Below are positions 1 to 64,000 of a stretch of DNA of 64,000 bases, piece by piece (within the stretch, counting starts at the first letter, position 1; each line of letters begins with the position of its first letter). The DNA comes from Nitrospirota bacterium (GTDB taxonomy: Bacteria; Nitrospirota; UBA9217). The notes under the pieces were generated by a model. The model was given only the letters and a program-made list of their open reading frames with translations, had not been told where the DNA came from and made no database searches. The DNA lies in contig CAVVUN010000015.1 of assembly GCA_963751455.1 (NCBI GenBank), positions 1,152,001-1,216,000 of the forward strand. The letters run 5' to 3'. The position numbers and the translations under genes were made by a program.

Positions 1-485
1 AAGCGGCCGCTCTCCACGTTCACGGCGGTCACCACAACCTGGCAATGCGTATTCAGCCTCTTCGGGTCTACGGCTTTCTGCAAGGTAGCTCTGAGCGGGT
101 GGGTATCATAAATGCTGTTTGTGGTGAAAGGAGCGAAGACGGGATTATAGACGTACTCGGGGCGCAGGCGGTACATGCCCTGATTGCCCAGTATTGACAG
201 GAGCTGCTGGAACTTCTGTGGTATAAAATCGTATGCAAGTTCGAAAAAGGCAGGCAGGGGCGCGAGTTCGGCGAAATCAACGCGCCAGATTTTGTCCAGA
301 ACATCAAGGGGGTTTTCGGCTCCGGCCAGTATGGCCGCATTTACCGCTCCGATGGAAATTCCGGTGATCACATCAGGTTTGAAACCAGGGCGGGACTTGA
401 AGAGCTCTTTCATAACGCCATATTCATACGCCCCCAGGGCTCCTCCGCCCTGCAGAACAATTGCCGTGTATATATCTTTTTCCAT
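1..485 (-). CDS. Patatin-like phospholipase (3' end runs off the window)
   Basis: Hand-translated from ATG at 485 (SD GGAGG upstream): MEKDIYTAIVLQGGGALGAYEYGV...DVITGISIGAVNAA. It has the glycine-rich GGGxxG and the GxSxG nucleophile motifs. Absent from the ORF track because it has no stop in the window. Confidence 0.88.
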   Translation of the reverse strand, partial: MEKDIYTAIVLQGGGALGAYEYGVMKELFKSRPGFKPDVITGISIGAVNAAILAGAENPLDVLDKIWRVDFAELAPLPAFFELAYDFIPQKFQQLLSILGNQGMYRLRPEYVYNPVFAPFTTNSIYDTHPLRATLQKAVDPKRLNTHCQVVVTAVNVESGR

Positions 486-852
486 AGTTCCCTCCAATCA
501 AAGCAAACGTTAATTATTTCTTTTTATAGAGTAACACAACTTCGATCATGGACGGAACGTGTGGTCAGATTTTACAGGAGGAAAAAGTAAGAGATGACGT
601 GCGCGTTCGGCTGCGCCTTTTCAGTTTCCCGAGGGCATTTACGTTGTATAATCAGGCAGCGAGAGGAGTCCCATGTCACGTCCAAGGTCAATTCATTTAA
701 ATATAGTGATCCGGAAAATATAAAGCCTCTGGTATTGGAAACCAAAGGGAGGGAAAAGAGATATACTTAAGGGAATAAAAGCAACAATCCCGAATGCCGG
801 GCATTTTCCCCCTGACCCCCGATATTTCAAATAATATAGCGATTCGTGCCAT

Positions 853-1822
853 CATGAGACATATGCACCTGAGAGAACGCATCGTTCAACTTCTTATTGT
901 CTTCCTTTATATGATTCTATTGCCGGGGCAGGCGTGTCCCTCGGACATTCTCGCTCAAAATGAAGGTATCGACCGGGCAGCTGCCAGACCAGAACCGGCC
1001 GGCCGCTTCTACAACCCTCCGATTATTGAGCCGCGCGAGGGCGGCGGATTGCTCATCTATTTTCCTGCCGGAGATCTCTATCCGCCGTATGCAGCTGATC
1101 CGGTTCGTATGGGGCTGGCTGTTGAACCGGTCACTGTTACGAAGGTCGGCATCGAGAATACCAGCAATAAGCGGATCAATCTCAGCGCCGGGGCGGAAAT
1201 GCCTTTCATACGGTCCCAGAGGGGCGATCAGCCGGACGTCGGCTGGCAGCTTACCCTTGTAGGGGGTTTCAACGACCAGAATGATGTCGGCATACATCTG
1301 GACAACATCGGATGGGACGGACATTACGGATTGATGGTGAATATCGCACCGCAATCCGGACTCGCATTCAAACTGGCCCTGCTCCATATATCCAGCCACG
1401 TGGGCGATGAGTTCGCGGAGAGGACAGGCAGGACGCGTATCGGATACACCCGTCAGGAAGCGGCTGCCGGCATAAGCTGGATCATATCGAAACGGTGGCG
1501 CATCTATTCGGAAGCAGGGGATGCATTTGATCTCGGCAACGAGGAACTCCAGAAAAAATGGAGGACACAACACGGGCTCGAATACGAGTCAGGCCCCTGG
1601 CTGTGGAAAGGCCGGATTGCATGGTATGCCGGGGTCGACGTGCAGCGCATGCAGGAGAGGAATTGGCACAATGATACAGCGGCCCAGTTGGGACTCGTTC
1701 TCCGTTCGCTTGGAAGAACCGTCCGGGTCGCCGTGTCCCTGTACAACGGGAGGCCGCCGATAGGGGAGTTTTTCCAGCACACTGAAAGCTACAGGAGCTA
1801 TGGTCTTTGGATAGATTTCTGA
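853..1822 (+). CDS. DUF1207-like outer-membrane/exported protein
   Basis: ORF 794..1822 with signal-like N-terminus, HISSHVGDE motif and C-terminal aromatic residue (WIDF). Start codon uncertain. Confidence 0.65.
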
Positions 1823-1912
1823 AATATTATTAAAACGACTGAATGCGCGCAACGAGGAAAGAAGGCTTATTCAATAAAGGTTGAATCGAGTCCAGAGCTT
1901 AAGAGAATATTA

Positions 1913-2674
1913 TTAATTACCCGCCAACGCAATGCCTTTCATGATGTCGTCCCAGATAAACTGCCGGATGAAGTCCTGATCTCTCGGCGCAATGTCAACG
2001 AACCGCAGTCCAATACCGGATTCCAGGTCTGGTCCGCAGCCGGCCTGGCAGTTGTAAAGGACCACCGCGTCAGCAGCAATAGTGCGGCCGTTCAGGTTCA
2101 ACTCGAGCGAAAGTTCGGTATTGACTGAAAGAGGGTTCATTGTTCTCAGGAACATGCCGCCGTCCGATAGGGCCAGCGTATATGCGCCGTAGAGGCTCTC
2201 CTGTGCCTGGCCGTACACCTTTACGGGCTGCACAGTCCGGACCCGGATGCTCGCCCGCGGATTTTTCTCCATCGCAACCTGAACTGTCCGATACAGCGTT
2301 TCGGCCTTGATCGGCCGCCAGAGACAGCCGACTGCGCCAAGTTCAAAGCACCGGTCTTGTATGTTCCGGTCGTGTTGCTGCATAAGCCCGATGAGAGGTA
2401 TGTGAAGAGTGGCACTGTTACGGGTGAGCTCGTGCATCAGGTCGAATACGTTGACATCGGGAAGGTCGACGGCAATTAGGATAAGACAGGGCACATCGCG
2501 TTTGGCAACAGCAACCGCTTCTTTGCCGGTCGTTGCCTTAAGAACGTGATAGCCGAACCGTCCAAGAAGGATAGAGACGCAGGAGAGGCTGTAAGGGGCA
2601 TGGTCCGCAACCAGCACGGATAGTCTTTTTCGATTGGATTTTTTTTGCGGAATTCCTGCTTTTTGTTCCGTCAT
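1913..2674 (-). CDS. Atypical response regulator receiver + PilZ domain protein
   Basis: N-terminal REC-like fold, then RxxxR (RASIR) and xLSxGG (ALSDGG) PilZ motifs. Paralogue of 23756..24541. Confidence 0.8.
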   Translation of the reverse strand: MTEQKAGIPQKKSNRKRLSVLVADHAPYSLSCVSILLGRFGYHVLKATTGKEAVAVAKRDVPCLILIAVDLPDVNVFDLMHELTRNSATLHIPLIGLMQQHDRNIQDRCFELGAVGCLWRPIKAETLYRTVQVAMEKNPRASIRVRTVQPVKVYGQAQESLYGAYTLALSDGGMFLRTMNPLSVNTELSLELNLNGRTIAADAVVLYNCQAGCGPDLESGIGLRFVDIAPRDQDFIRQFIWDDIMKGIALAGN

Positions 2675-2840
2675 CCCGGACTCCCGGAAAAAATACCCCG
2701 AAAAAACGACCTGTTAAGTGTTTCCTGGTTTAGTCGCTATTTACAAACTTAGTCTACTATAGAAAGAAAGCCGGTGTCAAGGCAATCAGTCAAACGATAA
2801 ATACAGAATCTTACACCTAACGCGGCCTCTGGCCGCAACC

Positions 2841-2979
2841 AACGGTGACGTCTAAGGGTTACGAAGCCCGTATCGTCAAGCGTCGAGCGGAAGGATTTAA
2901 GCCCAACGACGAAGCCTTTAGAGATGAAACGGGCCTCGCCTGCACCCGCGTTTTCGCAAGAGCAGGGTGTTACCGTTAC
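2841..2979. repeat. Long imperfect hairpin carrying a short module-A insertion
   Basis: AACGGTGAC pairs with GTTACCGTT, and GAAGCCCGTATCGTC with GATGAAACGGGCCTC. GCCTGCACCC...GCAGGGT (2938-2968) interrupts the right arm. Confidence 0.55.
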
Positions 2980-3119
2980 CGAACGACGAAAACCATTTAA
3001 CCCAAAAAAAGCATTTGGGACGCAGAAAAATCGGATAAACGCAATAAGGTCGGATAAAAAACGTTCTTGTATCGTAAAAGCAGTCACCCTGCGGGTGAAT
3101 TTTTTTCTCTAAAAATTCT

Positions 3120-3287
3120 GTAACTACTCAGGTCACTTTTTTATCCGCAGATTACGCAGATTTCGCAGATAAAAACAAAACCAGAATTCCGGTTTTAGAA
3201 TCTGCGTCAATCTGCGAAATCTGCGGATAGAAGGGCTTTTTCTTAGATTTGTCTTAATGCTGTTCTGAAAAGAAGCTGAATAGTTAC
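3120..3287. mobile_element. 168-bp MITE, copy 1
   Basis: Terminal inverted repeats GTAACTACTCAG / CTGAATAGTTAC (11 of 12 match), flanked by 8-bp direct repeat AAAATTCT (3112-3119 and 3288-3295). Near-identical to 35148-35315. Confidence 0.92.
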
Positions 3288-3391
3288 AAAATTCTTTTGT
3301 TTGATCTGCGGTTATCTGCGTTCATCGCGTCCAACTGCCGTTTTCAGGATTAAACATTTGCGCGAATGTGCCACTTTCAGAGAATGACATA

Positions 3392-4417
3392 TTACACCAC
3401 GTGGTCGGCGCACGCCAGGAAGGCCTTTGCATTGCGAAGAGGCGTATCGGGCGGAAGATCGCAGGAGGGCATGAGAATGAACTTCCGGAAGGGATCGGAA
3501 ATCCCCGACATCGCTTCGGAAACCGAGTCGCACAGAACGGCCGGGTCGCCGCCGAAAACGTTTTTGATCACATCCACGTTGCCCGCGGTGACGAGCTGCC
3601 GCGGGCTGTACATATTGTAGACCTCGGAAAGGGATACGCCGGCATCGAGGGATATGCAGTCCGCGCCGGTCTCGGGGTAAAGGGAAACCTGGGAGCTGAT
3701 ATTGCCGCATTGATGCATGAACCCCGCGACCCCGCGTTTCTTCATTTGTTCGAAAAGCTTCTTTTCGCAGGGCAGGACGACCTCGCGGTAAAGATCCATT
3801 GGAATGAGCGTAGCAGCGCCGTCGGATATCACGATGCCGTCGATTGCACCCTGTTCTATGAGAGGTATGAACAGGGCGGACGAAAGGCGAACCCCGAGTT
3901 CGCATACTTCCCGGATAAACTCCCGGTCCGTCATCGTTTTTTCCTGGAGCAGGTTCCAGTCGCACAGGATCATGGCCCACGTGTACGGGCCCCAGGAAGT
4001 GACGCAGAGAAAGCGTTCAGGCAGCCGTTTTCTGAGGCGGCCGATCATCTCGACGAGCGCGAGGGAATGTGGAGAATCCGCGAGATTCACCTTTTCGAAA
4101 TAACGGGCGTCTTCCGTTTTGCTGATCAGCGGGTGCGCCAGCAGCGGCGCCTGCTCTTCCCGGAAGGCGAGTTCACCGCCGAGGGCCTCGGCCGGGAAGC
4201 TGTTGAGCCCTGAGCCGGGGAAGATAATATCCGTATCGAGCTGGTTGAAAAAGAGAGCGAGCGTCTCTGCATAGCGCTCAGGGTCCCCGGCAAGGTTTTG
4301 CATGCTGAGTCCGGTCTGTCGGTACGACCAACGCCCTGCTCCGAAGAGAGCCCGGGGCAGACGCTTGCTCTTCTCTCCGTGCAGCACTTCCTTGATAAAT
4401 TCCCTCGTGTCCATCAT
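3392..4417 (-). CDS. Uroporphyrinogen decarboxylase / MtaA-CmuA methyltransferase family protein
   Basis: 341 aa with AEALGG, GPYT, HQCG (HxC zinc site), GNVD and C-terminal PSCDLP motifs of the URO-D/MtaA superfamily. Confidence 0.85.
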   Translation of the reverse strand: MMDTREFIKEVLHGEKSKRLPRALFGAGRWSYRQTGLSMQNLAGDPERYAETLALFFNQLDTDIIFPGSGLNSFPAEALGGELAFREEQAPLLAHPLISKTEDARYFEKVNLADSPHSLALVEMIGRLRKRLPERFLCVTSWGPYTWAMILCDWNLLQEKTMTDREFIREVCELGVRLSSALFIPLIEQGAIDGIVISDGAATLIPMDLYREVVLPCEKKLFEQMKKRGVAGFMHQCGNISSQVSLYPETGADCISLDAGVSLSEVYNMYSPRQLVTAGNVDVIKNVFGGDPAVLCDSVSEAMSGISDPFRKFILMPSCDLPPDTPLRNAKAFLACADHVV

Positions 4418-4424
4418 GGCGCCT

Positions 4425-5222
4425 CTATTTCTGCCCTAGATGCCAGCCGCCCACGTTCAGCTCTTTTGAATGGAACTGAGAGCGGTTTTGGACAGGTTCA
4501 ATATGCCATGTCCATGCCGCATCCGGAGCGGGCAGCTTCAGATCCGCTATCGTAGACTCCCTGCTGAATATCGCCCCTTCCCGGTCACGCTTAACGGACT
4601 CAAAGTCGGATACCATACAAACAGGGCAGGCGAGAGACAGTAAAGACGTGTAATGCGATTGCACGATTGCACGGCACCATTCATTGACCTGCTCTCCACT
4701 CAACCCGGGCAGCTGCCTTACAGCGTATTGGCGGGGAATGACCGTGAGCTGCGAAAGTATGTTCAGGGACACTACGAGGTCCGCGTATTCATAGTCTTTC
4801 GGCGAGGCGCATACCGGCTCGGGCAACTCATGAATTCCGTATTGTTTGTTGTTATAAATGCGTTCCGCGATATTCGTCACATCGTGCTCGATAAACCGTG
4901 CGTTCTCATGCTGTTTCAGGATTTTACGAACTTCGGGCAGGCAGACGACGTCCATCAGGATAACCTCGCGGAACAGCGAGGCAATCTCGGATAGCGGAAC
5001 ATCAAGCAGGAGACCCGAGCCCAGAATAACGACCGTGTTTCTCTTTTTGCATTTCTCTGCTATGGACAACACGAACCCACGCGTCCTGTCAAGATGAGGC
5101 TGCCATGCGTCCTGCCGCTGTCGATACCTGTTCCGCATGGCGATAGCCTCATCGAGATACCCCATTGCACGGATATACGGAGAACAGGAAGCTGTTAAAG
5201 AGGTAAAGAGGTCCAGAAGCAT
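4425..5222 (-). CDS. Hypothetical protein with Rossmann/SAM-binding-like motif
   Basis: Likely start MLLDLFTSL at 5222, since the ORF-track extension runs through repeat DNA. Motifs VVILGSGLLLD and DLVVSLNILSQL. Lies 7 bp upstream of the URO-D gene. Confidence 0.65.
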   Translation of the reverse strand: MLLDLFTSLTASCSPYIRAMGYLDEAIAMRNRYRQRQDAWQPHLDRTRGFVLSIAEKCKKRNTVVILGSGLLLDVPLSEIASLFREVILMDVVCLPEVRKILKQHENARFIEHDVTNIAERIYNNKQYGIHELPEPVCASPKDYEYADLVVSLNILSQLTVIPRQYAVRQLPGLSGEQVNEWCRAIVQSHYTSLLSLACPVCMVSDFESVKRDREGAIFSRESTIADLKLPAPDAAWTWHIEPVQNRSQFHSKELNVGGWHLGQK

Positions 5223-5235
5223 ATATATGGAAAAC

Positions 5236-5605
5236 ACCCTGCCATGAAGTGCGAGATCCTTGTTTTTTTTCTGCACCACCGGTCCCCAGCGCCGCGCAGA
5301 CATGCCAGAACATCTGCAGTTGTATTTGCAAAACAGCCACCCAGCCAGCACCCAGCGACTACGAGTGCGATGGCGCGAGTGCAGGGTGTGCGCTGAGCTT
5401 CGCTGCGCTGCGCACAATACTTAGACTCATTGTTGTACCCTCTCACTGAGAAACATGCGAGGGGAATCAAGGACCGCATGCACGGTTTGTGGTTTGCCGA
5501 CTCTGCTGCCGGTCATGTAAAGCGCGAACGCTGGTCACACCCCATACTCGCGGTTCCACTCGTAACTATCGGGTGCAGGCGGGATGCAGGGGTGTCTGGA
5601 AAAAC
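5236..5605. repeat. Mosaic palindromic repeat (module D carrying two A and one B insertions)
   Basis: Blocks match 22561-22821 and the reverse complement of 10783-11000. A at 5344-5387 and 5539-5580, B (reverse) at 5419-5475. Confidence 0.8.
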
Positions 5606-5730
5606 GAAAAAAAATATTAAAGAGTGTGACTGCGCGCTTGCGTAGTTTGTAATTGCCACGCATGACATTGATAATCACGGTTTAAGAAAAAACCGAAAGA
5701 ACTGGCGTTTTCATCCGTGTCAATCAGTGG

Positions 5731-6396
5731 CTAAACTAATTCTTTCTCTTCCGATCGGAGGCGCACGTTGTCCAGGATATGCACCCCGGGCTCGTCCGCA
5801 TCGGCGGAACGCACCAGTGCTGCTGCAACCTGGGAAGCATACACCGGCCGCCATGTCGACGGCGCCAACCAGCCGACCTTTTTGGCAAGTTCTTCACCGA
5901 AACGACGCTTGGGCCTTTCACCCAGAAGCAGCGACGGCCGGGCAATCGTAACCGAGGGATAATCGAGGGCCAGAATGGCTTCTTCCAGTTCTCCTTTTAC
6001 GCGGTTGTAGAAGAAGACCGATTTTGCGTCGGCGCCGAGCGCGCTCACGAAGAGAAAGTGGCGGGCGCCTTGGGCACGCGCTGCTTTTGCGATCGCAAGG
6101 GTATATTCGAAATCAACACGGTGGAAAGCCTCTTGAGAGCCTGCCTGGTGGATGGTGGTGCCGAGGGCGCTGAATACCAGGTCCGCTTTGAACCAGTCGG
6201 GATGGTCCTGCAAATGATCAAAGTCGATCCTGCATTCACGGACCAGCGGCTTCCTGTCCTCATCCCGCAGGGAACGGCGGACCAAGGCCCTCACTTCCTC
6301 CATCCCTTCATGCTCCGAAAGAAGGCGAAGGATTTGCCGGCCCACGAGTCCTGTGGCGCCGGCCAGCACCGCAACCTGCTTCTCTTTTGTCTTCAT
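5731..6396 (-). CDS. NAD(P)-binding oxidoreductase, YraR/TIP30-like
   Basis: GATGLVG Rossmann motif, SALGTT, VSALGAD...FYNRVKGELE, RPSLLLG. Confidence 0.88.
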   Translation of the reverse strand: MKTKEKQVAVLAGATGLVGRQILRLLSEHEGMEEVRALVRRSLRDEDRKPLVRECRIDFDHLQDHPDWFKADLVFSALGTTIHQAGSQEAFHRVDFEYTLAIAKAARAQGARHFLFVSALGADAKSVFFYNRVKGELEEAILALDYPSVTIARPSLLLGERPKRRFGEELAKKVGWLAPSTWRPVYASQVAAALVRSADADEPGVHILDNVRLRSEEKELV

Positions 6397-6406
6397 TTGC
6401 GTTACC

Positions 6407-6838
6407 TCATGGAGCCGAGTATGTCAAGGTGCTTCTCAGGGCTGCGAGAACCAGGCAGACAGCTGTCAGGGTCGAAACAATTGCGGGGGCCGCAAAAAAG
6501 TTAGTCCAGCACAGAACCGCGACAGCTGCCTGGGCCACTGCAAAAGGCCAGGCCAGTTTCCGCACAGTCTGCGGCGTTTCCTTGACCATGCTGCCGAGCT
6601 GCCAGGAGAACACCGCGGAAAACAGGAGAAACACGGTCACGAGCAGGCCGAACCCGAAGTAAAAATCCCAAAGGCTGCGGCTGGCTCCCATGACATCGAA
6701 CCGGACCGTGCGCATGCCGGAAATTACAATGTCAACTCCTAATCCTTTGCTTGACTGGCGGAACATCCCGAACGTGTGGGTCAAACCGAAAAAGAACAGA
6801 AGACAGGAAGAAACTTTATAGAGCAGGGATGCTTTCAT
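6407..6838 (-). CDS. Hypothetical membrane protein (about 4 TM)
   Basis: 143-aa hydrophobic ORF with SD AGGAGG, apparently co-transcribed with the oxidoreductase. Confidence 0.75.
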   Translation of the reverse strand: MKASLLYKVSSCLLFFFGLTHTFGMFRQSSKGLGVDIVISGMRTVRFDVMGASRSLWDFYFGFGLLVTVFLLFSAVFSWQLGSMVKETPQTVRKLAWPFAVAQAAVAVLCWTNFFAAPAIVSTLTAVCLVLAALRSTLTYSAP

Positions 6839-6909
6839 GGTATTCCTCCTTATAATTTGGAAAAGTATAGCTGAATTCCAAGACGAGATAAAGCTTAAAA
6901 AGATATAAT

Positions 6910-7225
6910 GCCACGAGGCACACCCTGCACTTGCGCAATGCTCAGAATCATCGTTGTACCCTTTTGTTAATACCCGAACGGTGAATCAAGGACCTCATTA
7001 TCGTACCATCTCGCTGAGTAACGCTTAGCCCCTGTTGACATCGCACTGAGAAACCTGCGGCGGGACTCAGGACCGGAGAGCCTGCATTGTAATTGCCACG
7101 GATGACACTGATGACCACGGAATAAAGAAAAAGCACAACTACGGATGGTTCATCCGTGTAAATCCGCCTGCACCCAGCGTTTACGAGTGCACAGCGCGAG
7201 TGCAGGGTTGTGTCCATCAGCGGTT
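6910..7225. repeat. Mosaic repeat: stacked module-B copies plus module A inside a 9-nt-period hairpin
   Basis: Reverse B copies end at GAATCAAGGACC (about 6994) and GACTCAGGACC (about 7074). A at 7166-7208 interrupts AATCC^GTGTCCATC. Confidence 0.75.
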
Positions 7226-7243
7226 AAATACATTTATTCGAGT

Positions 7244-9643
7244 TTACCCGGGAAGCTCTTCCCAGAAATCCGAAACTTCCTTTAAAATGCCATCGGAAAC
7301 GCGTTCAGTCACAAGGGACTCGAACCAGTCCTTCGGCATGGATCGGGTATAGTCGGACTGAACAAAGCGCTTGTCCATGAGGATTATGAGGCCACGGTCC
7401 GTTTCCGAGCGGATGACCCTCCCTGCGGCCTGGACAGCTTTCGCCATTGCCGGGATCGTGTACGCGTATTCGAAGCCCTGGCCGTAGCGGCGTTCGTAGT
7501 ACTCGCGCATTTTTTCGCGTTCGAGATCGAAATTCGGAAGCGGAGGCCCGACAACAAAGACGCCGATTGCCATATCCCCGGGATAGTCCACGCCCTCCGA
7601 AAACATGCCGCCCTGCACTCCAAACAGGATGGTAGGGGTTCCCAGCCGCAATTGCTCCAGCACGGCCTCCACACGGGGCGCTTTCATATCGCGCTCCTGC
7701 TTCAGTACGATGAAACCCACGGACGGCTGGAACAGGCCGAGCACCCGCTCGAGGAACTCGAAGCTCGGGAAGAAGGCGAAATAATTTCCGCGGCGCAAAG
7801 CAATTATCCGTTGAATGACATCCGCTATCCTGGGATAATTGCGCTCGCGGTCCGGGTATCGGGTCGAGACCTGCGGAATGATCAGGAGTTTGCGGTTTTC
7901 CCTCGGAAAAGGACTTTGAAATTCGGCGGTCTTAACGGCATCGGGATCCAGTCCGCAGAGCCTGGCATAATAATCGAACGGCTTTATTGTGGCGGAAAAA
8001 GCGACCACCTGTGCGTATGCATCATAACAGTCCTTCAGCATGGCGGACGCGTCGCAGCAGGTGATCTTGACAATGCCGCCGGTGGGATGGGGATGAAAGG
8101 TCACGAAGAATTCCTGCCTGTCCGGGTTGGCCGCGTATGCGAGCGCTTCCGTGAACTCGGACCAGGAGAAGCAGAGCCGCATCACGACGTCGCGCGGCTG
8201 GATTTCCAGGTCCGAATCGAGATACCGGGAAAGGAAGGCGCGCAGTTTTACATCCTGCTCCAGGAACGGGTCCAGCGGAGGAGTGATGGCCGAGGGTCTT
8301 GAATCGTCTTCCGGCCTGCAGGAAACGATCGCCTCTCTGCAGCCGTCCAGAAGGTCTTCGGCCTCGTGTTGGAACGTTGAAGGCAGCGCCTTGATCTGGT
8401 CCCGCATTAACTCGAGGGTGATCGTGGACAGGGAGGGAGAGTAATAATCCATGGAGCGGGAAGGAAGGTTCTGTGCTTCGTCGATCACCAGGTTCGGTTT
8501 CCCGGCCTGGTCTATTCCCGTCATCGCAAGCCTCCCGAACGACGAGCGCGGGGCAAAAACATAATTGTAATCGCAGATAACGACGTCCGCTTCCTGGGCC
8601 GCATCAAGCTGCAGTTCGAAGGGGCAGACCTGGTACTGCTCGCCCAGGTCACGGAACAAGCGGGCCCTTAATTTCTTCTTCCCGGCGAGCAGGTCCAGGA
8701 TGCCGTGCTCGTGGAGCTTTGAGTAGTAATCGCTCGCGTATTCGCAGTAGTCCGGGTTGCAGAGGGGCTCGTTCTTAAAGCAGATCTTTCCTTTTGCGGT
8801 TATGGTGAGAGCTTTGATCTTCGAGCCCGTCTCCTGAAAGCGGATGACCGCGTCCTCGGCCACGGAATGCTGGCTGTTCTTGGGCGTTATATAGACAGTC
8901 TTCTGGCCGCGTGCCAAGGCCTCTTTCAGCACCGGATAGAGAACTCCTGCGGTTTTACCGAGTCCTGTCGGCGCCTGGATCAGCATGCGGCTGCCTTCGC
9001 GCATTCCCTGTTCTACAGTCTCGATCAGCTCGAACTGGCCGGGGCGCGGGTCCTCGAAGGGGAAGGTGAAGGCGGTGGCGAGCTTCCTGCGGCGGGCCGC
9101 GCGCTTCTCGGCCTTTTGCGACTCGAGGACGAGCTCATCGAGGCGCGCTCCAAGCCATTTCTCGTACAACGGAAGATCCAGGGCCAGTTCGAGATCCCGG
9201 GAATGCCTGGTGCGGCTGGAAACGAGATGAAAGAAAAGCGCCGGAAGGACCTTGTGCTCCAGCCAGGAGAAGTAGCCGTACGTCAGGAGCTGGAGGCAGT
9301 AAGGGTGGGCCATGGGATCGCCGGAGAGAGCGGAGGCGAGCATGCGGATATTGAAAGCGGTCTTGATTTCCTCTATCTTGGGAGGCTCGCGCCTGAAAAT
9401 GCCGTCCATCCGTCCGTCGATCCTGAACCTGTATCCCGAGCGCTCGAATTCCCGGCTGACCGGCACTTCCCGTTCGTACGACGGATCAGCCTTGGCCCTT
9501 TTGTTTTGAACGCGCATGTGGATCTCGCGGCCTTCCAGTGCCGCCTGTCCGTACCCTGAATGCGCCTCGATGCTCCCGGTCCGGGGAACCGGAAATGCGA
9601 AATCTCGGACGGGGAGGGTGATGAGTTTCATTTCAAGCGTCAT
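7244..9643 (-). CDS. DinG/Rad3-family ATP-dependent DNA helicase with N-terminal PD-(D/E)xK nuclease-like domain
   Basis: GRMDG...IEEIKT nuclease motif, Walker A APTGLGKT, FeS cysteines (C-FKNEPL-C-NPDY-C...CPFE), IDEAQN, FSEGVD, QAAGRVIRS. Confidence 0.9.
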   Translation of the reverse strand: MTLEMKLITLPVRDFAFPVPRTGSIEAHSGYGQAALEGREIHMRVQNKRAKADPSYEREVPVSREFERSGYRFRIDGRMDGIFRREPPKIEEIKTAFNIRMLASALSGDPMAHPYCLQLLTYGYFSWLEHKVLPALFFHLVSSRTRHSRDLELALDLPLYEKWLGARLDELVLESQKAEKRAARRRKLATAFTFPFEDPRPGQFELIETVEQGMREGSRMLIQAPTGLGKTAGVLYPVLKEALARGQKTVYITPKNSQHSVAEDAVIRFQETGSKIKALTITAKGKICFKNEPLCNPDYCEYASDYYSKLHEHGILDLLAGKKKLRARLFRDLGEQYQVCPFELQLDAAQEADVVICDYNYVFAPRSSFGRLAMTGIDQAGKPNLVIDEAQNLPSRSMDYYSPSLSTITLELMRDQIKALPSTFQHEAEDLLDGCREAIVSCRPEDDSRPSAITPPLDPFLEQDVKLRAFLSRYLDSDLEIQPRDVVMRLCFSWSEFTEALAYAANPDRQEFFVTFHPHPTGGIVKITCCDASAMLKDCYDAYAQVVAFSATIKPFDYYARLCGLDPDAVKTAEFQSPFPRENRKLLIIPQVSTRYPDRERNYPRIADVIQRIIALRRGNYFAFFPSFEFLERVLGLFQPSVGFIVLKQERDMKAPRVEAVLEQLRLGTPTILFGVQGGMFSEGVDYPGDMAIGVFVVGPPLPNFDLEREKMREYYERRYGQGFEYAYTIPAMAKAVQAAGRVIRSETDRGLIILMDKRFVQSDYTRSMPKDWFESLVTERVSDGILKEVSDFWEELPG

Positions 9644-9839
9644 GTGAGTATACTTCGCATCTTCGTGATAAGTGAGAACCCATTTTTTTATCCTTCATGC
9701 TAAGGCAATGCGGCATAAGTGTCAAGCGATCACGCATTCTGCGGGGGGCCGATCTCGCCCCTAAAATTTTATTGCATTTGCAGCATAATTTTATTATCCT
9801 CAGGAAAAGTGACGAATTGCTCGGAAAGAGGTTTTTTCC

Positions 9840-10724
9840 ATGAACGATGAAAAGAAAAATGCGGCAGCTGCTCCGGTCTGAAAGCCGTCAGGCGGCAAAG
9901 GTGATTGCCGCGTAGATATGGGGAACACTTTTTCCTCGTGCGCTCTTCCCCTCGGGCCAGGGACAACGGGCTTGGGCTTCGCTGCAGGTGCGGGCACGGA
10001 TAACGACATCCGCACCGCGATCAGGAAAAAATATTCAGAAGTCGCGGCTTCCGCTGCCGGAAAGTTCCAGTATCCTGTCGGCAGGGACGGCGCATACGGC
10101 CTCGCATATGATCCTGTTTTGATAGAGGCAGCCGGGCCGGAGTTTCTAGATTCATTTTGCGGTGTGGGAAATCCTTTTTCCCTCGCTGCAATCCAGCCAG
10201 GCGACAGGGTTCTGGATTTCGGATGCGGTGCTGGCTTCGATCTATTCGTTGCAGCCAAACTGGCAGGAAGCTCGGGCCGCGTTTGTGGAATAGATTTGAC
10301 TGAACAAATGACCAGGCGGGCAGAGGAGAACCTCTTTCGGCTGGGAATCAAGAACTTTGAGGTCAAAAAGGTCGATTCTGAAACCGTACCGTATGAAAAC
10401 AATACGTTTGACGTTGTGATATCGAATGGAGTTATAAACCTGTCCCCTGATAAGGCGGCAGCTTTCAAGGAGATAATCCGCGTTCTGAAGCCGGCCGGAA
10501 GATTTCAATTTGCGGATGTTGTACTCGAGAAAGAGCTGCCGGAAAATATCGCAGGAAGTCTCGAAGCATGGTCCCAGTGAATCGGCGGAACTGTCCCGGT
10601 CAGGGACCAGGTAAGGCTGCTGGAAGAAGCGGGATTCGAAAAACCGGAATTCAAGGGATATACGGGGTATTGGACGTCGGCTTATACTGTCGGAGCTTTA
10701 TTTAAAGCGAGGAAAAAGCTTTAG
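9840..10724 (+). CDS. ArsM (arsenite methyltransferase)-like SAM methyltransferase, predicted selenoprotein with two Sec
   Basis: ATG 9840 (SD GAGG) is in frame with ORF 9918..10580. UGA at 9879-9881 and at 10578-10580 (WSQ-U-IGG, where ArsM-type proteins have W-x-x-C-I-x-G). The frame stays open to TAG 10722-10724. Motifs SFCGVGNP, VLDFGCGAGFD and SNGVINLSPDK. Confidence 0.85.
9882..9911 (+). promoter_or_regulatory. Bacterial SECIS-like hairpin 1
   Basis: 10 nt after UGA 9879: perfect stem GCGGCAA/TTGCCGC with loop AGGTGA. Confidence 0.7.
10581..10610 (+). promoter_or_regulatory. Bacterial SECIS-like hairpin 2
   Basis: 10 nt after UGA 10578: CTGTCCC-GGTCA-GGGA(C)CAG, a bulged stem with a G-initial loop. 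Confidence 0.75.
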
Positions 10725-10782
10725 CCACCAGAAGAACCATTGCAAATTGCAAAGTGAAAATTAGTTGTTTTTAGTTTGCTTT

Positions 10783-11495
10783 TCCAGACACCCCTGCATC
10801 CCGTGAGCAACGTCCGCGCTTTACATGACCGGAAATCGCGTCGGTAAATCACAAAGCATGCATGCGCGTGCGAAGCTCAGCGCAATGGGATGCTGTGTCG
10901 ACCGGTAAAAAATAAAACTCTCTGGCATGTTTGCGCGGCGGTGTGAACGGCGGTGCAGAAAAAAGACAAGGGTCTCGAACTTCATGCCATGAAGTCCACG
11001 ATCCTTGGTTTTTTCGGGCAGCCTCGGTGCTCTGCTGTGCTTTGCATGCCCGATTCACTTTTAGGGGTACAGCATTTTGCGATTATTCCTGCAGCACTTT
11101 CCCTGCGGCCGTGCTGCCTTGAGCCCTGTAGTAATCGGTATTCGATGGCGGCATGCCCGACGCACAGCTATCGCGACCGAGCTGCCCCGGGGTTTGGGGT
11201 AACCTTTAAGCCAGAGCAGTTAAAGCAACCACTGGGTCAGTTTTTATTTTCTTTTGCCTTTCCAGAACCCCTGCATCCCGTGAGTAATGTCCGCGCATTA
11301 CATGACCGGGACTCGAGTCGGTAAATTACAAATCATGCCTGCGCGTGCGTAGCTCAGCGCGATGGGCTGTTGAAATGACACGTAAAACAGAAGACACTGT
11401 GTCATGTTTGCGCGGCGATGCGAACGGCGGTGCAGAAAAGAGACAAGGGTCTTGCACTTCCTGGCATGAAGTACACGATCCTTTGTTTTCTCGGC
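10783..11495. repeat. Tandem mosaic palindromic repeat D-C-D (period about 478 bp), lacking A/B insertions
   Basis: TTCCAGA(C)ACCCCTGCATCCCGTGAG... recurs at about 10782 and about 11260. Reverse complement of the 22387-23270 blocks without the inserts. Confidence 0.85.
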
Positions 11496-11589
11496 AGTGT
11501 TATATCTCCTTAGCTGCGAAATCCTCTTCCCGTTTATTGCTAACAATGGTATAGTTGCGGCCAGGCGACAGCCAGTCGTCCGCTCGACC

Positions 11590-12348
11590 ATGGATTTCAT
11601 ATCAGCCAAAACCATATTAACTTTGTTTACGCCTCCGGCCTTCCTGATCATAGCCATAGGCGCCGGCTTTCTGATGTTATTGTTCTGCCGATTGTTCGGC
11701 AAGATCCTGATCGTTTCGGGTTTTCTCCTTCTGTACCTTTTGAGTTTAAGCCCGGTTGCCGAACTGCTGCTGAAGCCGCTCGAAACCAACGCGGCCGAAC
11801 GTCTGCGGAAAGATACCAGGGCGGACGCGATCGTCGTGCTGAGCGGAGGCGTAAAGGATCTTTCATGGCTCGAACTGCCTCCTGAACCTTCCAGCACTTC
11901 GCTCGAGAGGGTTGTGAAGGGCGTCACGGTGTACCGGGTCCTGCAGCTGCCCCTGGTCCTGGCCGGCGGGAACGCAGAGCCTGATGGAAAGGCCGGCCCT
12001 GAAGCTGACGCCATGGCCCGTGTGGCGCGGGACCTCGGTGTGCCCTCAAAGAACATAATCGCCGAGAACAAGTCCCGGAATACAATTGAGAGTGCGCGGG
12101 CACTCAAAGGCCTTCTAAAAGGACGCCGTATCGTCCTGATTACGTCCGCCTTTCATCTGAAACGGGCTACGGCCATGTTCCGGAAACAGGGCTTTACTGT
12201 AACGCCGATTTCAGCGTCCTATCTGTATCAACAGAGAAGTCTTTCCTTCAACTCATTCATTCCCGAAGCCTCCAGTCTCTCCGCTTCATCCACCGCGATT
12301 TCTGAATATATTAAACTGTTCTGGTATTCTGTTACCGGCGATATGTGA
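11590..12348 (+). CDS. YdcF/ElyC/SanA (DUF218) family protein
   Basis: N-terminal TM segments, AIVVLSGG, ENKSRNTIES, LITSAFHLKRA. Start moved to ATG 11590. Confidence 0.88.
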   Translation: MDFISAKTILTLFTPPAFLIIAIGAGFLMLLFCRLFGKILIVSGFLLLYLLSLSPVAELLLKPLETNAAERLRKDTRADAIVVLSGGVKDLSWLELPPEPSSTSLERVVKGVTVYRVLQLPLVLAGGNAEPDGKAGPEADAMARVARDLGVPSKNIIAENKSRNTIESARALKGLLKGRRIVLITSAFHLKRATAMFRKQGFTVTPISASYLYQQRSLSFNSFIPEASSLSASSTAISEYIKLFWYSVTGDM

Positions 12349-12551
12349 TCTGCACTGATGTCGCTTCTTCGACTTCCCTCCCGACGCTGCAAACATCATC
12401 GTTATCACATAACCCCTGCTATACTTATTGTAGCAGGATAAACATTCGTGCCTTCGTGGCTGAATTTTGCTGTTGAATGCGCTGAATCACTTCGATTGAA
12501 TATCGGGATGTCTTCGCGGCATTATGGTTCCGTCTTTGAAAGGAGGCAACC

Positions 12552-13001
12552 ATGCTGAAAAAATTATTCCAAACACATGAGGATATAGCGTTGCTGGTGC
12601 TTCGGGTCATGCTCGGCGTTGTATTCTTCCCGCACGGGATGCAGAAGCTCCTGGGCTTGTTCGGCGGCTACGGGTTCTCCGCAACCATGGACTCTTTCAC
12701 CACGAAACTCGGTATTCCCGCGATCTTCGCTTTTCTTGCGATCATGGCAGAGTCGCTTGGTTCGCTTGGTCTTATTTCCGGTCTTTTGACGCGGGTGGCA
12801 GCCTTCGGCATCGCGGTTAACATGATCGTTGCCGTTTTCCTTCTCCACCTGCAGAATGGGTTCTTCATGAACTGGTACGGCACTCAAAAAGGAGAGGGAA
12901 TCGAATACCACCTCCTGGTGATTGCGATAACGGTCGTGCTCATGATCAGGGGAGGAGGCACGTGGTCAATAGACCAGGCGATCGCAAAAAACCTGAAATA
13001 A
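12552..13001 (+). CDS. DoxX family membrane protein
   Basis: LRVMLGVVFFPHGMQKLLG...GLLTRVAA...GIEYHLL...GGGTWSID, with SD AGGAGG. Confidence 0.9.
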   Translation: MLKKLFQTHEDIALLVLRVMLGVVFFPHGMQKLLGLFGGYGFSATMDSFTTKLGIPAIFAFLAIMAESLGSLGLISGLLTRVAAFGIAVNMIVAVFLLHLQNGFFMNWYGTQKGEGIEYHLLVIAITVVLMIRGGGTWSIDQAIAKNLK

Positions 13002-13018
13002 GAAATGCTTTGGCGCGA

Positions 13019-13046
13019 GGCGGGGTCTTCTCCCCGCCTTTTTTTT
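13019..13046 (+). terminator. Rho-independent terminator
   Basis: GGCGGGG-TCTTCT-CCCCGCC followed by T8. Confidence 0.85.
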
Positions 13047-13076
13047 CAGATAAGCAGCACTTGATTACAACTTCTA

Positions 13077-13105
13077 TTGACATGACCTGCGCCTCCCTAT
13101 ATTAT
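13077..13105 (+). promoter_or_regulatory. Sigma70-type promoter for the transglycosylase gene
   Basis: TTGACA-17 nt-TATTAT. Confidence 0.6.
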
Positions 13106-13122
13106 ATTATCCAGGTTAAATT

Positions 13123-15510
13123 ATGTCGTTTGGTTGTACATATTTCATTAGGCATGTCATGGTATTCTTAAAAAGAATTGTTCAGGTTTCCCTTATCGTT
13201 TCAATGATTTCATGCGCCACATACAAACATGATCCTCCCGATAATGCAGCCATGAACCCGTTGGCGCTCTCAGCAGGCATTCTCCCGGCAGACCCGGAGC
13301 AGGGGGTGAAAAACGCTGTGGATGCGTCCAAAGCGGGGGATTGGCAGGCTGCACTTATTCTTTCAAGGCAGGTCGCGGACCGGTTCCCCGATACCCTGTG
13401 GTATAAACGGTCTCTGTTCCTTATGGAGCGTGCGCTGATCCAACTTGACCGGTCTGCCGAGGCAGATGCCGCTATGCTCGCAGTCCAGGCAGAATATCCG
13501 GAAATGGCGGATTACGGGCTGTTCATCCTGGCCGAGTATCATTTTTTGAAGGAGCGATACAGCCAGGCGGCTGCGTTGTATGAAGAGCTTATCAGCCGTT
13601 ATCCGAAGAGCTCACTTGCTTCGCGCTCGGTGTTCCGGCGCGCCCAGGCCCTGACCGAGGCGTATGCGTACGCGCCGGCCGCCCAGTTATATGAACGGTT
13701 CCTTCGAGACTACCCGCGTTCGGAGCTCTGCGCCGACGCCTGTCTCGGTCTCGGGAGGGCGCTGACCGCGGAAGCCGACCTCGCTAATGCTGTCCGGGCC
13801 TACCGTGACGTGCTCGTAAAATATCCCGCCAGTGCCATGGAGCAGCGCGCTCAGTCCGCCTTACTGGAACTCCGGGCGGGCGGCGTCGAGGTTCCCGAAC
13901 TTAGCTCCAGCGAGCTCTACGAACGCGGGAAAAATCTTTTCCAGGCAGGCCTTTACGACAGGACCGTGGAAGCGTTCAGGAAACTGCTTGCGGCTGATGC
14001 CCGGTTTGCGAACAGGCCCGAGGTGATGCTGAAGACCGGCATCGCGCTCTTTAATCTCGGAAGGCGGCCCGAAGCCGCTGCGCTGCTCGAGAAGATGGTG
14101 AAGGAGCATCCGCGCGACCAGCGGGTAGCCGATGCGCTGTACTGGACCGGCAGGTCCTACAGCAAGCTCGGAGAGTCCGAAAAAGCGCTGGCCATCTTCC
14201 GCAAGATCCTGATCTCGTATTCAGGGAGCGAGTGGGCCGACGATGCCCTCTTTATTACCGCGAACATTTATCGGGACGCCAATGACATGAAGCAGGCGCT
14301 CTCATTGTTCGGGAAGCTGGCACAGGAGCATCCCGGCAGCAGGTATGCTGACAGCGCCGTGTGGTGGCAGGCCTGGTCCTATTACGGCGCGGGAGAATAC
14401 CAAAAGGCCGAACAGAAGCTCCAGGAGCTGGCCACTAAGTATCCGCGTTCGTTTCTCGTGAGCCAGGCGTTCTACTGGCAGGGAAGGGCCGCCGAAAAAA
14501 ACGGCTCCGTACAGCATGCCGTCGCACAATTTGCCAAACTTTTGAAACGAGCGCCGTATTCGTACTATGGCTACCGCGCCAGCGAGCGGTTGGCCGCAAT
14601 CGGCCCGCTGGCCGCCGCTAAAGCGGATTTTATGCCGGAAGCGCAAACGTCGTGCGAGGAAGGCGCGTGTGCCGGCGAAGCGCCGGTAGAAGCCGAAACG
14701 GACGACGGCCCGCCTGTCTGGACCGCGGAAGCCGTTAAGATCCTTTCCTCTGATCCTTCATTCGTCAAATCGCGCGAGCTCCTCTACCTGAACATGAAGA
14801 AAGAGGCTGCCGCGGAGCTCTGGCCGATCCAGGAAAGGCTGCCGAGACGGCGCGGCGCCATGCTCGGCCTGAGCAAGACTTTTTTCGAACTCGGGGACTA
14901 TTACCGTTCCCTGATGCTCGTTCTGAGGAACTATGAACGGTATCTTGACGGCGAAACAGAGAAGACGCCCGCGGATTTCTGGATGCTCGCGTATCCCCAA
15001 GGCTACTGGGACAGCATTCTTTCCTATTCCCGAAAGTACGGCCAGGACCCCTATTTCATCGCGGCCATCATCAGGCAAGAGAGCCAGTTCAGATCCGAAG
15101 CGGTCTCGCCCGCGGGAGCCCGCGGCCTTATGCAGGTGATGCCGGCGACAGGTGAATGGGTCGCTCGCAACATACGGCTGCGCGGTTTCGATGCGGGAAA
15201 GCTCTACGACTCGGACACGGGCATCAACATAGGCACCTGGTACATCGGCAGTCTTATGAAGCGGTTCAAGGGCGACCCGGTGCTGGTTGCTGCCGCCTAC
15301 AACGCGGGGCCGGAGGCGGTCTCCCGGTGGTCCATGAACGGCATGGACAGAGATGAGTTCGTTGAATCGATCCCGTTCCAGGAGACAAGGGGTTACGTTA
15401 AAAAAGTAATGCAAAACTATGCCGAGTACAAGAGGATCTACGGCAAAAACGTGGCGCCGATTGCGCCCCTTCCGGTAAAGAATGAAACTGCGATCGAATC
15501 GAAGATGTAG
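13123..15510 (+). CDS. TPR-repeat soluble lytic transglycosylase (Slt-like lipoprotein)
   Basis: Lipobox-like ISC, many TPR/BamD-type repeats, SLT motifs IIRQESQF, GLMQVMP, AAYNAGP, ETRGYVKKV. The true start may be slightly downstream. Confidence 0.9.
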   Translation: MSFGCTYFIRHVMVFLKRIVQVSLIVSMISCATYKHDPPDNAAMNPLALSAGILPADPEQGVKNAVDASKAGDWQAALILSRQVADRFPDTLWYKRSLFLMERALIQLDRSAEADAAMLAVQAEYPEMADYGLFILAEYHFLKERYSQAAALYEELISRYPKSSLASRSVFRRAQALTEAYAYAPAAQLYERFLRDYPRSELCADACLGLGRALTAEADLANAVRAYRDVLVKYPASAMEQRAQSALLELRAGGVEVPELSSSELYERGKNLFQAGLYDRTVEAFRKLLAADARFANRPEVMLKTGIALFNLGRRPEAAALLEKMVKEHPRDQRVADALYWTGRSYSKLGESEKALAIFRKILISYSGSEWADDALFITANIYRDANDMKQALSLFGKLAQEHPGSRYADSAVWWQAWSYYGAGEYQKAEQKLQELATKYPRSFLVSQAFYWQGRAAEKNGSVQHAVAQFAKLLKRAPYSYYGYRASERLAAIGPLAAAKADFMPEAQTSCEEGACAGEAPVEAETDDGPPVWTAEAVKILSSDPSFVKSRELLYLNMKKEAAAELWPIQERLPRRRGAMLGLSKTFFELGDYYRSLMLVLRNYERYLDGETEKTPADFWMLAYPQGYWDSILSYSRKYGQDPYFIAAIIRQESQFRSEAVSPAGARGLMQVMPATGEWVARNIRLRGFDAGKLYDSDTGINIGTWYIGSLMKRFKGDPVLVAAAYNAGPEAVSRWSMNGMDRDEFVESIPFQETRGYVKKVMQNYAEYKRIYGKNVAPIAPLPVKNETAIESKM

Positions 15511-15543
15511 AATATACTGTGTGCGGACGTTACAGGTTCCCTG

Positions 15544-15765
15544 GTGAAGGACATTAAAACCAAATTCGACGAAGTTGAAAAACGGGTCAAAGCCGTAGTG
15601 ACTGAAAACGCCTCGCTTCGGAAACAGGTCCGCGAGCTGGAAGCGGAACTTGCTAAGACCCGCCGGGAATCTCACGAGCTCCAGAATTTTCACGGAAAAA
15701 AACTGCACATCCGGGAAAAGATCGAGCGTATCCTGCAGTCACTTGAAACCGCAGAAAAGAAGTGA
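15544..15765 (+). CDS. Small coiled-coil protein (ZapB-like)
   Basis: 73-aa heptad-rich ORF ending IREKIERILQSL. GTG start. Confidence 0.6.
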   Translation: MKDIKTKFDEVEKRVKAVVTENASLRKQVRELEAELAKTRRESHELQNFHGKKLHIREKIERILQSLETAEKK

Positions 15766-15801
15766 CCCTGTTTTTTAGCGCGGGCAAGGGACCAAACGCC
15801 T

Positions 15802-16701
15802 ATGGCATCCGAAACCCTTTTTTACAACAGTCTTCTGAACACCCTCTATGACGGCGTTTATTTCGTCGACAAGGACAGAAGAATTACGTATTGGAACAAA
15901 GGGGCCGAGGAGATCACCGGATATTCGGCGTCCGAGGTGGTCGGCAAGAAATGCTCGGAAGGCATCCTGATGCATACCGACCAGGAAGGCGATATCCTCT
16001 GCAACAGCTGCTGCCCGCTCAACGAGACCATTTGTAAAAACAACGGCCAGGAACGCGAGATGTTTCTCCAGCATAAGCAGGGCCACCGGGTGCCCGTGAA
16101 AGTGCGCGTGACGAGCGTCCTCGATGAGCACGGAGCAGTCGTTGGCGGACTGGAGGTATTCAGCGTCAGCGCGTACGGATCGGCCGCCGTGGAAAGGGTT
16201 GCAGAGCTCGAGAAAATGGCGTTCGTGGATCCTTTGACCGGCCTGCCCAACCGGCGTTTCTCCGAGATAGCCTTGAACGCGCGGCTCGAGGAGCTTCAGC
16301 GGTACGACTGGGGCTTCGGAGTTATTTTCATCGATATCGATCATTTCAAGATCGTCAACGACCAATACGGGCACGATATCGGAGACGAGGTCCTCAAAAT
16401 GGCGGCGAAGACGCTTCAGAACACGGTGCGGAGCTTCGACGTTGTCAGCCGCTGGGGGGGCGAGGAATACGTGGCCATTATCGTTCATGTGAGCAGTGAA
16501 GAGCTTGTTGCGACCGCGAACCGTTGCCGGGCCCTTGTCGAACGATCGAGACTCCCCGGCGCGCAGCCGGTCAGCGTAACCATTTCGGCCGGCGCGACCC
16601 TTGCGAAAGGGGATGACACTGTGCACTCCCTGATCAAGAGGGCCGACGAGCTGATGTATAAAAGCAAAATTGCGGGCAGGAACTGCGTTAGCGTAGGCTA
16701 A
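15802..16701 (+). CDS. PAS-domain diguanylate cyclase
   Basis: PAS (WNKGAEEITGY), DPLTGLPNRR, DIDHFK, I-site RSFD, GGEEY. Confidence 0.92.
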   Translation: MASETLFYNSLLNTLYDGVYFVDKDRRITYWNKGAEEITGYSASEVVGKKCSEGILMHTDQEGDILCNSCCPLNETICKNNGQEREMFLQHKQGHRVPVKVRVTSVLDEHGAVVGGLEVFSVSAYGSAAVERVAELEKMAFVDPLTGLPNRRFSEIALNARLEELQRYDWGFGVIFIDIDHFKIVNDQYGHDIGDEVLKMAAKTLQNTVRSFDVVSRWGGEEYVAIIVHVSSEELVATANRCRALVERSRLPGAQPVSVTISAGATLAKGDDTVHSLIKRADELMYKSKIAGRNCVSVG

Positions 16702-16768
16702 GGCAAAGGTTTTAAACGCCATGCCCTATGCCCCATGCGCTATGCGCTGCAGCATTACAGGACCATCA

Positions 16769-17500
16769 TTGGACATTATCAGCGCGAACAACTTGATCAA
16801 GGACTTCAACGGCCTGCGCGCAGTCGACCGCATCGGTTTCCGGATTTCCCGGGGCGAGTGTTTCGGCTTCCTGGGCCCGAACGGTGCGGGTAAGACGACC
16901 GTCATGCGGATCATTTCCTGCTTCATGCCGCCCACGGAAGGTGAGGTCCGTGTATTCGGCAAGGACGTGATTCGCGAGCCGAGCGCTATCAAGGCGCGGA
17001 TCGGTGTAATGCCGCAGGACAACAACCTCGACCCGGACCTGTCCGTTACGGAAAATCTCGTTGTGTATGCCCGGTACTTTGATATCCGGAAGAAAGATTG
17101 CCTTCGCCTGGCCCGCGTGCTGCTCGAATTTGTCGAGCTCCAGGACAAGGCGACCGCGAAGATCGACCAGCTTTCCGGCGGAATGAAACACCGGCTCCTC
17201 CTCGCACGCTCCCTCGTGAACAACCCCGACATCCTGATCCTTGACGAACCCACAACGGGCCTTGACCCTCACAGCAGAAGGGCGGTCTGGGACAAGCTCA
17301 ATCATCTCAAATCGCAAAATACCACGCTTCTCCTTACAACGCACTATATGGACGAGGCGGAGCGGCTTTGCGACCGCGTGGCCATCATGGATTCTGGAAG
17401 AATCAAGGCAATCGATACCCCGCAGAACCTGATGAAGGAGCACGGGGGCAACCTCGAGGACGTGTATCTCAAGATGACCGGGAGGAGCCTTGCGGATTAA
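16769..17500 (+). CDS. ABC exporter ATP-binding subunit (NodI-like)
   Basis: GPNGAGKTT, LSGGM, ILDEPT, TTHYMDEA. Probable TTG start at 16769, because the upstream extension is 7-mer repeat DNA. Confidence 0.88.
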   Translation: MDIISANNLIKDFNGLRAVDRIGFRISRGECFGFLGPNGAGKTTVMRIISCFMPPTEGEVRVFGKDVIREPSAIKARIGVMPQDNNLDPDLSVTENLVVYARYFDIRKKDCLRLARVLLEFVELQDKATAKIDQLSGGMKHRLLLARSLVNNPDILILDEPTTGLDPHSRRAVWDKLNHLKSQNTTLLLTTHYMDEAERLCDRVAIMDSGRIKAIDTPQNLMKEHGGNLEDVYLKMTGRSLAD

Positions 17501-18245
17501 ACGCGCATTCAGGGTCTGGCAGCGCCACTGGACAGTCTACACCAAGCTCTACCGGACGAGTTTCGCCCTGAACTTTGCGGAGCCTGCGCTGTACCTCGTT
17601 GCCATGGGCCTCGGTCTCGGCGCGTTCGTACAGAACATTCACGGGCAGCCTTATATCAATTACATCGCACCGGGCATCGTGGCGTCCTCATCCGTGTTCG
17701 CAGCCGTGTATGAATGCACGTACGGAACGTATATACGGATGACTTTTCAGAAGACGTTCGACGCGATCCTCGCAACGCCGATAAACCTCGATGACCTGAT
17801 TGCCGGAGAGCTGATCTGGGGCGCTACCAAAAGCGTGATCTTCGGGATCACGATCATGATCGTGATCGCTCTATTCGGGCTTGTGGACTCGCCCCTTATC
17901 GTGCTTTCGATCCCGTTCATTTTCCTCGGGGGACTGATTTTTGCCGAACTCTCGGTGCTTTTCTGTTCGCTGGTGCCCGGGATCGACTTTTTCAGCTACT
18001 TTTACACCCTGTTCATGACGCCGCTCTTTCTCTTTTCCGGGATTTTTTTTCCGCTCGACAGCATGCCGCCGATCGTCGCGCGCCTTGCTTCGTTCACGCC
18101 CCTTTACCATCTCGTGAACATCTGCCGCGCCTTTGCCGCAGGGACTTTCGAAGGAACAGCCGCGAGCATGGTCTGGATGGTGGTCATGACTGTGGCGCTG
18201 GCTCCGCTGCCGTTTCGCCTGATGAGAAAAAGGGTGATTGAGTAA
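17490..18245 (+). CDS. ABC-2 permease (NodJ-like)
   Basis: Six-TM pattern, YIAPG, LFLFSGIFFPL. Overlaps the ATPase stop. Confidence 0.88.
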   Translation: MRIKRAFRVWQRHWTVYTKLYRTSFALNFAEPALYLVAMGLGLGAFVQNIHGQPYINYIAPGIVASSSVFAAVYECTYGTYIRMTFQKTFDAILATPINLDDLIAGELIWGATKSVIFGITIMIVIALFGLVDSPLIVLSIPFIFLGGLIFAELSVLFCSLVPGIDFFSYFYTLFMTPLFLFSGIFFPLDSMPPIVARLASFTPLYHLVNICRAFAAGTFEGTAASMVWMVVMTVALAPLPFRLMRKRVIE

Positions 18246-18365
18246 TAGAAGGCAAAACAGGCGATTCTTTTTTGCCGCAAAGATGCATAAGGAACGCAAG
18301 CGTTCAAGGGACCACAATCCTTCTTTTGCGTCTTTTGCGCATTTTGCGGTTTAAAATATTAAGAT

Positions 18366-19337
18366 ATGGCCAAAAACAGATTCTCGGATAAGGTTGCTTC
18401 AGTCAGACAGGAACCGCTTGCAGCCGATGCCATAAAGGCGTTGCAGGTAAACCTCGGCTACGCCTGCAATATGTCGTGCAAGCATTGCCATGTATCGGCG
18501 GGCCCCGCACGGATCGAGATAATGGACCGAACCACGATCGATCTCGTTATGGCTGTTCTGCACGAACATCGCATAGAAACGCTGGATATTACCGGCGGCG
18601 CGCCGGAAATGAATCCTGGTTTCAGGGCGCTCGTATCGGAAGCGAAGAAGCGGGGAACCAGGGTCATCGTACGCACAAACCTGACCGTTTTTTCTGAACA
18701 GGGGATGGCTGACCTGCCGGAATTCTACCGAGACACCGGTGTTGAATTGATTGCTTCGCTTCCCTGTTACCTCGAGCAGAACGTGGCCGCTGTACGAGGC
18801 AGGGGCGCGTTTGAAAAAAGCATCGAAGCCCTTCGCCGCCTGAACCGGCTGGGCTTCGGCCTGGGATCGCCGGAGCGGCCTCTGAACCTGGTATACAATC
18901 CCTCCGGACCGTTTTTGCCGCCCGCACAGGCAGGACTCGAAGCCGACTATAAGCGTCAATTGAAGGACCAATACGGGATCACGTTCGACCGGCTATACTC
19001 GTTCGTGAACATGCCGCTGGGGAGGTTCAGGGACCGACTGGTTCATAGCGGCGATTACGAGAGATATTGCGCCATGCTCGAATCCTCGTTCAACCCGGAT
19101 ACGCTGGACCGGCTGATGTGCAGGTCGCTCGTAAGCGTCGGTTGGGACGGCAGGCTCTACGACTGCGATTTCAACCAGGTCCTGGGGATACCGGTAACGC
19201 AGGCAGGCAGCCATATTCGAGGCTTTGATCATGATGCGCTTTCCCGAAGGCGCATCGCTGTGGACAATCACTGCTTCGGCTGCACCGCGGGCCAGGGGTC
19301 AACGTGAATGGGCGCAGTGACCGGGCCGGGCGCCTGA
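18366..19337 (+). CDS. arsS: Radical SAM (seleno)protein ArsS, arsenosugar-biosynthesis family
   Basis: LQVNLGYACNMSCKHCHV, LDITGGAPEMN, MCRSLVSVGWDG.LYDCDFNQ, HCFGCTAGQGST-UGA(19305)-MGA. The UGA sits where the family has GSSCGG. Next stop at 19335-19337. Confidence 0.85.
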
Positions 19338-19439
19338 TACGCTTGACTGCTGATGGCAGAGCGCTGACGATTTCTGATAGTCTCTGCGTAGCCTCCCGCA
19401 CTCTGAAGTCCGAATTCTGCACTCACCCTGTAACATGCC

Positions 19440-22089
19440 TCATTTCCCGTCCAGCACGTTCCGTACTTTCTCGAGCAATTCGGACGGGATCACCGGTTTC
19501 GACAGGAAATTCACGTCTTTTTCCAGAACGCCCTGATGATTGATCATGTCGGCGGTATACCCGCTCATGAAGAGCGCCTTGACGGCGGGATATTCGCTCA
19601 CGATTCTGTCGTACGCCTTTTTCCCGTTCAACCGGGGCATGATTACGTCGAACAGAAGCAGCCGTATTTCGCCCCGGTGCTGCTTGAATCTTTCAACCGC
19701 CTCTTCGCCGTCCGCGGCTTGAACGACCCGGTAGCCAGGCATCCCGGAGCAGTGAACTGATCATCTCGCGCGACGGTTCGTCGTCTTCGGCAAGCAGTAC
19801 CGTTTCGGAACCCCGAGGGAAGTCGCGCTTATCCTCTCCGACCGGGTTTTCCGCGGCAGCGGTCGTCAGCGGAAAATATATCTGAACGTGCTCCCCTTCC
19901 CGGGTTCGCTGTATACATTGATGAAGCCGTTGTGCTGCTTGACGATTCCATAGACCATTGCAAGCCCCAGCCCTGTGCCCTTGCCGACTTCCTTGGTGGT
20001 AAAAAACGGCTCGAAGACCCTGCTCATGGTCTTGTCATCCATTCCGCAGCCGGTATCGGTCATGCAAAGGCGGGCATATGCGCCCGGAGCGCCGTATCCA
20101 TGAACCGAAATAAAGTCCCGGGTCAGCTCTATAATTTCCGTCTCGATCAGGAATCGTCCCTGGCCCGTAATGGCGTCACGCGCATTGCTCGCGATATTCA
20201 TCAGTACCTGCTCTATCTGGCCGCTGTCCGCCATGACCATGATGTCCTGCGCAGCCAGCATCGTCCGGAGCTCGACCTCCTCGCCGAGGAGCCGCAGAAG
20301 AAGATTTTCGAGGTTCCTGACAATCGCGTTGAGATCGACGGGCCGGAGCTCGATCACCTGTTTTCTGCTATAGGCCAGCATGCCGCGGGTCAGGCCGGCG
20401 GCCCGCTTGGCAGCTGCGACGATCTGCTCCAGGATGAATCGCTCCCGGGAAACTTTTTCGGTCTTTGTCGCCATCATTGATGCGTATCCTGTGATGGTGG
20501 TCAGAATATTGTTGAAATCATGCGCTACGCCGCCTGCCAGCTGGCCCACGGCTTCCATCTTCTGCGCATGCCGGAGCTGTTCCTCTACCTGCTTTCTCTT
20601 CGTCACGTCGTGGAAGAATCCGTAGGAGGCCGTGACCGATCCCTGGTGCCGCTGCGGACTGATCGTGCCTTCAGTCGAAACCGCACGGCCGTCCCTGGCC
20701 GCAAAGATCAGGCTGACCCCGTGAAAGGACTTCCCGGCCAGCGCCTCCCGGAATATCCTGGCCCCGTCCGCATGGTACCGGTCGTGGAGCACATCGAAGA
20801 CGGTCAGTCCCTCCAGTTCCTCCTGCGTGTACTGAAGGGCCGCAAGCCAGGCAGGGTTCACGAACAGGAATTTACCGTTCGCGGGATCAATGCCCTGGAT
20901 CATGTCGTGGGTATTTTCGAAGAGCGTCCGGTAACGCTCTTCAGACTGGTTCAGCGCTGACAGGTGGAGCGAGTTCTTTACGGCAACGGCCGCATTATTG
21001 CCGATCGTCTGGTACAATGCCTGCTCATCGTCGCTGAATTCGCGGCGTTCACGCGTATGACCGATCAGAGCGCCGAACACCTCGTTCTCGATCATCATCG
21101 GCACGCAGAGCGCGGAGGAAATTCCTTCGCTCTTGACGATCCGGCGGTATCTCGAACCGCTGCTCGGCTGCGAAATCGACAACCATTTCGGGCCGCTTGT
21201 TCAGGACGGCGTACGTGGACAGTCCCTGGCCTGCGACGAGCATGAAGGTGTTTACCATGGACTCGGGAAAACCCAGGGTGTCCGCGACAGTCAGCTTCTT
21301 CTTGTCTTGCGAGAGCATCATCAGTGTGGAATAATCGAGCTCCAGGATTTCTTTCGGGACGGCGACTGTTTTCCGGTAGAGCGATTTCAGGTCGGTCGTG
21401 GTCGTGATCTCCCGGGACACGGTAAGAAGGCGTTCAAGGTACCTGGTATGCGCGGAGAGCCGGTTCTCGGCCTGTTTGCGGGAAGTAATATCGCGCACGA
21501 GTTCGACGCCGCCGATGATAGTTCCGGAGGAATCCCTGAGAGGCGATGCGATGATTTCCAGGTAGACGGTGTTCGGCCCCCGCGCCACTTTTCGATCCGC
21601 GCGGTGGATCTTCCCGTCGATGAAGCATAAGGCGATCGGGCAGTCCGGGCAGACGGCATCCGATTTCGCATAGGCTTTATGGCAATACTCTCCGACGCGG
21701 CTCCCCCCGGCAAAGCTCTGATGCACCTGGTTCTGGTAGAGTACCTGGAAATCGGTGCCCTGAATGCTCATGCCGTCGCCCATCGCGGCCATGATCGCTT
21801 CGAACTTGTTCCGTTCCTCCGAGAGGCGAGCAAGATCGCGGTCGTGCTCGGCAGCAAAGCGCGTTACCAGGGAGTAGAGCATCCATGCCGTAAGCCCGAT
21901 GAAGAGAAGAGTGCTGAAGGGCTGCAGTATCAGGCGGGCGGAACCGTTGTCATCGCTAAAAAAAAGTGAATCAGCCCGGTTGAAAAGCAGAAACCAGAGA
22001 AGGGTAGTGAAGGCGTAAATGGCCGCAATCTTGAGCGGGGTAAGCTTTTTCAGAATCGAGTACGACCGTAGACCGGGATTCATCGACAT
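19440..22089 (-). CDS. Hybrid sensor histidine kinase (TM-PAS-GAF-PAS-HisKA-HATPase-REC), split by three single-base frameshifts
   Basis: Pieces 21049..22089, 19866..21182, an intermediate frame (FPL...[10 protein letters not shown]) and 19440..19742 join into one protein. Motifs [25 protein letters not shown]. Shifts near 21140, 19880 and 19737. Confidence 0.8.
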
Positions 22090-22215
22090 TTTTCACTTCC
22101 GCCAGGGGTCAGCCGTCAGCGATAGCTGAAAGGCGACTCAAAGACCATCGCGAGACATGTGATATAAAGACCGGAAAAAGAATATCACATGAGGTTTCGA
22201 AAATAAAGAGGTTTT

Positions 22216-22237
22216 AAACAGTATATATATACTGTTT
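22216..22237. promoter_or_regulatory. Perfect 22-bp palindrome, possible operator
   Basis: AAACAGTATATATATACTGTTT, about 130 bp upstream of the kinase start. Confidence 0.45.
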
Positions 22238-22244
22238 GTGTGGT

Positions 22245-23400
22245 GTGATTTGTGATTTACCCCGCAGCAGTCCCGCCTGCAGCGGACTGCTGCGGGGTCA
22301 TGTAATGCGCGGCCGCTGTTTATGGGATGCAGCGGGTTCTTGGAAAAAGCATGTGAGAAGCAAAAGAGGGTTTTAAGCTTTCCCCAGTACGAAGAACATC
22401 AATTAGGCATGCAAAGCACGGCAGAGCACCGAGCTGCCCGAAATAACAAAGGATCTTGCCTGCGGCCAGTGGTTATGAGGTACTTGATTCCCATCACGCG
22501 CTTCAAAGCGAGATGGTACGACAATGAGTCTAAGCAGTGCATAGCGCGAATACAGGCTGGACGTCATGCCAGGATGTTCAAGATTCTTGTCTTTTTTCTG
22601 CACCGCCGTTCGCAACGCCGCGCAAACATGCCAGTTTGTTTTTTTAGTTTCACTTGTCGACACGGCGTACTCATTGCGCTGAGCTCCGCACGCGCATGCA
22701 TGCTTTGTGATTTACCGACTCGTTTCCCGGTCATGTAAAGCGCGGACGTTGCTCACACCCTATACTCGCGGTTCCACTCGTAACTATCGGGTGCAGGCGG
22801 GATGCAGGGGTGTCTGGAAAAACAAACCAAACACAACAAATTTGAACTTTCCAATTTGCAATTTTCAATGTTCTGCAGTATGCAATTGCTTTGGGTTAAA
22901 AGTTTCCCTAAAACCCCGGGGCAGCTTGGTCGCGATAGCTGTGCGTCGGGCATGCCGCCATCCAATATCGATTATTGCAGGCTCAAAGGAGCACGGCCGC
23001 AGGGTAAGTGCTGCAGGGAATAACCGCAAAGTACTGTACGAAGAACGTCAATCAGGCATGCATAGCACAGCAGAGCACCGAGCTGCCCGAAAAAACCAAG
23101 GATCTTGCCTGCGGCCAGTGGTTATTAGGTCCTTGATTCCCATCACTCGCTTCTAAGCGAGATGGTACGACAATGAGTCTAAGCAGTGCATAGCGCGAAT
23201 ACAGGCTGGACGTCATGCCATGAAGTTCAGGATCCTTGTCTTTTTTCTGCAGTCCACTCACATTGCCATGCAAGCATGCTACTGTGTTATCCGGCTCTTT
23301 CTGATATAGAAGGCTACCCTCAGCCTGCGGCCAGCGTTTATGAGTGCCTAGCGCGAATGCAGGCTGCACTCACGCTTCGCTTAAAAAACGCTCCGCTGTG
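22245..23400. repeat. Largest mosaic palindromic repeat array (modules C and D with nested A and B)
   Basis: 22387-22600 recurs at 23036-23250 (period about 650). A(B) at about 22458-22558 and 23107-23207, A at 22757-22798 and 23323-23365. Confidence 0.88.
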
Positions 23401-23755
23401 CTGTCCGGCTTATTGATTTGATCATGTTTTTTCACGCATGACAAAGCACGTCAATGTTCGCGGACCGCAGCGCGCTTTTGGAACTGCAAATGCTTAACAA
23501 AGAAACAACCGCTGGAAGTTCAACACTTTACATTTTGCACTTTGAAATTTGCAATTTTCAATGTTCTTCCGTATCTCGATGTCCCTCCCCCGAACCCTTC
23601 TCTAGTCAATTGCCTCTCTCCCCCCTTGCCATATTCTGCACTTTCCTATACAATACGAATCAGTTATACGGTACTAAGTCTACTGGATTTTCGGCCGCTG
23701 ATCGCTGACAGCTGATAGCTTCTTCTCTGACACTTTGCCACTCTGACACTGTTTT

Positions 23756-24541
23756 ATGCTGAACTCAAAACCTGAACACAACTCTCAAGGCAACCCGAAC
23801 GGGTTCGTGCTTGTAGTCGACAGCGAGCCGCAGAGCCTTATTTTCACGTCCATGATCATCCAACGCCTCGGGTACCATGCCTCCTCGGCGCTTGGCGTCG
23901 GAAATGCCCTTGAGATCATAAGCGGCTCAGCGCCGGCCCTTATCGTCACCGAACTGCATTTAAAGGGTTTAAGCGGCCTCGATCTGCTGGAGCGGCTCAG
24001 GAATAAACAGGCTGCCAGCGCTATCCCGGTCGTCATAATCTTAAGGGAACTGACGCCGGAGCTCGAACAACAGTGCCGGGAGGCAGGCGCTGCTGCCTGC
24101 CTGGAGAAGCCGATCAAGGTCAATGCGCTATACCAGGCGATCCATCCGCTGCTCGAACCCGGGTCCCGCAGGAAGAACATCCGCATCGAGACCAATCTCT
24201 CCGTGACCGTTGACGGACGGCCCCTGGACTGCGTGGACGGCGAGTGCGCTGTCAATCTCTCAGTAAACGGCATGCATTTGCGGATGGCGCGTTCCTATCC
24301 AATCGATTCCTGCGTTCATGTGCGCCTGACGATCAATGAGGAAGAGATTGAGGCGGAAGCAAGGGTCGCGCACTGCCGGGCTCCGGAAAACGGGTACTCG
24401 GGCATGTGGGGCATAGGGTTGCAGTTTCTCAAGAGATCCCCGGAGGCGGGGGAGATCATCCGCAGGTTCATCAACGAGGAGGTTACGCATGGTATGGAGC
24501 CTGCGTGCGGAAGTGGCGGTCTGCCCGATCCGGATGCTTGA
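23756..24541 (+). CDS. Atypical response regulator receiver + PilZ domain protein
   Basis: VLVVDSE REC start, KP motif, RKNIR and NLSVNG PilZ motifs. Confidence 0.82.
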   Translation: MLNSKPEHNSQGNPNGFVLVVDSEPQSLIFTSMIIQRLGYHASSALGVGNALEIISGSAPALIVTELHLKGLSGLDLLERLRNKQAASAIPVVIILRELTPELEQQCREAGAAACLEKPIKVNALYQAIHPLLEPGSRRKNIRIETNLSVTVDGRPLDCVDGECAVNLSVNGMHLRMARSYPIDSCVHVRLTINEEEIEAEARVAHCRAPENGYSGMWGIGLQFLKRSPEAGEIIRRFINEEVTHGMEPACGSGGLPDPDA

Positions 24542-24740
24542 CCGCTGATTTGCTATTATTGAGAGCAATGGAAATATAAAAAGAGCAAATAATAAAGCTT
24601 GACATTTCGGCCCGGATAGGGCATCATCTGGCTCAGAAGTTCCGGATGTTCTTGCAGGCAACCGCAAAGACAGATAGACTTTGCGGCATTTTTATTGTCC
24701 TTTTCCGTCGCTTCAATTCACAAGAAGGAGGTAGCTCATC

Positions 24741-24941
24741 ATGGAGACAGGCACCGTAAAGTGGTTCAATGATTCCAAAGGTTTTGGATTCATTACCCGT
24801 GAAAAGGGCGGCGATGTGTTCGTTCATTTCGGCGACATTCAGGACAGCGGCTTCAAGTCGTTGGCCGAAGGCCAGTCAGTGCAGTTCGACGTTGTCGACT
24901 CGCCCAAAGGCCCCAAAGCATCTAATGTCGTAAAGCTGTAA
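24741..24941 (+). CDS. csp: Cold-shock protein
   Basis: [15 protein letters not shown]...DVFVHF. SD AGGAGG. TTGACA at 24599 implies a 5' UTR of about 105 nt. Confidence 0.95.
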
Positions 24942-24964
24942 CCGAAAAACTATCCAAGCTTTTT

Positions 24965-24998
24965 CAGGGCCCTGATTATTTCAGGGCCTGTTTTTTTT
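24965..24998 (+). terminator. Rho-independent terminator
   Basis: CAGGGCCCTGA-TTATT-TCAGGGCCTG followed by T8. Confidence 0.8.
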
Positions 24999-25171
24999 GC
25001 GCTCGATGTTGTCACCAAAAGCGGTCCAGGCGTCCTTCTTCGTATATTTTATTGCCTTTTGATTATCTCGTGTTGTTTCTTGAATGCAACTTCCTATCCG
25101 TCGGGAAGGCCAGGCGCGAACAAATATTGTTTCCGCCTCTTTCCCTGTAGCGGTGCTGTCAAGGAGAATAA

Positions 25172-25543
25172 ATGCGCAAACCGACATACAGGGAAAAGCT
25201 GGATATCGAGAGAGCGGCGCTCGTTACTGCCGGCCTCGTATCAGAGCGCTTTCCCGGGGTTTCGAATATTGAATTTCGCATGACCTATTACCGGCGGGGG
25301 TTGAATCAGGTTCTGATGACGCGTACGCTCAGTTTCTCACCCTCTGATTATGCGGGTTTTCATCTGAAATGCATGCATGATGGCTGCACGAACGGGGGAT
25401 ATGATCTTGCTCCGGTGGTTGCAGCTATGGTAAAAGCCCGCAAGAAGTCGTCCAGCGGAAAAATATTTTGTCATGGAACGAACGATACCCTGGGGCATGC
25501 GAGCATCGCCTATGAGGTAAATATTCAATACAGCAAAGGTTGA
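25172..25543 (+). CDS. Conserved hypothetical protein with possible Cys/His metal site
   Basis: 123 aa, SD AAGGAG, CMHDGC...CHG...H. Confidence 0.7.
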   Translation: MRKPTYREKLDIERAALVTAGLVSERFPGVSNIEFRMTYYRRGLNQVLMTRTLSFSPSDYAGFHLKCMHDGCTNGGYDLAPVVAAMVKARKKSSSGKIFCHGTNDTLGHASIAYEVNIQYSKG

Positions 25544-25620
25544 AACGCTTCAGACCTGTAAAAAAAACAAAGCCCGCTCATTTTCGAGAGGGCTTTTGTT
25601 GTCAAAAGGGGCAGCTGGGA

Positions 25621-25908
25621 TTATTTCGCGCCGAGAATCGCGTCTTTGGCTGCTTTGGCAACGCGGAACTTGACGACTTTTTTCGCCTTTATCTTGATGG
25701 TTTCACCGGTTGCGGGGTTTCTGCCCATACGGGCTTTCCTCTGAACGAGAACGAGCTTGCCGAGCCCGGGCAGTGTGAAGCTGTTTTTTGCTTCCTTGTA
25801 GGCGATTTGTGCGATAAAATCCAGGATGTCAGCGGCCGCCTTCTTCGTAAGTGTCGCTTGCTCTGCGAGCTTTGCTACCAACTGCGATTTCGTTAATGGC
25901 TTTGCCAT
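25621..25908 (-). CDS. hup: HU-family DNA-binding protein
   Basis: TKSQLV...LPGLGK...RKARMGRNPATGETIKIKAK..VKF. Confidence 0.95.
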   Translation of the reverse strand: MAKPLTKSQLVAKLAEQATLTKKAAADILDFIAQIAYKEAKNSFTLPGLGKLVLVQRKARMGRNPATGETIKIKAKKVVKFRVAKAAKDAILGAK

Positions 25909-25969
25909 GTATACCCCTTTCGTCGATTAGAATTGGTTGGAATTCCGTCAGTAGTAAACAATAAAAAGA

Positions 25970-26032
25970 TTACTTCTTCTTGCTCTTTGGTTTTTTTACT
26001 TCTTTTTTTGCGCCTTGCCGTGAAGCTGCCAT
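25970..26032 (-). CDS. 20-aa lysine-rich small protein (MAASRQGAKKEVKKPKSKKK)
   Basis: Perfect SD AAGGAGGTGA just upstream of ATG 26032, in the gene string ahead of hup. Confidence 0.6.
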   Translation of the reverse strand: MAASRQGAKKEVKKPKSKKK

Positions 26033-26156
26033 GCCGCATCACCTCCTTTGACCGATCAGAGTCTCTTTGCCACAGAGTACAAGAGATTAATATGCAAGCC
26101 TTTCTCTATGACCTCGGTGTCTTTGGTTTGTTATGTTTCCTGGAGGTAAATTTGCG

Positions 26157-26321
26157 TCAGACGCCGTTTTTGTCGTCCTCTCCGCCCTCGGCGCGCGGTT
26201 CCTGATTCTCAATGGGAATTATTGCGTTTTTATCAAGCTTGCGTTGTCTTTTTTCCTCGCTCTTCTTTTTCTTTGCAAGTTCCTTCTGACGCTTTTGAAA
26301 ATTAAAATTCGGTTTTCCCAC
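26157..26321 (-). CDS. Small basic hypothetical protein
   Basis: GTG start after SD AAGGAGG: GKPNFNFQKRQKELAKKKKSEEKRQRKL... Confidence 0.75.
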   Translation of the reverse strand: MGKPNFNFQKRQKELAKKKKSEEKRQRKLDKNAIIPIENQEPRAEGGEDDKNGV

Positions 26322-26435
26322 TGGATGCCTCCTTAGGAAGAAATGTTCAAACTGACCCGCCCGACAGCGGGCTGGAAGAAGGCGCATGCTTTACGGCGAT
26401 CGACGTTTGATGCAGCGGGTACCGCGTTACGGCAC

Positions 26436-26654
26436 CTACCTTCCCGGCCTCGGCGCAGAACCGGATGGCCGCGAGCGCCTGAGGAGTTTCCTCTTTCGCT
26501 TCTCCGCCTCCACCTGTTTTCTCTTTTTTTTCACCGAGGGCTTTTCGTAAAAGCGCCGTTTCTTCAGATCCCCGAACAGCCCATCAAGCTGGAGTTTCTT
26601 TTTCAGGGTCCGCAGGGCCTTTTCGATGTCCCGGGACTGGACCATTACCTCCAA
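26436..26654 (-). CDS. rpsU: 30S ribosomal protein bS21
   Basis: IEKALRTLKKK...RRFYEKPSVKKKRK. TTG start overlaps the end of the RRM gene. Confidence 0.92.
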   Translation of the reverse strand: MEVMVQSRDIEKALRTLKKKLQLDGLFGDLKKRRFYEKPSVKKKRKQVEAEKRKRKLLRRSRPSGSAPRPGR

Positions 26655-26989
26655 GATCGTTTTCCTCCGCCACCGCCGCCGTAGCCGCCGCCACCTCCGC
26701 GATTACCACCGCCGCCGCCGAACCCGGAACGTGCGCGCTCTGTCTTCGGCCGGGCCTCGTTCACCGTGATCGTCCGGTCCATGAACGATGTGCCGTTCAT
26801 CGCGGAGATCGCCTTTTCCGCGTCCTCATCCGACGCCATCTCCACGAAACCGAACCCCTTGGACCTGCCGTTGGTCTGATCGACGATCAGCGTCGCGGAC
26901 AGGACCTCTCCGATTTTCGAGAATGCCTCCCGCAAATCCTCCTCATGAGTATTGTACGAGAGATTTCCTACATAAAGTTTCTTCGCCAT
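26645..26989 (-). CDS. RRM RNA-binding protein with glycine-rich tail
   Basis: KLYVGNL (RNP2), SKGFGFVEM (RNP1), VNEARP, GGG/RGG tail, SD AGGAGG. Confidence 0.95.
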   Translation of the reverse strand: MAKKLYVGNLSYNTHEEDLREAFSKIGEVLSATLIVDQTNGRSKGFGFVEMASDEDAEKAISAMNGTSFMDRTITVNEARPKTERARSGFGGGGGNRGGGGGYGGGGGGKRSWR

Positions 26990-27521
26990 GATGCCTCCTG
27001 TGTATTTCAAGTCGCCTGACGGTCATTGCCGCACAGCGCGTTTACGTCCCTTCACAGTCACTCTGTGTCCCGTAGAAAAGCGCGGATTTCGCGTGAGGTG
27101 ACCGGCAAAGCCGCATCGTTCGCCAACCAGACATGCTGTCGCTTTTGAGTGCGAAAGGTGAGAGCGAGAGGAGTCAGTGATCGATGATAGGGCAGGGGCA
27201 TCTCTTCAGATAACCAGAGCCCATTGCCCCGTTAATGGCGTGTAGTATATTATACCCGTTTTCGCTCATTTTGCAAGGGTTTTTCGGGACTGCGTTTCAC
27301 GCGGAGGCGCGGAGTCGCGGAGGATAAATCAACAACCGGTCCTCTGTTCGGTTTATCCCAAAAAACATAAAGTTCGGCTTTTTTTTCCGATTCTCCGCGA
27401 GTTCCATGCCTCCGCGCGAGACTTTCGGTAAAAATTCGGTGAAGTCTTGCGAATTCCTCCGCGAACTCTGTTATGCGTGCATTATGGCAACAACAGGGTA
27501 CGCCTCCGCATGAGACAAGTC

Positions 27522-27941
27522 TTATTCCTCGATCGGCGTTGTAATTTGCGCTCCCTTAGGAAGCACCATGCTGACCACAACCCTCGCGGATGGGCCCCTG
27601 TTTGCGACTGAATGTACATCGCCAGGATTTTCGGTCCAGCTCTCGCCGGTTTTAACTACTCTTTCAGCGTTACCCTGTACCAGCGTCATTTCACCGCTCA
27701 GTACGGTTACGAGCACCTGCCCGCCGTGAAAATGTTTCGGAAAACCCGCGCCGGTGGGAAAATCAATTACGGCGGTGAGAAGATTGTACTCACGACCTTC
27801 GAGCAGGATAGGAAAATTAGACTGATAAACAAATATGGGACCTGGGGTCGTAGTTTCTGCCTGCGGTTCCTGGGCCGCTGCTGCGGAACCGAAGAGAAAA
27901 ACCGCGAGGATCAGCATTGGGAGTTGTTTTATCGGTTTCAT
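27522..27941 (-). CDS. Exported cupin-domain protein
   Basis: Signal peptide, PKHFHGG...VLSGE...VHSVAN. Confidence 0.85.
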   Translation of the reverse strand: MKPIKQLPMLILAVFLFGSAAAAQEPQAETTTPGPIFVYQSNFPILLEGREYNLLTAVIDFPTGAGFPKHFHGGQVLVTVLSGEMTLVQGNAERVVKTGESWTENPGDVHSVANRGPSARVVVSMVLPKGAQITTPIEE

Positions 27942-28252
27942 GGTTAACCTCCGCTAAAAGATCCATATTGTTTCTCTTTTTATTATGAACAGTGATCCTC
28001 CGAATGTCAAATCGGGATAGTCGTTGTCCGCATTAGCAGACGCTTCCATGGAAAGATAGTCAGCAGAAGAGCTGTTCCCGCACGCAAATCAGCAGCCAAT
28101 TCGCACGAAAATTCCGCGCTCAATAAGCGTCGCGCTGCATTTGACAGTTTTGAAATCTAAACTGGACCTGATCCTCCGTTGTATGCTATTCTCGTAGCAG
28201 TTATAGTCGCACTTCCGGCGCGAAAGATCGGGTCTCAGAGAGAGGACATCAT

Positions 28253-28975
28253 ATGGAACGATTGTCTAAAAATGATATATTGGCCCTGGCCTCGGCCAGC
28301 GGAAATGCATCATACTTTGATCTTGCCAGTATGAACCTGAGAGGGGTGGAACTGCTCGGCATGTGTTTCGACGGCTCGAATCTCAAAGGCGCGGACCTGT
28401 CGAGTGCCAATTTCAGCGGGTCGAGTTTCAGGAATGCGGACCTCTCCGGCTGCAACCTGGGCAACTCGAACTTTACCGGCTGCTCGTTCGTAAAAGCGCA
28501 TTTCGACAAGGCAGACCTTACCCATTCCAGCTTCGTCGGAGCGGATTTTACGGAAGCCAGCCTTACGGAAGCCAATTTTACGAACTCGATGATCTCCGGC
28601 GCCGTTTTCGAGAAGGCCGACCTCAGCCGGGCCAATATTCAGATGGTGGATGGAGCGATGATCCGGTGCAGCGGAGCAGCCATGATGAAGATCCACGCAC
28701 GGAGCGCAAGCCTGATCTGCGCGATTCTGTCCGGATGCGATTTGCGCGGCGCGAACCTCCACGGCACCGATCTCAGCAGCGCAAACCTTTCCTCCGCTGA
28801 TCTGCGGGAAGCGGACATCCTCGATGCGACGCTGACCGCGGCTGATCTCACGAATGCCGATATTCGCCAGGTCCGTCTGAAGCGGACTGACCTTACGCGC
28901 GCAAAATTCGACGGCCTGAAGCACGATGAAGAACTGCGGGAACTTATCACGCGCTTTACCGGACGGAAAGCTTAA
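28253..28975 (+). CDS. Pentapeptide-repeat protein
   Basis: Continuous A(D/N)L/Fxx repeats. Confidence 0.92.
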   Translation: MERLSKNDILALASASGNASYFDLASMNLRGVELLGMCFDGSNLKGADLSSANFSGSSFRNADLSGCNLGNSNFTGCSFVKAHFDKADLTHSSFVGADFTEASLTEANFTNSMISGAVFEKADLSRANIQMVDGAMIRCSGAAMMKIHARSASLICAILSGCDLRGANLHGTDLSSANLSSADLREADILDATLTAADLTNADIRQVRLKRTDLTRAKFDGLKHDEELRELITRFTGRKA

Positions 28976-29058
28976 CCGGAAAACGTGCAGCATAAACAGT
29001 ATAGGCCTGACTATAATGAATGTCAGCCGCCAGGAAATCATAAACATTGGGAGGACTC

Positions 29059-29262
29059 ATGGATCTGTTTGATCGGGTTGTCGGCATATTGAAGAGAACG
29101 AATGAGAAGGAAATTGCGCCCGAGGTAAAACCGGGACGCAATGAGCCGTGCTGGTGCGGCAGCGGAAAGAAGTTCAAGAAATGTCACCTTCCCGAAGAGG
29201 AAAAGAAGGCGACAGCGAACGCCTGTTCGCTTAACTGCGGCCCTGCCTGACACTCTTCATGA
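29059..29262 (+). CDS. Small SEC-C zinc-motif protein, candidate selenoprotein ([12 protein letters not shown])
   Basis: [29 protein letters not shown] 29248-29250 is followed by a SECIS-like hairpin. The gene ends at 29250 if the UGA is a true stop. Confidence 0.7.
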
Positions 29263-29292
29263 GCTGAGTTTCAGCTCGACTAACGTGAAGGG
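29251..29292 (+). promoter_or_regulatory. Bacterial SECIS-like hairpin 3
   Basis: 10 nt after the UGA: GAGCTGA-GTT-TCAGCTC. Lower stem CTCTTCA (29253-59) / TGAAGGG (29286-92). No U-tract follows. Confidence 0.6.
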
Positions 29293-29446
29293 ATGGTATT
29301 GAGGGTCCGGCCTTCTTTACTTTTTCCGTGTTCATGAACATTCCTGCCCATGCAATCTCCTGCATTGTTCTGCCGCAGCACTCTGTTGCATCAAATGTAA
29401 TTGCGGAACCACAGTAATTACCCTATAATCCTAATCCGAAAAAACA

Positions 29447-30391
29447 ATGCAGGAGGCAGCTATGCGTTCTGGTGTGAAAGCAGTAAGCTTCGACGTTCGT
29501 GTTCTGGTCCGGCTCTTCCTCGCGGCAGCGTGTGTCGTGACAGCTGTAAATGCTTTTGCTGCTCAGGCGTCTGCAGAGGCAAGGGACCTGGACGAAATCA
29601 TGAAGAGCGGAGTTCTCAGGCATCTCGGCGTGCCATACGCCAACTTTGTGACCGGGAGCGGCGACGGCATGGATGTCGAGATCGTCAGGAGTTTCGCCGA
29701 GTCGCTCGGGGTACGGTACGAATACGTAATAACGGATTGGGACGACGCGATCGGGGACCTTACGGGCAGCAGAGTGAGACCGAAAGGCGGCGAAATCGAA
29801 GTGGTCGCCTCCGTCCCTGTGAAAGGCGACTTGATAGCAAACGGCATGACCGTCATTCCCTGGCGCGAGCGGATCGTCGATTATTCGGTCCCCACCTTTC
29901 CAAACCAGGTCTGGCTTGTGGCTCGTGCCGACTCCCCCCTGAAGCCCATTAAGCCCTCGGGAAGCATCAAGAAGGACATCTCCCTGGTCAAGAGCCTGGT
30001 CCGGGACCGGTCGCTGCTGTGCAAGGCGAATACCTGTCTGGACCCCAACCTGTACCAGCTCGACGCTGCCGGCGCCCGGGTGGTCCTCTTTGAACGGTCG
30101 TTGAATGAGCTGGCGCCTGCAGTTCTGAACCGGGAGGCGGAAGCCACGCTTCTTGACGTGCCTGATGCGCTCGTTGCCTTGCAGAAATGGCCGGGCAAGA
30201 TCAAGATCATCGGACCGGTGAGCGAAGTCCAGAACATGGCGGTCGCCTTCCGGAAAGATGCACCGAAGCTGCGGGAGGCGTTCAACCGGTTCCTGATGCA
30301 GCTCCGCAGGAATGGAACGCTGCAGAGTATCGCGCTCAAATATTATCCCTATGTGACCGATTACTACGCGGATTTTTTTAAAAACCGCTGA
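29447..30391 (+). CDS. Periplasmic substrate-binding protein (family 3, MltF-N-like)
   Basis: RDLDEIMKSGVLR, GMDVEI, IANGMT, VDYSVP, AVAFRK. Upstream of a kinase rather than a permease. Confidence 0.85.
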   Translation: MQEAAMRSGVKAVSFDVRVLVRLFLAAACVVTAVNAFAAQASAEARDLDEIMKSGVLRHLGVPYANFVTGSGDGMDVEIVRSFAESLGVRYEYVITDWDDAIGDLTGSRVRPKGGEIEVVASVPVKGDLIANGMTVIPWRERIVDYSVPTFPNQVWLVARADSPLKPIKPSGSIKKDISLVKSLVRDRSLLCKANTCLDPNLYQLDAAGARVVLFERSLNELAPAVLNREAEATLLDVPDALVALQKWPGKIKIIGPVSEVQNMAVAFRKDAPKLREAFNRFLMQLRRNGTLQSIALKYYPYVTDYYADFFKNR

Positions 30392-30445
30392 TCCTGCAGA
30401 ACCGGCGAAGCCTAATGACAATTACTATCAAGGAGGCAGGCGGCA

Positions 30446-33009
30446 GTGAAACTAGCCCGTAACCATAAGCTCGGCATCGTGATCGCCGTCATCGCTCTGC
30501 TGGCGTACGTGTCCTTTCTTCTCACCACTAATTATCTTTCGCAGAAAAACCTGAAGCAGACACTGCTCGAGCAGTTCCGGCTCGAGAATGAGACGCACGC
30601 CACGGAAATCTCTTATTTTTTTTCCGAACGCCGCGAAGATTTGAGGAACCTGACTTTGTCTCGCGAGGTTGCGGTCTTCTTCGAGAACCGCGCACTCGGC
30701 ATGAGCATGGAATACGGGTTGAAACAGAGCTTGCCTCCGATCAAGAACCTGTTCGTTTCCCTGATTGATCGCGCCCGCATCGGTAAGGAGTCAGCGTATC
30801 TCCAGATCGTGCTTCTTGACGAAAACGGCGATCTTCTCGTCCAGGTTGCGGCGCCCGGCCGGGCGCGAGTACTGACGGCTGGGGAAAAAGAGTACAACAG
30901 CCCTGACTATCCCGCCGGGATGGTAATTGCCGAGGACCGCGACAGGACGATCGTGATCACGACATCATATTTTTTCAAGGGAAAGCATTCAGGCGGGATC
31001 ATTGCCTGGATCAACCCGAACTATGTCGCCGAACACGTAGTTAAACCCAGAGACCATCATCCGGAGCAGACACCCAGTCTCGTGACCGCGAGCAAGACCG
31101 TCTATATTCATGCGGATAGATCGAGCGTGTCCGGTTTCCCGGACCGACTGAGCGATCATCCCCTGCGGTTCGAGGAGCGACGGCCCGGGGAAAAGGCAAA
31201 GGACATGATCTCTTTGGCCTCACTGGTGAAAGACACGCCGTTCTTTCTTGTTTCCCGGGTGCCGGCCCAGACCGTAGTCGGTGGACTCGAGCCGGGGGGC
31301 TTCTCGCCGGCATGGGGATACTCGCGCTTGTGATCATCGGCGGGGGCCTGGCCACAGTCAGGGTCATGACCCGTACGGTGCTTCTCCAGACCAGGCTGGA
31401 TGCTTCGCTCAGGCATGAACAGAACGTGCGAGAAAAGAACATCCAGCTCGAAAAGGAGATCGCCGAACGCAAACAGGCGGAGGAGGCGCTCCGGAACAGT
31501 GAAGACCGCTATCGCACTCTTGTCGAAACCTCGCCGGACGTGATTTTTACGGTCTCCCTTGGAGACGGCATCTTCCGGTCGATTAACCCGGTCTTTGAGA
31601 AGATCACCGGGTGGCCACGCACGGAATGGATCGGCAGGCCCTTCCTCGATATTATCCATCCCGACTATCGTGCGATTGCACTTGAAAAACATCGCGAAGC
31701 AATAAATGGGGCCGGCGTGATGCGGTACGATCTCCGGTGTCTCACCAGGTACGGGACGTGCCGGATAATCGAGGTGACGTCCGCGCCGCTTCCACAGAAC
31801 GGTGTCGTGTCGGGCAGGCTGGGCATCGCGCGGGACATCACGGAGCGGACCGTCCTCGAGGAGCAGCTCCGGCATGCCGTTAAAATGCAGGCAATAGGAC
31901 AGCTTGCGGGTGGCATTGCCCATGACTTCAACAATATTCTTTCCGTTATTATCGGAGCCTGCGATCTGGTTCTCCTGGACCTGCAGGAGGGCAATCCCGC
32001 GCGGTCCAAGATTCAGATGGTATTGGCGTCTGCGGAGCGGGGCGCCCAGCTCACGAGGAACCTGTTGACCTTCAGCCGGAAGCAGGTGGTGAGAATGCAG
32101 GCGCAGAACCTCAACGAGATCATCCTGAGCGTCGAGCCCCTTATCTCACGTCTTATCCGGGAGGACATCCGATTTTCCGTGGACCTGGCCGCCGACAGGC
32201 TGCTATGCATGGCGGACAGCACACAGATAGAGCAGGCGCTTATGAATCTTGCAGCGAATGCGAGAGATGCCATGGCGGGCGGGGGGAAATTTACGATCAC
32301 TTCAGGCCGTGTGATCATGGACGGGCAGTTCAGGAGGGAGCGCGGGTTCGGGCGGGAAGGAGAATATGCGGTTATTCGAGTAGAGGATACGGGCATCGGA
32401 ATGGACGAAAAAACCCGGCAGCGTATCTTCGAGCCGTTCTTTACGACCAAGGATGTTGGCAAGGGGACCGGGCTGGGGCTCGCAACGGTTTTCGGGATCG
32501 TTAAGCAGCACAACGGGTATATAGAAACGAAGAGCGAGGTCGGCAAGGGGACTGTTTTTATTATTTATCTTCCATTGATTGCGGCTAGCGCAGAGAGGGC
32601 CGGGGCGGCGCCGGAACAGCGTCTCAGGGGTTCGGAAACTGTTCTCGTGGCTGAAGACGAGGGGTCTGTCCGGGCCATTATTACGCAAATACTGGCGAAG
32701 TCAGGATACCGGGTCATCGAAGCGCATGACGGTGAGGACGCGGAGGTCAAGTTCCATGCTCACCGCGACGAGATTGATCTTCTGATCTTCGATGTGATCA
32801 TGCCGGGAAAGAACGGCAAGCAGGCATACGACAGCATCAAAAAAATCCGGCCGGACCTGAAGTGCCTGTTCCTGAGCGGTTACACAGCTGATGTCATCAG
32901 TAATTCCGGAATTTCTGAAAAGGAAGGCGCCTTTCTCCAGAAGCCTGTGCCGCCCCATATCCTGCTGACAAAGGTTCGTGAGATCCTTGGGGCTTCGCTG
33001 ATACAATGA
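30446..33009 (+). CDS. Hybrid sensor histidine kinase (periplasmic sensor-PAS-HisKA-HATPase-REC), frameshift near 31295
   Basis: 30446..31333 and 31312..33009 join at a G6 run just before TM2. Motifs [19 protein letters not shown]. Confidence 0.82.
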
Positions 33010-33582
33010 GGATACCTGAGTATCCCGGAATTTCGGACAAGATATTTTCCGAGCCCATCTCAAGGACAACCAAGCATTTCAGGTCTATACTGTTTTAATT
33101 TCCTTATTGCTTCCTCCACATAATTAGTGCGTCTTCCTTCAGTCGACGAATATCCCACGGTTACCTGTGTTCTCAATCTGTCTTCATGGTATTCGCCGGT
33201 CCAACCGCTTTGTGATTAAAATCACTTAATGTTCGCCGCTTTTGTGCTTTACTTGTACTGATCATAAACAATTATCCTGAAAAAAGCAGTTGGACACGGA
33301 TAAAATCTGATCAACACGGATTTATAGGAAGTTACGAACAGTAATGGATTCACCCAAAAGGCGAGATGGCTTTTTGCTCTATCACATTGTTTTGATCCGC
33401 TGTTTCCGTGTTCATCCGTGTTCAAATGCCGTTTTTAGGATTATCCTCAATGCCCATCCTATTAAAACATCGCATTGGCAAGCAATCTGTATCCGGGAGA
33501 GAAAGGGGGTAACACACGATCGGAAACACAAGGGGTGGAATGCTCGCCACACTGTTCCCGAAGGCTACTTTTTATTAACCAG

Positions 33583-33655
33583 AGACGGTTATGAAACCAC
33601 CTGCCGATTTGGGCGCCAAGGTTGGTGGTGGAGCCAGTGGCGCAACCAGCCGACT
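33583..33655 (+). ncRNA. Cyclic di-GMP-II riboswitch (candidate)
   Basis: ATGAA-ACCAC...ATTTGGGCGCC...GTGGT-GGAGCCAGTGGCGCAACCAGCC matches the class II pattern (UGAA/GAG kink-turn, UUGGGCRC...AGUGGYGCAACC). Pseudoknot GCGCC/GGCGC. Directly upstream of the SD of 33681. Confidence 0.72.
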
Positions 33656-33680
33656 TACTTTCAAGCAGTAAGGAGGCCCC

Positions 33681-33989
33681 ATGAAGCATCTGTTGCAGTT
33701 GGTCCTTTCGATCGCCGTTATGGCAGTTGTTGCTTCGAATTCAGCATTCGGTATTGCCTATGGCCAGGAGGAAAAAATCCTGAATCCATGGGAACGGAAC
33801 GAACAGACGACATCCGCGAAAAAGGGGGACAAAGCCTCGAAGAAAGCCAAAAAAACGAACAAGGAAAAAGTCAAAAAGGCTAATAACAAAAATGTCAAAC
33901 AGGCGAACAGGCAAAAAGCCGGGAAGGCGGACATCGCCAAGGTCGAGCATAAGGAAACCGGGCAAAAGAAAAAATATCTGTTCTGGTAA
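33681..33989 (+). CDS. Exported lysine-rich hypothetical protein
   Basis: SD AAGGAGG, signal peptide, K-rich body, ends YLFW. Confidence 0.75.
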   Translation: MKHLLQLVLSIAVMAVVASNSAFGIAYGQEEKILNPWERNEQTTSAKKGDKASKKAKKTNKEKVKKANNKNVKQANRQKAGKADIAKVEHKETGQKKKYLFW

Positions 33990-34061
33990 CAACGCTGCAG
34001 AAAACAATCTGGAAGTCAACATTGGTTTGAATTTGCACATTCCAGAACATGCAGAAAATAC

Positions 34062-34104
34062 AAAAAAGCCGGCAAAGGCCTCGTTTCTCACTTTGCCGGC
34101 TTTT
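34062..34104. terminator. Bidirectional terminator
   Basis: AAAAAGCCGGCAAAG...CTTTGCCGGCTTTT. Confidence 0.75.
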
Positions 34105-34163
34105 GACTGCCGGGGTCTTCTCTTGCAAGCGCCGGCAGAACAACGGGTTGAGGTTCTAGTCAA

Positions 34164-34487
34164 ATGAGAAAGGATATGGACATGAAGACGTGGGTGAATG
34201 TATTGCTTGGTATCTGGCTCATCATGACCGGCATGGTGAGCCTGGGCGGCATACGGTTCTCGGGGAGCGGCATTATCCTCGCGGTTATTGCGGTTTTGAC
34301 AGGCATCCTGTTCCTGCTGGTTGACCGCTCCGAAAAGCTCTGGCCGAGGATGGGGAATGTTCTCCTGGGTGTGTGGCTGCTGGCCACAGGACTGGCGCCG
34401 CTCCTGCACATCGGCTTTTCAGGCAGCGGCGTTGTGCTTTCTGTTATAGCGATCGCTGCGGGCGCGCTGCTGCTGATACGACGCTGA
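34164..34487 (+). CDS. Small membrane protein with internal duplication
   Basis: Two NVLLG(I/V)WL..TG...FSGSG..L.VIA units. Start uncertain. Confidence 0.75.
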   Translation: MRKDMDMKTWVNVLLGIWLIMTGMVSLGGIRFSGSGIILAVIAVLTGILFLLVDRSEKLWPRMGNVLLGVWLLATGLAPLLHIGFSGSGVVLSVIAIAAGALLLIRR

Positions 34488-34488
34488 T

Positions 34489-35037
34489 TTATGCCGGGGT
34501 GCCGGTCTGTGCCGCTATTTCTATCTTCTCCCTGATGCTCATAAGCCAGGTATGAACACCCGCCCTCATCGACGCAATGATTTCATCGGCCTTCCTTGCT
34601 TTACGGGCCTGGTAATAGTCAAACCCGTAGAACGTGCGGAGCACCTGACGAAATACCTGAAAAGGGTAAGAATCGGGGCGTTCCGATTGCGGCTCGAGCA
34701 CTTCATCGGGAAGAAGGAAGTCCTCTTCATGCAGAAGGCGGGTTCCGGCTGCTGTCGGCTTGACGGAGAGCGTAACACGGAAACTTCCATCGACAGCTCT
34801 GCTCATGATTCGGTTCCCTTTGACAACCTCAACAACATCGCACTTGAAACGCTTCCCGTTTGCCTGAAGGAAAAAACGAAAGCATGCTCCTGCGGCTGCG
34901 TTCGGGCTGCTCAACTGCTCGCAGCCTATAAACGTGCACGATGGATTCAAACGCATACGCGTTTCGGCATCTCTTATCGCGGCAAAAACCTTTTCAGGCG
35001 GGCTGTCGATCTCGATGGATTCGGCAATATGATGCAT
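34489..35037 (-). CDS. SRPBCC/START-like protein
   Basis: ESIEIDSPPEKVF N-terminus and GTRL.HEE. Confidence 0.72.
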   Translation of the reverse strand: MHHIAESIEIDSPPEKVFAAIRDAETRMRLNPSCTFIGCEQLSSPNAAAGACFRFFLQANGKRFKCDVVEVVKGNRIMSRAVDGSFRVTLSVKPTAAGTRLLHEEDFLLPDEVLEPQSERPDSYPFQVFRQVLRTFYGFDYYQARKARKADEIIASMRAGVHTWLMSIREKIEIAAQTGTPA

Positions 35038-35147
35038 ATATCCAGTGTATCACCATGCGGCGTTTGATAAGTCGGATTGGAATAAACAATGCAAAAGCAA
35101 TCAATCGAATGGTGAAATCAGCAGCTAATCGCAGATAATGAAATTTA

Positions 35148-35315
35148 GTAACTACTCAGGTCATTTTTTTATCCGCAGATTACGCAGATTTCGCAGATAA
35201 AAACAAAACCAGAATTCCGGTTTTAGAATCTGCGTCAATCTGCGAAATCTGCGGATAGAAGGGCTTTTTCTTAGATTTGTCTTAATGCTGTTCTGAAAAG
35301 AAGCTGAATAGTTAC
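35148..35315. mobile_element. 168-bp MITE, copy 2
   Basis: Same terminal repeats as copy 1, flanked by 8-bp direct repeat GAAATTTA (35140-35147 and 35316-35323). Confidence 0.92.
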
Positions 35316-35520
35316 GAAATTTATCGCATTTTGAAAAATGCGACACGGAGGCGGAAAGGCAACGTGGAATGAACAGACTGATACATGGCTGATACTTATG
35401 GCGTCTTGAACTTTTAGTCCTTTTTTGCAAAAAATGAAGTAGCGGAAGCGATAGGAATATCACCGGGGACGACCTGGCTGAGCTGAAAAAAGCGCTTATG
35501 GACCTGGAAAGCAGGACCGG

Positions 35521-36006
35521 CTATGGCCGTTGAGCTGATTTATGAAGATACCGAAACAACGCCCGGGACGGGGCGGGTGAAGGGTTCGTTTTTATCTGTT
35601 CATCCCTGGCCTTTGTGACGAGGTCCGTTAATTGCTCCTTTACAACAGCCGGCAGCGTACTTACTATCTCTTCGATTACTGTATCGTTTCCAGACAGCAG
35701 GTCATCCCTCCAGCGTTCCAATTGCTTATGCAGCGCAGCCTGCGTGCGATCTCCCTCTTCCAGGTTTTGTACGGCTTCCTGAATCGGTCCTGCATCGGTT
35801 TTCCGCATCAACACGCCGATATACTGCATCTGCCTGTTGAGAGCCCCATGCTTGCTGATCGATTTTGCCTGAATAACCGCGCTTAAAACCTTTTCCGGAA
35901 GCTGGATTTTCCTGAGTTGCGCCTCGGATAATTTCACCAGTTTTTCTCCCAGAGCCTGGACGGATAAGGCCTGCATTTTCTTTTGGGTCTTGCTGATATT
36001 CTCCAT
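35521..36006 (-). CDS. yjgA: Ribosome biogenesis factor YjgA/DarP (DUF615)
   Basis: SKTQKK...LGEKLV...RQMQYIGVLMR...LERWRD.L...RALFRYL. Confidence 0.9.
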   Translation of the reverse strand: MENISKTQKKMQALSVQALGEKLVKLSEAQLRKIQLPEKVLSAVIQAKSISKHGALNRQMQYIGVLMRKTDAGPIQEAVQNLEEGDRTQAALHKQLERWRDDLLSGNDTVIEEIVSTLPAVVKEQLTDLVTKARDEQIKTNPSPAPSRALFRYLHKSAQRP

Positions 36007-36155
36007 AGTAACCTCGCGGAAGTATACCACGAAAGCATGCGCGATGTCTTTCTTTTGGAGATGAACGGGAAATAAAAAGACCGGCAAGAAATCTTGCCGG
36101 CCGGGACATGATAGTTAAAATTGAGGGGCGTTGCTCACCCGTATATTACTTGTCG

Positions 36156-36245
36156 TTAATCTCCGAATGTCCGGCGAATTCTACGATTTGCGCGTTTACC
36201 GATCTGCTTTCGCAAACCCGTTACACGTTTCGTTTTCTTCACCAT
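36156..36245 (-). CDS. 29-aa Arg/Lys-rich small ORF (MVKKTKRVTGLRKQIGKRANRRIRRTFGD)
   Basis: Weak SD (AGGA). Followed by the terminator-like hairpin CCGGCAAGA-TT-TCTTGCCGG-TCTTTTT at about 36074-36101. Confidence 0.4.
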   Translation of the reverse strand: MVKKTKRVTGLRKQIGKRANRRIRRTFGD

Positions 36246-36622
36246 GCCATCCTGCGACCAAAGCTATGCTTTCGCGTCGGGTCTTTTGCAATCTGGGGAC
36301 TGCAGGGACCTTTGGCTTACGGTCCTCAACGAGAATAATATAAGTTACACATTCAAGTGCTGGTAGGGCAGCGCCTGGTTCCAGTATAGCACAAATAAGA
36401 TTTATTTGGTCCTGAATCCAACATGCCCCTTTTGAGCTAAGAAAAGCCTTGTTGCTTCATAATTAAATGTTACCGGACGATAGTAAGTTGGTGTGGGGCT
36501 CGGTTTTACGTTTTGAAGATCTTTTTAAGCTTAACGGGCATGCCGGAGAATATCTCTTGCCCCGCCGGGTGATTTGCGGTAATCTTCGTACTCCCGGAAC
36601 GGAATCCCGTTCCGATAACACA

Positions 36623-37168
36623 ATGGCGCTGAAAGCAACCATATTCAAAGCGGAGCTCCAGATCTCCGACATGGGCCGCGGCTACTACGCGGATCACAGT
36701 CTCACGATTGCCCGCCATCCGTCCGAGACGGACGAGCGCATGATGGTGCGCCTTCTGGCTTTTGCCCTGCATGCCGATGAGGCGCTTGTCTTTGGCGATA
36801 GTATAGGAAACGATGAAGAGCCGTCGCTATGGCAGAAGGATTTGACCGGCTCAATCGGGCTCTGGATTGACGTGGGCCAGCCGGACGAAAAACGCATACG
36901 CAGGGCATGCGGCCGCGCGGCAGAGGTCTGTATTTACAGCTACGGCGGCCACGGCGCGGACGTGTGGCTGAACCAGGTCAGGAACAATCTGGAGCGCTCC
37001 CGCAACCTGACGCTGATAAACCTTCCCGCGGACGCCCCTCCGGCCCTTGCCAGACTGGCGCAGCGCAGCATGAAGCTGCAATTCACAATCCAGGACGGCC
37101 AGGTGTGGGTCACCGATGACCGGGAAACGGTGCACCTGGAACCGGCAATCCAGCGATTTTCCGGGTGA
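36623..37168 (+). CDS. yaeQ: YaeQ family protein
   Basis: MALKATIFKAELQISDM.R.YY...ARHPSETDERMMVRLLAF. Confidence 0.93.
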   Translation: MALKATIFKAELQISDMGRGYYADHSLTIARHPSETDERMMVRLLAFALHADEALVFGDSIGNDEEPSLWQKDLTGSIGLWIDVGQPDEKRIRRACGRAAEVCIYSYGGHGADVWLNQVRNNLERSRNLTLINLPADAPPALARLAQRSMKLQFTIQDGQVWVTDDRETVHLEPAIQRFSG

Positions 37169-37190
37169 GACTACCGTCAGTGTGCCGGGG

Positions 37191-38279
37191 CTAAAGCCCG
37201 GTGAACCTAAAAGAGTCGGCGAGTGCCTTGTTCATGATCCTGCCGTTAAAGGTGTTGAGTGCGCTCCTGATGACCGGGTCTTCATGGACCGCTTTTTCAA
37301 TTCCTTGATCAGCTATGGTCTTAATATACGGCAGCGTGGCATTTGTCAAGGCGAGCGTAGACGTCCTCGGATAGGCGCCCGGCATGTTGGCCACGCAGTA
37401 GTGAACGATGCCGTCGACTGAATACACCGGATCGTCATGGGTTGTCGGACGGGCAGTCTCCACACACCCGCCCTGGTCGATTGAAACATCCACAATGACC
37501 GATCCTTTCTTCATGATCCCGAGCATTGCTTTCGTTATGAGAAGGGGCGTTCTTCCTCCGGGTACCAGCACTGCCCCAATGATCATATCCGCATCCTGAA
37601 TCTCTTCTTCAACGGCATGCGCGCTCAATGGCATCGTCGTCGCCCGGCCGTCAAAGAGTTCGTCGATTCGCTGAAGCCCGATAAGATCCTTGCTGATTAC
37701 GACCGTTTCCATGCCGAGACCGATCGCAACGCGGGCTGCGTTTGTTCCCACAACACCGGATCCGAGGACAACCGTCTTTCCGGGTCTTACCCCGCTTACC
37801 CCCGTAGGCAGGATGCCGGACCCGCCCTTGAACTTCTGAAGGTAGAAGGAAGCCATCAGCGGGGCCATCCGGCCCGCAATCTCGCTCATGGGAGCCAGGA
37901 GCGGAAGCCTGTTGTCCAGTTCCAGAGTCTCGTACGCCAGACCGGTCACTTTTTTTTCAAGAAGCATTTTCGTGAGAGTTGGATTCGGGGCCAGGTGGAG
38001 GTAGGTAAAAAGCGCCCCGCCTTCGCGAATCAACTGAAACTCGGACTGCACGGGCTCCTTTACTTTCACGATAAGGTCGGATTTGCTAAAGACGTCATCC
38101 GTGGTGGTAACATGCGCCCCTGACGTTGCATATTCGTGATCCGTGAAACCGCTTCCTTCTCCCGCGCCGGTTTCGACGAGAACCTCGCTCCGGCCCTGCA
38201 CCAGCTCACGCACTCCGGGGGGAGTCATGCCGACACGGAACTCCTCCGTCTTGATTTCCTTTGGTACGCCGATTATCAT
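37191..38279 (-). CDS. ald: Alanine dehydrogenase
   Basis: [49 protein letters not shown]. Confidence 0.95.
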
Positions 38280-38563
38280 ATTGTCCTTTCATCAGGTACA
38301 GGTTATTGCAAAAATCCTGGTAACCCACCGGTCCCCGACTAAAATGTAGCATGTCCGCTGGCCCATTTCAATCCCGCGACTATGAATCCACCGGCTCCCG
38401 CCGGGGGAGATATGCGTCGTTACCCGCGGGAGGTCGCGTTGTTCTGGGGAGCCTCCGTCTCCTGCCGGAGGGGCTCCACTGCGGCTCTTGACTAAGACAA
38501 CGGTTTTCGGTAGTATATGCGCTCAAAAAACAGAACTGAAGGGACTGCATAGAGGAGGTTTTC

Positions 38564-39103
38564 ATGGCAGAAGAAAAAAAAGAACCCTGGCTCAGCTATC
38601 TCGCGCTTACAACCGTGATCTTCGCTGTATGCGCGACACTTTCGACGCTGAAGGGCGGCGCGTACGGGTCGCGGGCCATCCTGTCCCAGGCACAGGCATC
38701 GGACTTGTGGGCCTATTACCAGGCAAAGAGCATCAAGGGATACGTTTACGAGCTTCAAAAAGAGAAGTTCGATATGGATTTCAAAACTATGAAATCCGGG
38801 GTGCCGCACGCCCTCGCGGCTGACTATAAGAACAAAATAGACGGTTATGCGGAAAAAATAAAGAAGTACGATGCGGAGAAGGATGAGATCAAGAAGAAGG
38901 CAGAGGAACTCGAAGAAAGGCGCGACGATGCCCAGAAGCATTCAGGCCCGTTCGGCCTTGCGGCCATGTTCCTGCAGATAGCGATCCTGCTCTCATCCAT
39001 CGCGGCCCTTATGAAACAGAAATATTTCTGGTTTCTCGGAATGGGGCTCGGCTGTGTCGGACTGTTGTATTTCTTTAACGGGTTCTTTCTTTTCATGGGA
39101 TAG
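38564..39103 (+). CDS. DUF4337-family membrane protein
   Basis: ASDLWAYYQAKSIK...LQIAILLSSI. Confidence 0.85.
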   Translation: MAEEKKEPWLSYLALTTVIFAVCATLSTLKGGAYGSRAILSQAQASDLWAYYQAKSIKGYVYELQKEKFDMDFKTMKSGVPHALAADYKNKIDGYAEKIKKYDAEKDEIKKKAEELEERRDDAQKHSGPFGLAAMFLQIAILLSSIAALMKQKYFWFLGMGLGCVGLLYFFNGFFLFMG

Positions 39104-39143
39104 CAGCAAGGAGGGAAAAAGCAGAAAGGAGAGTCCGGTAATT

Positions 39144-39241
39144 GTCATTCCGGACCCTTTGTTCTATGAAACCCATTGCGAAAGGCACTTCGCTCAGGGT
39201 GAAGGACCTCCGGCAAGACCCTTCGTTTTGCTCAGGGTGAC
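39144..39241. repeat. REP-like GTCA...TGAC imperfect palindrome
   Basis: GTCATTCCG...CTTCGTTTTGCTCAGGGTGAC between convergent genes. Related to 50964-51085. Confidence 0.6.
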
Positions 39242-39265
39242 TGGTTCTCAATTCTTGAGAAACAG

Positions 39266-40573
39266 TCATTTTTTAAATTCTATGGAATTGCCTTTTTCCA
39301 GGTTATTGGAGCTTCTACGCACCACAGCGGTCGATGTGTGCTCCTTCACCAGGAAAACCTGTGTTTCCGCAATCAGGGGCCTGGGAAATGCCCGCTTTTC
39401 GGGTTTGCCGTACACTAGGAACTTGTCTCCCGGCTCAACACCCTCTGCCCTGCCCTTGTCGAGATATACGACGTCCGTGGTCGCATTCAAAGTCCGGGTG
39501 TCGACCACTTCAAGAATATAGCCTGAAATGTCCTTGGTTTTCTGCTGCAGCTGGTTGTCATAAATGAGGCTCGGCTCCTGGTAGGGCGTCAGCATGCTGC
39601 CGATTCCGATGCCGTCGAAGGAGAGTGTAATCCTGCCGGTATAGACAAGGGGAGCCGGCTTGGCTTTGACATCGGATTTGGACTTAGACTTGGTTTTTGG
39701 TTTTGTCGGCGCGTCGGTCAGTTCGACAATTCCGAGCACCTTTATCAGTTTCCCGTAAGTTTTGCCGGTAACGGGATGCTTTACTTTGCCGAGCGGTGTA
39801 AAGATCAGAAACTTTTCTCCAGGGACAGCGCCTTTCCGCGAGGGAAGAGCGATGAAGGCTATATCATCATAGCTCATATATGTCTTCTCTTCTTTTGACC
39901 CGATGATCCTGTCCTTGGTTTCATCCTGGTTGATGAATCCCGCATTCAACATGGCATACTTGTCCATGAGCGGAACAGGCACTTCTTCGGGCAGAATCAA
40001 TTTACCCGTGGCCTCCTCGGCGGGCTTGGCCTCCGCCTTCTCTTCGGGCTTGACTTCGGCCGGTTTTTCCGCCGGCAGTTCTTTTAATTCCTGATCAACG
40101 GCCGGCTCCTGCATTGCCCGTTCAACAGGTGCAAGACTTGGCATGGCGAGTTCGGTGCCGGGGTAAATAAGGTCAGGGTTGACTATAGACGGGTTAGCTT
40201 TCCATATGAAGGGCCAAAGGAAAGGGTCCTTCAGAAAGGTATTTGAAATGTCCCAGAGAGTGTCGCCTTGTTTAACGATGTAGTTGCCCTTCCCAGCAGG
40301 CGATGCCTGAGCAGCGGAAGGCTCGGCTGCGCCGCCTTCAGCAGGAACGATGGCCTGCGCCGGTTGTTGCGGTTGACCCTCAGGAATTGACAGCTGTCCC
40401 GGGACCGGCGCGGTTTCCCCCGGCTTCTGGGGAGCCTTTTCAGGTGCCGGTTTTTCCTGCTGGGTGACAACCGGTTCTTGCTTTTGATCCTGTGACAGGA
40501 CTGCGGAGGGTGCTACGGTAAGGAGAAGAGTCATGATGGCGGTGCTGATGAGCGTAACTGACCGCTTGGTCAT
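39266..40573 (-). CDS. LysM peptidoglycan-binding exported protein (TsaP-like)
   Basis: Signal peptide, YIVKQGDTLWDIS..FLKDPFLWP.IW..NP.I.NPDLIYPG, C-terminal VVYLDKG..EGV.PG. Confidence 0.85.
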   Translation of the reverse strand: MTKRSVTLISTAIMTLLLTVAPSAVLSQDQKQEPVVTQQEKPAPEKAPQKPGETAPVPGQLSIPEGQPQQPAQAIVPAEGGAAEPSAAQASPAGKGNYIVKQGDTLWDISNTFLKDPFLWPFIWKANPSIVNPDLIYPGTELAMPSLAPVERAMQEPAVDQELKELPAEKPAEVKPEEKAEAKPAEEATGKLILPEEVPVPLMDKYAMLNAGFINQDETKDRIIGSKEEKTYMSYDDIAFIALPSRKGAVPGEKFLIFTPLGKVKHPVTGKTYGKLIKVLGIVELTDAPTKPKTKSKSKSDVKAKPAPLVYTGRITLSFDGIGIGSMLTPYQEPSLIYDNQLQQKTKDISGYILEVVDTRTLNATTDVVYLDKGRAEGVEPGDKFLVYGKPEKRAFPRPLIAETQVFLVKEHTSTAVVRRSSNNLEKGNSIEFKK

Positions 40574-40652
40574 TCGAGCCTCCTGAATTTTTTCTAAGAT
40601 AACCGAGAAACCTCTTGTTTGTCAAGAGACTTTTTGGTATTCTGGCCGTATC

Positions 40653-42821
40653 ATGATGACCGACAGGAAAGAGACGCAATCAGGGCTGCGGGGTGTGCTA
40701 TACGTCCTCGGGATCCTGGTCATCACTGCACTCGCTGTTGTCCTCCAGATCAAGTATCGTGGTTTCGAAGGTCCGTTCTCGGACAATATCCTCATCATCA
40801 TCCTGATAAACGCCAACTTCCTTCTCCTTGCAGCCGTTATTTTTATGACTGCGCGAAGCCTCTGGAAGCTGTCCATTGAACGAAAACACGGCGTCCTCGG
40901 AGCCAAATTCAGGACAAAGCTGGTGGCCGCATTCGTGAGCTTGTCCTTTATTCCGCCGATTCTCCTATTCGTGATCGGTACCGGGATGTTCACGCGGAGC
41001 ATGGAGAGATTGTTCAGTCTCAAGATCGAGAGCTCGCTGCAGGATTCCGTCGCCGTCGCGCAGGCTTATTACGATCTGCTCCGGAATCAGGCATACGGTT
41101 TCGGCAGGCAGGTAAGCAAGCAGATCACCGAGGAGCATCTTTTGTTCCGGTTTGACAAACCGGTACTGAAAGAATATCTCTCACGGAAGGCAGCCGAGTA
41201 CGGAGTCGGCTCCCTGGAGCTCTATGTCTCCGGAGACCAGACGTCGATATCGGCTGTTACGCGAAAGTTTCCTGCAAGGACATTTACGGCCACATCCGCT
41301 GACCTTGTTAAAAAGGGCTTTCAGGGGCAGGAGGCGTCTGCACTCATCGACCTCCGGAAAAAAGGCGAGATAGTGCGTATAATTGTGCCGGTGTTCGCAG
41401 CGCGTGAGGACAAGCTGGCATCGGCTGCGATAGCGGTCAGTTATTATGTGCCGCGGAGCCTTTCCGCGAAAGCAGCTGAGATCCAGGCAGGCTATGCCCA
41501 GTACCGGTCTTCGCTCAGAGGCAAGGAGCCGATAAAACTTTCACAACGACTCGGTTTCCTGACCGTCACGCTGGCGCTTCTGCTCGCGGCCATCTGGGTG
41601 GCGCTCCGCGTGGCTGACGGCATAACCGGTCCGATAAAAAAACTGGCGGAAGCAACGTCGGCCGTGGCAGCAGGCAGATTCGATTACCACATCGATGAAA
41701 CGACCAGCGACGAAGTCGGCGTACTCATCGATTCCTTCAATAAAATGACGAGAGACCTCAAACACTCGCGCGAACAACTGGAGCATGAGGTCTCCTATAA
41801 AGAGACCATCCTGGCGAACGTTGATACCGGCGTTGTGTCCCTGGACCGCTCGGGAACCATAATAACCATCAACCGGGCGGCCTCAGAGGTCCTCGGGGTG
41901 TCCGTCCAGGATGTGCTGAACAAACGGTATGATGAGGCGCTCGGGTTTATCGAGTTCAGTCCCATCCGCAATCTGTTCCGAAAACTCCAGGAAGGTAACG
42001 GCAGGGTTGAGCAGGAGCTTGACGTAAACGTACGGGGCAGGATGCTTACCCTTCGCATGAGGGTATCGGCCTTGAAGGACGGCGGAGGCACAACCATCGG
42101 GTCCGTAATCGCCTTCGACGATCTTACCGCGCTCATCAGGGCGAAGAAGGCCGAGACTTGGCAGGATGTTGCGCGCAGGATAGCGCATGAGTTCAAGAAC
42201 CCGCTTACGCCCATCAAGCTGTCGGCTGAGCGGCTGCGCAAGAAGCACGCCGAAGGAGCCGCGGATTTCGATACGGTATTCGACGAATGCAGCAGGACGA
42301 TCGTCCAGGAAGCGGACGGCCTTCGGAAGCTCGTCGATGAATTCGCCGACTTTGCCCGGATGCCGGGTTCCAATCCGGTTCCGCAACAGCTTGGTACCGT
42401 GATCGACAGCGCGGCCCAGCTCTACAGCAGTGCACACAGGGACATATCGGTAATTAAAGAAACTTCGCCGGACGGTATGCCGCCCGTAATCTACGATTAC
42501 GAACAGATAAAGCGGGTTTTAATCAACCTGTTTCAGAATGCGGTGGAAGTCATGGGGGGACAGGGCAGGATCTGGGTTGCATCGCGAATGACAGCGAACG
42601 GAATGGCCCAGATCGAGGTGGCCGACGAAGGGCCGGGGATAGCTCCCGAAGACCTGCCGAGCCTGTTCCAGCCCGATTTTTCACGAAAGAAGAAAAAGAG
42701 CGGATTGGGCCTGGCGATCGTTCTCAGAATCATTAAAGACCACGGCGGCGCGATCCGCGTGGAGCAAAATGCGCCGAAAGGCGCCCGGTTTCTGATCGAC
42801 CTGCCGGTACAGCAAGGGTAA
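40653..42821 (+). CDS. NtrY-like HAMP-PAS sensor histidine kinase
   Basis: GAKFRTKLV, HAMP, PAS, WQDVARRIAHEFKNPLTPI.LSAERL, GLGLAIV. Confidence 0.9.
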   Translation: MMTDRKETQSGLRGVLYVLGILVITALAVVLQIKYRGFEGPFSDNILIIILINANFLLLAAVIFMTARSLWKLSIERKHGVLGAKFRTKLVAAFVSLSFIPPILLFVIGTGMFTRSMERLFSLKIESSLQDSVAVAQAYYDLLRNQAYGFGRQVSKQITEEHLLFRFDKPVLKEYLSRKAAEYGVGSLELYVSGDQTSISAVTRKFPARTFTATSADLVKKGFQGQEASALIDLRKKGEIVRIIVPVFAAREDKLASAAIAVSYYVPRSLSAKAAEIQAGYAQYRSSLRGKEPIKLSQRLGFLTVTLALLLAAIWVALRVADGITGPIKKLAEATSAVAAGRFDYHIDETTSDEVGVLIDSFNKMTRDLKHSREQLEHEVSYKETILANVDTGVVSLDRSGTIITINRAASEVLGVSVQDVLNKRYDEALGFIEFSPIRNLFRKLQEGNGRVEQELDVNVRGRMLTLRMRVSALKDGGGTTIGSVIAFDDLTALIRAKKAETWQDVARRIAHEFKNPLTPIKLSAERLRKKHAEGAADFDTVFDECSRTIVQEADGLRKLVDEFADFARMPGSNPVPQQLGTVIDSAAQLYSSAHRDISVIKETSPDGMPPVIYDYEQIKRVLINLFQNAVEVMGGQGRIWVASRMTANGMAQIEVADEGPGIAPEDLPSLFQPDFSRKKKKSGLGLAIVLRIIKDHGGAIRVEQNAPKGARFLIDLPVQQG

Positions 42822-42942
42822 ACCGAATTGCGAATTCTACCCTGCTCTTGCGAATGCGCGGGCATAAACGGATTGTGGATTGTGGAGTAAAAATTCAAAT
42901 CCGAAATCCGCAATCTGAAATTGAAAGGGAGGATTTAATATT

Positions 42943-43314
42943 TTGGATACTGCATCGACGATACTGTTAACCGTAATTGCCATATTCATGATCGTGAAGC
43001 TGCTCGGTTTTCTGAGCCGCCTGGGGATCAAGCAGTTGACGCCGCGGGAACTGGACCAGAAAAAAGGCATGATGCTGATAGATGTGCGGAGCACTAAAGA
43101 ATATCAGAAGGGACACATTCCGGGAGCAGTCCACGTGCCGCTGGCGGACATAGGCGACAAGATAAAGAAGGTAAAAAAAGATAAAGAGCTCGTGGTCTAT
43201 TGCAGAACCGGCAACCAGAGCATCTGGGCCATCAAACGCTTGATGGGCATGGGCTACAAGAACCTATTCAATCTGAAGGGCGGCTACAGTGCCTGGAAAA
43301 AACATCATCCTTGA
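42943..43314 (+). CDS. Rhodanese-domain membrane protein
   Basis: IDVR...GHIPGA...YCRTGNQS...LKGG. Confidence 0.9.
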   Translation: MDTASTILLTVIAIFMIVKLLGFLSRLGIKQLTPRELDQKKGMMLIDVRSTKEYQKGHIPGAVHVPLADIGDKIKKVKKDKELVVYCRTGNQSIWAIKRLMGMGYKNLFNLKGGYSAWKKHHP

Positions 43315-43942
43315 ACTGAAGAAGGACTATCGCCGCAAGAAACCGGCGATCACGCAGCGGCTGAGTGAATTCAAGGCGACCTATGAAAAGGGAGACCGGG
43401 CGATCTTCGAAGAACTGTGTTACTGCATCCTCACGGCCGGAAGCAGCGCGAAAATGGGAATGCGCACAGTTGAGGCGCTGAAGGACATCCTGCATTCGGG
43501 GACGGAGAAGGAACTCCGTGAGCGGGCTCAAACGAGCCGGGTAAGGTTCTGGCGGATTCGTACCTCATATATATTCGAGACCCGGGAGTATCTCAAGGAA
43601 GCATGCGGCATGAAGCTTCGTAGCTTGCTGGAGTCTTTTGACTGCCCTTTCAAGCGCCGCGATTTTTTTGCAAAAAATAAATCGATCAAGGGGCTGGGTT
43701 ACAAGGAATCAAGTCATTTTCTGCGTAATATAGGCTTTCCGGGGTATGCGATCCTGGATAAACATATCGTTAACAGCCTGCATGAAATGCGGTTGGTCAG
43801 AAGTGCAGCTCCGCCCGGGACCGGCGCCAGGTACCTCGAGATTGAAAAAAAGCTTCGAGACTTTGCCATAGAAATCGGCATCAATATGGACCACCTGGAC
43901 CTGCTGCTGTGGTCCGGGAAGACCGGAGAGATTTTGAAATAA
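43289..43942 (+). CDS. ogg: 8-oxoguanine N-glycosylase/DNA lyase (Ogg, Thermotoga/archaeal type)
   Basis: FEELCYCILT, HhH motif IKGLGYKESSHFLRNIG, AILDKH, LDLLLW..KTGEILK. Confidence 0.9.
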   Translation: MPGKNIILELKKDYRRKKPAITQRLSEFKATYEKGDRAIFEELCYCILTAGSSAKMGMRTVEALKDILHSGTEKELRERAQTSRVRFWRIRTSYIFETREYLKEACGMKLRSLLESFDCPFKRRDFFAKNKSIKGLGYKESSHFLRNIGFPGYAILDKHIVNSLHEMRLVRSAAPPGTGARYLEIEKKLRDFAIEIGINMDHLDLLLWSGKTGEILK

Positions 43943-43956
43943 ATTTCGAATGAGGA

Positions 43957-44328
43957 GTGCAGATGAAAAAGGCCATTGCAGTATCAGTTCTCGTTCTTTC
44001 CCTGTGTCTGCCCGGTGCAAAGACATACGCGCAGCCGCAATCTTCCACACGATCTGAAACGGAACAGCAACAGAAAAAGAACAGAGAGTTCTCGGGAAAA
44101 GTGGAAGTGTTCGTGACATCATGGTGTCCGTACTGCACCAAACTCCAAAAATTTCTGAAGGCCAAGGGAATACGCTATACCGCTTACGATATCGAGACGG
44201 ACACAAGCGCCCGTAAGCGGTATAACGAATTAGGCGTCAGGGGAGTTCCCGTAACGAGGATAGGTTCTTTGATCATACAAGGATATAATCCTGATGCAGT
44301 TCTGAAAGCAATCGAGAGCGAACAATGA
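43957..44328 (+). CDS. Exported glutaredoxin-like protein
   Basis: Signal peptide, WCPYC, GVP. Confidence 0.88.
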   Translation: MQMKKAIAVSVLVLSLCLPGAKTYAQPQSSTRSETEQQQKKNREFSGKVEVFVTSWCPYCTKLQKFLKAKGIRYTAYDIETDTSARKRYNELGVRGVPVTRIGSLIIQGYNPDAVLKAIESEQ

Positions 44329-44345
44329 GACACTAAGGAGAGCTT

Positions 44346-44642
44346 ATGAGTGATAGGGGTCTGAAAAAAGCAGTGATCATCGGCGCGGCGCTCGGAGCGC
44401 TCTTCACCCTCGGTACGGCCCTGTCCATGGACATCTTTTTTTCGGACACCTTTCAGGGCACATGGCGTGACGCTGCGGCCAAAGATGTGACAAAGATGTT
44501 CGGACCCGGCTGCGGCGGGAATTATTTTGCCGTTACGCTAGTCCTCGTTCTCGTGATGGGCTTCCTCGCCGGCTTCGGTGCTTTTCTCGGCGCCGCCGCA
44601 GGTATGATCATGAACCGGTTCTTTAAACTCCTGGCAAAGTGA
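44346..44642 (+). CDS. Hypothetical membrane protein
   Basis: 98 aa with two Gly/Ala-rich TM helices, SD AAGGAG. Confidence 0.75.
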   Translation: MSDRGLKKAVIIGAALGALFTLGTALSMDIFFSDTFQGTWRDAAAKDVTKMFGPGCGGNYFAVTLVLVLVMGFLAGFGAFLGAAAGMIMNRFFKLLAK

Positions 44643-44647
44643 AGGCC

Positions 44648-44766
44648 GCTCGTTATAACACTCATGCTCGTGTTCGTGATGGGATTCCTAGGCAGGCTAA
44701 GGGGCCTTCTCGGAGCGGCCGCGGGTTTTTATCATGAGCCATTTTTTCAAGCTCATGACGAAATAA
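44648..44766 (+). pseudogene. Degenerate duplicate of the 3' end of 44346..44642
   Basis: CTCGTGTTCGTGATGGGATTCCT...CTCGGAGCGGCCGCGGGT...ATCATGAGCCATTTTTTCAAGCTC parallels 44544-44632, with indels. Confidence 0.7.
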
Positions 44767-44823
44767 ATGTGTGCTCAATGACCTGAAGGTAGTTCCGGCT
44801 TGTCCGGGTTAGGTAAGTTGGAA

Positions 44824-45063
44824 TTATGACTGACCCTTAAGCTGCTTCACTTCTTTTGAGGTAGTAATCAGGGCGTCGGACAGAGCTTTGACCGTGACTT
44901 TGATCTCCACGATATCTGCCTTGACTTCCGAAACATCATTTTTGATATCAGTGATGTCGTCTTCAATCGAACTCACACGGCCGTCGAGCTTGTCAACGCT
45001 GCTTTTAAGCCCGCCGATATCTGACTTTATTTCGAGAAGCATGTCGATGATCTTACTTTCCAT
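44824..45063 (-). CDS. Short heptad-repeat coiled-coil protein, copy 1 (79 aa)
   Basis: MESKIIDMLLEIKSD...ALSDALITTSKEVKQLKGQS. Confidence 0.75.
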   Translation of the reverse strand: MESKIIDMLLEIKSDIGGLKSSVDKLDGRVSSIEDDITDIKNDVSEVKADIVEIKVTVKALSDALITTSKEVKQLKGQS

Positions 45064-45103
45064 TATTGACCACTCCAGGTAATCCTGCGCTAATAGTTGG
45101 AAA

Positions 45104-45385
45104 CTATGACTGACCCTTAAGCTGCTTCACTTCTTTTGAAGTAGTAATCAGTGCGTCGGACAGGGCATTGACCGTGGTTTTTATTTGCGAAATGTCGGTC
45201 TTCATATCAGACATTTCCTGTTTCATATCCGATATTTCGATTTTCATATCTTTGATGTCGTCTTCCACACTGCAAAGACGACCATCAAGTTTGTCGACGC
45301 TGACCTTAATCTCAGTCTGGCCTTTCCTGAGTTCGCCGACATCGGACTTGATTTCGAGAAGCATGTCGATGATCTTATTTTCCAT
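45104..45385 (-). CDS. Short heptad-repeat coiled-coil protein, copy 2 (93 aa)
   Basis: Paralogue with two extra heptads, SD GGGAG, and upstream TTGACA-18-TAGACT. Confidence 0.78.
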   Translation of the reverse strand: MENKIIDMLLEIKSDVGELRKGQTEIKVSVDKLDGRLCSVEDDIKDMKIEISDMKQEMSDMKTDISQIKTTVNALSDALITTSKEVKQLKGQS

Positions 45386-45469
45386 GACCGGACCACTCCC
45401 TGAGAACCACTGCCGCTAAGCAAAAAGTCTATCACGTCCGTCTCTTGGCTGTCAATCACAAAAAAAGCC

Positions 45470-45534
45470 GTTCTCAGCGCCGCTTGCGAAAACGATAAGG
45501 GCACATCCTCATCGATATACACCCTTATTCTCAT
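45470..45534 (-). pseudogene. N-terminal remnant of a DUF5615/PIN-like toxin
   Basis: MRIRVYIDEDVP start overlaps the DUF433 stop (ATGA) and is cut off by the coiled-coil unit. Confidence 0.6.
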
Positions 45535-45814
45535 TTTCCGAGCAGTCCTTTTATATTTTCTTCCGACTCTTCGTCTATTACCTGATCAATTTTTTGCTGG
45601 TGCTCATAATAGTAGGAGAGGGCATCATGAATTTGAGAAAGCGTGAGGTGGGGAAACTTTCGCGCGAGCTCTTCAGGGGTAAGCCCGGGGTAAGCCCCAG
45701 CTTGTAGTAGGCGACAATGTTTGAGACCCTTGTTCTTGTCCCCGCAATTATAGGGCGGCCGCCTTCCATCTCCTGTCGAGACGATATGTACGGATGAATA
45801 ATCTCTGTAGGCAT
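45531..45814 (-). pseudogene. DUF433 antitoxin, frameshifted by an 11-bp duplication
   Basis: HPYI...GGRPIIAGTRTRVSNI...GLTP|EELARKFPHLTLSQIHDALSYYYEH. GGGGTAAGCCC occurs twice at 45676-45697. Confidence 0.82.
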
Positions 45815-45930
45815 ACTTTCCGCCCCCAGCGACGGTCACGCTTATTTTTTCTATGATAATTGAATTATAACGATTTCCGGACCGGTTATTTGGATAGGTT
45901 GCAAACTTGGGAAGTGGCACATCCTGGAAA

Positions 45931-46212
45931 TTATGACTGACCCTTAAGCTGCTTCACTTCTTTTCAGGTAGTAATCAGGGCGTCGGACAGGGCATTGACC
46001 GTGGTTTTTATTTGCGAAATATCGCTCTTCATATCAGACATTTCCTGTTTCATATCCGATATTTCGATTTTCATATCTTTGATGTCGTCTTCCACACTGC
46101 AAAGACGACCATCAAGTTTGTCGACGCTGTCCTTAATCTCAGCCTGGCCTTTCCTGAGCTCGCCGACGTCGGACTTGATCTCGAGAAGCATGTCGATAAT
46201 TTTAGTTTCCAT
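45931..46212 (-). pseudogene. Coiled-coil protein copy 3 with a TCA>TGA nonsense change 10 codons before the shared stop
   Basis: Near-identical to copy 2. ACC TGA AAA GAA replaces ACY TCA AAA GAA, and KEVKQLKGQS continues in frame. Confidence 0.7.
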
Positions 46213-46454
46213 GACCGGACCACTCCCTGAAGGTCACTGCCTATAACTGCAAAAGTTTATCACGTCCGTCTCTTGGCTGTCAATCACCCAAGAACAGCGA
46301 TAGAAAATGGGCAGGCCCTCTTGAAGTGTCTGCGGCCGGTTTTTTTTAAACCCGCTCGCCCTATTCAACTTCACAACAACCTCAAGAGCAGCCCTGCTTC
46401 ACTTCGTAGGGACTTTTTTGCTCAAATTTCCCAATGAGGGCGCACTGATCCTGT

Positions 46455-46544
46455 AATGCGGTGTACTTCCGCATCGGGGTGATTGCCTATAATCTTTTCA
46501 TTGGGTTCAAACGGATTCCCTGCATTGAAACCTGGGCGCGACAT
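46455..46544 (+). mobile_element. IS1380-like transposase fragment
   Basis: Translates to NAVYFRIGVIAYNLFIGFKR..C.E.W..H, resembling the C-terminal AYNL segment of IS1380-type DDE transposases (from memory). Confidence 0.55.
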
Positions 46545-46560
46545 AACGACATAAGAGAGC

Positions 46561-47292
46561 CTAATTTACATACTCGAAATGAGCTCCTCCTGTGCCCGTT
46601 TTAGTATTTACGTTTCCGCTGATGGCTAACCCGCTATCTGGAACACTGAACATCAGCCATGTCGCCCCTTTTTTGAAGTTGAAAGCATTCTGGTTTTGAG
46701 CCACCGCCGACATATCAAGTTGAAACGTTACCGCATTCTCAGAGGAATGCAACGGTGTAATTTGAATGTTTGGCGCGCAGGTAGCTGCATATGCATCCGG
46801 GCAGTACTGAACCAGCTCGGTAGCACCAAAGCCGGTAATAGTAGTCAGACCCGTAAGAGAGACAGCAACACCCACAACAGATCCCGCAACATACTCGAAA
46901 TGAGCACCCCCTGTGCCCGTTTTAGCATTTACGTTCCCGCTGATAGCTAAACTGCTCTCTGGAACACTGAATATCAGCCATGCGTCACCGTTTTTGAAGT
47001 TGAAGGCATTCTGGTTTTGAGACACCGCCGACATATCAAGTTGAAACGTTGCCACATTCTCAGAGGAATGCAACGGTGTAATTTGAATGTTTGGCGCGCA
47101 GGTAGTTGCATATGCGTCCGGGCAGTACTGAACCAGCTCGGTAGCACCAAATCCGGCAATAGTAGTCAGGCCCGTAGGAGAGACATACACAGAGATAGTT
47201 TTCACCTCACTATGGTTGTCTTTGCAGCCCATAAAAAACGTGACTGCGGTAATAAACAATACTATCGATACTATCTTTAATCTCTTTTTCAC
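46561..47292 (-). CDS. Lipoprotein with two near-identical domains of about 105 aa
   Basis: Lipobox FMGC, duplicated TGLTTI.GFGATELVQYCPDAYA.TCAPN...GGAHFEYV, SD GGAGG. Confidence 0.85.
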   Translation of the reverse strand: MKKRLKIVSIVLFITAVTFFMGCKDNHSEVKTISVYVSPTGLTTIAGFGATELVQYCPDAYATTCAPNIQITPLHSSENVATFQLDMSAVSQNQNAFNFKNGDAWLIFSVPESSLAISGNVNAKTGTGGAHFEYVAGSVVGVAVSLTGLTTITGFGATELVQYCPDAYAATCAPNIQITPLHSSENAVTFQLDMSAVAQNQNAFNFKKGATWLMFSVPDSGLAISGNVNTKTGTGGAHFEYVN

Positions 47293-47394
47293 CTTGCACC
47301 TCCCGTTTTTCGTCTCCCGATTTCAATGCGCTGTCCGGTTTTATGACACAGAACCCAGCGCTGCCCTCAAAGTACTGCGACAACAGTGCCCTGT

Positions 47395-47526
47395 TCTCGG
47401 CGATCGCCTCCCGTTTCATGCAGTTTGTTGCCGCCCTACATACGGGATTTGGTGCTGGACCGGCGGCTACCCTTTGTCCAGACCGGACTTGCACCGGCAA
47501 GACCTGATAAGCTTTCTTGGTACAAC
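47395..47526 (-). ncRNA. 5' (domain I) fragment of a group II intron
   Basis: Minus strand GTTGTACCAAGAAAGC...GCCGGTGCAAGTCCGG...AAGGGTAGCC...GGCAAC resembles bacterial group II intron 5' ends. No reverse transcriptase ORF and no domain V seen. Confidence 0.5.
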
Positions 47527-47594
47527 TCGCGCTGCTCTTCCCGAACCTAACGGCTGACGTTTCACCGCTGGGGTTGGAAAAACAACCGCCTTGC

Positions 47595-50500
47595 CTAAGG
47601 CGATGTGACGAATGTACCGGAAGATCCAACAACCGCAAACTGTGTGCCTGACCATGTGATGTCAAAAAGCCCATTTGTCGTGCCTGATGTGCGCACTGTC
47701 CAGGTAACGCCATCAGGTGATGTGATGATTGCCCCTGAAGTTCCAACAGCCGCAAATAGTGTACCTGACCAGAAAATGTCGTAAAGATTCTGCGCTGAAT
47801 AACGCACTGTCCATATAACGCCATCAGGCGATGTGAGGGTTTTGGAAAATCCAACAACCGTAAACTGTGTGCCTGACCAAGCGACGCCATTAAGGTTATT
47901 TGTCGTGCCTGATATGCGCACTGTCCATGAAATGCCATCAGGTGATGTGAGGATTGTGCCGGAAGATCCAACAACCGCAAACTGTGTGCCTGACCATGTA
48001 ATGTCAAAAAGCCCATTTGTCGTGCCTGATGTTCTCGCTGTCCATGTAATGCCATCGGCTGATGTGAGGATTGTGCCGGAAGATCCAACAACCGCAAACT
48101 GTGTGCCTGACCAGACGATGCTAGAAAGCAAAGGTGTCGTGCCCGATCCGTGGTTCCATGTAATGCCGTCAGGCGATGTGAGAATTATGCCGGAATTTCC
48201 CACAGCCACAAATTGTGTGCCTGACCAAGCGACGCCATTAAGGTTATTTGTCGTGCCTGATATGCGGTCTGTCCATGTAATGCCGTCAGGCGAAGTGAGG
48301 ATTGTACCGGAATCTCCCACAGCCGCGAATATTGTACCAGTCCAAGCGACGCCGTTAAGGTTATTTGTTGCGCCGGATCTGCGGTTCCAGGTAATACCGT
48401 CAGGCGATGTGAGAATTATGCCGGAATTTCCCACAGCCACAAATTGTGTGCCTGACCAAGCGACGTCATTAAGGTTATTTGTCGTGCCTGATATACGGTC
48501 TGTCCATGTAATGCCGTCAGGCGAAGTGAGGATTGTACCGGAATCTCCCACAGCCGCAAACTGTGTGCCTGACCAGGCGATGCCAGTGAGCCCATCAGTC
48601 GTTCCTGACGCATGATCTATGGTCCATGTAATGCCGTCAGAGGACGTGATGATGTCGCCGTAATCATAAAGAGCCACAAACTGCGTGCCTGACCAGATGA
48701 TGCCAGCAAAGTAACCACCCATCCATGACTCTCGTATCGTCCATGTAATGCCGTCTGGGGATGTATGAATTGTGTAGTCATATCCGACAGCCGCAAACAA
48801 TGTGCCTGACCAAGCGACGCCATTAAGGTTTTTTGTTGTGCCTGATATGCGGACTGTCCATGTAATGCCATCAGGGGATGTGCGAATTGTGCCGCTCCCT
48901 CCCACAACTACAAACTGTGTGCCTGACCAGGTGATGCCAGAAAGGGTATTTGTCGTGCCTGATGAGCGGGCTGTCCATGTAATACCATCAGCCGATGTGA
49001 GGATTGTGCCGCTCCCTCCCACAGCTACAAACTGTGTGCCTGACCAGGTGATGCCATAAAGGGTATTTGTCGTACCTGATGAGCGGGCTATCCATGTAAT
49101 ACCATCAACCGATGTGAGGATTGTGCCATTCCCTCCCACAGCAGCAAACCGAGTGCCCGACCAGGCAATGCCAATAATCCAATTAGTGTTGGAGGGCGAA
49201 GCGAGCCAGTTTAAACCTGCAGTTGGTAGTGTAGTTGTTACAGTCAATGACGTACTATTTACTATCGTGCCAGATGTTGCGGTAATCGTAGCAATGCCTG
49301 CTGCAACACCTGTTGCAAGGCCACTTGCATTCACTGTTGCAATTCCTGCATTGGACGAAGTCCATGTTACAGAGGCTGTAATATCGTTCGATATCCCGTC
49401 GGAGTACGTGCCTGTGGCCGTGAACTGTTTGAGAGCGGTTGTAGCAATGCCAGGGTTAGCAGGTGTCACTGCAATGGAAACTAATGTTGAGGTCTGTGTT
49501 GTTATCGTCAGTGAGGCTGATCCCGATATGCTTCCCGACGACGCTGTGATCGTTGTCGAGCCAGCTGCTACGCCGGTTGCCAAACCAGCATTTGAGATTG
49601 TTGCCTTGCTCAGATTAGACGAGCTCCAAGTGACTGATCCAGTAATGTTTTGCGCAGTGCTGTCGGAATAGGTTCCTGTAGCTATAAATTGCTGACTCGC
49701 GCCTGTTGCAATGCTCGGATTAGTAGGCGTCACCGCGATGGAAACCAATGTCGCGGTCTGAGTTGTTATAGTCAGTGAAGATGATCCCGATATGCTTCCC
49801 AACGACGCTGTGATCGTTGTCGAGCCAGCTGCTACGCCGGTTGCCAAACCAGCATTTGAGATTGTTGCCTTGCTCAGATTAGACGAGCTCCAAGTGACTG
49901 ATCCAGTAATGTTTTGCGCTGTGCTGTCGGAATATGTTCCTGTCGCCGTAAATTGCTGACTCGCGCCTATTACGATGCTTGGATTAGCAGGTGTCACCGC
50001 AATGGTGACCAACGTTGCGGTCTGTGTTGTTATAGTTAGTGACGCTGATCCAGATATGATCCCCGACGACGCTGTGATCGTTGTCGAGCCCGCTGCGACG
50101 CCGGTTGCCAGCCCCGTATTTGAGATAGTTGCTTTGCTCGTATTCGACGAACTCCAAGTTACCGAGCCCGTAATATTTTGCGTTGTGTTGTCTGAATATG
50201 TTCCCGTTGCCGTAAACTGCTGCGTCGCGCCGGGTGCAATACTCGGATTAGCCGGGATCACTGCAATTGAAACCAACGTTGCGTTCTGCGCGGTTATAGT
50301 TAATGTCGCTGTTTTCTCTACACTCCCGGACATCGCCTTGATCGTTGTCGTTCCGGCAGCAATGGCAGTTGCCAGGCCAGCATTTGAAATATTTGCTTTG
50401 CTTGTATCAGAAGACGTCCAAGTAACTGATGCAGTGATATTTTGTGTTGAATTATCCGAGTAAGTTCCGATAGCTGTGAATTGCTGACTCGCGCCGGTTG

Positions 50501-50642
50501 CAATCGAAGGGCTGGCAGGCGTGACCGCGATAGATGTCAGCGTAGCGCCGCTGTTATTCGTTATAGCTGAACTACCACAGCCTGTTACAACCATGAGTGA
50601 TATCACGAGAACCGCAACTAAGAAACCGATTTTCCCCCTCAT
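47595..50642 (-). CDS. Large surface lipoprotein: five Big_2 (Ig-like) domains plus Asp-box/BNR-type beta-propeller repeats
   Basis: Lipobox VTGC, five L.SIAVTP.NPSI..GA.QQF.A.GTYSD...VTWSSS units, about 14 WSGTQF.AVG.SGTILTSPDGITW repeats. Lower GC than flanks. Confidence 0.92.
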   Translation of the reverse strand: MRGKIGFLVAVLVISLMVVTGCGSSAITNNSGATLTSIAVTPASPSIATGASQQFTAIGTYSDNSTQNITASVTWTSSDTSKANISNAGLATAIAAGTTTIKAMSGSVEKTATLTITAQNATLVSIAVIPANPSIAPGATQQFTATGTYSDNTTQNITGSVTWSSSNTSKATISNTGLATGVAAGSTTITASSGIISGSASLTITTQTATLVTIAVTPANPSIVIGASQQFTATGTYSDSTAQNITGSVTWSSSNLSKATISNAGLATGVAAGSTTITASLGSISGSSSLTITTQTATLVSIAVTPTNPSIATGASQQFIATGTYSDSTAQNITGSVTWSSSNLSKATISNAGLATGVAAGSTTITASSGSISGSASLTITTQTSTLVSIAVTPANPGIATTALKQFTATGTYSDGISNDITASVTWTSSNAGIATVNASGLATGVAAGIATITATSGTIVNSTSLTVTTTLPTAGLNWLASPSNTNWIIGIAWSGTRFAAVGGNGTILTSVDGITWIARSSGTTNTLYGITWSGTQFVAVGGSGTILTSADGITWTARSSGTTNTLSGITWSGTQFVVVGGSGTIRTSPDGITWTVRISGTTKNLNGVAWSGTLFAAVGYDYTIHTSPDGITWTIRESWMGGYFAGIIWSGTQFVALYDYGDIITSSDGITWTIDHASGTTDGLTGIAWSGTQFAAVGDSGTILTSPDGITWTDRISGTTNNLNDVAWSGTQFVAVGNSGIILTSPDGITWNRRSGATNNLNGVAWTGTIFAAVGDSGTILTSPDGITWTDRISGTTNNLNGVAWSGTQFVAVGNSGIILTSPDGITWNHGSGTTPLLSSIVWSGTQFAVVGSSGTILTSADGITWTARTSGTTNGLFDITWSGTQFAVVGSSGTILTSPDGISWTVRISGTTNNLNGVAWSGTQFTVVGFSKTLTSPDGVIWTVRYSAQNLYDIFWSGTLFAAVGTSGAIITSPDGVTWTVRTSGTTNGLFDITWSGTQFAVVGSSGTFVTSP

Positions 50643-50771
50643 AATTATCTCCCTTTGTCGAAATTGAGATAGGACTTACTATGCGCACAGCCCCAAAATA
50701 TAAGCGAATGGTTACATCGTATACTATGAATTCATTGTATTGTCAACGCAAATGGTTATATATTCGTTTTC

Positions 50772-50939
50772 ATGAAAAAAGAGGTCATCATTACCGCCAG
50801 GGTTACGCCCGAGACCAAAGACATTATCCAATCTCTTGCCGACAAGGATGAGCGCACCCTTGCCTGGATGGTCCGCAAGCTGCTGCTTGAGGCGCTGGAA
50901 GCGCGCGGGCTCGTCAAAAAACAGAAGCGGGAAAAGTGA
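50772..50939 (+). CDS. Ribbon-helix-helix (CopG-like) DNA-binding protein
   Basis: Hand-translated MKKEVIITARVTPETKDIIQSLADKDERTLAWMVRKLLLEALEARG (55 aa). Divergent from the lipoprotein gene. Confidence 0.72.
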   Translation: MKKEVIITARVTPETKDIIQSLADKDERTLAWMVRKLLLEALEARGLVKKQKREK

Positions 50940-50963
50940 CGTATTCGTAACAATTAAGAATGC

Positions 50964-51085
50964 GTCACCCTGATCCTTCTATTTGTTCCGAATAAAAGCG
51001 CAGCAAAGTGAAGAATCCGGCTCAGGACAGGTTCGGTCTTTCAACGTGTTTGAAAACCAAGATTTCTCACTTCGTTCGAAATGAC
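50964..51085. repeat. REP-like GTCA...TGAC imperfect palindrome
   Basis: GTCACCCTGA...GTGAAGAATCC...AGATTTCTCACTTCGTTCGAAATGAC. Confidence 0.55.
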
Positions 51086-51172
51086 AAAACAAGTAATTTG
51101 CCCTCGCGTCGTCCGTTCCTTTTTGACTTTACCCTCTCCTTGTGATATTTTGTAACCATATCCGGAGGAGCC

Positions 51173-51367
51173 ATGGCTATGGAAAAAGTCCTGATTAAGA
51201 CCGATGAGTTCAATGGCCGCTATGTGGCGATGAAAAGCTTTGACGATCCCACCGTCGTGGGCGCCGGCGACGATCCTGCAGCCGCTCTGCTCGACGCCTT
51301 ATCTAAGGGATTCAGCGACCCTGTCCTTCTCTACATTCCCGAAAAAGAAACCGTTCTCATATACTGA
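51173..51367 (+). CDS. Small hypothetical protein (DUF5678-like)
   Basis: F.GRYVA...VVGAG.DP..A...A...G..DPVL.YIP, SD GGAGG. Confidence 0.65.
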   Translation: MAMEKVLIKTDEFNGRYVAMKSFDDPTVVGAGDDPAAALLDALSKGFSDPVLLYIPEKETVLIY

Positions 51368-51495
51368 TGCCTCCATTTGACTTTATGCCGAATCTCTTCA
51401 CTCCGCTCCTGGGCGTAAGAAACTTTCTCAACAATTTTATTCTGACCATCGATTATCCGAACAAAACATTTTCTCTGAGATTTACAAACTCGTAG
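51367..51495 (+). pseudogene. Internally deleted retropepsin-like aspartyl protease
   Basis: TGATG-coupled start. MPPFDFMPNL..PLLGVRNFLNNFILTIDY resembles only the C-terminal LLG..FL..F...IDY motif, and the catalytic DTG is absent. Confidence 0.5.
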
Positions 51496-51887
51496 AAGCC
51501 GCATTAATGCCGTTTCTGTTTCCTGCCAGTCTTTGATCTTCCATGCTCTTAGCGATGATTAATCACAAAAATCACAGAAATCTGCGCAATCTGCGGATAA
51601 AGCATTTCAAAGGGTCAATCGCCTGAACCTAGTTTCCAAAAGCTGAAAGCCGTAAAGGTTGATGAAGAATAGAAGGGAAAACAGATTTATTGTGCATCGA
51701 GCAATTAAATTGGTATCATAATTTGAAAAAATTCGCAAGCGAATAATTTCGCTCCGTTTTCTCCTGATTTCGATAGCTCGAATACGACGGTGTGGGTAAA
51801 TAATGTTACTGGTTGCCGCAGGAAGGTTCTTTAAACAGATGGTGAGAAGAAACAAAAAGCAGTACAGGTTGTTTAGGGAAAGTCCTT

Positions 51888-53626
51888 CTACTTGCCAAAG
51901 AGCGAACGGCAGGGGCCATGTCCCGGAGGGGACAGCAACAGGCGTACCAGGTTGGGCAGCTTCAATTTCCATCCTTTAATAGGCCAGTCGAGCTCATGCT
52001 TGTCGCAGACCTGGTCCAGCGTGTTCAGGCCCATGATTTCTTCTCTCAATTCCTCATCGACGTGCGAAGCATCTTTGATCTTTTCGCTTAACGCGATTGC
52101 GCGGGAGAGATGATCGCGCACGTTCCTCGCTTTCGAAGCCCCGATTGCCCCGTATCGTTCTTTCAGGTCCAGAAGCTTCAATGCGGAGTCGTACGTCGCC
52201 CTGACGATTTCATCCCGCGTCATCTTGTCCGTTTCGTAATTCAAAGTGAATTTCCAGCTCGGCATCAGCATGGCTTCCCGGTGCTCCTTGAGCGTCCGGT
52301 AGAAAAGCGGTAGCCGTACTTCCCGGGATCCTCGAAGATGCTGCTGCCCGGATCTATGAACGGAGCGAGGGGGGCGATCAGCGGCAGTATCCTGCCGGTT
52401 TTCCGGTTGTTTCCGTAGCGTGAGAGAAGTTCGCCGCAATAGTCGACCGTGTCCATGACGGATTGGTAGTCCTGGTGAGGCAGGCCGACCATGAAAAACA
52501 AATCGATTCTTTTGCAGCCGACGTCGATGAGCGTTTCAATCATGTGCTCGAGCTCTGCGTTTGAATAGCTTTTGCCGAAGGTTTTTCGAATTGCGGCGTC
52601 ATGCGATTCGGGCGAGATCTCAACGTTAAAAGCATACAGCGAATCGGCAACGTGGCGGAGAAAATCATTAGAAGGCGGACTGAAGAACTCGATGCAGAGC
52701 TCGTTCCTTATACGGGCCTTCTTGACTGCAGCCAGAAACCGTTCGGCATACTCCTTCCCTGCCTGCAAAAGGTCGCCGAGGACCATGACGGGGGCGCCGG
52801 TGTACTTCGCGATGCGGCGGATATCCTCGGCCACTCGCTCCGGCGACCGAAAACTGGCCTGCTGCCGCAGGCAGACTTTCTTGAAAGCCGAAACAGAGCC
52901 TCCGCAGGTGCCGCAGTTATGGTTGCAGCCCCTGACCGAAAAGACGGCCGTAACCGGGTAGCTCATCCAGTACTTGAACGGAGTGTACCCCGTGGGATCC
53001 AGGTATTTTATGGCCATCTTGATAAGATGAGAATAATCGAAATCGATATAGTCGAGGTTGTCCGGCTTGAATGAGCGCTCGTTTACGGTTATGCGTCCCG
53101 CCTTGTCTCTCCAAACCAGGTTGGGCACCTCGTCATACCCGCCTTCCGCTTCAATCGCTTTCATAAGGAGGCGGAGCGGTTCCTCCGTAGACTCGCCGCA
53201 TACGATAAAATCGACAAACGGATAATCCCGCATGATTTCTTCATGAAAATACGTTGCGCTGAGACCGCCCATTATGACGGGTGTTTCGGGATGGAGCTTT
53301 TTCACGAGCTCTGCCACGCTCAGGCTGCCGTCCACGTGCGGCAGCCAATGGAGATCGATCCCGAAGGCGACCGGGGATTTGAGCCCGGCAAGATATTCTT
53401 CTGGATCGAATGTTCTGCTGCGCAGCATCTTCATCGCCAGATTGATGATCCTGACCGATATCCCATAGCGGTTGAGATAATCTGATATTGTGAGAAAGCC
53501 GATGGGGTAGATTTCAAATATGGAGGACGAAGGCACAACATCGCTCACCGGCCCGAAGAACAAAGGCAGTTCCCGGAATTTCATGACGCTGGGAGGATGA
53601 AGGAGGACGAGGTCGGCGTCAGGCAT
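51888..53626 (-). CDS. B12-binding radical SAM protein (TIGR04190-like), frameshift near 52304
   Basis: DLVLLHPPSV...GPVSDVVPSS.IFEIYPIGF, FGIDLHWLPH, GGLSAT, CNHNCGTCGGS. The C-terminus continues in 51888..52439 after a short T run. Confidence 0.85.
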
Positions 53627-54257
53627 GGATAATCTCTCCGTAAATCTTTTGAGTATAGATCACGGCCAGCTCTTCCGCGGCTTGTTCCATTGCACGACAG
53701 AGCGCTTCGAGATGGGCTTGGAGCGCCCGATGAAACGGAGAACGGATGTTTTCACCGAGCATCCGTGTTTCGAGAATGTAAAGCTGCAGTATGTCCAGGA
53801 TGATGCTCTTGAAGGTATTTTCGTTGAACGCCTTCTTTACCGTATCGGTGAAGGGCGCTCCGTCAGGCCACTTTCCGAGCAGTGCGTACACGATTTTCGA
53901 TATGCGCCATATCCTCCTGATCCGGATATCGGCAATGTCGCTGTACGGTATGGATATGGTAAAGGACGCGATGCTCACATTCCGCAGAAACTCCTTGTCG
54001 ATCTTTTTGGTTTTCTCGAAGATTGCCTCCAGGTCGAGTTCGCAAAGCGGCTTCCCGGTCGCGAAGGCATCAGCCGCTTCTTCTATAATAAGCCGGTCTT
54101 TCTTGATTTCCTTGGTTACGTTGCCCTCCATGTACCGCGAAAAAAAAGAATGCAGCAGCGTCATCACGGAACCGCCTCTTAGACGGTCGAAACTTTTCCG
54201 TGAAAACTCCTGCATCAGAACGGTGTCTTTGTCGCAGAGAATCTCGGTCTTTTCCAT
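53619..54257 (-). CDS. Hypothetical protein coupled to the radical SAM gene
   Basis: 212-aa helical ORF overlapping the downstream start. Confidence 0.75.
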   Translation of the reverse strand: MEKTEILCDKDTVLMQEFSRKSFDRLRGGSVMTLLHSFFSRYMEGNVTKEIKKDRLIIEEAADAFATGKPLCELDLEAIFEKTKKIDKEFLRNVSIASFTISIPYSDIADIRIRRIWRISKIVYALLGKWPDGAPFTDTVKKAFNENTFKSIILDILQLYILETRMLGENIRSPFHRALQAHLEALCRAMEQAAEELAVIYTQKIYGEIIHA

Positions 54258-54457
54258 AAGAACCTTGATTAAATTGAAGAGTGAAAAATGGAAATTGGAA
54301 AATGGAAAATTAATTCAGAATCAAAAGCGATCTCGCGCTAAGCACGCAAAGGACGCAAAGGAAATCTTTAATTCCGTTTGTAAAGTCAAATAGTCTTTCT
54401 TTGCGACCTTTGCGCCTTTGCGAGAAAATTGATTTAGATCCAATCTTCAACTAATAT

Positions 54458-55165
54458 TCACTTTAGTCTTGTCGCCCGGTAAATCGTGGCGATTCCCATG
54501 CTCAGAGATTCGATGCTGACCTTGGAATAGCCGCATTCCGTAATGACCCTCCTGAATTCTTCAGGCGGATAAAATGCATTGATCGAGCGCGGGAGGTACA
54601 GGTATGGCGCTGCCGTCTTGACGATAACCTGTGCGATCGAGGGCATGACGTTGAAAACGTAAAATCGATACAGCGAGCTGAACCATTTTACATGCGGCTT
54701 GGTCAGTTCGAGACAGACGAAATTCCCCCCGGGCTTCAGCACCCGCTTGATCTCGTTAAGGGCCAGGATGGTATCAGGGATATTCCGCATTCCAAAAGCA
54801 ACCGTTACCGCATCGAAAGATTTATCGGGAAAGGGGAGGCGCTTGGCATCCGAAAGTACAAAGGAAACGTTGGCCTGCTTCCTGGTTTTCTTCTTGCGCG
54901 CGCGCACCAGCATTTCCTCGCAGAAGTCTGCGCCTGTAACCGAACCGCTTTTCCCTACTTTGGGCGACAGCAGGAAGGCCATCTCGCCGGTTCCTGTGCA
55001 GACATCAAGCACGCGGTCGCCCTGGTGAACATTCAAGAGGGCAACGGCTTTGATCCTCCAGAGGTGGTCCAACCCGAGGCTGAAGCCGCTGCTCAGTAAA
55101 TCGAGATACGGAGCCATCGTTGAAAAAATATGCTGGATAAAAAGGTCTCTCTGTTGTAACGTCAT
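54458..55165 (-). CDS. ubiE: UbiE/MenG-family methyltransferase
   Basis: SLGLDHLWR, VLDVCTGTG, LPFPDKSFDAVTVAFGMRN, RVLKPGG, YLYLPRSI. Confidence 0.85.
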   Translation of the reverse strand: MTLQQRDLFIQHIFSTMAPYLDLLSSGFSLGLDHLWRIKAVALLNVHQGDRVLDVCTGTGEMAFLLSPKVGKSGSVTGADFCEEMLVRARKKKTRKQANVSFVLSDAKRLPFPDKSFDAVTVAFGMRNIPDTILALNEIKRVLKPGGNFVCLELTKPHVKWFSSLYRFYVFNVMPSIAQVIVKTAAPYLYLPRSINAFYPPEEFRRVITECGYSKVSIESLSMGIATIYRATRLK

Positions 55166-55465
55166 TGTCTATACCGTATTGTCAATAAATGGTAACTGCT
55201 CAAATCTATCTCAGTCAATGCCTCAGACCGGTGAAGCATGAAACCAAAATCAAAAGCGGTCTCGCGCAAAGACGCCAAGGCGCAAAGAAAAAACTTAAAA
55301 TCCTGATCTTGATTTAAAAAATAATAAAGACAGTTAGACTTTCTTTGCGACTTTGCGGCTTTGCGCGAAAATCGGCTTTGGTCTTTTCAATAAAAGTTGA
55401 CTCAAAATTCAGGATATAAGTCTTTAGAGTACTTTAATACTCAAGGTAAGCTTTCTCTTGGGCGG

Positions 55466-56281
55466 TTAATAATAAAACTGCCCGAGCAGGACCAAAACAA
55501 GCAAAAAGAGCCCTATCACGACAATCGCAAAGCCGAAGAAGATGCCGAGATCGGTGAGCCAGCCCGGCTGCGGACCGATTGCAGACTCTTCGAGTCTCCT
55601 GTCACTGACCATCCTCTCAAACTCGAGCGGACGCTCCAGCCGGAACTCATGCATGGGCACCCTGCCGGTGAAGATAACGGGGTCCATCGGGAACTTTTCC
55701 GGCCTCAGGTGCGTATTGAAGAAATGGATCGTAAAGATGAAACCGGCGGCAAGAAGCGCTTCATCGCTATGGATGATCGTCGCAATGTTGAAAGCCCACC
55801 CCGGGAAGAACCGGCCGAAGAATTCCGGAAACCAGAGGAAGAGGCCGGAAACGCCGATCATGCCGACGCCCCAGAATACCGCCCAGTAATCGAATTTTTC
55901 CCAATAGGTAAAACGGTCGAATCTCGGCTTCGGTCCTTTCCCCAGAAACCACCGGAAATTAGAGTACAGGTCTTCGATGTCCTTTACCCAGGGGACCATG
56001 GATTCCGGTCCAAACGGGTTGAACGTAAATTTTTTCCTAAAGCCGATATCGTGCATCACAAACCCGATATGGGCCGCAAAATATCCGAATGTCACGACCG
56101 CACAGGTCCTGTGGACCAACCCTGCCGAGTGGTACCCGCCGAGCAATTTCATCAGCCACGCGGCCCAGGGAGCTTCCGAATATTTGAGCGGCATGCCGGA
56201 AGCAACCAGGCCGATGAAGCTGACTGCCATAACCACGTGCAGTACGCGGTGATAGGCGTTGAAGCGTTTGATCCACTGCAT
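55466..56281 (-). CDS. Membrane di-heme cytochrome b (FdnI/CbcL-C-like)
   Basis: RF...HR.LH, SGMPLKY, VHR, FTYWEKFDYWAVFWG, IIHSDEALLAAGFIFTIHFFNTHLRPEKFPMD. Confidence 0.88.
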   Translation of the reverse strand: MQWIKRFNAYHRVLHVVMAVSFIGLVASGMPLKYSEAPWAAWLMKLLGGYHSAGLVHRTCAVVTFGYFAAHIGFVMHDIGFRKKFTFNPFGPESMVPWVKDIEDLYSNFRWFLGKGPKPRFDRFTYWEKFDYWAVFWGVGMIGVSGLFLWFPEFFGRFFPGWAFNIATIIHSDEALLAAGFIFTIHFFNTHLRPEKFPMDPVIFTGRVPMHEFRLERPLEFERMVSDRRLEESAIGPQPGWLTDLGIFFGFAIVVIGLFLLVLVLLGQFYY

Positions 56282-57250
56282 TTACTCGCCCTCCCGCCGT
56301 GACGTCCGCTCCTTCAACGACCGGTACGCCCAGAGGACCGTGTGCAGTAAGAAGAAGCTGAAGACCCCGATCAGGAGCGCAGTCATGAACAGGTAGACAT
56401 AATAAAGCTCCGGATATCCGGCCCTGTCGTGCTCTTCGGCATGGGCATAGTATTTTGTAAAGCGCGATGTCGCACGCGGGTGGCACGTGCGGCAGGTGTT
56501 TACGATGTTATTCTGAGAAAGCGTGGAGGCCGGATCGGACGGCGGCAAAATAGTGTGCGCTCCGTGGCAATCCTGGCATTTTGCGGTACCGGTATAACCC
56601 AGCTTGGACACCTTTCCGTGAAACGTTTTGCGGTACGAGTTCATCTGCTCCGCATGGCAATTTCCGCATTTTTCGATCAGTCTCAGTTTCCAGGCGTCTT
56701 CAGTGGTACGCGGAGTCCGGTGTTCCAGATGGCAGTCAAAACAGGTCGCGGCGCCGGTATTTTCCCGTACGAGCAACTCTCTGCCATGAATACTTGTACT
56801 GTACAACTCGAATTCATGGGCATGGCACGAAGAACAGAGAGACGGTATGTTGGCCCTGTTGGTTCCTGAACGGGGGTCGGCGGCAGGATAGATATAATGG
56901 GACCCGTGGCAGGTCTGACACCTGGGCGCGCTATTGTTGCCGGCTGCAATCGCCTGTCCGTGCACACTCAGCTTATAATGCTGCGCCTGTTCCGCGGGAG
57001 CACCTTCCCTCCCCAGGAAGTGACAGATGCCGCAGTTTACTTTTTTTACAGAACCATGAGGATAGTCACTGAGGCCGATATGGCACCCAGCGCATGTGAT
57101 CTGCCCATGAACGGATTGCTGGAAGGCCGAACGGTCGACATACCCTGCCATGCCTTTTCGGCCATGACAGGAATAACAGTCCTCTTTGGCATATATACCC
57201 GCTGGTAGCGCAAGGCACACGGCTATAAGTGCCAGGACTGTTCGTAACAT
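56282..57250 (-). CDS. Nonaheme cytochrome c with C-terminal membrane anchor
   Basis: Signal peptide and 9 CxxCH motifs (CYSCH, CAGCH, CGICH, CQTCH, CSSCH, CFDCH, CGNCH, CQDCH, CRTCH). The TM helix carries a His. Confidence 0.92.
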   Translation of the reverse strand: MLRTVLALIAVCLALPAGIYAKEDCYSCHGRKGMAGYVDRSAFQQSVHGQITCAGCHIGLSDYPHGSVKKVNCGICHFLGREGAPAEQAQHYKLSVHGQAIAAGNNSAPRCQTCHGSHYIYPAADPRSGTNRANIPSLCSSCHAHEFELYSTSIHGRELLVRENTGAATCFDCHLEHRTPRTTEDAWKLRLIEKCGNCHAEQMNSYRKTFHGKVSKLGYTGTAKCQDCHGAHTILPPSDPASTLSQNNIVNTCRTCHPRATSRFTKYYAHAEEHDRAGYPELYYVYLFMTALLIGVFSFFLLHTVLWAYRSLKERTSRREGE

Positions 57251-57553
57251 GGTTTGATTGTATCAAAGATTTGGCCACTGTCAAGGCAGCAGCGGACAGG
57301 AGCTACGGCAAAATATCGGTAAATCATCGGTAAAAGCATCAAATATCGTTGATGCCGGGCTCCGGGATAAGATATAATAGTTTGGGGTTATACTCTTTCA
57401 ATCCGCAGATTACGCAGATTCGACAGATCACATAAAAATGAATTCTGGTTTAAAATCTGCGTTTCTCTGCGTAATCTGCGGATAAAAAAGATGACCTGAG
57501 CAGTTGGCATAAGTGCCATGCGCTATGCCCTGCAGCGCGAGGGAGGCCTCCTG

Positions 57554-57886
57554 ATGCGTAAAAAGCCGAAAGAAGAAACTGTGCCGCAAGAACGGCAGGA
57601 CACCATTCGACGACAAATGCGGACAGTCCTTGAGCAGTGCCCTTGTTCCGCAAAAGATCTGTCTGCGGATATCAGAATATCCGAAAAGGAAGTCTACGCG
57701 CATCTCGAACATATTGAAAAGAGTTTGAGCAAATCCTCCCGGCCGCTCATAGTCACTCCCGCTGTATGTAAAAAGTGCTCTTTCGTTTTTTCGAAGCGGG
57801 ACCGGCTCAAAAAACCCGGCAAATGCCCGGTATGCAGGGGAGAGTCGATTCAGGAGCCCCTGTTTTCCCTTGAACCTCCGCAATGA
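57554..57886 (+). CDS. HTH plus Zn-ribbon predicted transcriptional regulator
   Basis: SD GGGAGG, EKEVYAHLEHI, CKKC.F.F...KPGKCPVC. Confidence 0.8.
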   Translation: MRKKPKEETVPQERQDTIRRQMRTVLEQCPCSAKDLSADIRISEKEVYAHLEHIEKSLSKSSRPLIVTPAVCKKCSFVFSKRDRLKKPGKCPVCRGESIQEPLFSLEPPQ

Positions 57887-59077
57887 GAAAAAAGAGGTGT
57901 CCTCTGGCTGCCGGGGAGGTGTAAACGTGCGGCCGTTATGACGCTTGACAGCAGATAGAAGGGTATGCGCGGGATAAGCCACTTGAAGAAACGGCGATAA
58001 TCGGATCTGCCCGTGGCGATCTCGAGGTACTTCCCGATCGGTTTTTTATTATCGATAAAAACGCTGACAACCAGCCGCGGAAACCGGTCAACAAACTGCG
58101 CGATCCGCAGCGCCACCTCAAGTTGCCGCCTGATATCCCGTTCGCATTCCCGGGAATAAACAGCAGCTGCATGCCAGGGCCGCCTTCCGGGCTCGAGGCT
58201 TTCAAGGACGGCATGCGCCGCGCATCGGCCCGACTGGATGGCGTGTACAATCCCTTCGCCGTTGCAGGGGATCCGCGAAACCGGCGGCGTCACCGGCAAG
58301 TAAAATACGATTTGCGGCAATCCGTCTCGGTATTCCACCCAGGGGTATAAAATGACCGCGCACCTTGTCAATTTCTACCTGGAGAGACCGTGCATACGCT
58401 GCGAGCGTTTTTCGGGGTTCAACGAATTCCGATGCAACACCGGCTGCGCCGACCGAGTAATTTCCGCGGTGTGGAAAGAGCCACCCATACCCGGTTGGAG
58501 CGATTCCGAAGCGTAAAATTATTGTTTTATCGAGACGGGCGTCGACTTCTTCATCAATGGCCGGGACCTGACAGACAGCGGCAAGCGCCAGTTCATCTTT
58601 TTTAAAAGGCGGACGAACGAGACCGGCGACGCGGCTATGAACTCCGTCCGCCCCGATAAGGTAGCGCGCCTCGTATGTTTTCGTTTCCGTTGAAACAATT
58701 ACACTGTGGTTCGTCTCAACAACGTCAATGACCTTTTGCCCTTGCAAAAAGAGGGCGCCTTTTTCAGCGGCTTTTTCCGCAAGGACCCTGTCGAAATCGT
58801 CCCGATTCACCAGCACGGCAATCAGCTCGTCTTTCCGGATCTCAACTGACCTGTCTTCAAATTCGATTCTCACCCCATAACATTCTTTCTCGATTACCGC
58901 ATCAGGAAGGACAAAATCAAGAAGGCTGAGCGCCCGCACGGATACCGCCCCTGCGCAAGGCTTGTGTCTTGGGAAGTATTCTTTATCGAGAAGGACCGTT
59001 TTAAGTCCTTTACCCGAACATATTCTTGCGCAGGTAGAGCCTGCGGGTCCCGCTCCAACTATGACTACATCATACAT
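57850..59077 (-). CDS. Geranylgeranyl reductase-family FAD oxidoreductase, frameshift near 58268
   Basis: YDVVIVGAGPAGS, KPCAG, GADG, GYGWLFP, GDAAGFADP|CNGEGI..A..SG. One extra C in a C4 run. Confidence 0.85.
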
Positions 59078-59272
59078 AAGACCCCTCTCGTCAGGCGATA
59101 CTTTTGTATTTCGGATTTTGTTCCATCAAAAGAATTCTTTTTAAGAATACCTCATCTCAGTGCGTACTGCTCGTGGCATGATAAAACTTATACGGACTTA
59201 TTCATTTACTGGCAACATGATGCGAAAATCAAATAGAACACTACAACTATTTATTTTTGTTAGAATTGAGAC

Positions 59273-59590
59273 ATGGAACAGGACATGCTGAGTGAAGTAA
59301 TAGAGGCTGAAAAAGAGATCCAGAAATGTCTGGAGCTGGAAAAGATAAAGGTTCGCGAATGGCTTGAGACCGTAAAGAAAGAATCTGAAGAGCAATTTAG
59401 CCGGGAGGAGAACAAGATCAGGAACCTGCATGCTGAATCACTGGAAGAGGCGGCCCGGGCGGCAGAGGCGGAGGCCTTACGTACAGTCAGCCGGGCAGCA
59501 GCTCTATCGGAACGGCTCCGACAACTGCCTGCCGGGACGCTGTCTAGGTTTGTAGAAGAAAAGATACTCAAAATTCTGCCCAACATATAA
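59273..59590 (+). CDS. V/A-type ATPase peripheral stalk subunit G/H
   Basis: Charged coiled coil (IEAEKE), first gene of the operon. Confidence 0.7.
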   Translation: MEQDMLSEVIEAEKEIQKCLELEKIKVREWLETVKKESEEQFSREENKIRNLHAESLEEAARAAEAEALRTVSRAAALSERLRQLPAGTLSRFVEEKILKILPNI

Positions 59591-59609
59591 TGCCCCCAAA
59601 GAGGGTGCG

Positions 59610-61487
59610 ATGATAGTCAGGATGTCAAAAGTCGAGATCGTGGGACAGAAGGAGCTGCTTCAGGATACCCTGTCCCTTCTTCGGGACCTTGGCATTTTTC
59701 AGATCGAACCCGCCGTCATCGGCTTTATCGACAAAGCCCGGGAAGAAGACATCCGGTCATTTATACCCGATGAAAAGGAGGTGTTCGAACGGCTTTTTCT
59801 TGAAAATCTGAGACAAAAAATCAATCAACTCTTTTTCTTTCTGCCGAGGCAACCCATACGGACGAGCTATCTCGACCCCCATTCTATCCTTGATACCGTC
59901 GATAAAACAGTCGAACGGCATATTGCCGTTTCGAGGGAGCTGTCCGAAAAAAGGGACGCGCTGCAAAAGGAACGCCTCGATCTTGACCGGTATGCAATCT
60001 TTCTTGAGAGGCTGGCTGCACTGGTCGAAAGCGCTGTAGAAACTCCCGACCTGGATTTCATCGGTCTGACGATACGGGAACCGGGTATGGTTGAGCATCT
60101 TCGCGATGCAATATCCCGTATAACCGACTGGAAATTCGATCTCGTCACCAGCACGGCTGATGACGGCACGCTTGTAGGTCTTATCACGATAGAGAAAGAC
60201 CTCTCTGAAAAGGTAAAGAAAGCTCTGAGCGACCAGCATGTGCCGGAACTCTCGTTTCCTCCGTCGTTCGACGCCCTGACGTTTCGCGAGAAGGTGGCAT
60301 ACGTTGCAAAGAGGAGTTCTGAAGCGACCCGGGAAATCGAAGCAATAAATCTGGAATTGTCCAGACTGTCCCATCGATGGGTGCCCATCTATGAAGCGGT
60401 TAAGACATGGATAGACGACAGGCTCTCGCTCCTGTCGGCGTCCGCATGGAGTTTTGAGACACGGCTTTGTTTTTTTATAAACGGCTGGATGCCGAGCGGC
60501 AATGTTCAAATGCTCAGGACGAAGATGTGGGAAGCATTCGGCGCCAACGTCATACTGATTGAGAAAGAAATCCGGGAAGACGACCTGGAAAAGGTGCCGA
60601 TTGTCTTAAAAAATCGTTCATATTTCAAGCCGTTTGAACTTTTTACCAGCCTGCTTCCGCTGCCTGCATACACTTCATACGACCCGACGCCCTTCATGGG
60701 AATCTTCTTCCCGATATTTTTCGGTATGATTCTGGGCGACGCCGGGTATGGTCTCGTGCTGGGTATTACAGCCTTTATACTGAAGAAGAAATTCAGAGGC
60801 CAGGCCCTCATCAAGGACGGGGCTTCAATTCTGCTGATCGCATCTCTTTATTCCGCATTCTTCGGGGTGCTGTTCGGGGAGTTCTTCGGAGATTTGCCCG
60901 AGCGATTATTTCAGCTCAAACCGATCTGCGTAGAACGACGGGATGCCGTGATCCCCATGCTTTTCTTCACACTTGCGGTCGGCGTTGCGCACATCGTTTT
61001 CGGCCTGTTTCTGGGCGTCCTGACGGGGTTCAAAAAAAAAGAAAAAAAAGAGGCTATCTACAAACTGTTGAACATCGTAATTATCCTGTGCCTGATCACT
61101 GTGCTGGCTTCGTTATTCGGCGTTTTCCCCGGGGTCCTGGCGAGGCCGATCGTCATCGCCATCCTGTTCATGACGCCGCTTCTTTTTTTTACAGGCGGTC
61201 TGCTTGCGCCCCTTGAACTTCTGAAGAGTATCGGAAACATCATTTCCTATGTCCGGATAATGGCCATCGGACTTACGTCGGTATTGTTGGCGTTTGCAGC
61301 GAATAATCTCGGAGGCTTGACCGGCGATGTGCTGACGGGCACTGTCGTGGCCGGGCTGCTCCATTTGCTTAATTTGATTCTCGGCGTATTTTCGCCCACG
61401 ATCCACTCGCTGCGTCTGCATTACGTGGAGTTTTTCAGTAAATTCATGGAGCACGGCGGGAGACGGTTCCAGCCGTTGAAGAAATGA
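59610..61487 (+). CDS. ntpI: V/A-type ATP synthase subunit I (a)
   Basis: MSKVEIVG, GWMP, DPTP, FFGMILGDAGYG, ISYVRIMAIGL, HSLRLHYVEFFSKF. Confidence 0.93.
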   Translation: MIVRMSKVEIVGQKELLQDTLSLLRDLGIFQIEPAVIGFIDKAREEDIRSFIPDEKEVFERLFLENLRQKINQLFFFLPRQPIRTSYLDPHSILDTVDKTVERHIAVSRELSEKRDALQKERLDLDRYAIFLERLAALVESAVETPDLDFIGLTIREPGMVEHLRDAISRITDWKFDLVTSTADDGTLVGLITIEKDLSEKVKKALSDQHVPELSFPPSFDALTFREKVAYVAKRSSEATREIEAINLELSRLSHRWVPIYEAVKTWIDDRLSLLSASAWSFETRLCFFINGWMPSGNVQMLRTKMWEAFGANVILIEKEIREDDLEKVPIVLKNRSYFKPFELFTSLLPLPAYTSYDPTPFMGIFFPIFFGMILGDAGYGLVLGITAFILKKKFRGQALIKDGASILLIASLYSAFFGVLFGEFFGDLPERLFQLKPICVERRDAVIPMLFFTLAVGVAHIVFGLFLGVLTGFKKKEKKEAIYKLLNIVIILCLITVLASLFGVFPGVLARPIVIAILFMTPLLFFTGGLLAPLELLKSIGNIISYVRIMAIGLTSVLLAFAANNLGGLTGDVLTGTVVAGLLHLLNLILGVFSPTIHSLRLHYVEFFSKFMEHGGRRFQPLKK

Positions 61488-61512
61488 GGATTTTTAACAA
61501 AAGGAGGTTTTT

Positions 61513-61737
61513 ATGAGCCTGGAAAAGGTTTTTATCGCATTCTGCGCCGCGCTGGCCATCGGTATCCCTGCTCTTGCCACTGCCTGGGCACAGTCAAAAA
61601 TCGGGGCGGCAGGAGCGGGTGCACTGGCCGAGAAACCCGAACTTACCGGCACTATCGTTATCCTGGTCGCGATACCGGAAACCATGGTTATTTTGGGGTT
61701 CGTTGTGTCTACGATGATACTTTTCACGGTGAAATGA
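61513..61737 (+). CDS. ntpK: V/A-type ATP synthase subunit K (c), single hairpin
   Basis: AWAQSKIGAAGAGALAEKPE...AIPETMVILG. Confidence 0.93.
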   Translation: MSLEKVFIAFCAALAIGIPALATAWAQSKIGAAGAGALAEKPELTGTIVILVAIPETMVILGFVVSTMILFTVK

Positions 61738-61738
61738 A

Positions 61739-62326
61739 ATGAGCTGCACAGAGCTTATTGAATCTCTCAAAAAATCCGCGGACGGGAAAAAAAATCTGCT
61801 CTGGCAGGAGGCGGAAGCCACGGCAGCGGCAACCAAATCGCAAGCGGAGAACGCGTTGAAGAAGCTGCGTGAAGACGCAGAACGGCAGCGGGTTGCGGCC
61901 GTCCGGGACAAGACTGCTCACGCGATTGCCGATGCCCGGAGCCAGGCGCGTATGTTAAGACTGGCGGCTGAAAAAGAGCTTGCCGGGCGACTGTATACAG
62001 CTGCCCTTTCTTCCCTGAAGTCGCTGAGGGACCTTGATTACAAAGCCGTTTTCCATTCACTGGTCGGAGAGTTACCGCTTGTCTCCTGGCAGACCGTTCG
62101 CGTGAACCCGGAGGACACTGCTCTTGCCGCGAGATATTTTCCGGCTGCCGAAATAGTGCCTGATGATACCATTATCGGAGGAGTGGAGGCATCGGCAGGG
62201 GAAGGAGCCATACGGATTATCAATACCCTGGAGAAGAGGCTGGAACGTGCGTGGAGCGATTTTCTGCCCGAACTGATCAGGGCCGTGTATCAGGAGGTTT
62301 CCGTTGAAGCTCCTTCAGCATTTTGA
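61739..62326 (+). CDS. ntpE: V/A-type ATP synthase subunit E
   Basis: Coiled-coil N-terminus, VNPED, IIGGV, NTLEKRL. Confidence 0.88.
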   Translation: MSCTELIESLKKSADGKKNLLWQEAEATAAATKSQAENALKKLREDAERQRVAAVRDKTAHAIADARSQARMLRLAAEKELAGRLYTAALSSLKSLRDLDYKAVFHSLVGELPLVSWQTVRVNPEDTALAARYFPAAEIVPDDTIIGGVEASAGEGAIRIINTLEKRLERAWSDFLPELIRAVYQEVSVEAPSAF

Positions 62327-63272
62327 AAACCCGGGGTACCCGGCTGAATATCTGGTTTCGAGGATCAGCGGACGGCGGTCCCGCTTTATCACGGACTGGA
62401 AACAGCTTGTTTTCAATGCCGCGCCCGCGGAATACCTGTCCTCCTCCCGCTATCAGGGGTTTGTGAAGGAGCATACGCCGGATGCAATATGGAGTTGTCT
62501 TATAAAAGAAAACCGGTGGTTATATGCGCAGATGAATGAAGACCTTCGGAGAATGTTCAACCCATATTTTTTGTATACGGAACTTCGGACCATCTTTATC
62601 TGGTTACGACATAGCATGCAGGGCCAAAAGACGGGCAGGACAACGGACCTCCTCAAGAGCAGTCTGCTCTCCGACGAAATAAAGAAACTGTTTGCATCGA
62701 ATCCGGATGTGGGCTTTGCCGTAACAAGTCTCGAACGCATATTCTTATCCCTGTCTGAAAAATTTGCAGGGCTGTCCGTGAAGTTCGAAACCGAAGGCTT
62801 AAGGGGGCTGGAGCAGCACATTACCAATACCTATCTGTCAGTGACGACGGAGAGCCGTCTGCACCCTGTTTTGAAGAAATATTTTCAGCAATTGATCGAT
62901 GCGCGAAACGTCATGAGCATGTATAAATATATCAGGCTGGAGCAGAAAATTGAGCCGCCCGTCATTCCGGGCGGGAGAATTCCGGAATCCCGCCTCCGGG
63001 CTGTTGTTGTCAGCGGCGACAGCTTTGGCTTGAGCCCTCTTATCAGGAAATTTTTCGGCATCACGATCGAAACACCGGACCCCACCAAGGTGGAAATTGC
63101 CCTCTATTCCGGGATAACACGATTTTTGAAAAAGGAAAGGCGTGAACAGCCGCTTGTCGGCGTCATCCTGGATTACCTTTGGAACTGCTCGCTTCAAGTT
63201 ATGAACTTGAGCGTGGTGCTGGCGGGCAAGGACCTGGAGCGGGAGGTCGTCATCGGTGAGCTCGTGCAGTAG
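62304..63272 (+). CDS. ntpC: V/A-type ATP synthase subunit C (d)
   Basis: YLVSRISG, IDARN, VILDYLW...NL, and operon position. Confidence 0.75.
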   Translation: MKLLQHFENPGYPAEYLVSRISGRRSRFITDWKQLVFNAAPAEYLSSSRYQGFVKEHTPDAIWSCLIKENRWLYAQMNEDLRRMFNPYFLYTELRTIFIWLRHSMQGQKTGRTTDLLKSSLLSDEIKKLFASNPDVGFAVTSLERIFLSLSEKFAGLSVKFETEGLRGLEQHITNTYLSVTTESRLHPVLKKYFQQLIDARNVMSMYKYIRLEQKIEPPVIPGGRIPESRLRAVVVSGDSFGLSPLIRKFFGITIETPDPTKVEIALYSGITRFLKKERREQPLVGVILDYLWNCSLQVMNLSVVLAGKDLEREVVIGELVQ

Positions 63273-63281
63273 AGAATATTT

Positions 63282-63535
63282 CACCGCGAAGACGCAAAGA
63301 GCGCAAAGGTTTTTAAAACTTTAAACCTGAATTTAAGAAGTCAAAGATTTTCTTCGCGTCCCTCGCTTGCACCCAGCGTTTTTGAGGCCCCTGATTCCCG
63401 TCTCTGCGGTCCTTGATTCCCGTCGCACGCTTCTCAGTGCGATGGTCGATAAAGGGTCTAAGCCTTACTCAGCGAGATGGTACTCAATGAGTCTCAGTAT
63501 TGTGGAACCGCGAGTGCAGAGTGTGTTCATCCGTA
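63282..63535. repeat. Nested repeat inside the ATPase operon: 9-mer hairpin > A > B > B
   Basis: A arms GCTTGCACCCAGCG (63365) and CGCGAGTGCAGAGT (to about 63523) enclose a B copy that itself encloses a second B (about 63408-63464). Confidence 0.8.
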
Positions 63536-63576
63536 ACAGGAATATTTTTTTCCGGCTTGCTCCGGGTTGGGTTGAA

Positions 63577-63915
63577 ATGAAAAAGATCGCGTTCATAACT
63601 CTTCCTGACGCAAAATACGGATTCAGGTTGGGCGGCGTTCCACACTATGCCGTGGAGCCGTCCGAGCTTCAAAATACACTGGCGAAAGTCATTGGTGACC
63701 CCGAGAACGGACTGGCCGTTGTTGATGAACGGTTTGTCGCCGGAAACCGGGAAGCAGAAGGGCTATCGGAAGACCGGCTCCGTGAGATTGAACAGGGCTG
63801 GCAGGGGATACTGCTGGTCCTCCCCTCGCCGCGAAAACCGATTGCAGAAGATGAGGATTACGCGGCCCGTCTCATTCGGAGAGCAATCGGTTATCATGTG
63901 AGGCTCAAATTATAA
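63577..63915 (+). CDS. ntpF: V/A-type ATP synthase subunit F
   Basis: MKKIAFI...GFRLGGV...LIRRAIGY. Start at ATG 63577. Confidence 0.88.
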   Translation: MKKIAFITLPDAKYGFRLGGVPHYAVEPSELQNTLAKVIGDPENGLAVVDERFVAGNREAEGLSEDRLREIEQGWQGILLVLPSPRKPIAEDEDYAARLIRRAIGYHVRLKL

Positions 63916-64000
63916 TGCAGGATGCAGATTCAGGTACAGGATGCAAGATACAGGATACAAAATTAGATCTCGATTAATCATTTTCATCATGTATCGTGAA

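Follow-up and report, generated by a model that had tools for sequence, protein, structure and literature searches.

The window, by which we mean the whole stretch of 64,000 nucleotides analysed here, contains a gene whose product is, judging from comparison of homologous sequences, very likely a 294-residue double selenoprotein. Both in-frame UGA codons of this gene family are very probably read through as selenocysteine, one (predicted Sec14) in a short N-terminal arm and the other (predicted Sec247) in a methyltransferase core. The predicted protein is built like ArsM, yet is not a canonical ArsM. That it methylates a metalloid, most likely arsenic, and uses the Sec14 arm as a swinging selenol is in our view as probable as not. 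The coordinates of all features are compiled in Table 1.

Table 1 Features of the putative double-selenocysteine methyltransferase gene in the window.
Feature	Position	Strand	Remarks
Full CDS, ArsM-like SAM methyltransferase	9840-10724	+	294 aa plus TAG, read through two UGA
Shine-Dalgarno-like AGAGGT	9827-9832	+	7-8 nt ahead of ATG 9840 (sequence)
Leader ahead of first UGA	9840-9878	+	13 codons; length conserved, sequence loose
UGA-1, predicted Sec14 in U-x-P	9879-9881	+	Pro16 at 9885-9887; TGA in 70/80 genome and 55/80 metagenome loci
SECIS-like hairpin 1	9892-9911	+	7-bp stem, loop AGGUGA; starts exactly 10 nt past UGA-1
Low-complexity linker, predicted disordered	9912-9998	+	Met27 (9918), Cys34; pLDDT <50 for residues 1-49
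Cys107 of SFCGVGNP	10158-10160	+	invariant; position of CmArsM Cys72 is two residues further on
SAM-binding motif I LDFGCGAG	10212-10235	+	PF13847; D126, G128, G130 and G132 invariant
Gly197 (SNG for SNC)	10428-10430	+	at the arsenic-binding CmArsM Cys174 site; alignment with 4fr0/4kw7/5evj
UGA-2, predicted Sec247 in W-S-Q-U-I-G-G	10578-10580	+	TGA in 80/80 genome and 79/80 metagenome loci
Region after UGA-2, absent from the 220-aa call	10581-10724	+	47 codons; helix plus two strands of the fold
SECIS-like hairpin 2	10591-10610	+	loop GGUCA; 5-bp core stem 10593-10607, 12 nt past UGA-2

Reading frame and conservation of the two UGA codons

With translation table 11, the ORF at this locus is 9918-10580 and encodes 220 residues. 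Translation of 9840-10724(+) gives TGA at codons 14 and 247 and, beyond the latter, 47 further codons up to TAG, which confirms the claim of an earlier note on this DNA that the 220-residue ORF opens in both directions through UGA to 294 residues. The Shine-Dalgarno (SD) sequence that the note placed ahead of the long frame was found as well (Table 1), and in 53 of the 71 arm-bearing loci an upstream start is preceded by an SD match of at least 4 nt. An ATG lies exactly 13 codons upstream of the arm UGA in 90 of 119 distinct arms; an ATG in the stretch from the first UGA to the core is present in only 15 of the 71 loci. Ahead of Met 9918 (Met27), no SD of at least 4 nt was found, and re-initiation at this codon was rejected, Met27 being neither conserved nor preceded by an SD. 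Scans for a promoter and a terminator remained at chance level.

The conservation of the two codons was assessed in the best 80 of 293 loci from a genome collection and the best 80 of 585 loci from metagenomes; these sets overlap, 119 of their 125 arms being distinct. Both codons recur as TGA in the homologues at the frequencies given in Table 1, and no Cys form was seen at either site among the 160 loci. The ten genome loci lacking the arm TGA comprise seven armless ones, two that are cut by contig ends (L079 and L082) and one with TCG (L056). In the metagenome set, the core TGA was recognised by pattern in 75 loci and by eye in four, the remaining one being truncated; for the arm TGA the corresponding numbers are 54 and one, with 20 loci armless and five truncated. 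The TCG (Ser) of L056, an arm-clade homologue with an ATG 13 codons upstream (L056:44-130), is 80 nt away from the end of a contig and could be artefactual; a genuine TCG would make this homologue a naturally occurring U14S variant.

The arm keeps its frame with the core across tether lengths of 18-48 codons. The dN/dS ratio, estimated from 24 disjoint pairs, is 0.20 both for the core and for the region after UGA-2, compared to 0.46 for the leader and 0.39 for the linker, and the residues encoded 3' of UGA-2 are modelled by AlphaFold with a pLDDT of 91-98. The pattern named earlier as speaking against the long frame, homologues starting at Met 9918 and ending at 10580, was not found, since the homologues have different starts and continue past 10580.

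SECIS-type hairpins

According to the earlier note, a hairpin follows each UGA at exactly 10 nt. This holds for hairpin 1; hairpin 2, with its core at 12 nt, begins 10 nt past UGA-2 only when a bulged extension of 2 bp is included. Hairpin 1, which doubles as coding sequence for G18-R24 including Cys23, has a folding energy of -14.2 kcal/mol over 42 nt (z -2.4 versus shuffles; z -3.1 over 28 nt). Hairpin 2 alone does not go beyond shuffles (z -1.2). It co-varies in the homologues, the pair +13/+27 being A-U in 35, G-C in 30 and G-U in 11 of 79 distinct rows, and its loop G+19 is invariant. The bSECIS model, as outlined in an excerpt of PMC13188914, has a loop 16-37 nt past the UGA, a G in the first two loop positions and an MFE of -7.5 or below; both window hairpins agree with it, with loops from +18 and energies of -12.1 and -9.8 kcal/mol over 28 nt. 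An Rfam scan over 9600-11500 gave no match.

The homologues were searched with our own SECIS scanner (not bSECISearch), which takes a stem of at least 5 pairs and a loop at +16 to +24 with a G. It detected a hairpin downstream of UGA-1 in 60 of 71 rows and downstream of UGA-2 in all 81 rows, compared to a background of 10.9% of 12,115 control codons. In 200 rounds of synonymous recoding, the mean was 14.3/71 (maximum 23) for UGA-1 and 18.0/71 (maximum 28) for UGA-2. Synonymous change is reduced over both hairpins (24 disjoint pairs), with a pS of 0.17 for SECIS 1 versus 0.28 for the core. A single fixed register for SECIS 1 was dropped because ungapped covariation was weak; there are two registers, with loops from +18/19 and +22, and SECIS 1 was judged sequence by sequence. 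Since both UGA codons and their hairpins are conserved and synonymous change is suppressed, read-through of both UGAs is very likely.

Selenocysteine machinery of the genome

Of the Sec genes that the earlier note wished to see in the genome, selA, selB and selC are intact, the tRNA-Sec being found by ARAGORN at C1:369631; selD is present, yet frameshifted in the assembly. This gene contains a TGA of its own and changes frame near C2:130510; a further selD copy over the cut-off was not found in the genome. When 908 ORFs from other loci were used as queries, five frame-switch junctions, including that of selD, were counted against approximately 92 intact matches. Because other conserved genes switch frame too, the frameshift in selD is probably an assembly error. 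In all five relatives tested selD is unbroken. The TGA form of the methyltransferase gene occurs in 13 of 61 related genomes, all of which have selB, and in none of the 19 of these 61 without a selB match, with the reservation that related genomes are not independent. Further UGA genes of the genome are those for ArsS, two TsoC-like proteins and an FlpD-family protein. A second tRNA-SeC call of ARAGORN (G000 C13:3947-4041) has an atypical sequence, lies on a 9-kb contig and is less convincing.

Methyltransferase core

The core is a class I methyltransferase (Pfam PF13847, E 2e-33; NCBIfam). Its best NCBIfam models are NF041537, NF047649, NF041536 and NF008823, every one of which is matched below its cut-off (204.5 bits versus 263 for NF008823), and the gene is the genome's only strong match to the ArsM-like model NF008823. 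The AlphaFold model has a mean pLDDT of 87.5, with values below 50 for residues 1-49, and the top Foldseek matches of this model are CrArsM, CmArsM and AS3MT. In an alignment with 4fr0, 4kw7 and 5evj, Sec247 aligns to CmArsM Cys224. The assignment of UGA 10578 to the cysteine of the ArsM W-x-x-C motif was therefore correct; what had been overlooked is the replacement of Cys174 by Gly197. Glycine occupies this position in 81 of 81 rows of the genome set, the window included. In addition, Val109 occupies the position of CmArsM Cys72, with Cys107, invariant in 70 rows, close by (Table 1), and no Cys is aligned to CmArsM Cys44.

In canonical ArsM, Cys174 and Cys224 bind arsenic, and Cys44 and Cys72 keep the site reduced (excerpt of PMC6138428); residues 72, 174 and 224 are reported to be conserved in all ArsM sequences retrieved in another study (PMC5552862). 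Since Cys174 is missing in the whole group, canonical ArsM chemistry cannot be assumed for it, and the canonical As(III) chemistry implied by the earlier note is not supported. The armless single-Sec relatives (7 of 80 genome and 20 of 80 metagenome loci) are also without Cys174. Among the matches listed (150 best cluster representatives), there is also a broader SNG group that has Cys at the position of Sec247, and distant SNG relatives have one Cys only, with Ala-Val-Gly-Cys at the four sites in at least 24 alignments.

N-terminal arm

The arm follows a common plan of Met, usually 12 loose residues, U, any residue, Pro, SECIS-encoded residues and a variable tether, the distance from U to the core being 18-48 codons in 71 loci. 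Proline is found at +2 of the arm UGA in 104 of 119 distinct arms, and because all four of its codons are used (41/23/23/17), it looks like a constraint at the level of the protein. Cysteines are less regular: among the 119 arms, Cys occurs at -7 in 24, at -1 in nine and at +9 in 65, and 28 arms have none of these. Cys23 is the +9 residue and is encoded by the 3' strand of the SECIS 1 stem. The cysteines of the arm had been stressed as a key feature, which is misplaced, since Cys23 is written by the SECIS stem, and neither it nor Cys34 is conserved. Ten arms searched alone against NCBIfam gave no match. As armless single-Sec relatives exist, the arm is a predicted accessory, not an obligatory part, of the enzyme.

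In two loci, L060 and L105, a TsoC-like Sec domain with its own UGA and hairpin is fused in frame ahead of the arm, and the arm UGA and its hairpin are kept. The domain scores 45.6 against NF045708 (cut-off 45) in L060 and is matched by tblastn only in L105. A GTG lies 13 codons ahead of the arm UGA in L060, from which its arm-methyltransferase could start separately; there is no such codon in L105. Both apparent triple-Sec TsoC-arm-methyltransferases (L060:3719-4810 and L105 of genome G012) are located downstream of an ArsR-type gene, and the L060 fusion is followed by selD, a membrane protein, which we take to be TauE/SafE-like, and a partial second copy of the methyltransferase. The genome of the window (G000) has two free TsoC-like UGA genes (C2:117411 and C2:128642), one of them approximately 1.3 kb from selD, and its cluster C2:128642-131900 comprises a TsoC-like gene, a methyltransferase-like gene, the frameshifted selD and a membrane protein of the L060 type.

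Three comparisons, with the tail of NF047649 members, with the extension of HgcA and with the TsoC fusions, point to a chemical role for Sec14, which we regard as rather probable. The earlier suggestion that the arm could be a separate element for metalloid capture or delivery is plausible, and the U-x-P motif and the TsoC fusions speak for it indirectly.

Genomic neighbourhood

The gene stands alone in the window, divergent from a DEAD_2-type helicase gene, and is followed by a dispersed repeat and a DUF218 gene. Two 84%-identical copies of this intergenic repeat of approximately 250 bp lie right after the gene (10769-11017 and 11247-11494); genome-wide, up to about 30 overlapping blastn matches per 50-bp bin were obtained, including at approximately 22560-23100 of the window, and the scan of 9600-11500 gave no Rfam match to the repeat. 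Of 115 candidate neighbours, 70 were scanned, as were 97 of 98 read-through candidates plus five from the window. In relatives the neighbours vary and are mostly unrelated, with a minority of loci having Tso, SaoL, MerT, HMA-domain, ArsR-type or selD genes; the neighbours scanned did not include an ars operon. TsoA-like Sec genes, below the cut-off, lie just upstream in L014, L017 and L046, a MerB-like SaoL gene, over the cut-off and likewise with a UGA read-through, lies upstream in L080, a MerT-like gene is found in L058, and an HMA-domain gene follows the methyltransferase in a cluster of six loci. In L017, the canonical YGCG motif is found in a further, separate ArsM-like gene, and downstream there is a rhodanese-like neighbour with a UGA read-through. 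In L029 (3141-3962), the frame of a VKOR gene runs past a UGA into a C-x-x-U-like stretch.

Elsewhere in the window, an ArsS-family radical SAM gene (18366-19337, +; TIGR04167, 428 bits versus a cut-off of 300) has a TGA at 19305 in its C-terminal GCTAGQGST-U motif. The hairpin there passes our own scanner and fails the fold z-test; this gene likely encodes another selenoprotein. A link between it and the methyltransferase gene 7.6 kb away is not supported, ArsS being present in 34 of 36 family genomes versus 12 of 36 for the methyltransferase gene and the two genes being far apart in the relatives checked. In a glutaredoxin-like gene (43963-44346, +; CPYC), the hairpin at the TGA is at chance level, and this TGA is probably a normal stop. 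An HgcA-like ORF of the genome (G000 C15:162077-163190; NVWCAAGKG, presumably the HgcA motif) showed no in-frame N-terminal Sec extension.

Possible mechanism and alternative explanations

In the mechanism that we propose, SelB would read both UGAs, and Sec247 together with Cys107 would hold a soft metalloid next to SAM. The Sec14 arm could then reach in on its tether of 18-48 residues and supply the third ligand or a reducing selenol, as Cys174 and Cys44 do in canonical ArsM; it might thereby capture the substrate or reduce the product or the site. A thioredoxin-like selenoprotein of the TsoC type may re-reduce the arm. The AlphaFold model gives the arm no position. Arsenic is favoured as the main substrate because of the fold only, and we put the chances for and against it as equal.

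Genuine termination at both UGAs, with the 220-residue ORF from Met 9918 as the product, agrees with the standard gene call, but is extremely improbable in view of a Met27 that is neither conserved nor preceded by an SD, of 47 codons past UGA-2 that show the conservation of the core and encode the remainder of the fold, and of SECIS hairpins at both UGA sites. We also regard it as very unlikely that the family is real and the gene silent in this organism for want of Sec, its only selD being truly broken: selD is indeed split into two frames near C2:130510 with no second copy over the cut-off, but frame switches occur at other places of the assembly (five junctions with that of selD included, versus approximately 92 intact matches), selA, selB and tRNA-Sec are intact, the UGA genes for ArsS, the two TsoC-like proteins and the FlpD-family protein persist, and selD is in one piece in all five relatives.

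The main rival for the arm is a selenium checkpoint, in which UGA-1 aborts translation after 13 codons instead of leaving a dead product of 246 residues, and Sec14 has no chemistry. It accounts better for the fixed leader, the ATG being 13 codons ahead in 90 of 119 arms while the tether varies between 18 and 48 codons, and for flanking residues that are loose or, past +4, follow the SECIS; the lack of a Cys version of UGA-1 is shared by the core site and does not discriminate. We nevertheless hold it to be improbable, as it fits neither the U-x-P nor the fusions: Pro+2 is kept with free wobble, the U-x-P of NF047649 members at the C-terminus cannot act as an early checkpoint, and the TsoC fusions keep UGA-1 some 80-90 codons in and behind an earlier UGA. 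A somewhat less improbable, still unlikely, alternative concerns the substrate of the same double selenoprotein, which would be a selenium or sulfur species, mercury or another soft metal. The missing Cys174 would suit it, as would the L060 TsoC fusion directly before selD, the TsoA-like (L014, L017, L046), SaoL (L080), MerT-like (L058) and HMA-domain (six-locus cluster) neighbours, the separate canonical-motif (YGCG) ArsM-like gene of L017 and the resemblance of the arm to the HgcA Sec extension in its excerpted description. However, only a minority of the 80 loci have such neighbours, arsenic methyltransferases are the best matches in structure and sequence, and no other gene of this genome, which encodes ArsS as well, matches NF008823 strongly.

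Going beyond the swinging arm, one may speculate that C-x5/6-U-x-P is a portable selenol 'grabber' module, used at either end of metal(loid) methyltransferases (UXPK-star tail, N-terminal arm, HgcA) and here replacing Cys174/Cys44 and recharged by TsoC, an idea that we consider doubtful. If it were true, a selenium-based relay methylating arsenic, selenium or mercury in bacteria of anoxic sediments would have been missed by annotation.

In databases, the proteins of this clade are truncated at both ends or have their UGA translated as Trp, and a metalloid-methylating type of enzyme that is widespread in Nitrospirota and Desulfobacterota-type genomes would hence be invisible or mislabelled as ArsM. 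If arsenic is methylated without Cys174, a chemistry other than the four-cysteine cascade is needed, and arsenic methylation would be tied to the supply of selenium; should selenium or mercury be the substrate, these genes are wrongly labelled 'arsenite methyltransferase'. The series of arm-bearing, tail-bearing and armless proteins constitutes a ready comparative test of the role of the second Sec.

Comparison with known systems

The protein shares with ArsM/AS3MT (CmArsM 4FR0, CrArsM 5EVJ; NF008823) the fold, the SAM motif, the N-terminal helix and the Cys224-equivalent, and differs from canonical ArsM by Gly at Cys174, Val at Cys72 (with Cys107 two residues earlier) and the lack of Cys44. 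A single-Sec 'UxxG' form of ArsM, credited to Fomenko et al. 2007, has been listed since that year and has been joined since 2025 by three ArsM-like families with two or three Sec, according to an excerpt of PMC13188914. The earlier note was hence right that Sec-containing methyltransferases of this kind have been reported, and the novelty that it implied is lower, double-Sec ArsM-like families being already in NCBIfam; the form with the N-terminal arm falls below their cut-offs. This form is absent from the table rows in that excerpt of PMC13188914 and from the NCBIfam matches, and no description of it was found in the literature searched, although Haft & Tolstoy 2025 may mention it.

A close parallel is NF047649, a family of methyltransferase/UXPK-star double selenoproteins that the excerpted text (PMC13188914) attributes to Haft & Tolstoy 2025. 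It has the same core (S/AFCGVGNP, SNG, W-x-x-U-I-G-G) and two Sec, the second in a tethered U-x-P. In NF047649 this Sec is found four residues from the C-terminal end, whereas that of the window protein is residue 14. Members over the cut-off were found in three of 301 genomes (L132-L134) and end in C-x-P-G-G/S-x-U-x-P-K-stop; the window protein scores 278.7 (cut-off 460) and ends at residue 294 without a U-x-P-K tail. The earliest-branching arm subclade sampled has C-x6-U-x-P, close to the NF047649 tail. NF041537 (ArsM/AhpD) and NF041536 (ArsM/DUF2284) likewise combine the Sec-bearing core with an appended Sec module, but the additional Sec of these families is located past the core (in L136, L139 and L140 in a C-terminal AhpD-type extension), where the window protein has none; its scores of 279.2 (cut-off 510) and 264 (cut-off 575) come from matches that cover model positions of approximately 10-249 only. 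In a careful tree of 44 rows, the arm and TsoC-fusion rows form one branch, with a support of 94/91 that is just short of the star of the tree tool, sister to the armless single-Sec rows, and the UXPK-star and AhpD fusions are on a separate branch (98/92); a quick tree of 123 rows agrees. Because the arm rows are on one branch and the UXPK-star and AhpD fusions on another, the arm was apparently gained once, and independently of the C-terminal tail.

HgcA is a corrinoid membrane protein and offers an analogy, which we do not extend to homology. It methylates a metal and has, at its N-terminus, a short extension that had been overlooked and contains U-x-P, described as a hidden PCUGP extension with Sec at residue 14-15 in an excerpt of Haft & Gwadz (10.1101/2022.07.06.499078). 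The C-U pair of HgcA is invariant in that excerpt, whereas a Cys precedes U in just 9 of the 119 arms described here.

What the first reader, a model, noticed from the sequence alone, without database searches (positions are those of the whole stretch)
29059..29292. Candidate new selenoprotein: SEC-C zinc knuckle with a C-terminal CxxxCGPA-U tail
Seen: the 63-aa protein ends [12 protein letters not shown]. Exactly 10 nt later a perfect 7-bp stem with a G-initial loop begins (GAGCTGA-GTT-TCAGCTC), on a 7-bp lower stem and with no U-tract. This is the same geometry as both methyltransferase SECIS hairpins. Read-through adds U-H-S-S before a second UGA. I do not recognise this as a described selenoprotein family. 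Inference: a redox- or metal-sensing tail linked to a SecA-type Zn motif.
Basis: partly seen in the sequence, partly recalled or inferred. Interest (0 to 1): 0.74.

Follow-up and report, generated by a model that had tools for sequence, protein, structure and literature searches.

The report
Hidden selenoprotein with SecA-type metal knuckle
A small gene that databases end at a UGA stop very likely reads that codon as selenocysteine, giving a protein family missing from the catalogues checked, in which a SecA-type metal knuckle carries a short cysteine-selenocysteine tail predicted to work as a redox switch.

Summary
The UGA at 29248 is very likely selenocysteine (about 0.93), giving a 67-residue protein: amphipathic helix, SEC-C knuckle, helix, then C-G-P-A-U-H-S-S.

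All 68 homologous loci with the tail cysteine, from three phyla, end in TGA. In the 64 scored together, 59 have a SECIS-type hairpin, and all 64 have a second stop of any type 1-5 codons later. Of 14 homologues without the tail cysteine, 11 end in TAG/TAA. In a 301-genome phylum sample, 45 of 47 carriers have selA, and none of 140 genomes in selA-free families carry the gene. A separate U-tract terminator lies downstream.

The family is absent from a 119-family 2026 inventory and from NCBIfam 20.0.

Corrections: the lower stem and first tail cysteine are not conserved, and cysteine versions are nearly absent (1 possible among 191 proteins), which hides the family from Sec/Cys-pair searches.

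Function is inferred, not shown. Most likely the tail forms a reversible Cys-Sec bond acting on a partner that the knuckle docks, perhaps the ribosome. The neighbourhood gives no clue, and this assembly's selD is frameshifted.

The parts
29012..29017 (+). Candidate -10 box (TATAAT) of the gene's own promoter
   Evidence: Seen; not called by the promoter scan on +; TATAAT is the commonest 6-mer upstream of homologues, 15 of 73. Weak.
29050..29054 (+). Shine-Dalgarno GGAGG
   Evidence: similar purine tracts before most homologues
29059..29262 (+). Full coding sequence with read-through: 67 aa, Sec at position 64, true stop TGA 29260-29262
29062..29103 (+). N-terminal amphipathic helix (residues 2-15), predicted membrane or partner anchor
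   Evidence: AlphaFold helix 3-15; hydrophobic at positions 3, 4, 7, 8, 10, 11 in 67-98% of 43 homologues, charged at 5-6; mean hydrophobic moment 0.50 against 0.31 shuffled
29137..29193 (+). SEC-C (SecA-type) metal knuckle, residues 27-45; ligands C31, C33, C42, H43, plus the conserved S35
   Evidence: Pfam PF02810 E 6e-12; invariant columns; PDB sequence hits 1ozb, 1sx0, 9l6b
29224..29226 (+). Cys56, first tail cysteine (clade-specific)
   Evidence: present in 36 of 64 tailed loci
29236..29238 (+). Cys60, invariant tail cysteine, predicted partner of Sec
   Evidence: invariant in alignment A4; its loss goes with loss of TGA and hairpin
29248..29250 (+). UGA, predicted selenocysteine codon (U64)
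   Evidence: 68 of 68 tailed loci have TGA
29261..29277 (+). SECIS upper stem-loop (7 bp, loop GTT); starts inside the true stop codon, otherwise non-coding
29253..29292 (+). Lower stem, folds in this genome only
   Evidence: not conserved
29301..29325 (+). Intrinsic-terminator-like hairpin with U-tract
   Evidence: 2 sites found in 600 nt, 0.8 expected by shuffle, so modest

Best explanation
The gene very likely encodes a 67-residue selenoprotein whose tail is predicted to form a reversible Cys60-Sec64 bond and to act as a tethered reductant or redox switch on a partner that the SEC-C knuckle likely docks. Step 1 (strongly inferred, about 0.93): SelB binds the hairpin behind the UGA, Sec is inserted, and translation ends three codons later. 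Step 2 (inferred from family knowledge, about 0.85): C31/C33/C42/H43 and S35 bind one Zn or Fe ion as in SecA, YecA and YchJ. Step 3 (inferred, about 0.55): the amphipathic first helix holds the protein at the inner membrane surface. Step 4 (inferred, about 0.5): the flexible C-x(3-4)-U tail cycles between selenylsulfide and selenol/thiol. Step 5 (speculative, about 0.3): the docking partner is the ribosome or the SecA/SecY machinery rather than SecB. When selenium is short, the 63-residue product would keep helix and knuckle but lack the switch, much like the naturally tail-less homologues.
For: Recoding: 64 of 64 tailed loci end in TGA, 59 of 64 have the hairpin, and 64 of 64 have a second in-frame stop after 1-5 codons (TGA 39, TAA 13, TAG 12). 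Four more tailed loci also end in TGA. Background in this genome: TGA 1067 of 2604 stops, second stop 205 of 1067, hairpin 89 of 1067. Tail-less controls: TAG 8, TAA 3, TGA 3 of 14, and none of the three TGA ones has a hairpin. Stem 99.1% paired, 2 of 6 pairs with changes on both sides, 1 of 500 shuffles as good; quite different stem sequences in the second phylum keep a G-first loop. Codon-like variation continues past the TGA: synonymous share 0.43 and 0.60 in frame against 0.00-0.34 in shifted frames. selA, selB and two tRNA-Sec are in this genome. 45 of 47 carriers have selA, and 0 of 140 genomes in selA-free families carry the gene. The bSECIS model criteria are met (PMC13188914). Function: Cys60 and Sec are kept or lost together; the spacing varies from 2 to 4 residues, which suits a flexible redox loop better than a rigid site; tail confidence is low in both models; SecA-like knuckles bind ribosomes even without SecB (PMC6620043) and bind iron through the conserved serine (10.1101/613315); no SecB over cut-off in 5 of 5 carrier genomes.
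Against: No direct evidence of Se incorporation, expression, metal binding or a partner. No conserved neighbourhood points to any pathway. A Sec/Cys pair, the usual support, is nearly absent: 1 possible of 191 proteins, its DNA unseen. Kin are not independent: 37 of the 64 loci come from one family, and 3 of the 6 stem pairs never vary. 5 of 64 tailed loci miss the strict hairpin test, and L219 has no clear one. This assembly's selD has a one-base frameshift, the only split gene of 14 tested. Two carriers (63% and 89% complete) lack selA, selB and tRNA-Sec in their assemblies, although the second has a Sec-type selD. Structure models are of modest confidence (pLDDT 67-71, pTM 0.3-0.4) and say nothing about contacts between tail and knuckle.
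Confidence: 0.45

Rival explanations
1. It is a selenoprotein, but the tail is a second, soft-metal site (Cu, Hg, As or an Fe-S/Se intermediate), and the protein is a small metal carrier or scavenger held at the membrane.
For: In the window's clade C56, C60 and U64 are spaced i, i+4, i+8, which would put them on one face of a helix; the read-through model extends the helix to residue 59. Several small bacterial selenoproteins are proposed to be metal ligands (PMC13188914 passages).
Against: C56 is present in only 36 of 64 loci and the Cys-to-Sec spacing varies. No metal-transport or resistance genes recur beside it.
Confidence: 0.28
2. The point of the recoding is regulatory: the ratio of 63- to 67-residue product reports selenium supply (for example by changing stability or docking), or the strongly conserved non-coding SECIS titrates SelB.
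For: Only 1-5 residues follow Sec; tail-less homologues of similar length persist in selB-positive genomes, 9 of 11, so the short form may be functional; the hairpin sequence is highly conserved in the window's family.
Against: Cys60 is kept only together with Sec, which points to chemistry between them. Downstream genes vary, so it is not a leader peptide for a fixed operon.
Confidence: 0.13
3. The UGA is an ordinary stop backed by a fail-safe second stop, and the hairpin is a 3' stabilising or processing element unrelated to Sec.
For: Cys versions are nearly absent; TGA is the commonest stop here, 41%; no expression or proteomic data were found.
Against: First stop invariant in three phyla while the second varies; hairpin at SECIS distance with a G-first loop despite different stem sequences; all three signs vanish in tail-less homologues; gene confined to Sec-using lineages; separate terminator downstream.
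Confidence: 0.06

Closest known systems
SecA-type metal-binding domain (SEC-C, PF02810) of SecA, YecA, YchJ and some methionine aminopeptidases (PDB 1ozb, 1sx0, 9l6b; PMC6620043; 10.1101/613315)
   Same: CXCX8CH ligand set, conserved Ser and aromatic residue, basic surface; the best NCBIfam partial hits are these families.
   Different: Here the knuckle is the core of a stand-alone protein of about 65 residues with an amphipathic N-helix and a Cys/Sec tail; every NCBIfam score is far below its cut-off; no SEC-C selenoprotein is listed in the 119-family table.
Small bacterial selenoproteins with Sec near the C-terminus: UXX-star families 1 and 2 (NF041114, NF041211), KCU-star (NF033934), SaoC (NF040734), FmdB-family (TIGR02605), MbdU (NF045648)
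   Same: Sec within a few residues of the end, so the SECIS falls partly or wholly outside the coding sequence and gene callers simply stop at UGA; some are small metal-binding proteins (names and motifs from PMC13188914 Table 1).
   Different: No match to any of these models at E up to 10; different domain (SEC-C) and motif (C-x3/4-U-x1-5-stop).
Eukaryotic SELENOS / SELENOK
   Same: Works-like analogy only: membrane anchor at the N-side, flexible C-terminal segment with Sec near the end; SELENOS closes a Cys-Sec selenylsulfide loop, is a reductase in vitro and associates with ribosomes and membrane-protein biogenesis complexes (PMC13524514 passages).
   Different: No homology detected (Pfam gives SEC-C only); amphipathic rather than transmembrane helix; loop of 3-4 residues against 13; has a metal knuckle.

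Membership tests
Bacterial selenoprotein gene (bSECIS model, PMC13188914) | In-frame UGA conserved across homologues, frame continuing beyond it | tested here: met
   68 of 68 tailed loci TGA; codon-like variation after it
Bacterial selenoprotein gene (bSECIS model, PMC13188914) | Stem 4-16 bp, loop 3-9 nt with G in position 1 or 2, loop 16-37 nt from UGA, energy at most -7.5 kcal/mol | tested here: met
   7 bp, loop GTT, 17 nt, -10.1 to -18.1 kcal/mol; criteria; 59 of 64 homologues pass a similar test
Bacterial selenoprotein gene (bSECIS model, PMC13188914) | selA, selB and tRNA-Sec in the genome | tested here: met
   45 of 47 carriers have selA
Bacterial selenoprotein gene (bSECIS model, PMC13188914) | Intact selD in this genome | tested here: inconclusive
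   Sec-type selD present but frameshifted by one base in this assembly; intact in 5 of 5 short-contig relatives
Bacterial selenoprotein gene (bSECIS model, PMC13188914) | Cysteine at the Sec position in homologues (usual supporting criterion, not part of the mechanism) | tested here: not met
   0 of 82 genomic loci; 1 possible of 191 database proteins (P0174), DNA not seen
Bacterial selenoprotein gene (bSECIS model, PMC13188914) | Selenium shown in the protein | not testable with these tools
   needs 75Se labelling or mass spectrometry
SecA-type metal-binding domain (PF02810) | CXCX8C(H/C) motif with conserved Ser and aromatic residue | tested here: met
   C31, C33, S35, F39, C42, H43; Pfam 45.6 bits over cut-off 20.4
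SecA-type metal-binding domain (PF02810) | Binds Zn or Fe; binds ribosomes | not testable with these tools
   known for SecA, YecA, YchJ; not shown for this family
SecA-type metal-binding domain (PF02810) | SecB present as partner | tested here: not met
   no PF02556 match over cut-off in 5 of 5 carrier genomes; one weak match in G000
Catalogued small C-terminal-Sec families (UXX-star, KCU-star, SaoC, CC/Se, FmdB, MbdU) | Match to the family's NCBIfam model | tested here: not met
   5 proteins scanned at E up to 10, only partial SEC-C hits
SELENOK / SELENOS | Sequence homology and a transmembrane helix | tested here: not met
   Pfam SEC-C only; N-helix amphipathic with mean hydrophobicity 0.19

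The most novel reading that the evidence does not exclude
A bacterial counterpart in design of SELENOS/SELENOK: an essentially Sec-only, membrane-tethered mini-protein whose SecA-type knuckle docks on the ribosome or translocon and whose selenium tail couples redox or selenium status to protein export or translation in anaerobes. It would be the first link between selenocysteine and the SecA metal knuckle.
Probability: 0.2. Interest if true: 0.8.

Novelty: new variant of a known kind. Interest (0 to 1): 0.55.

Why it matters
It adds a widespread selenoprotein family (hundreds of database clusters, cut at the UGA in those inspected) that standard discovery methods would miss by design. deep-Sep, for example, keeps a candidate only if it has a known Sec homologue or Cys-containing homologues (PMC12013277), and this family loses Cys and Sec together instead of swapping Sec for Cys.

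It gives a natural three-way comparison (two-Cys plus Sec tail, one-Cys plus Sec tail, no tail) for asking what Sec adds to a 60-residue protein. It also gives a set of non-coding bacterial SECIS elements, free of codon constraints, for defining what SelB needs.

If the knuckle docks on ribosomes as SecA's does, selenium chemistry would touch bacterial translation or export. As one more predicted family among about 120, with no function shown, it is solid rather than startling.

Tried and rejected
- Second TGA as a second Sec: rejected. It is TAA or TAG in 25 of 64 loci, and indels break the frame behind it.
- Hairpin as terminator: rejected. It has no U-tract, and a separate U-tract hairpin lies at 29301-29325.
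- Conserved lower stem: rejected.
- Operon or leader-peptide role: no neighbour recurs beyond close kin. The first nearest-ORF pick was confused by antisense frames, so clustering was used instead.
- Shared upstream operator: only sigma-70-like boxes were seen.
- Metagenome-contig scan with P0156: none of 14 loci was a family member, so the homologues ending in FG and the possible Cys form P0174 could not be checked at DNA level.
- RNA runs: three runs with 3% word share covered only the generic SEC-C stretch of other genes; no evidence either way.
- Fold search: no match at E 0.001 or better.
- ESM Atlas: unnamed SEC-C clusters only.
- Viral contigs (one strict pattern) and plasmids: no match.
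- Fusions: the 'longer' search gave mis-called starts and one read-through call, no real fusion among the 8 best inspected of 120 listed.
- Tree: quick method, 61 columns, mostly unresolved. It shows two separate tail-less clades but no direction.
- Haft and Tolstoy 2025 could not be read.

Full report
Observation. The ORF begins at ATG 29059 and ends at TGA 29248-29250 after 63 codons; CAC TCT TCA TGA follow. Ten bases after the TGA a 7-bp stem with loop GTT begins (29261-29277). The stretch 29248-29298 folds at -18.1 kcal/mol (z -3.0); with a longer 3' flank z falls to -1.1, and the upper stem alone gives -10.1 (z -1.8). This meets the bacterial SECIS model: stem 4-16 bp, loop 3-9 nt, G in the first two loop positions, 16-37 nt spacing, energy at most -7.5 (PMC13188914, passages). 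No U-tract follows it, while a terminator-like hairpin with U-tract lies at 29301-29325. Residues 27-45 match Pfam SEC-C. The genome has selA and selB over their cut-offs and two tRNA-Sec genes. Its Sec-type selD is split by a one-base frameshift; five relatives have it intact, and it was the only split gene of 14 orthologues tested, so assembly error is likely but not shown. The organism is inferred to belong to Nitrospirota from the names of close homologues.

Homologues. A search of 61 relatives gave 23 full-length homologues, and a profile search of the whole family gave 37 of 64 genomes. A wider profile found 48 of 301 genomes of the phylum, 43 of 401 in the phylum of G090, a Desulfobacterales record (26 full-length, the rest generic SEC-C), and 11 of 251 in the phylum of G092, an Acidobacteriota record (7 matches of this architecture).

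Stop codons and hairpins. One search scored 76 distinct rows; I dropped two unrelated SEC-C genes in L003 and L120. Of the 74 left, 64 have a cysteine 2-4 residues before the stop. All 64 end in TGA, 59 have a hairpin of at least 5 bp with G at loop position 1 or 2, and all 64 have a second in-frame stop after 1-5 codons (TGA 39, TAA 13, TAG 12). L149 and L215, L216 and L219 add four tailed loci, all TGA; L219 lacks a clear hairpin. L183 is cut by its contig end. The 14 homologues without the tail cysteine (10; L080, L213, L218, L224) end in TAG 8, TAA 3 and TGA 3. None of the TGA ones has a hairpin, and only L080 (TAG) passes weakly. In this genome 41% of long frames end in TGA, 205 of 1067 TGA stops have a second stop within 5 codons, 89 have the hairpin and 12 have both.

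Covariation and coding signal. On 36 distinct sequences of the window's family the 6-bp core is 99.1% paired, 2 pairs change on both sides, 3 never vary, and slid controls pair at 27-37%. In the second phylum the stem sequence is quite different, yet the loop starts with G about 18-20 nt from the TGA. The lower stem is not conserved. Codons after the TGA vary like coding sequence: Ser and Arg are kept through several synonymous codons, and the synonymous share of differing codons is 0.43 and 0.60 in frame against 0.23/0.01 and 0.34/0.00 in shifted frames (small and non-independent sets). The 64 loci include 23 labelled genera, but 37 come from one family, so the counts overstate independence; the agreement of three phyla and the tail-less control carry the weight.

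Distribution. In the 301-genome sample 145 have selA. After dropping G235, whose match is the N-terminus of a 374-residue protein, 47 carry the gene and 45 of them have selA. The two exceptions are 63% and 89% complete, lack selB and tRNA-Sec too, and the second has a Sec-type selD. None of 140 genomes in families without selA carries it. It is patchy among Sec users (45 of 145). Tail-less homologues lie in selB-positive genomes in 9 of 11 cases, so their lack of a tail is not forced by loss of the machinery. A quick tree puts them in two separate clades but cannot give direction. No match was found in viral contigs with one strict pattern or in plasmids.

No cysteine form. Among 191 family-like database proteins gathered end 2-5 residues after the last cysteine, 3 have no tail cysteine, and one (P0174) ends in Cys and may be a Cys form; its DNA was not seen. 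A profile with C at the Sec position did not raise any Cys form among its best 120. These searches list only the best hits, so rare Cys forms may exist.

Anatomy and function. Both AlphaFold models give a helix at 3-15, a loose linker, the knuckle, a helix from 44 to 55 or 59, and a low-confidence tail (pLDDT 71 and 67). Positions 3, 4, 7, 8, 10 and 11 are hydrophobic and 5-6 charged across 43 homologues; the mean hydrophobic moment is 0.50 against 0.31 for shuffles, and 0.63 for this protein. That fits a membrane-surface anchor, or a protein-binding helix. The knuckle keeps C31, C33, C42, H43, S35 and the aromatic residue. In SecA, YecA and YchJ this domain binds Zn or, by preference, Fe through the serine (10.1101/613315, passages), and it binds ribosomes, also in species without SecB (PMC6620043, passages). 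SecB was not found over cut-off in 5 carrier genomes. Cys60 is invariant in tailed forms and is lost together with Sec; Cys56 is present in 36 of 64; the spacing from Cys to Sec is 3 residues in 45 loci, 4 in 18 and 2 in one. I therefore favour a flexible Cys-Sec redox pair acting on a docked partner (0.45 overall) over a soft-metal site (0.28), a selenium-status signal (0.13) or an ordinary stop (0.06). Neighbouring genes differ between lineages and give no pathway; many members appear to have their own sigma-70-type promoter. RNA runs covered only generic SEC-C stretches.

Comparison with what is known. The family is not among the 119 families of Table 1 in PMC13188914 (section 7, parts 1 and 2 of 3 read). 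NCBIfam 20.0 has no model that it reaches; only partial SEC-C hits appear, even at E up to 10 with the read-through form. Public records name it 'SEC-C metal-binding domain-containing protein' or hypothetical and end at the UGA. Searches for a prior description were (listings seen), plus term searches in deep-Sep (PMC12013277, passages), BSepDB (PMC13326102, passages; its supplement was cut when stored, so the family table may be unseen) and Haft and Gwadz (10.1101/2022.07.06.499078, passages). Haft and Tolstoy 2025 is not held; I know its families only through the review table and NCBIfam. The closest kinds are small proteins with Sec near the end (UXX-star, KCU-star, SaoC, FmdB, MbdU), none homologous by model. 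SELENOS offers a design analogy only (PMC13524514, passages). They did find unchecked notes of Sec tails on other small metal-binding domains (FmdB ribbons, DUF5714), which suggest a recurring theme; I did not test them.

Verdict. A real, previously uncatalogued selenoprotein family is the best reading, with recoding at about 0.93. It is a new variant of a known kind: known recoding machinery, new domain architecture, almost no Cys counterpart. Function is unproven. Interest 0.55; 0.8 if the ribosome- or translocon-docking redox switch (probability 0.2) proves true.

Noticed in passing
G000:C2:129959-130880 (L192) and G081 (L191): The Sec-type selD is split by a one-base frameshift near codon 194 in this assembly, and by a different one about 12 nt away in G081; 5 of 5 other relatives are intact. 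Probably assembly error, but it was the only split gene among 14 tested.
   Followed up: partly
window 9840-10709 (+): ArsM-like methyltransferase with two in-frame TGA (9879 and 10578). The second fits the known ArsM U-x-x-G site; the first lies in an N-terminal extension with a good SECIS-like hairpin and is below the cut-off of all four related NCBIfam models.
   Followed up: partly
L170, L172, L175, L176, L178, L179, L181, L182, L183: The tail-less clade in the phylum of G090 lies directly behind an RRM RNA-binding gene in 8 of 10 scored loci plus L183, a weak hint at an RNA or ribosome link for the knuckle.
   Followed up: partly
G728 (L219 and L224): One genome carries both a tailed TGA form and a tail-less TAG form of the family.
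   Followed up: no
proteins P0156, P0184, P0238, P0274: These homologues end in Phe-Gly, recalling the GFG-Sec-Gly end noted for FmdB ribbons in earlier findings; their DNA was not seen.
   Followed up: partly
G000:C1:369631-369729 and C13:3947-4041: Two tRNA-Sec genes, the second on a 9 kb contig that could be contamination.
   Followed up: no
window 29007-29026: Short inverted repeat (5 bp arms, 10 nt apart) enclosing the candidate -10 box; not seen upstream of homologues.
   Followed up: partly
window 19866-22089 (-) and 30446-33009 (+): Two sensor-kinase-like genes appear split over two frames, suggesting indels in the assembly.
   Followed up: no
window 24741-27010: Cluster of small nucleic-acid-binding genes (cold-shock, HU-like, S21-like, RRM; names recalled from the translations, not scanned) 2 kb upstream of the gene.
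   Followed up: no
window 18366-19307 (+): Radical SAM protein over the cut-off of TIGR04167 (ArsS seleno/Cys family).
   Followed up: no
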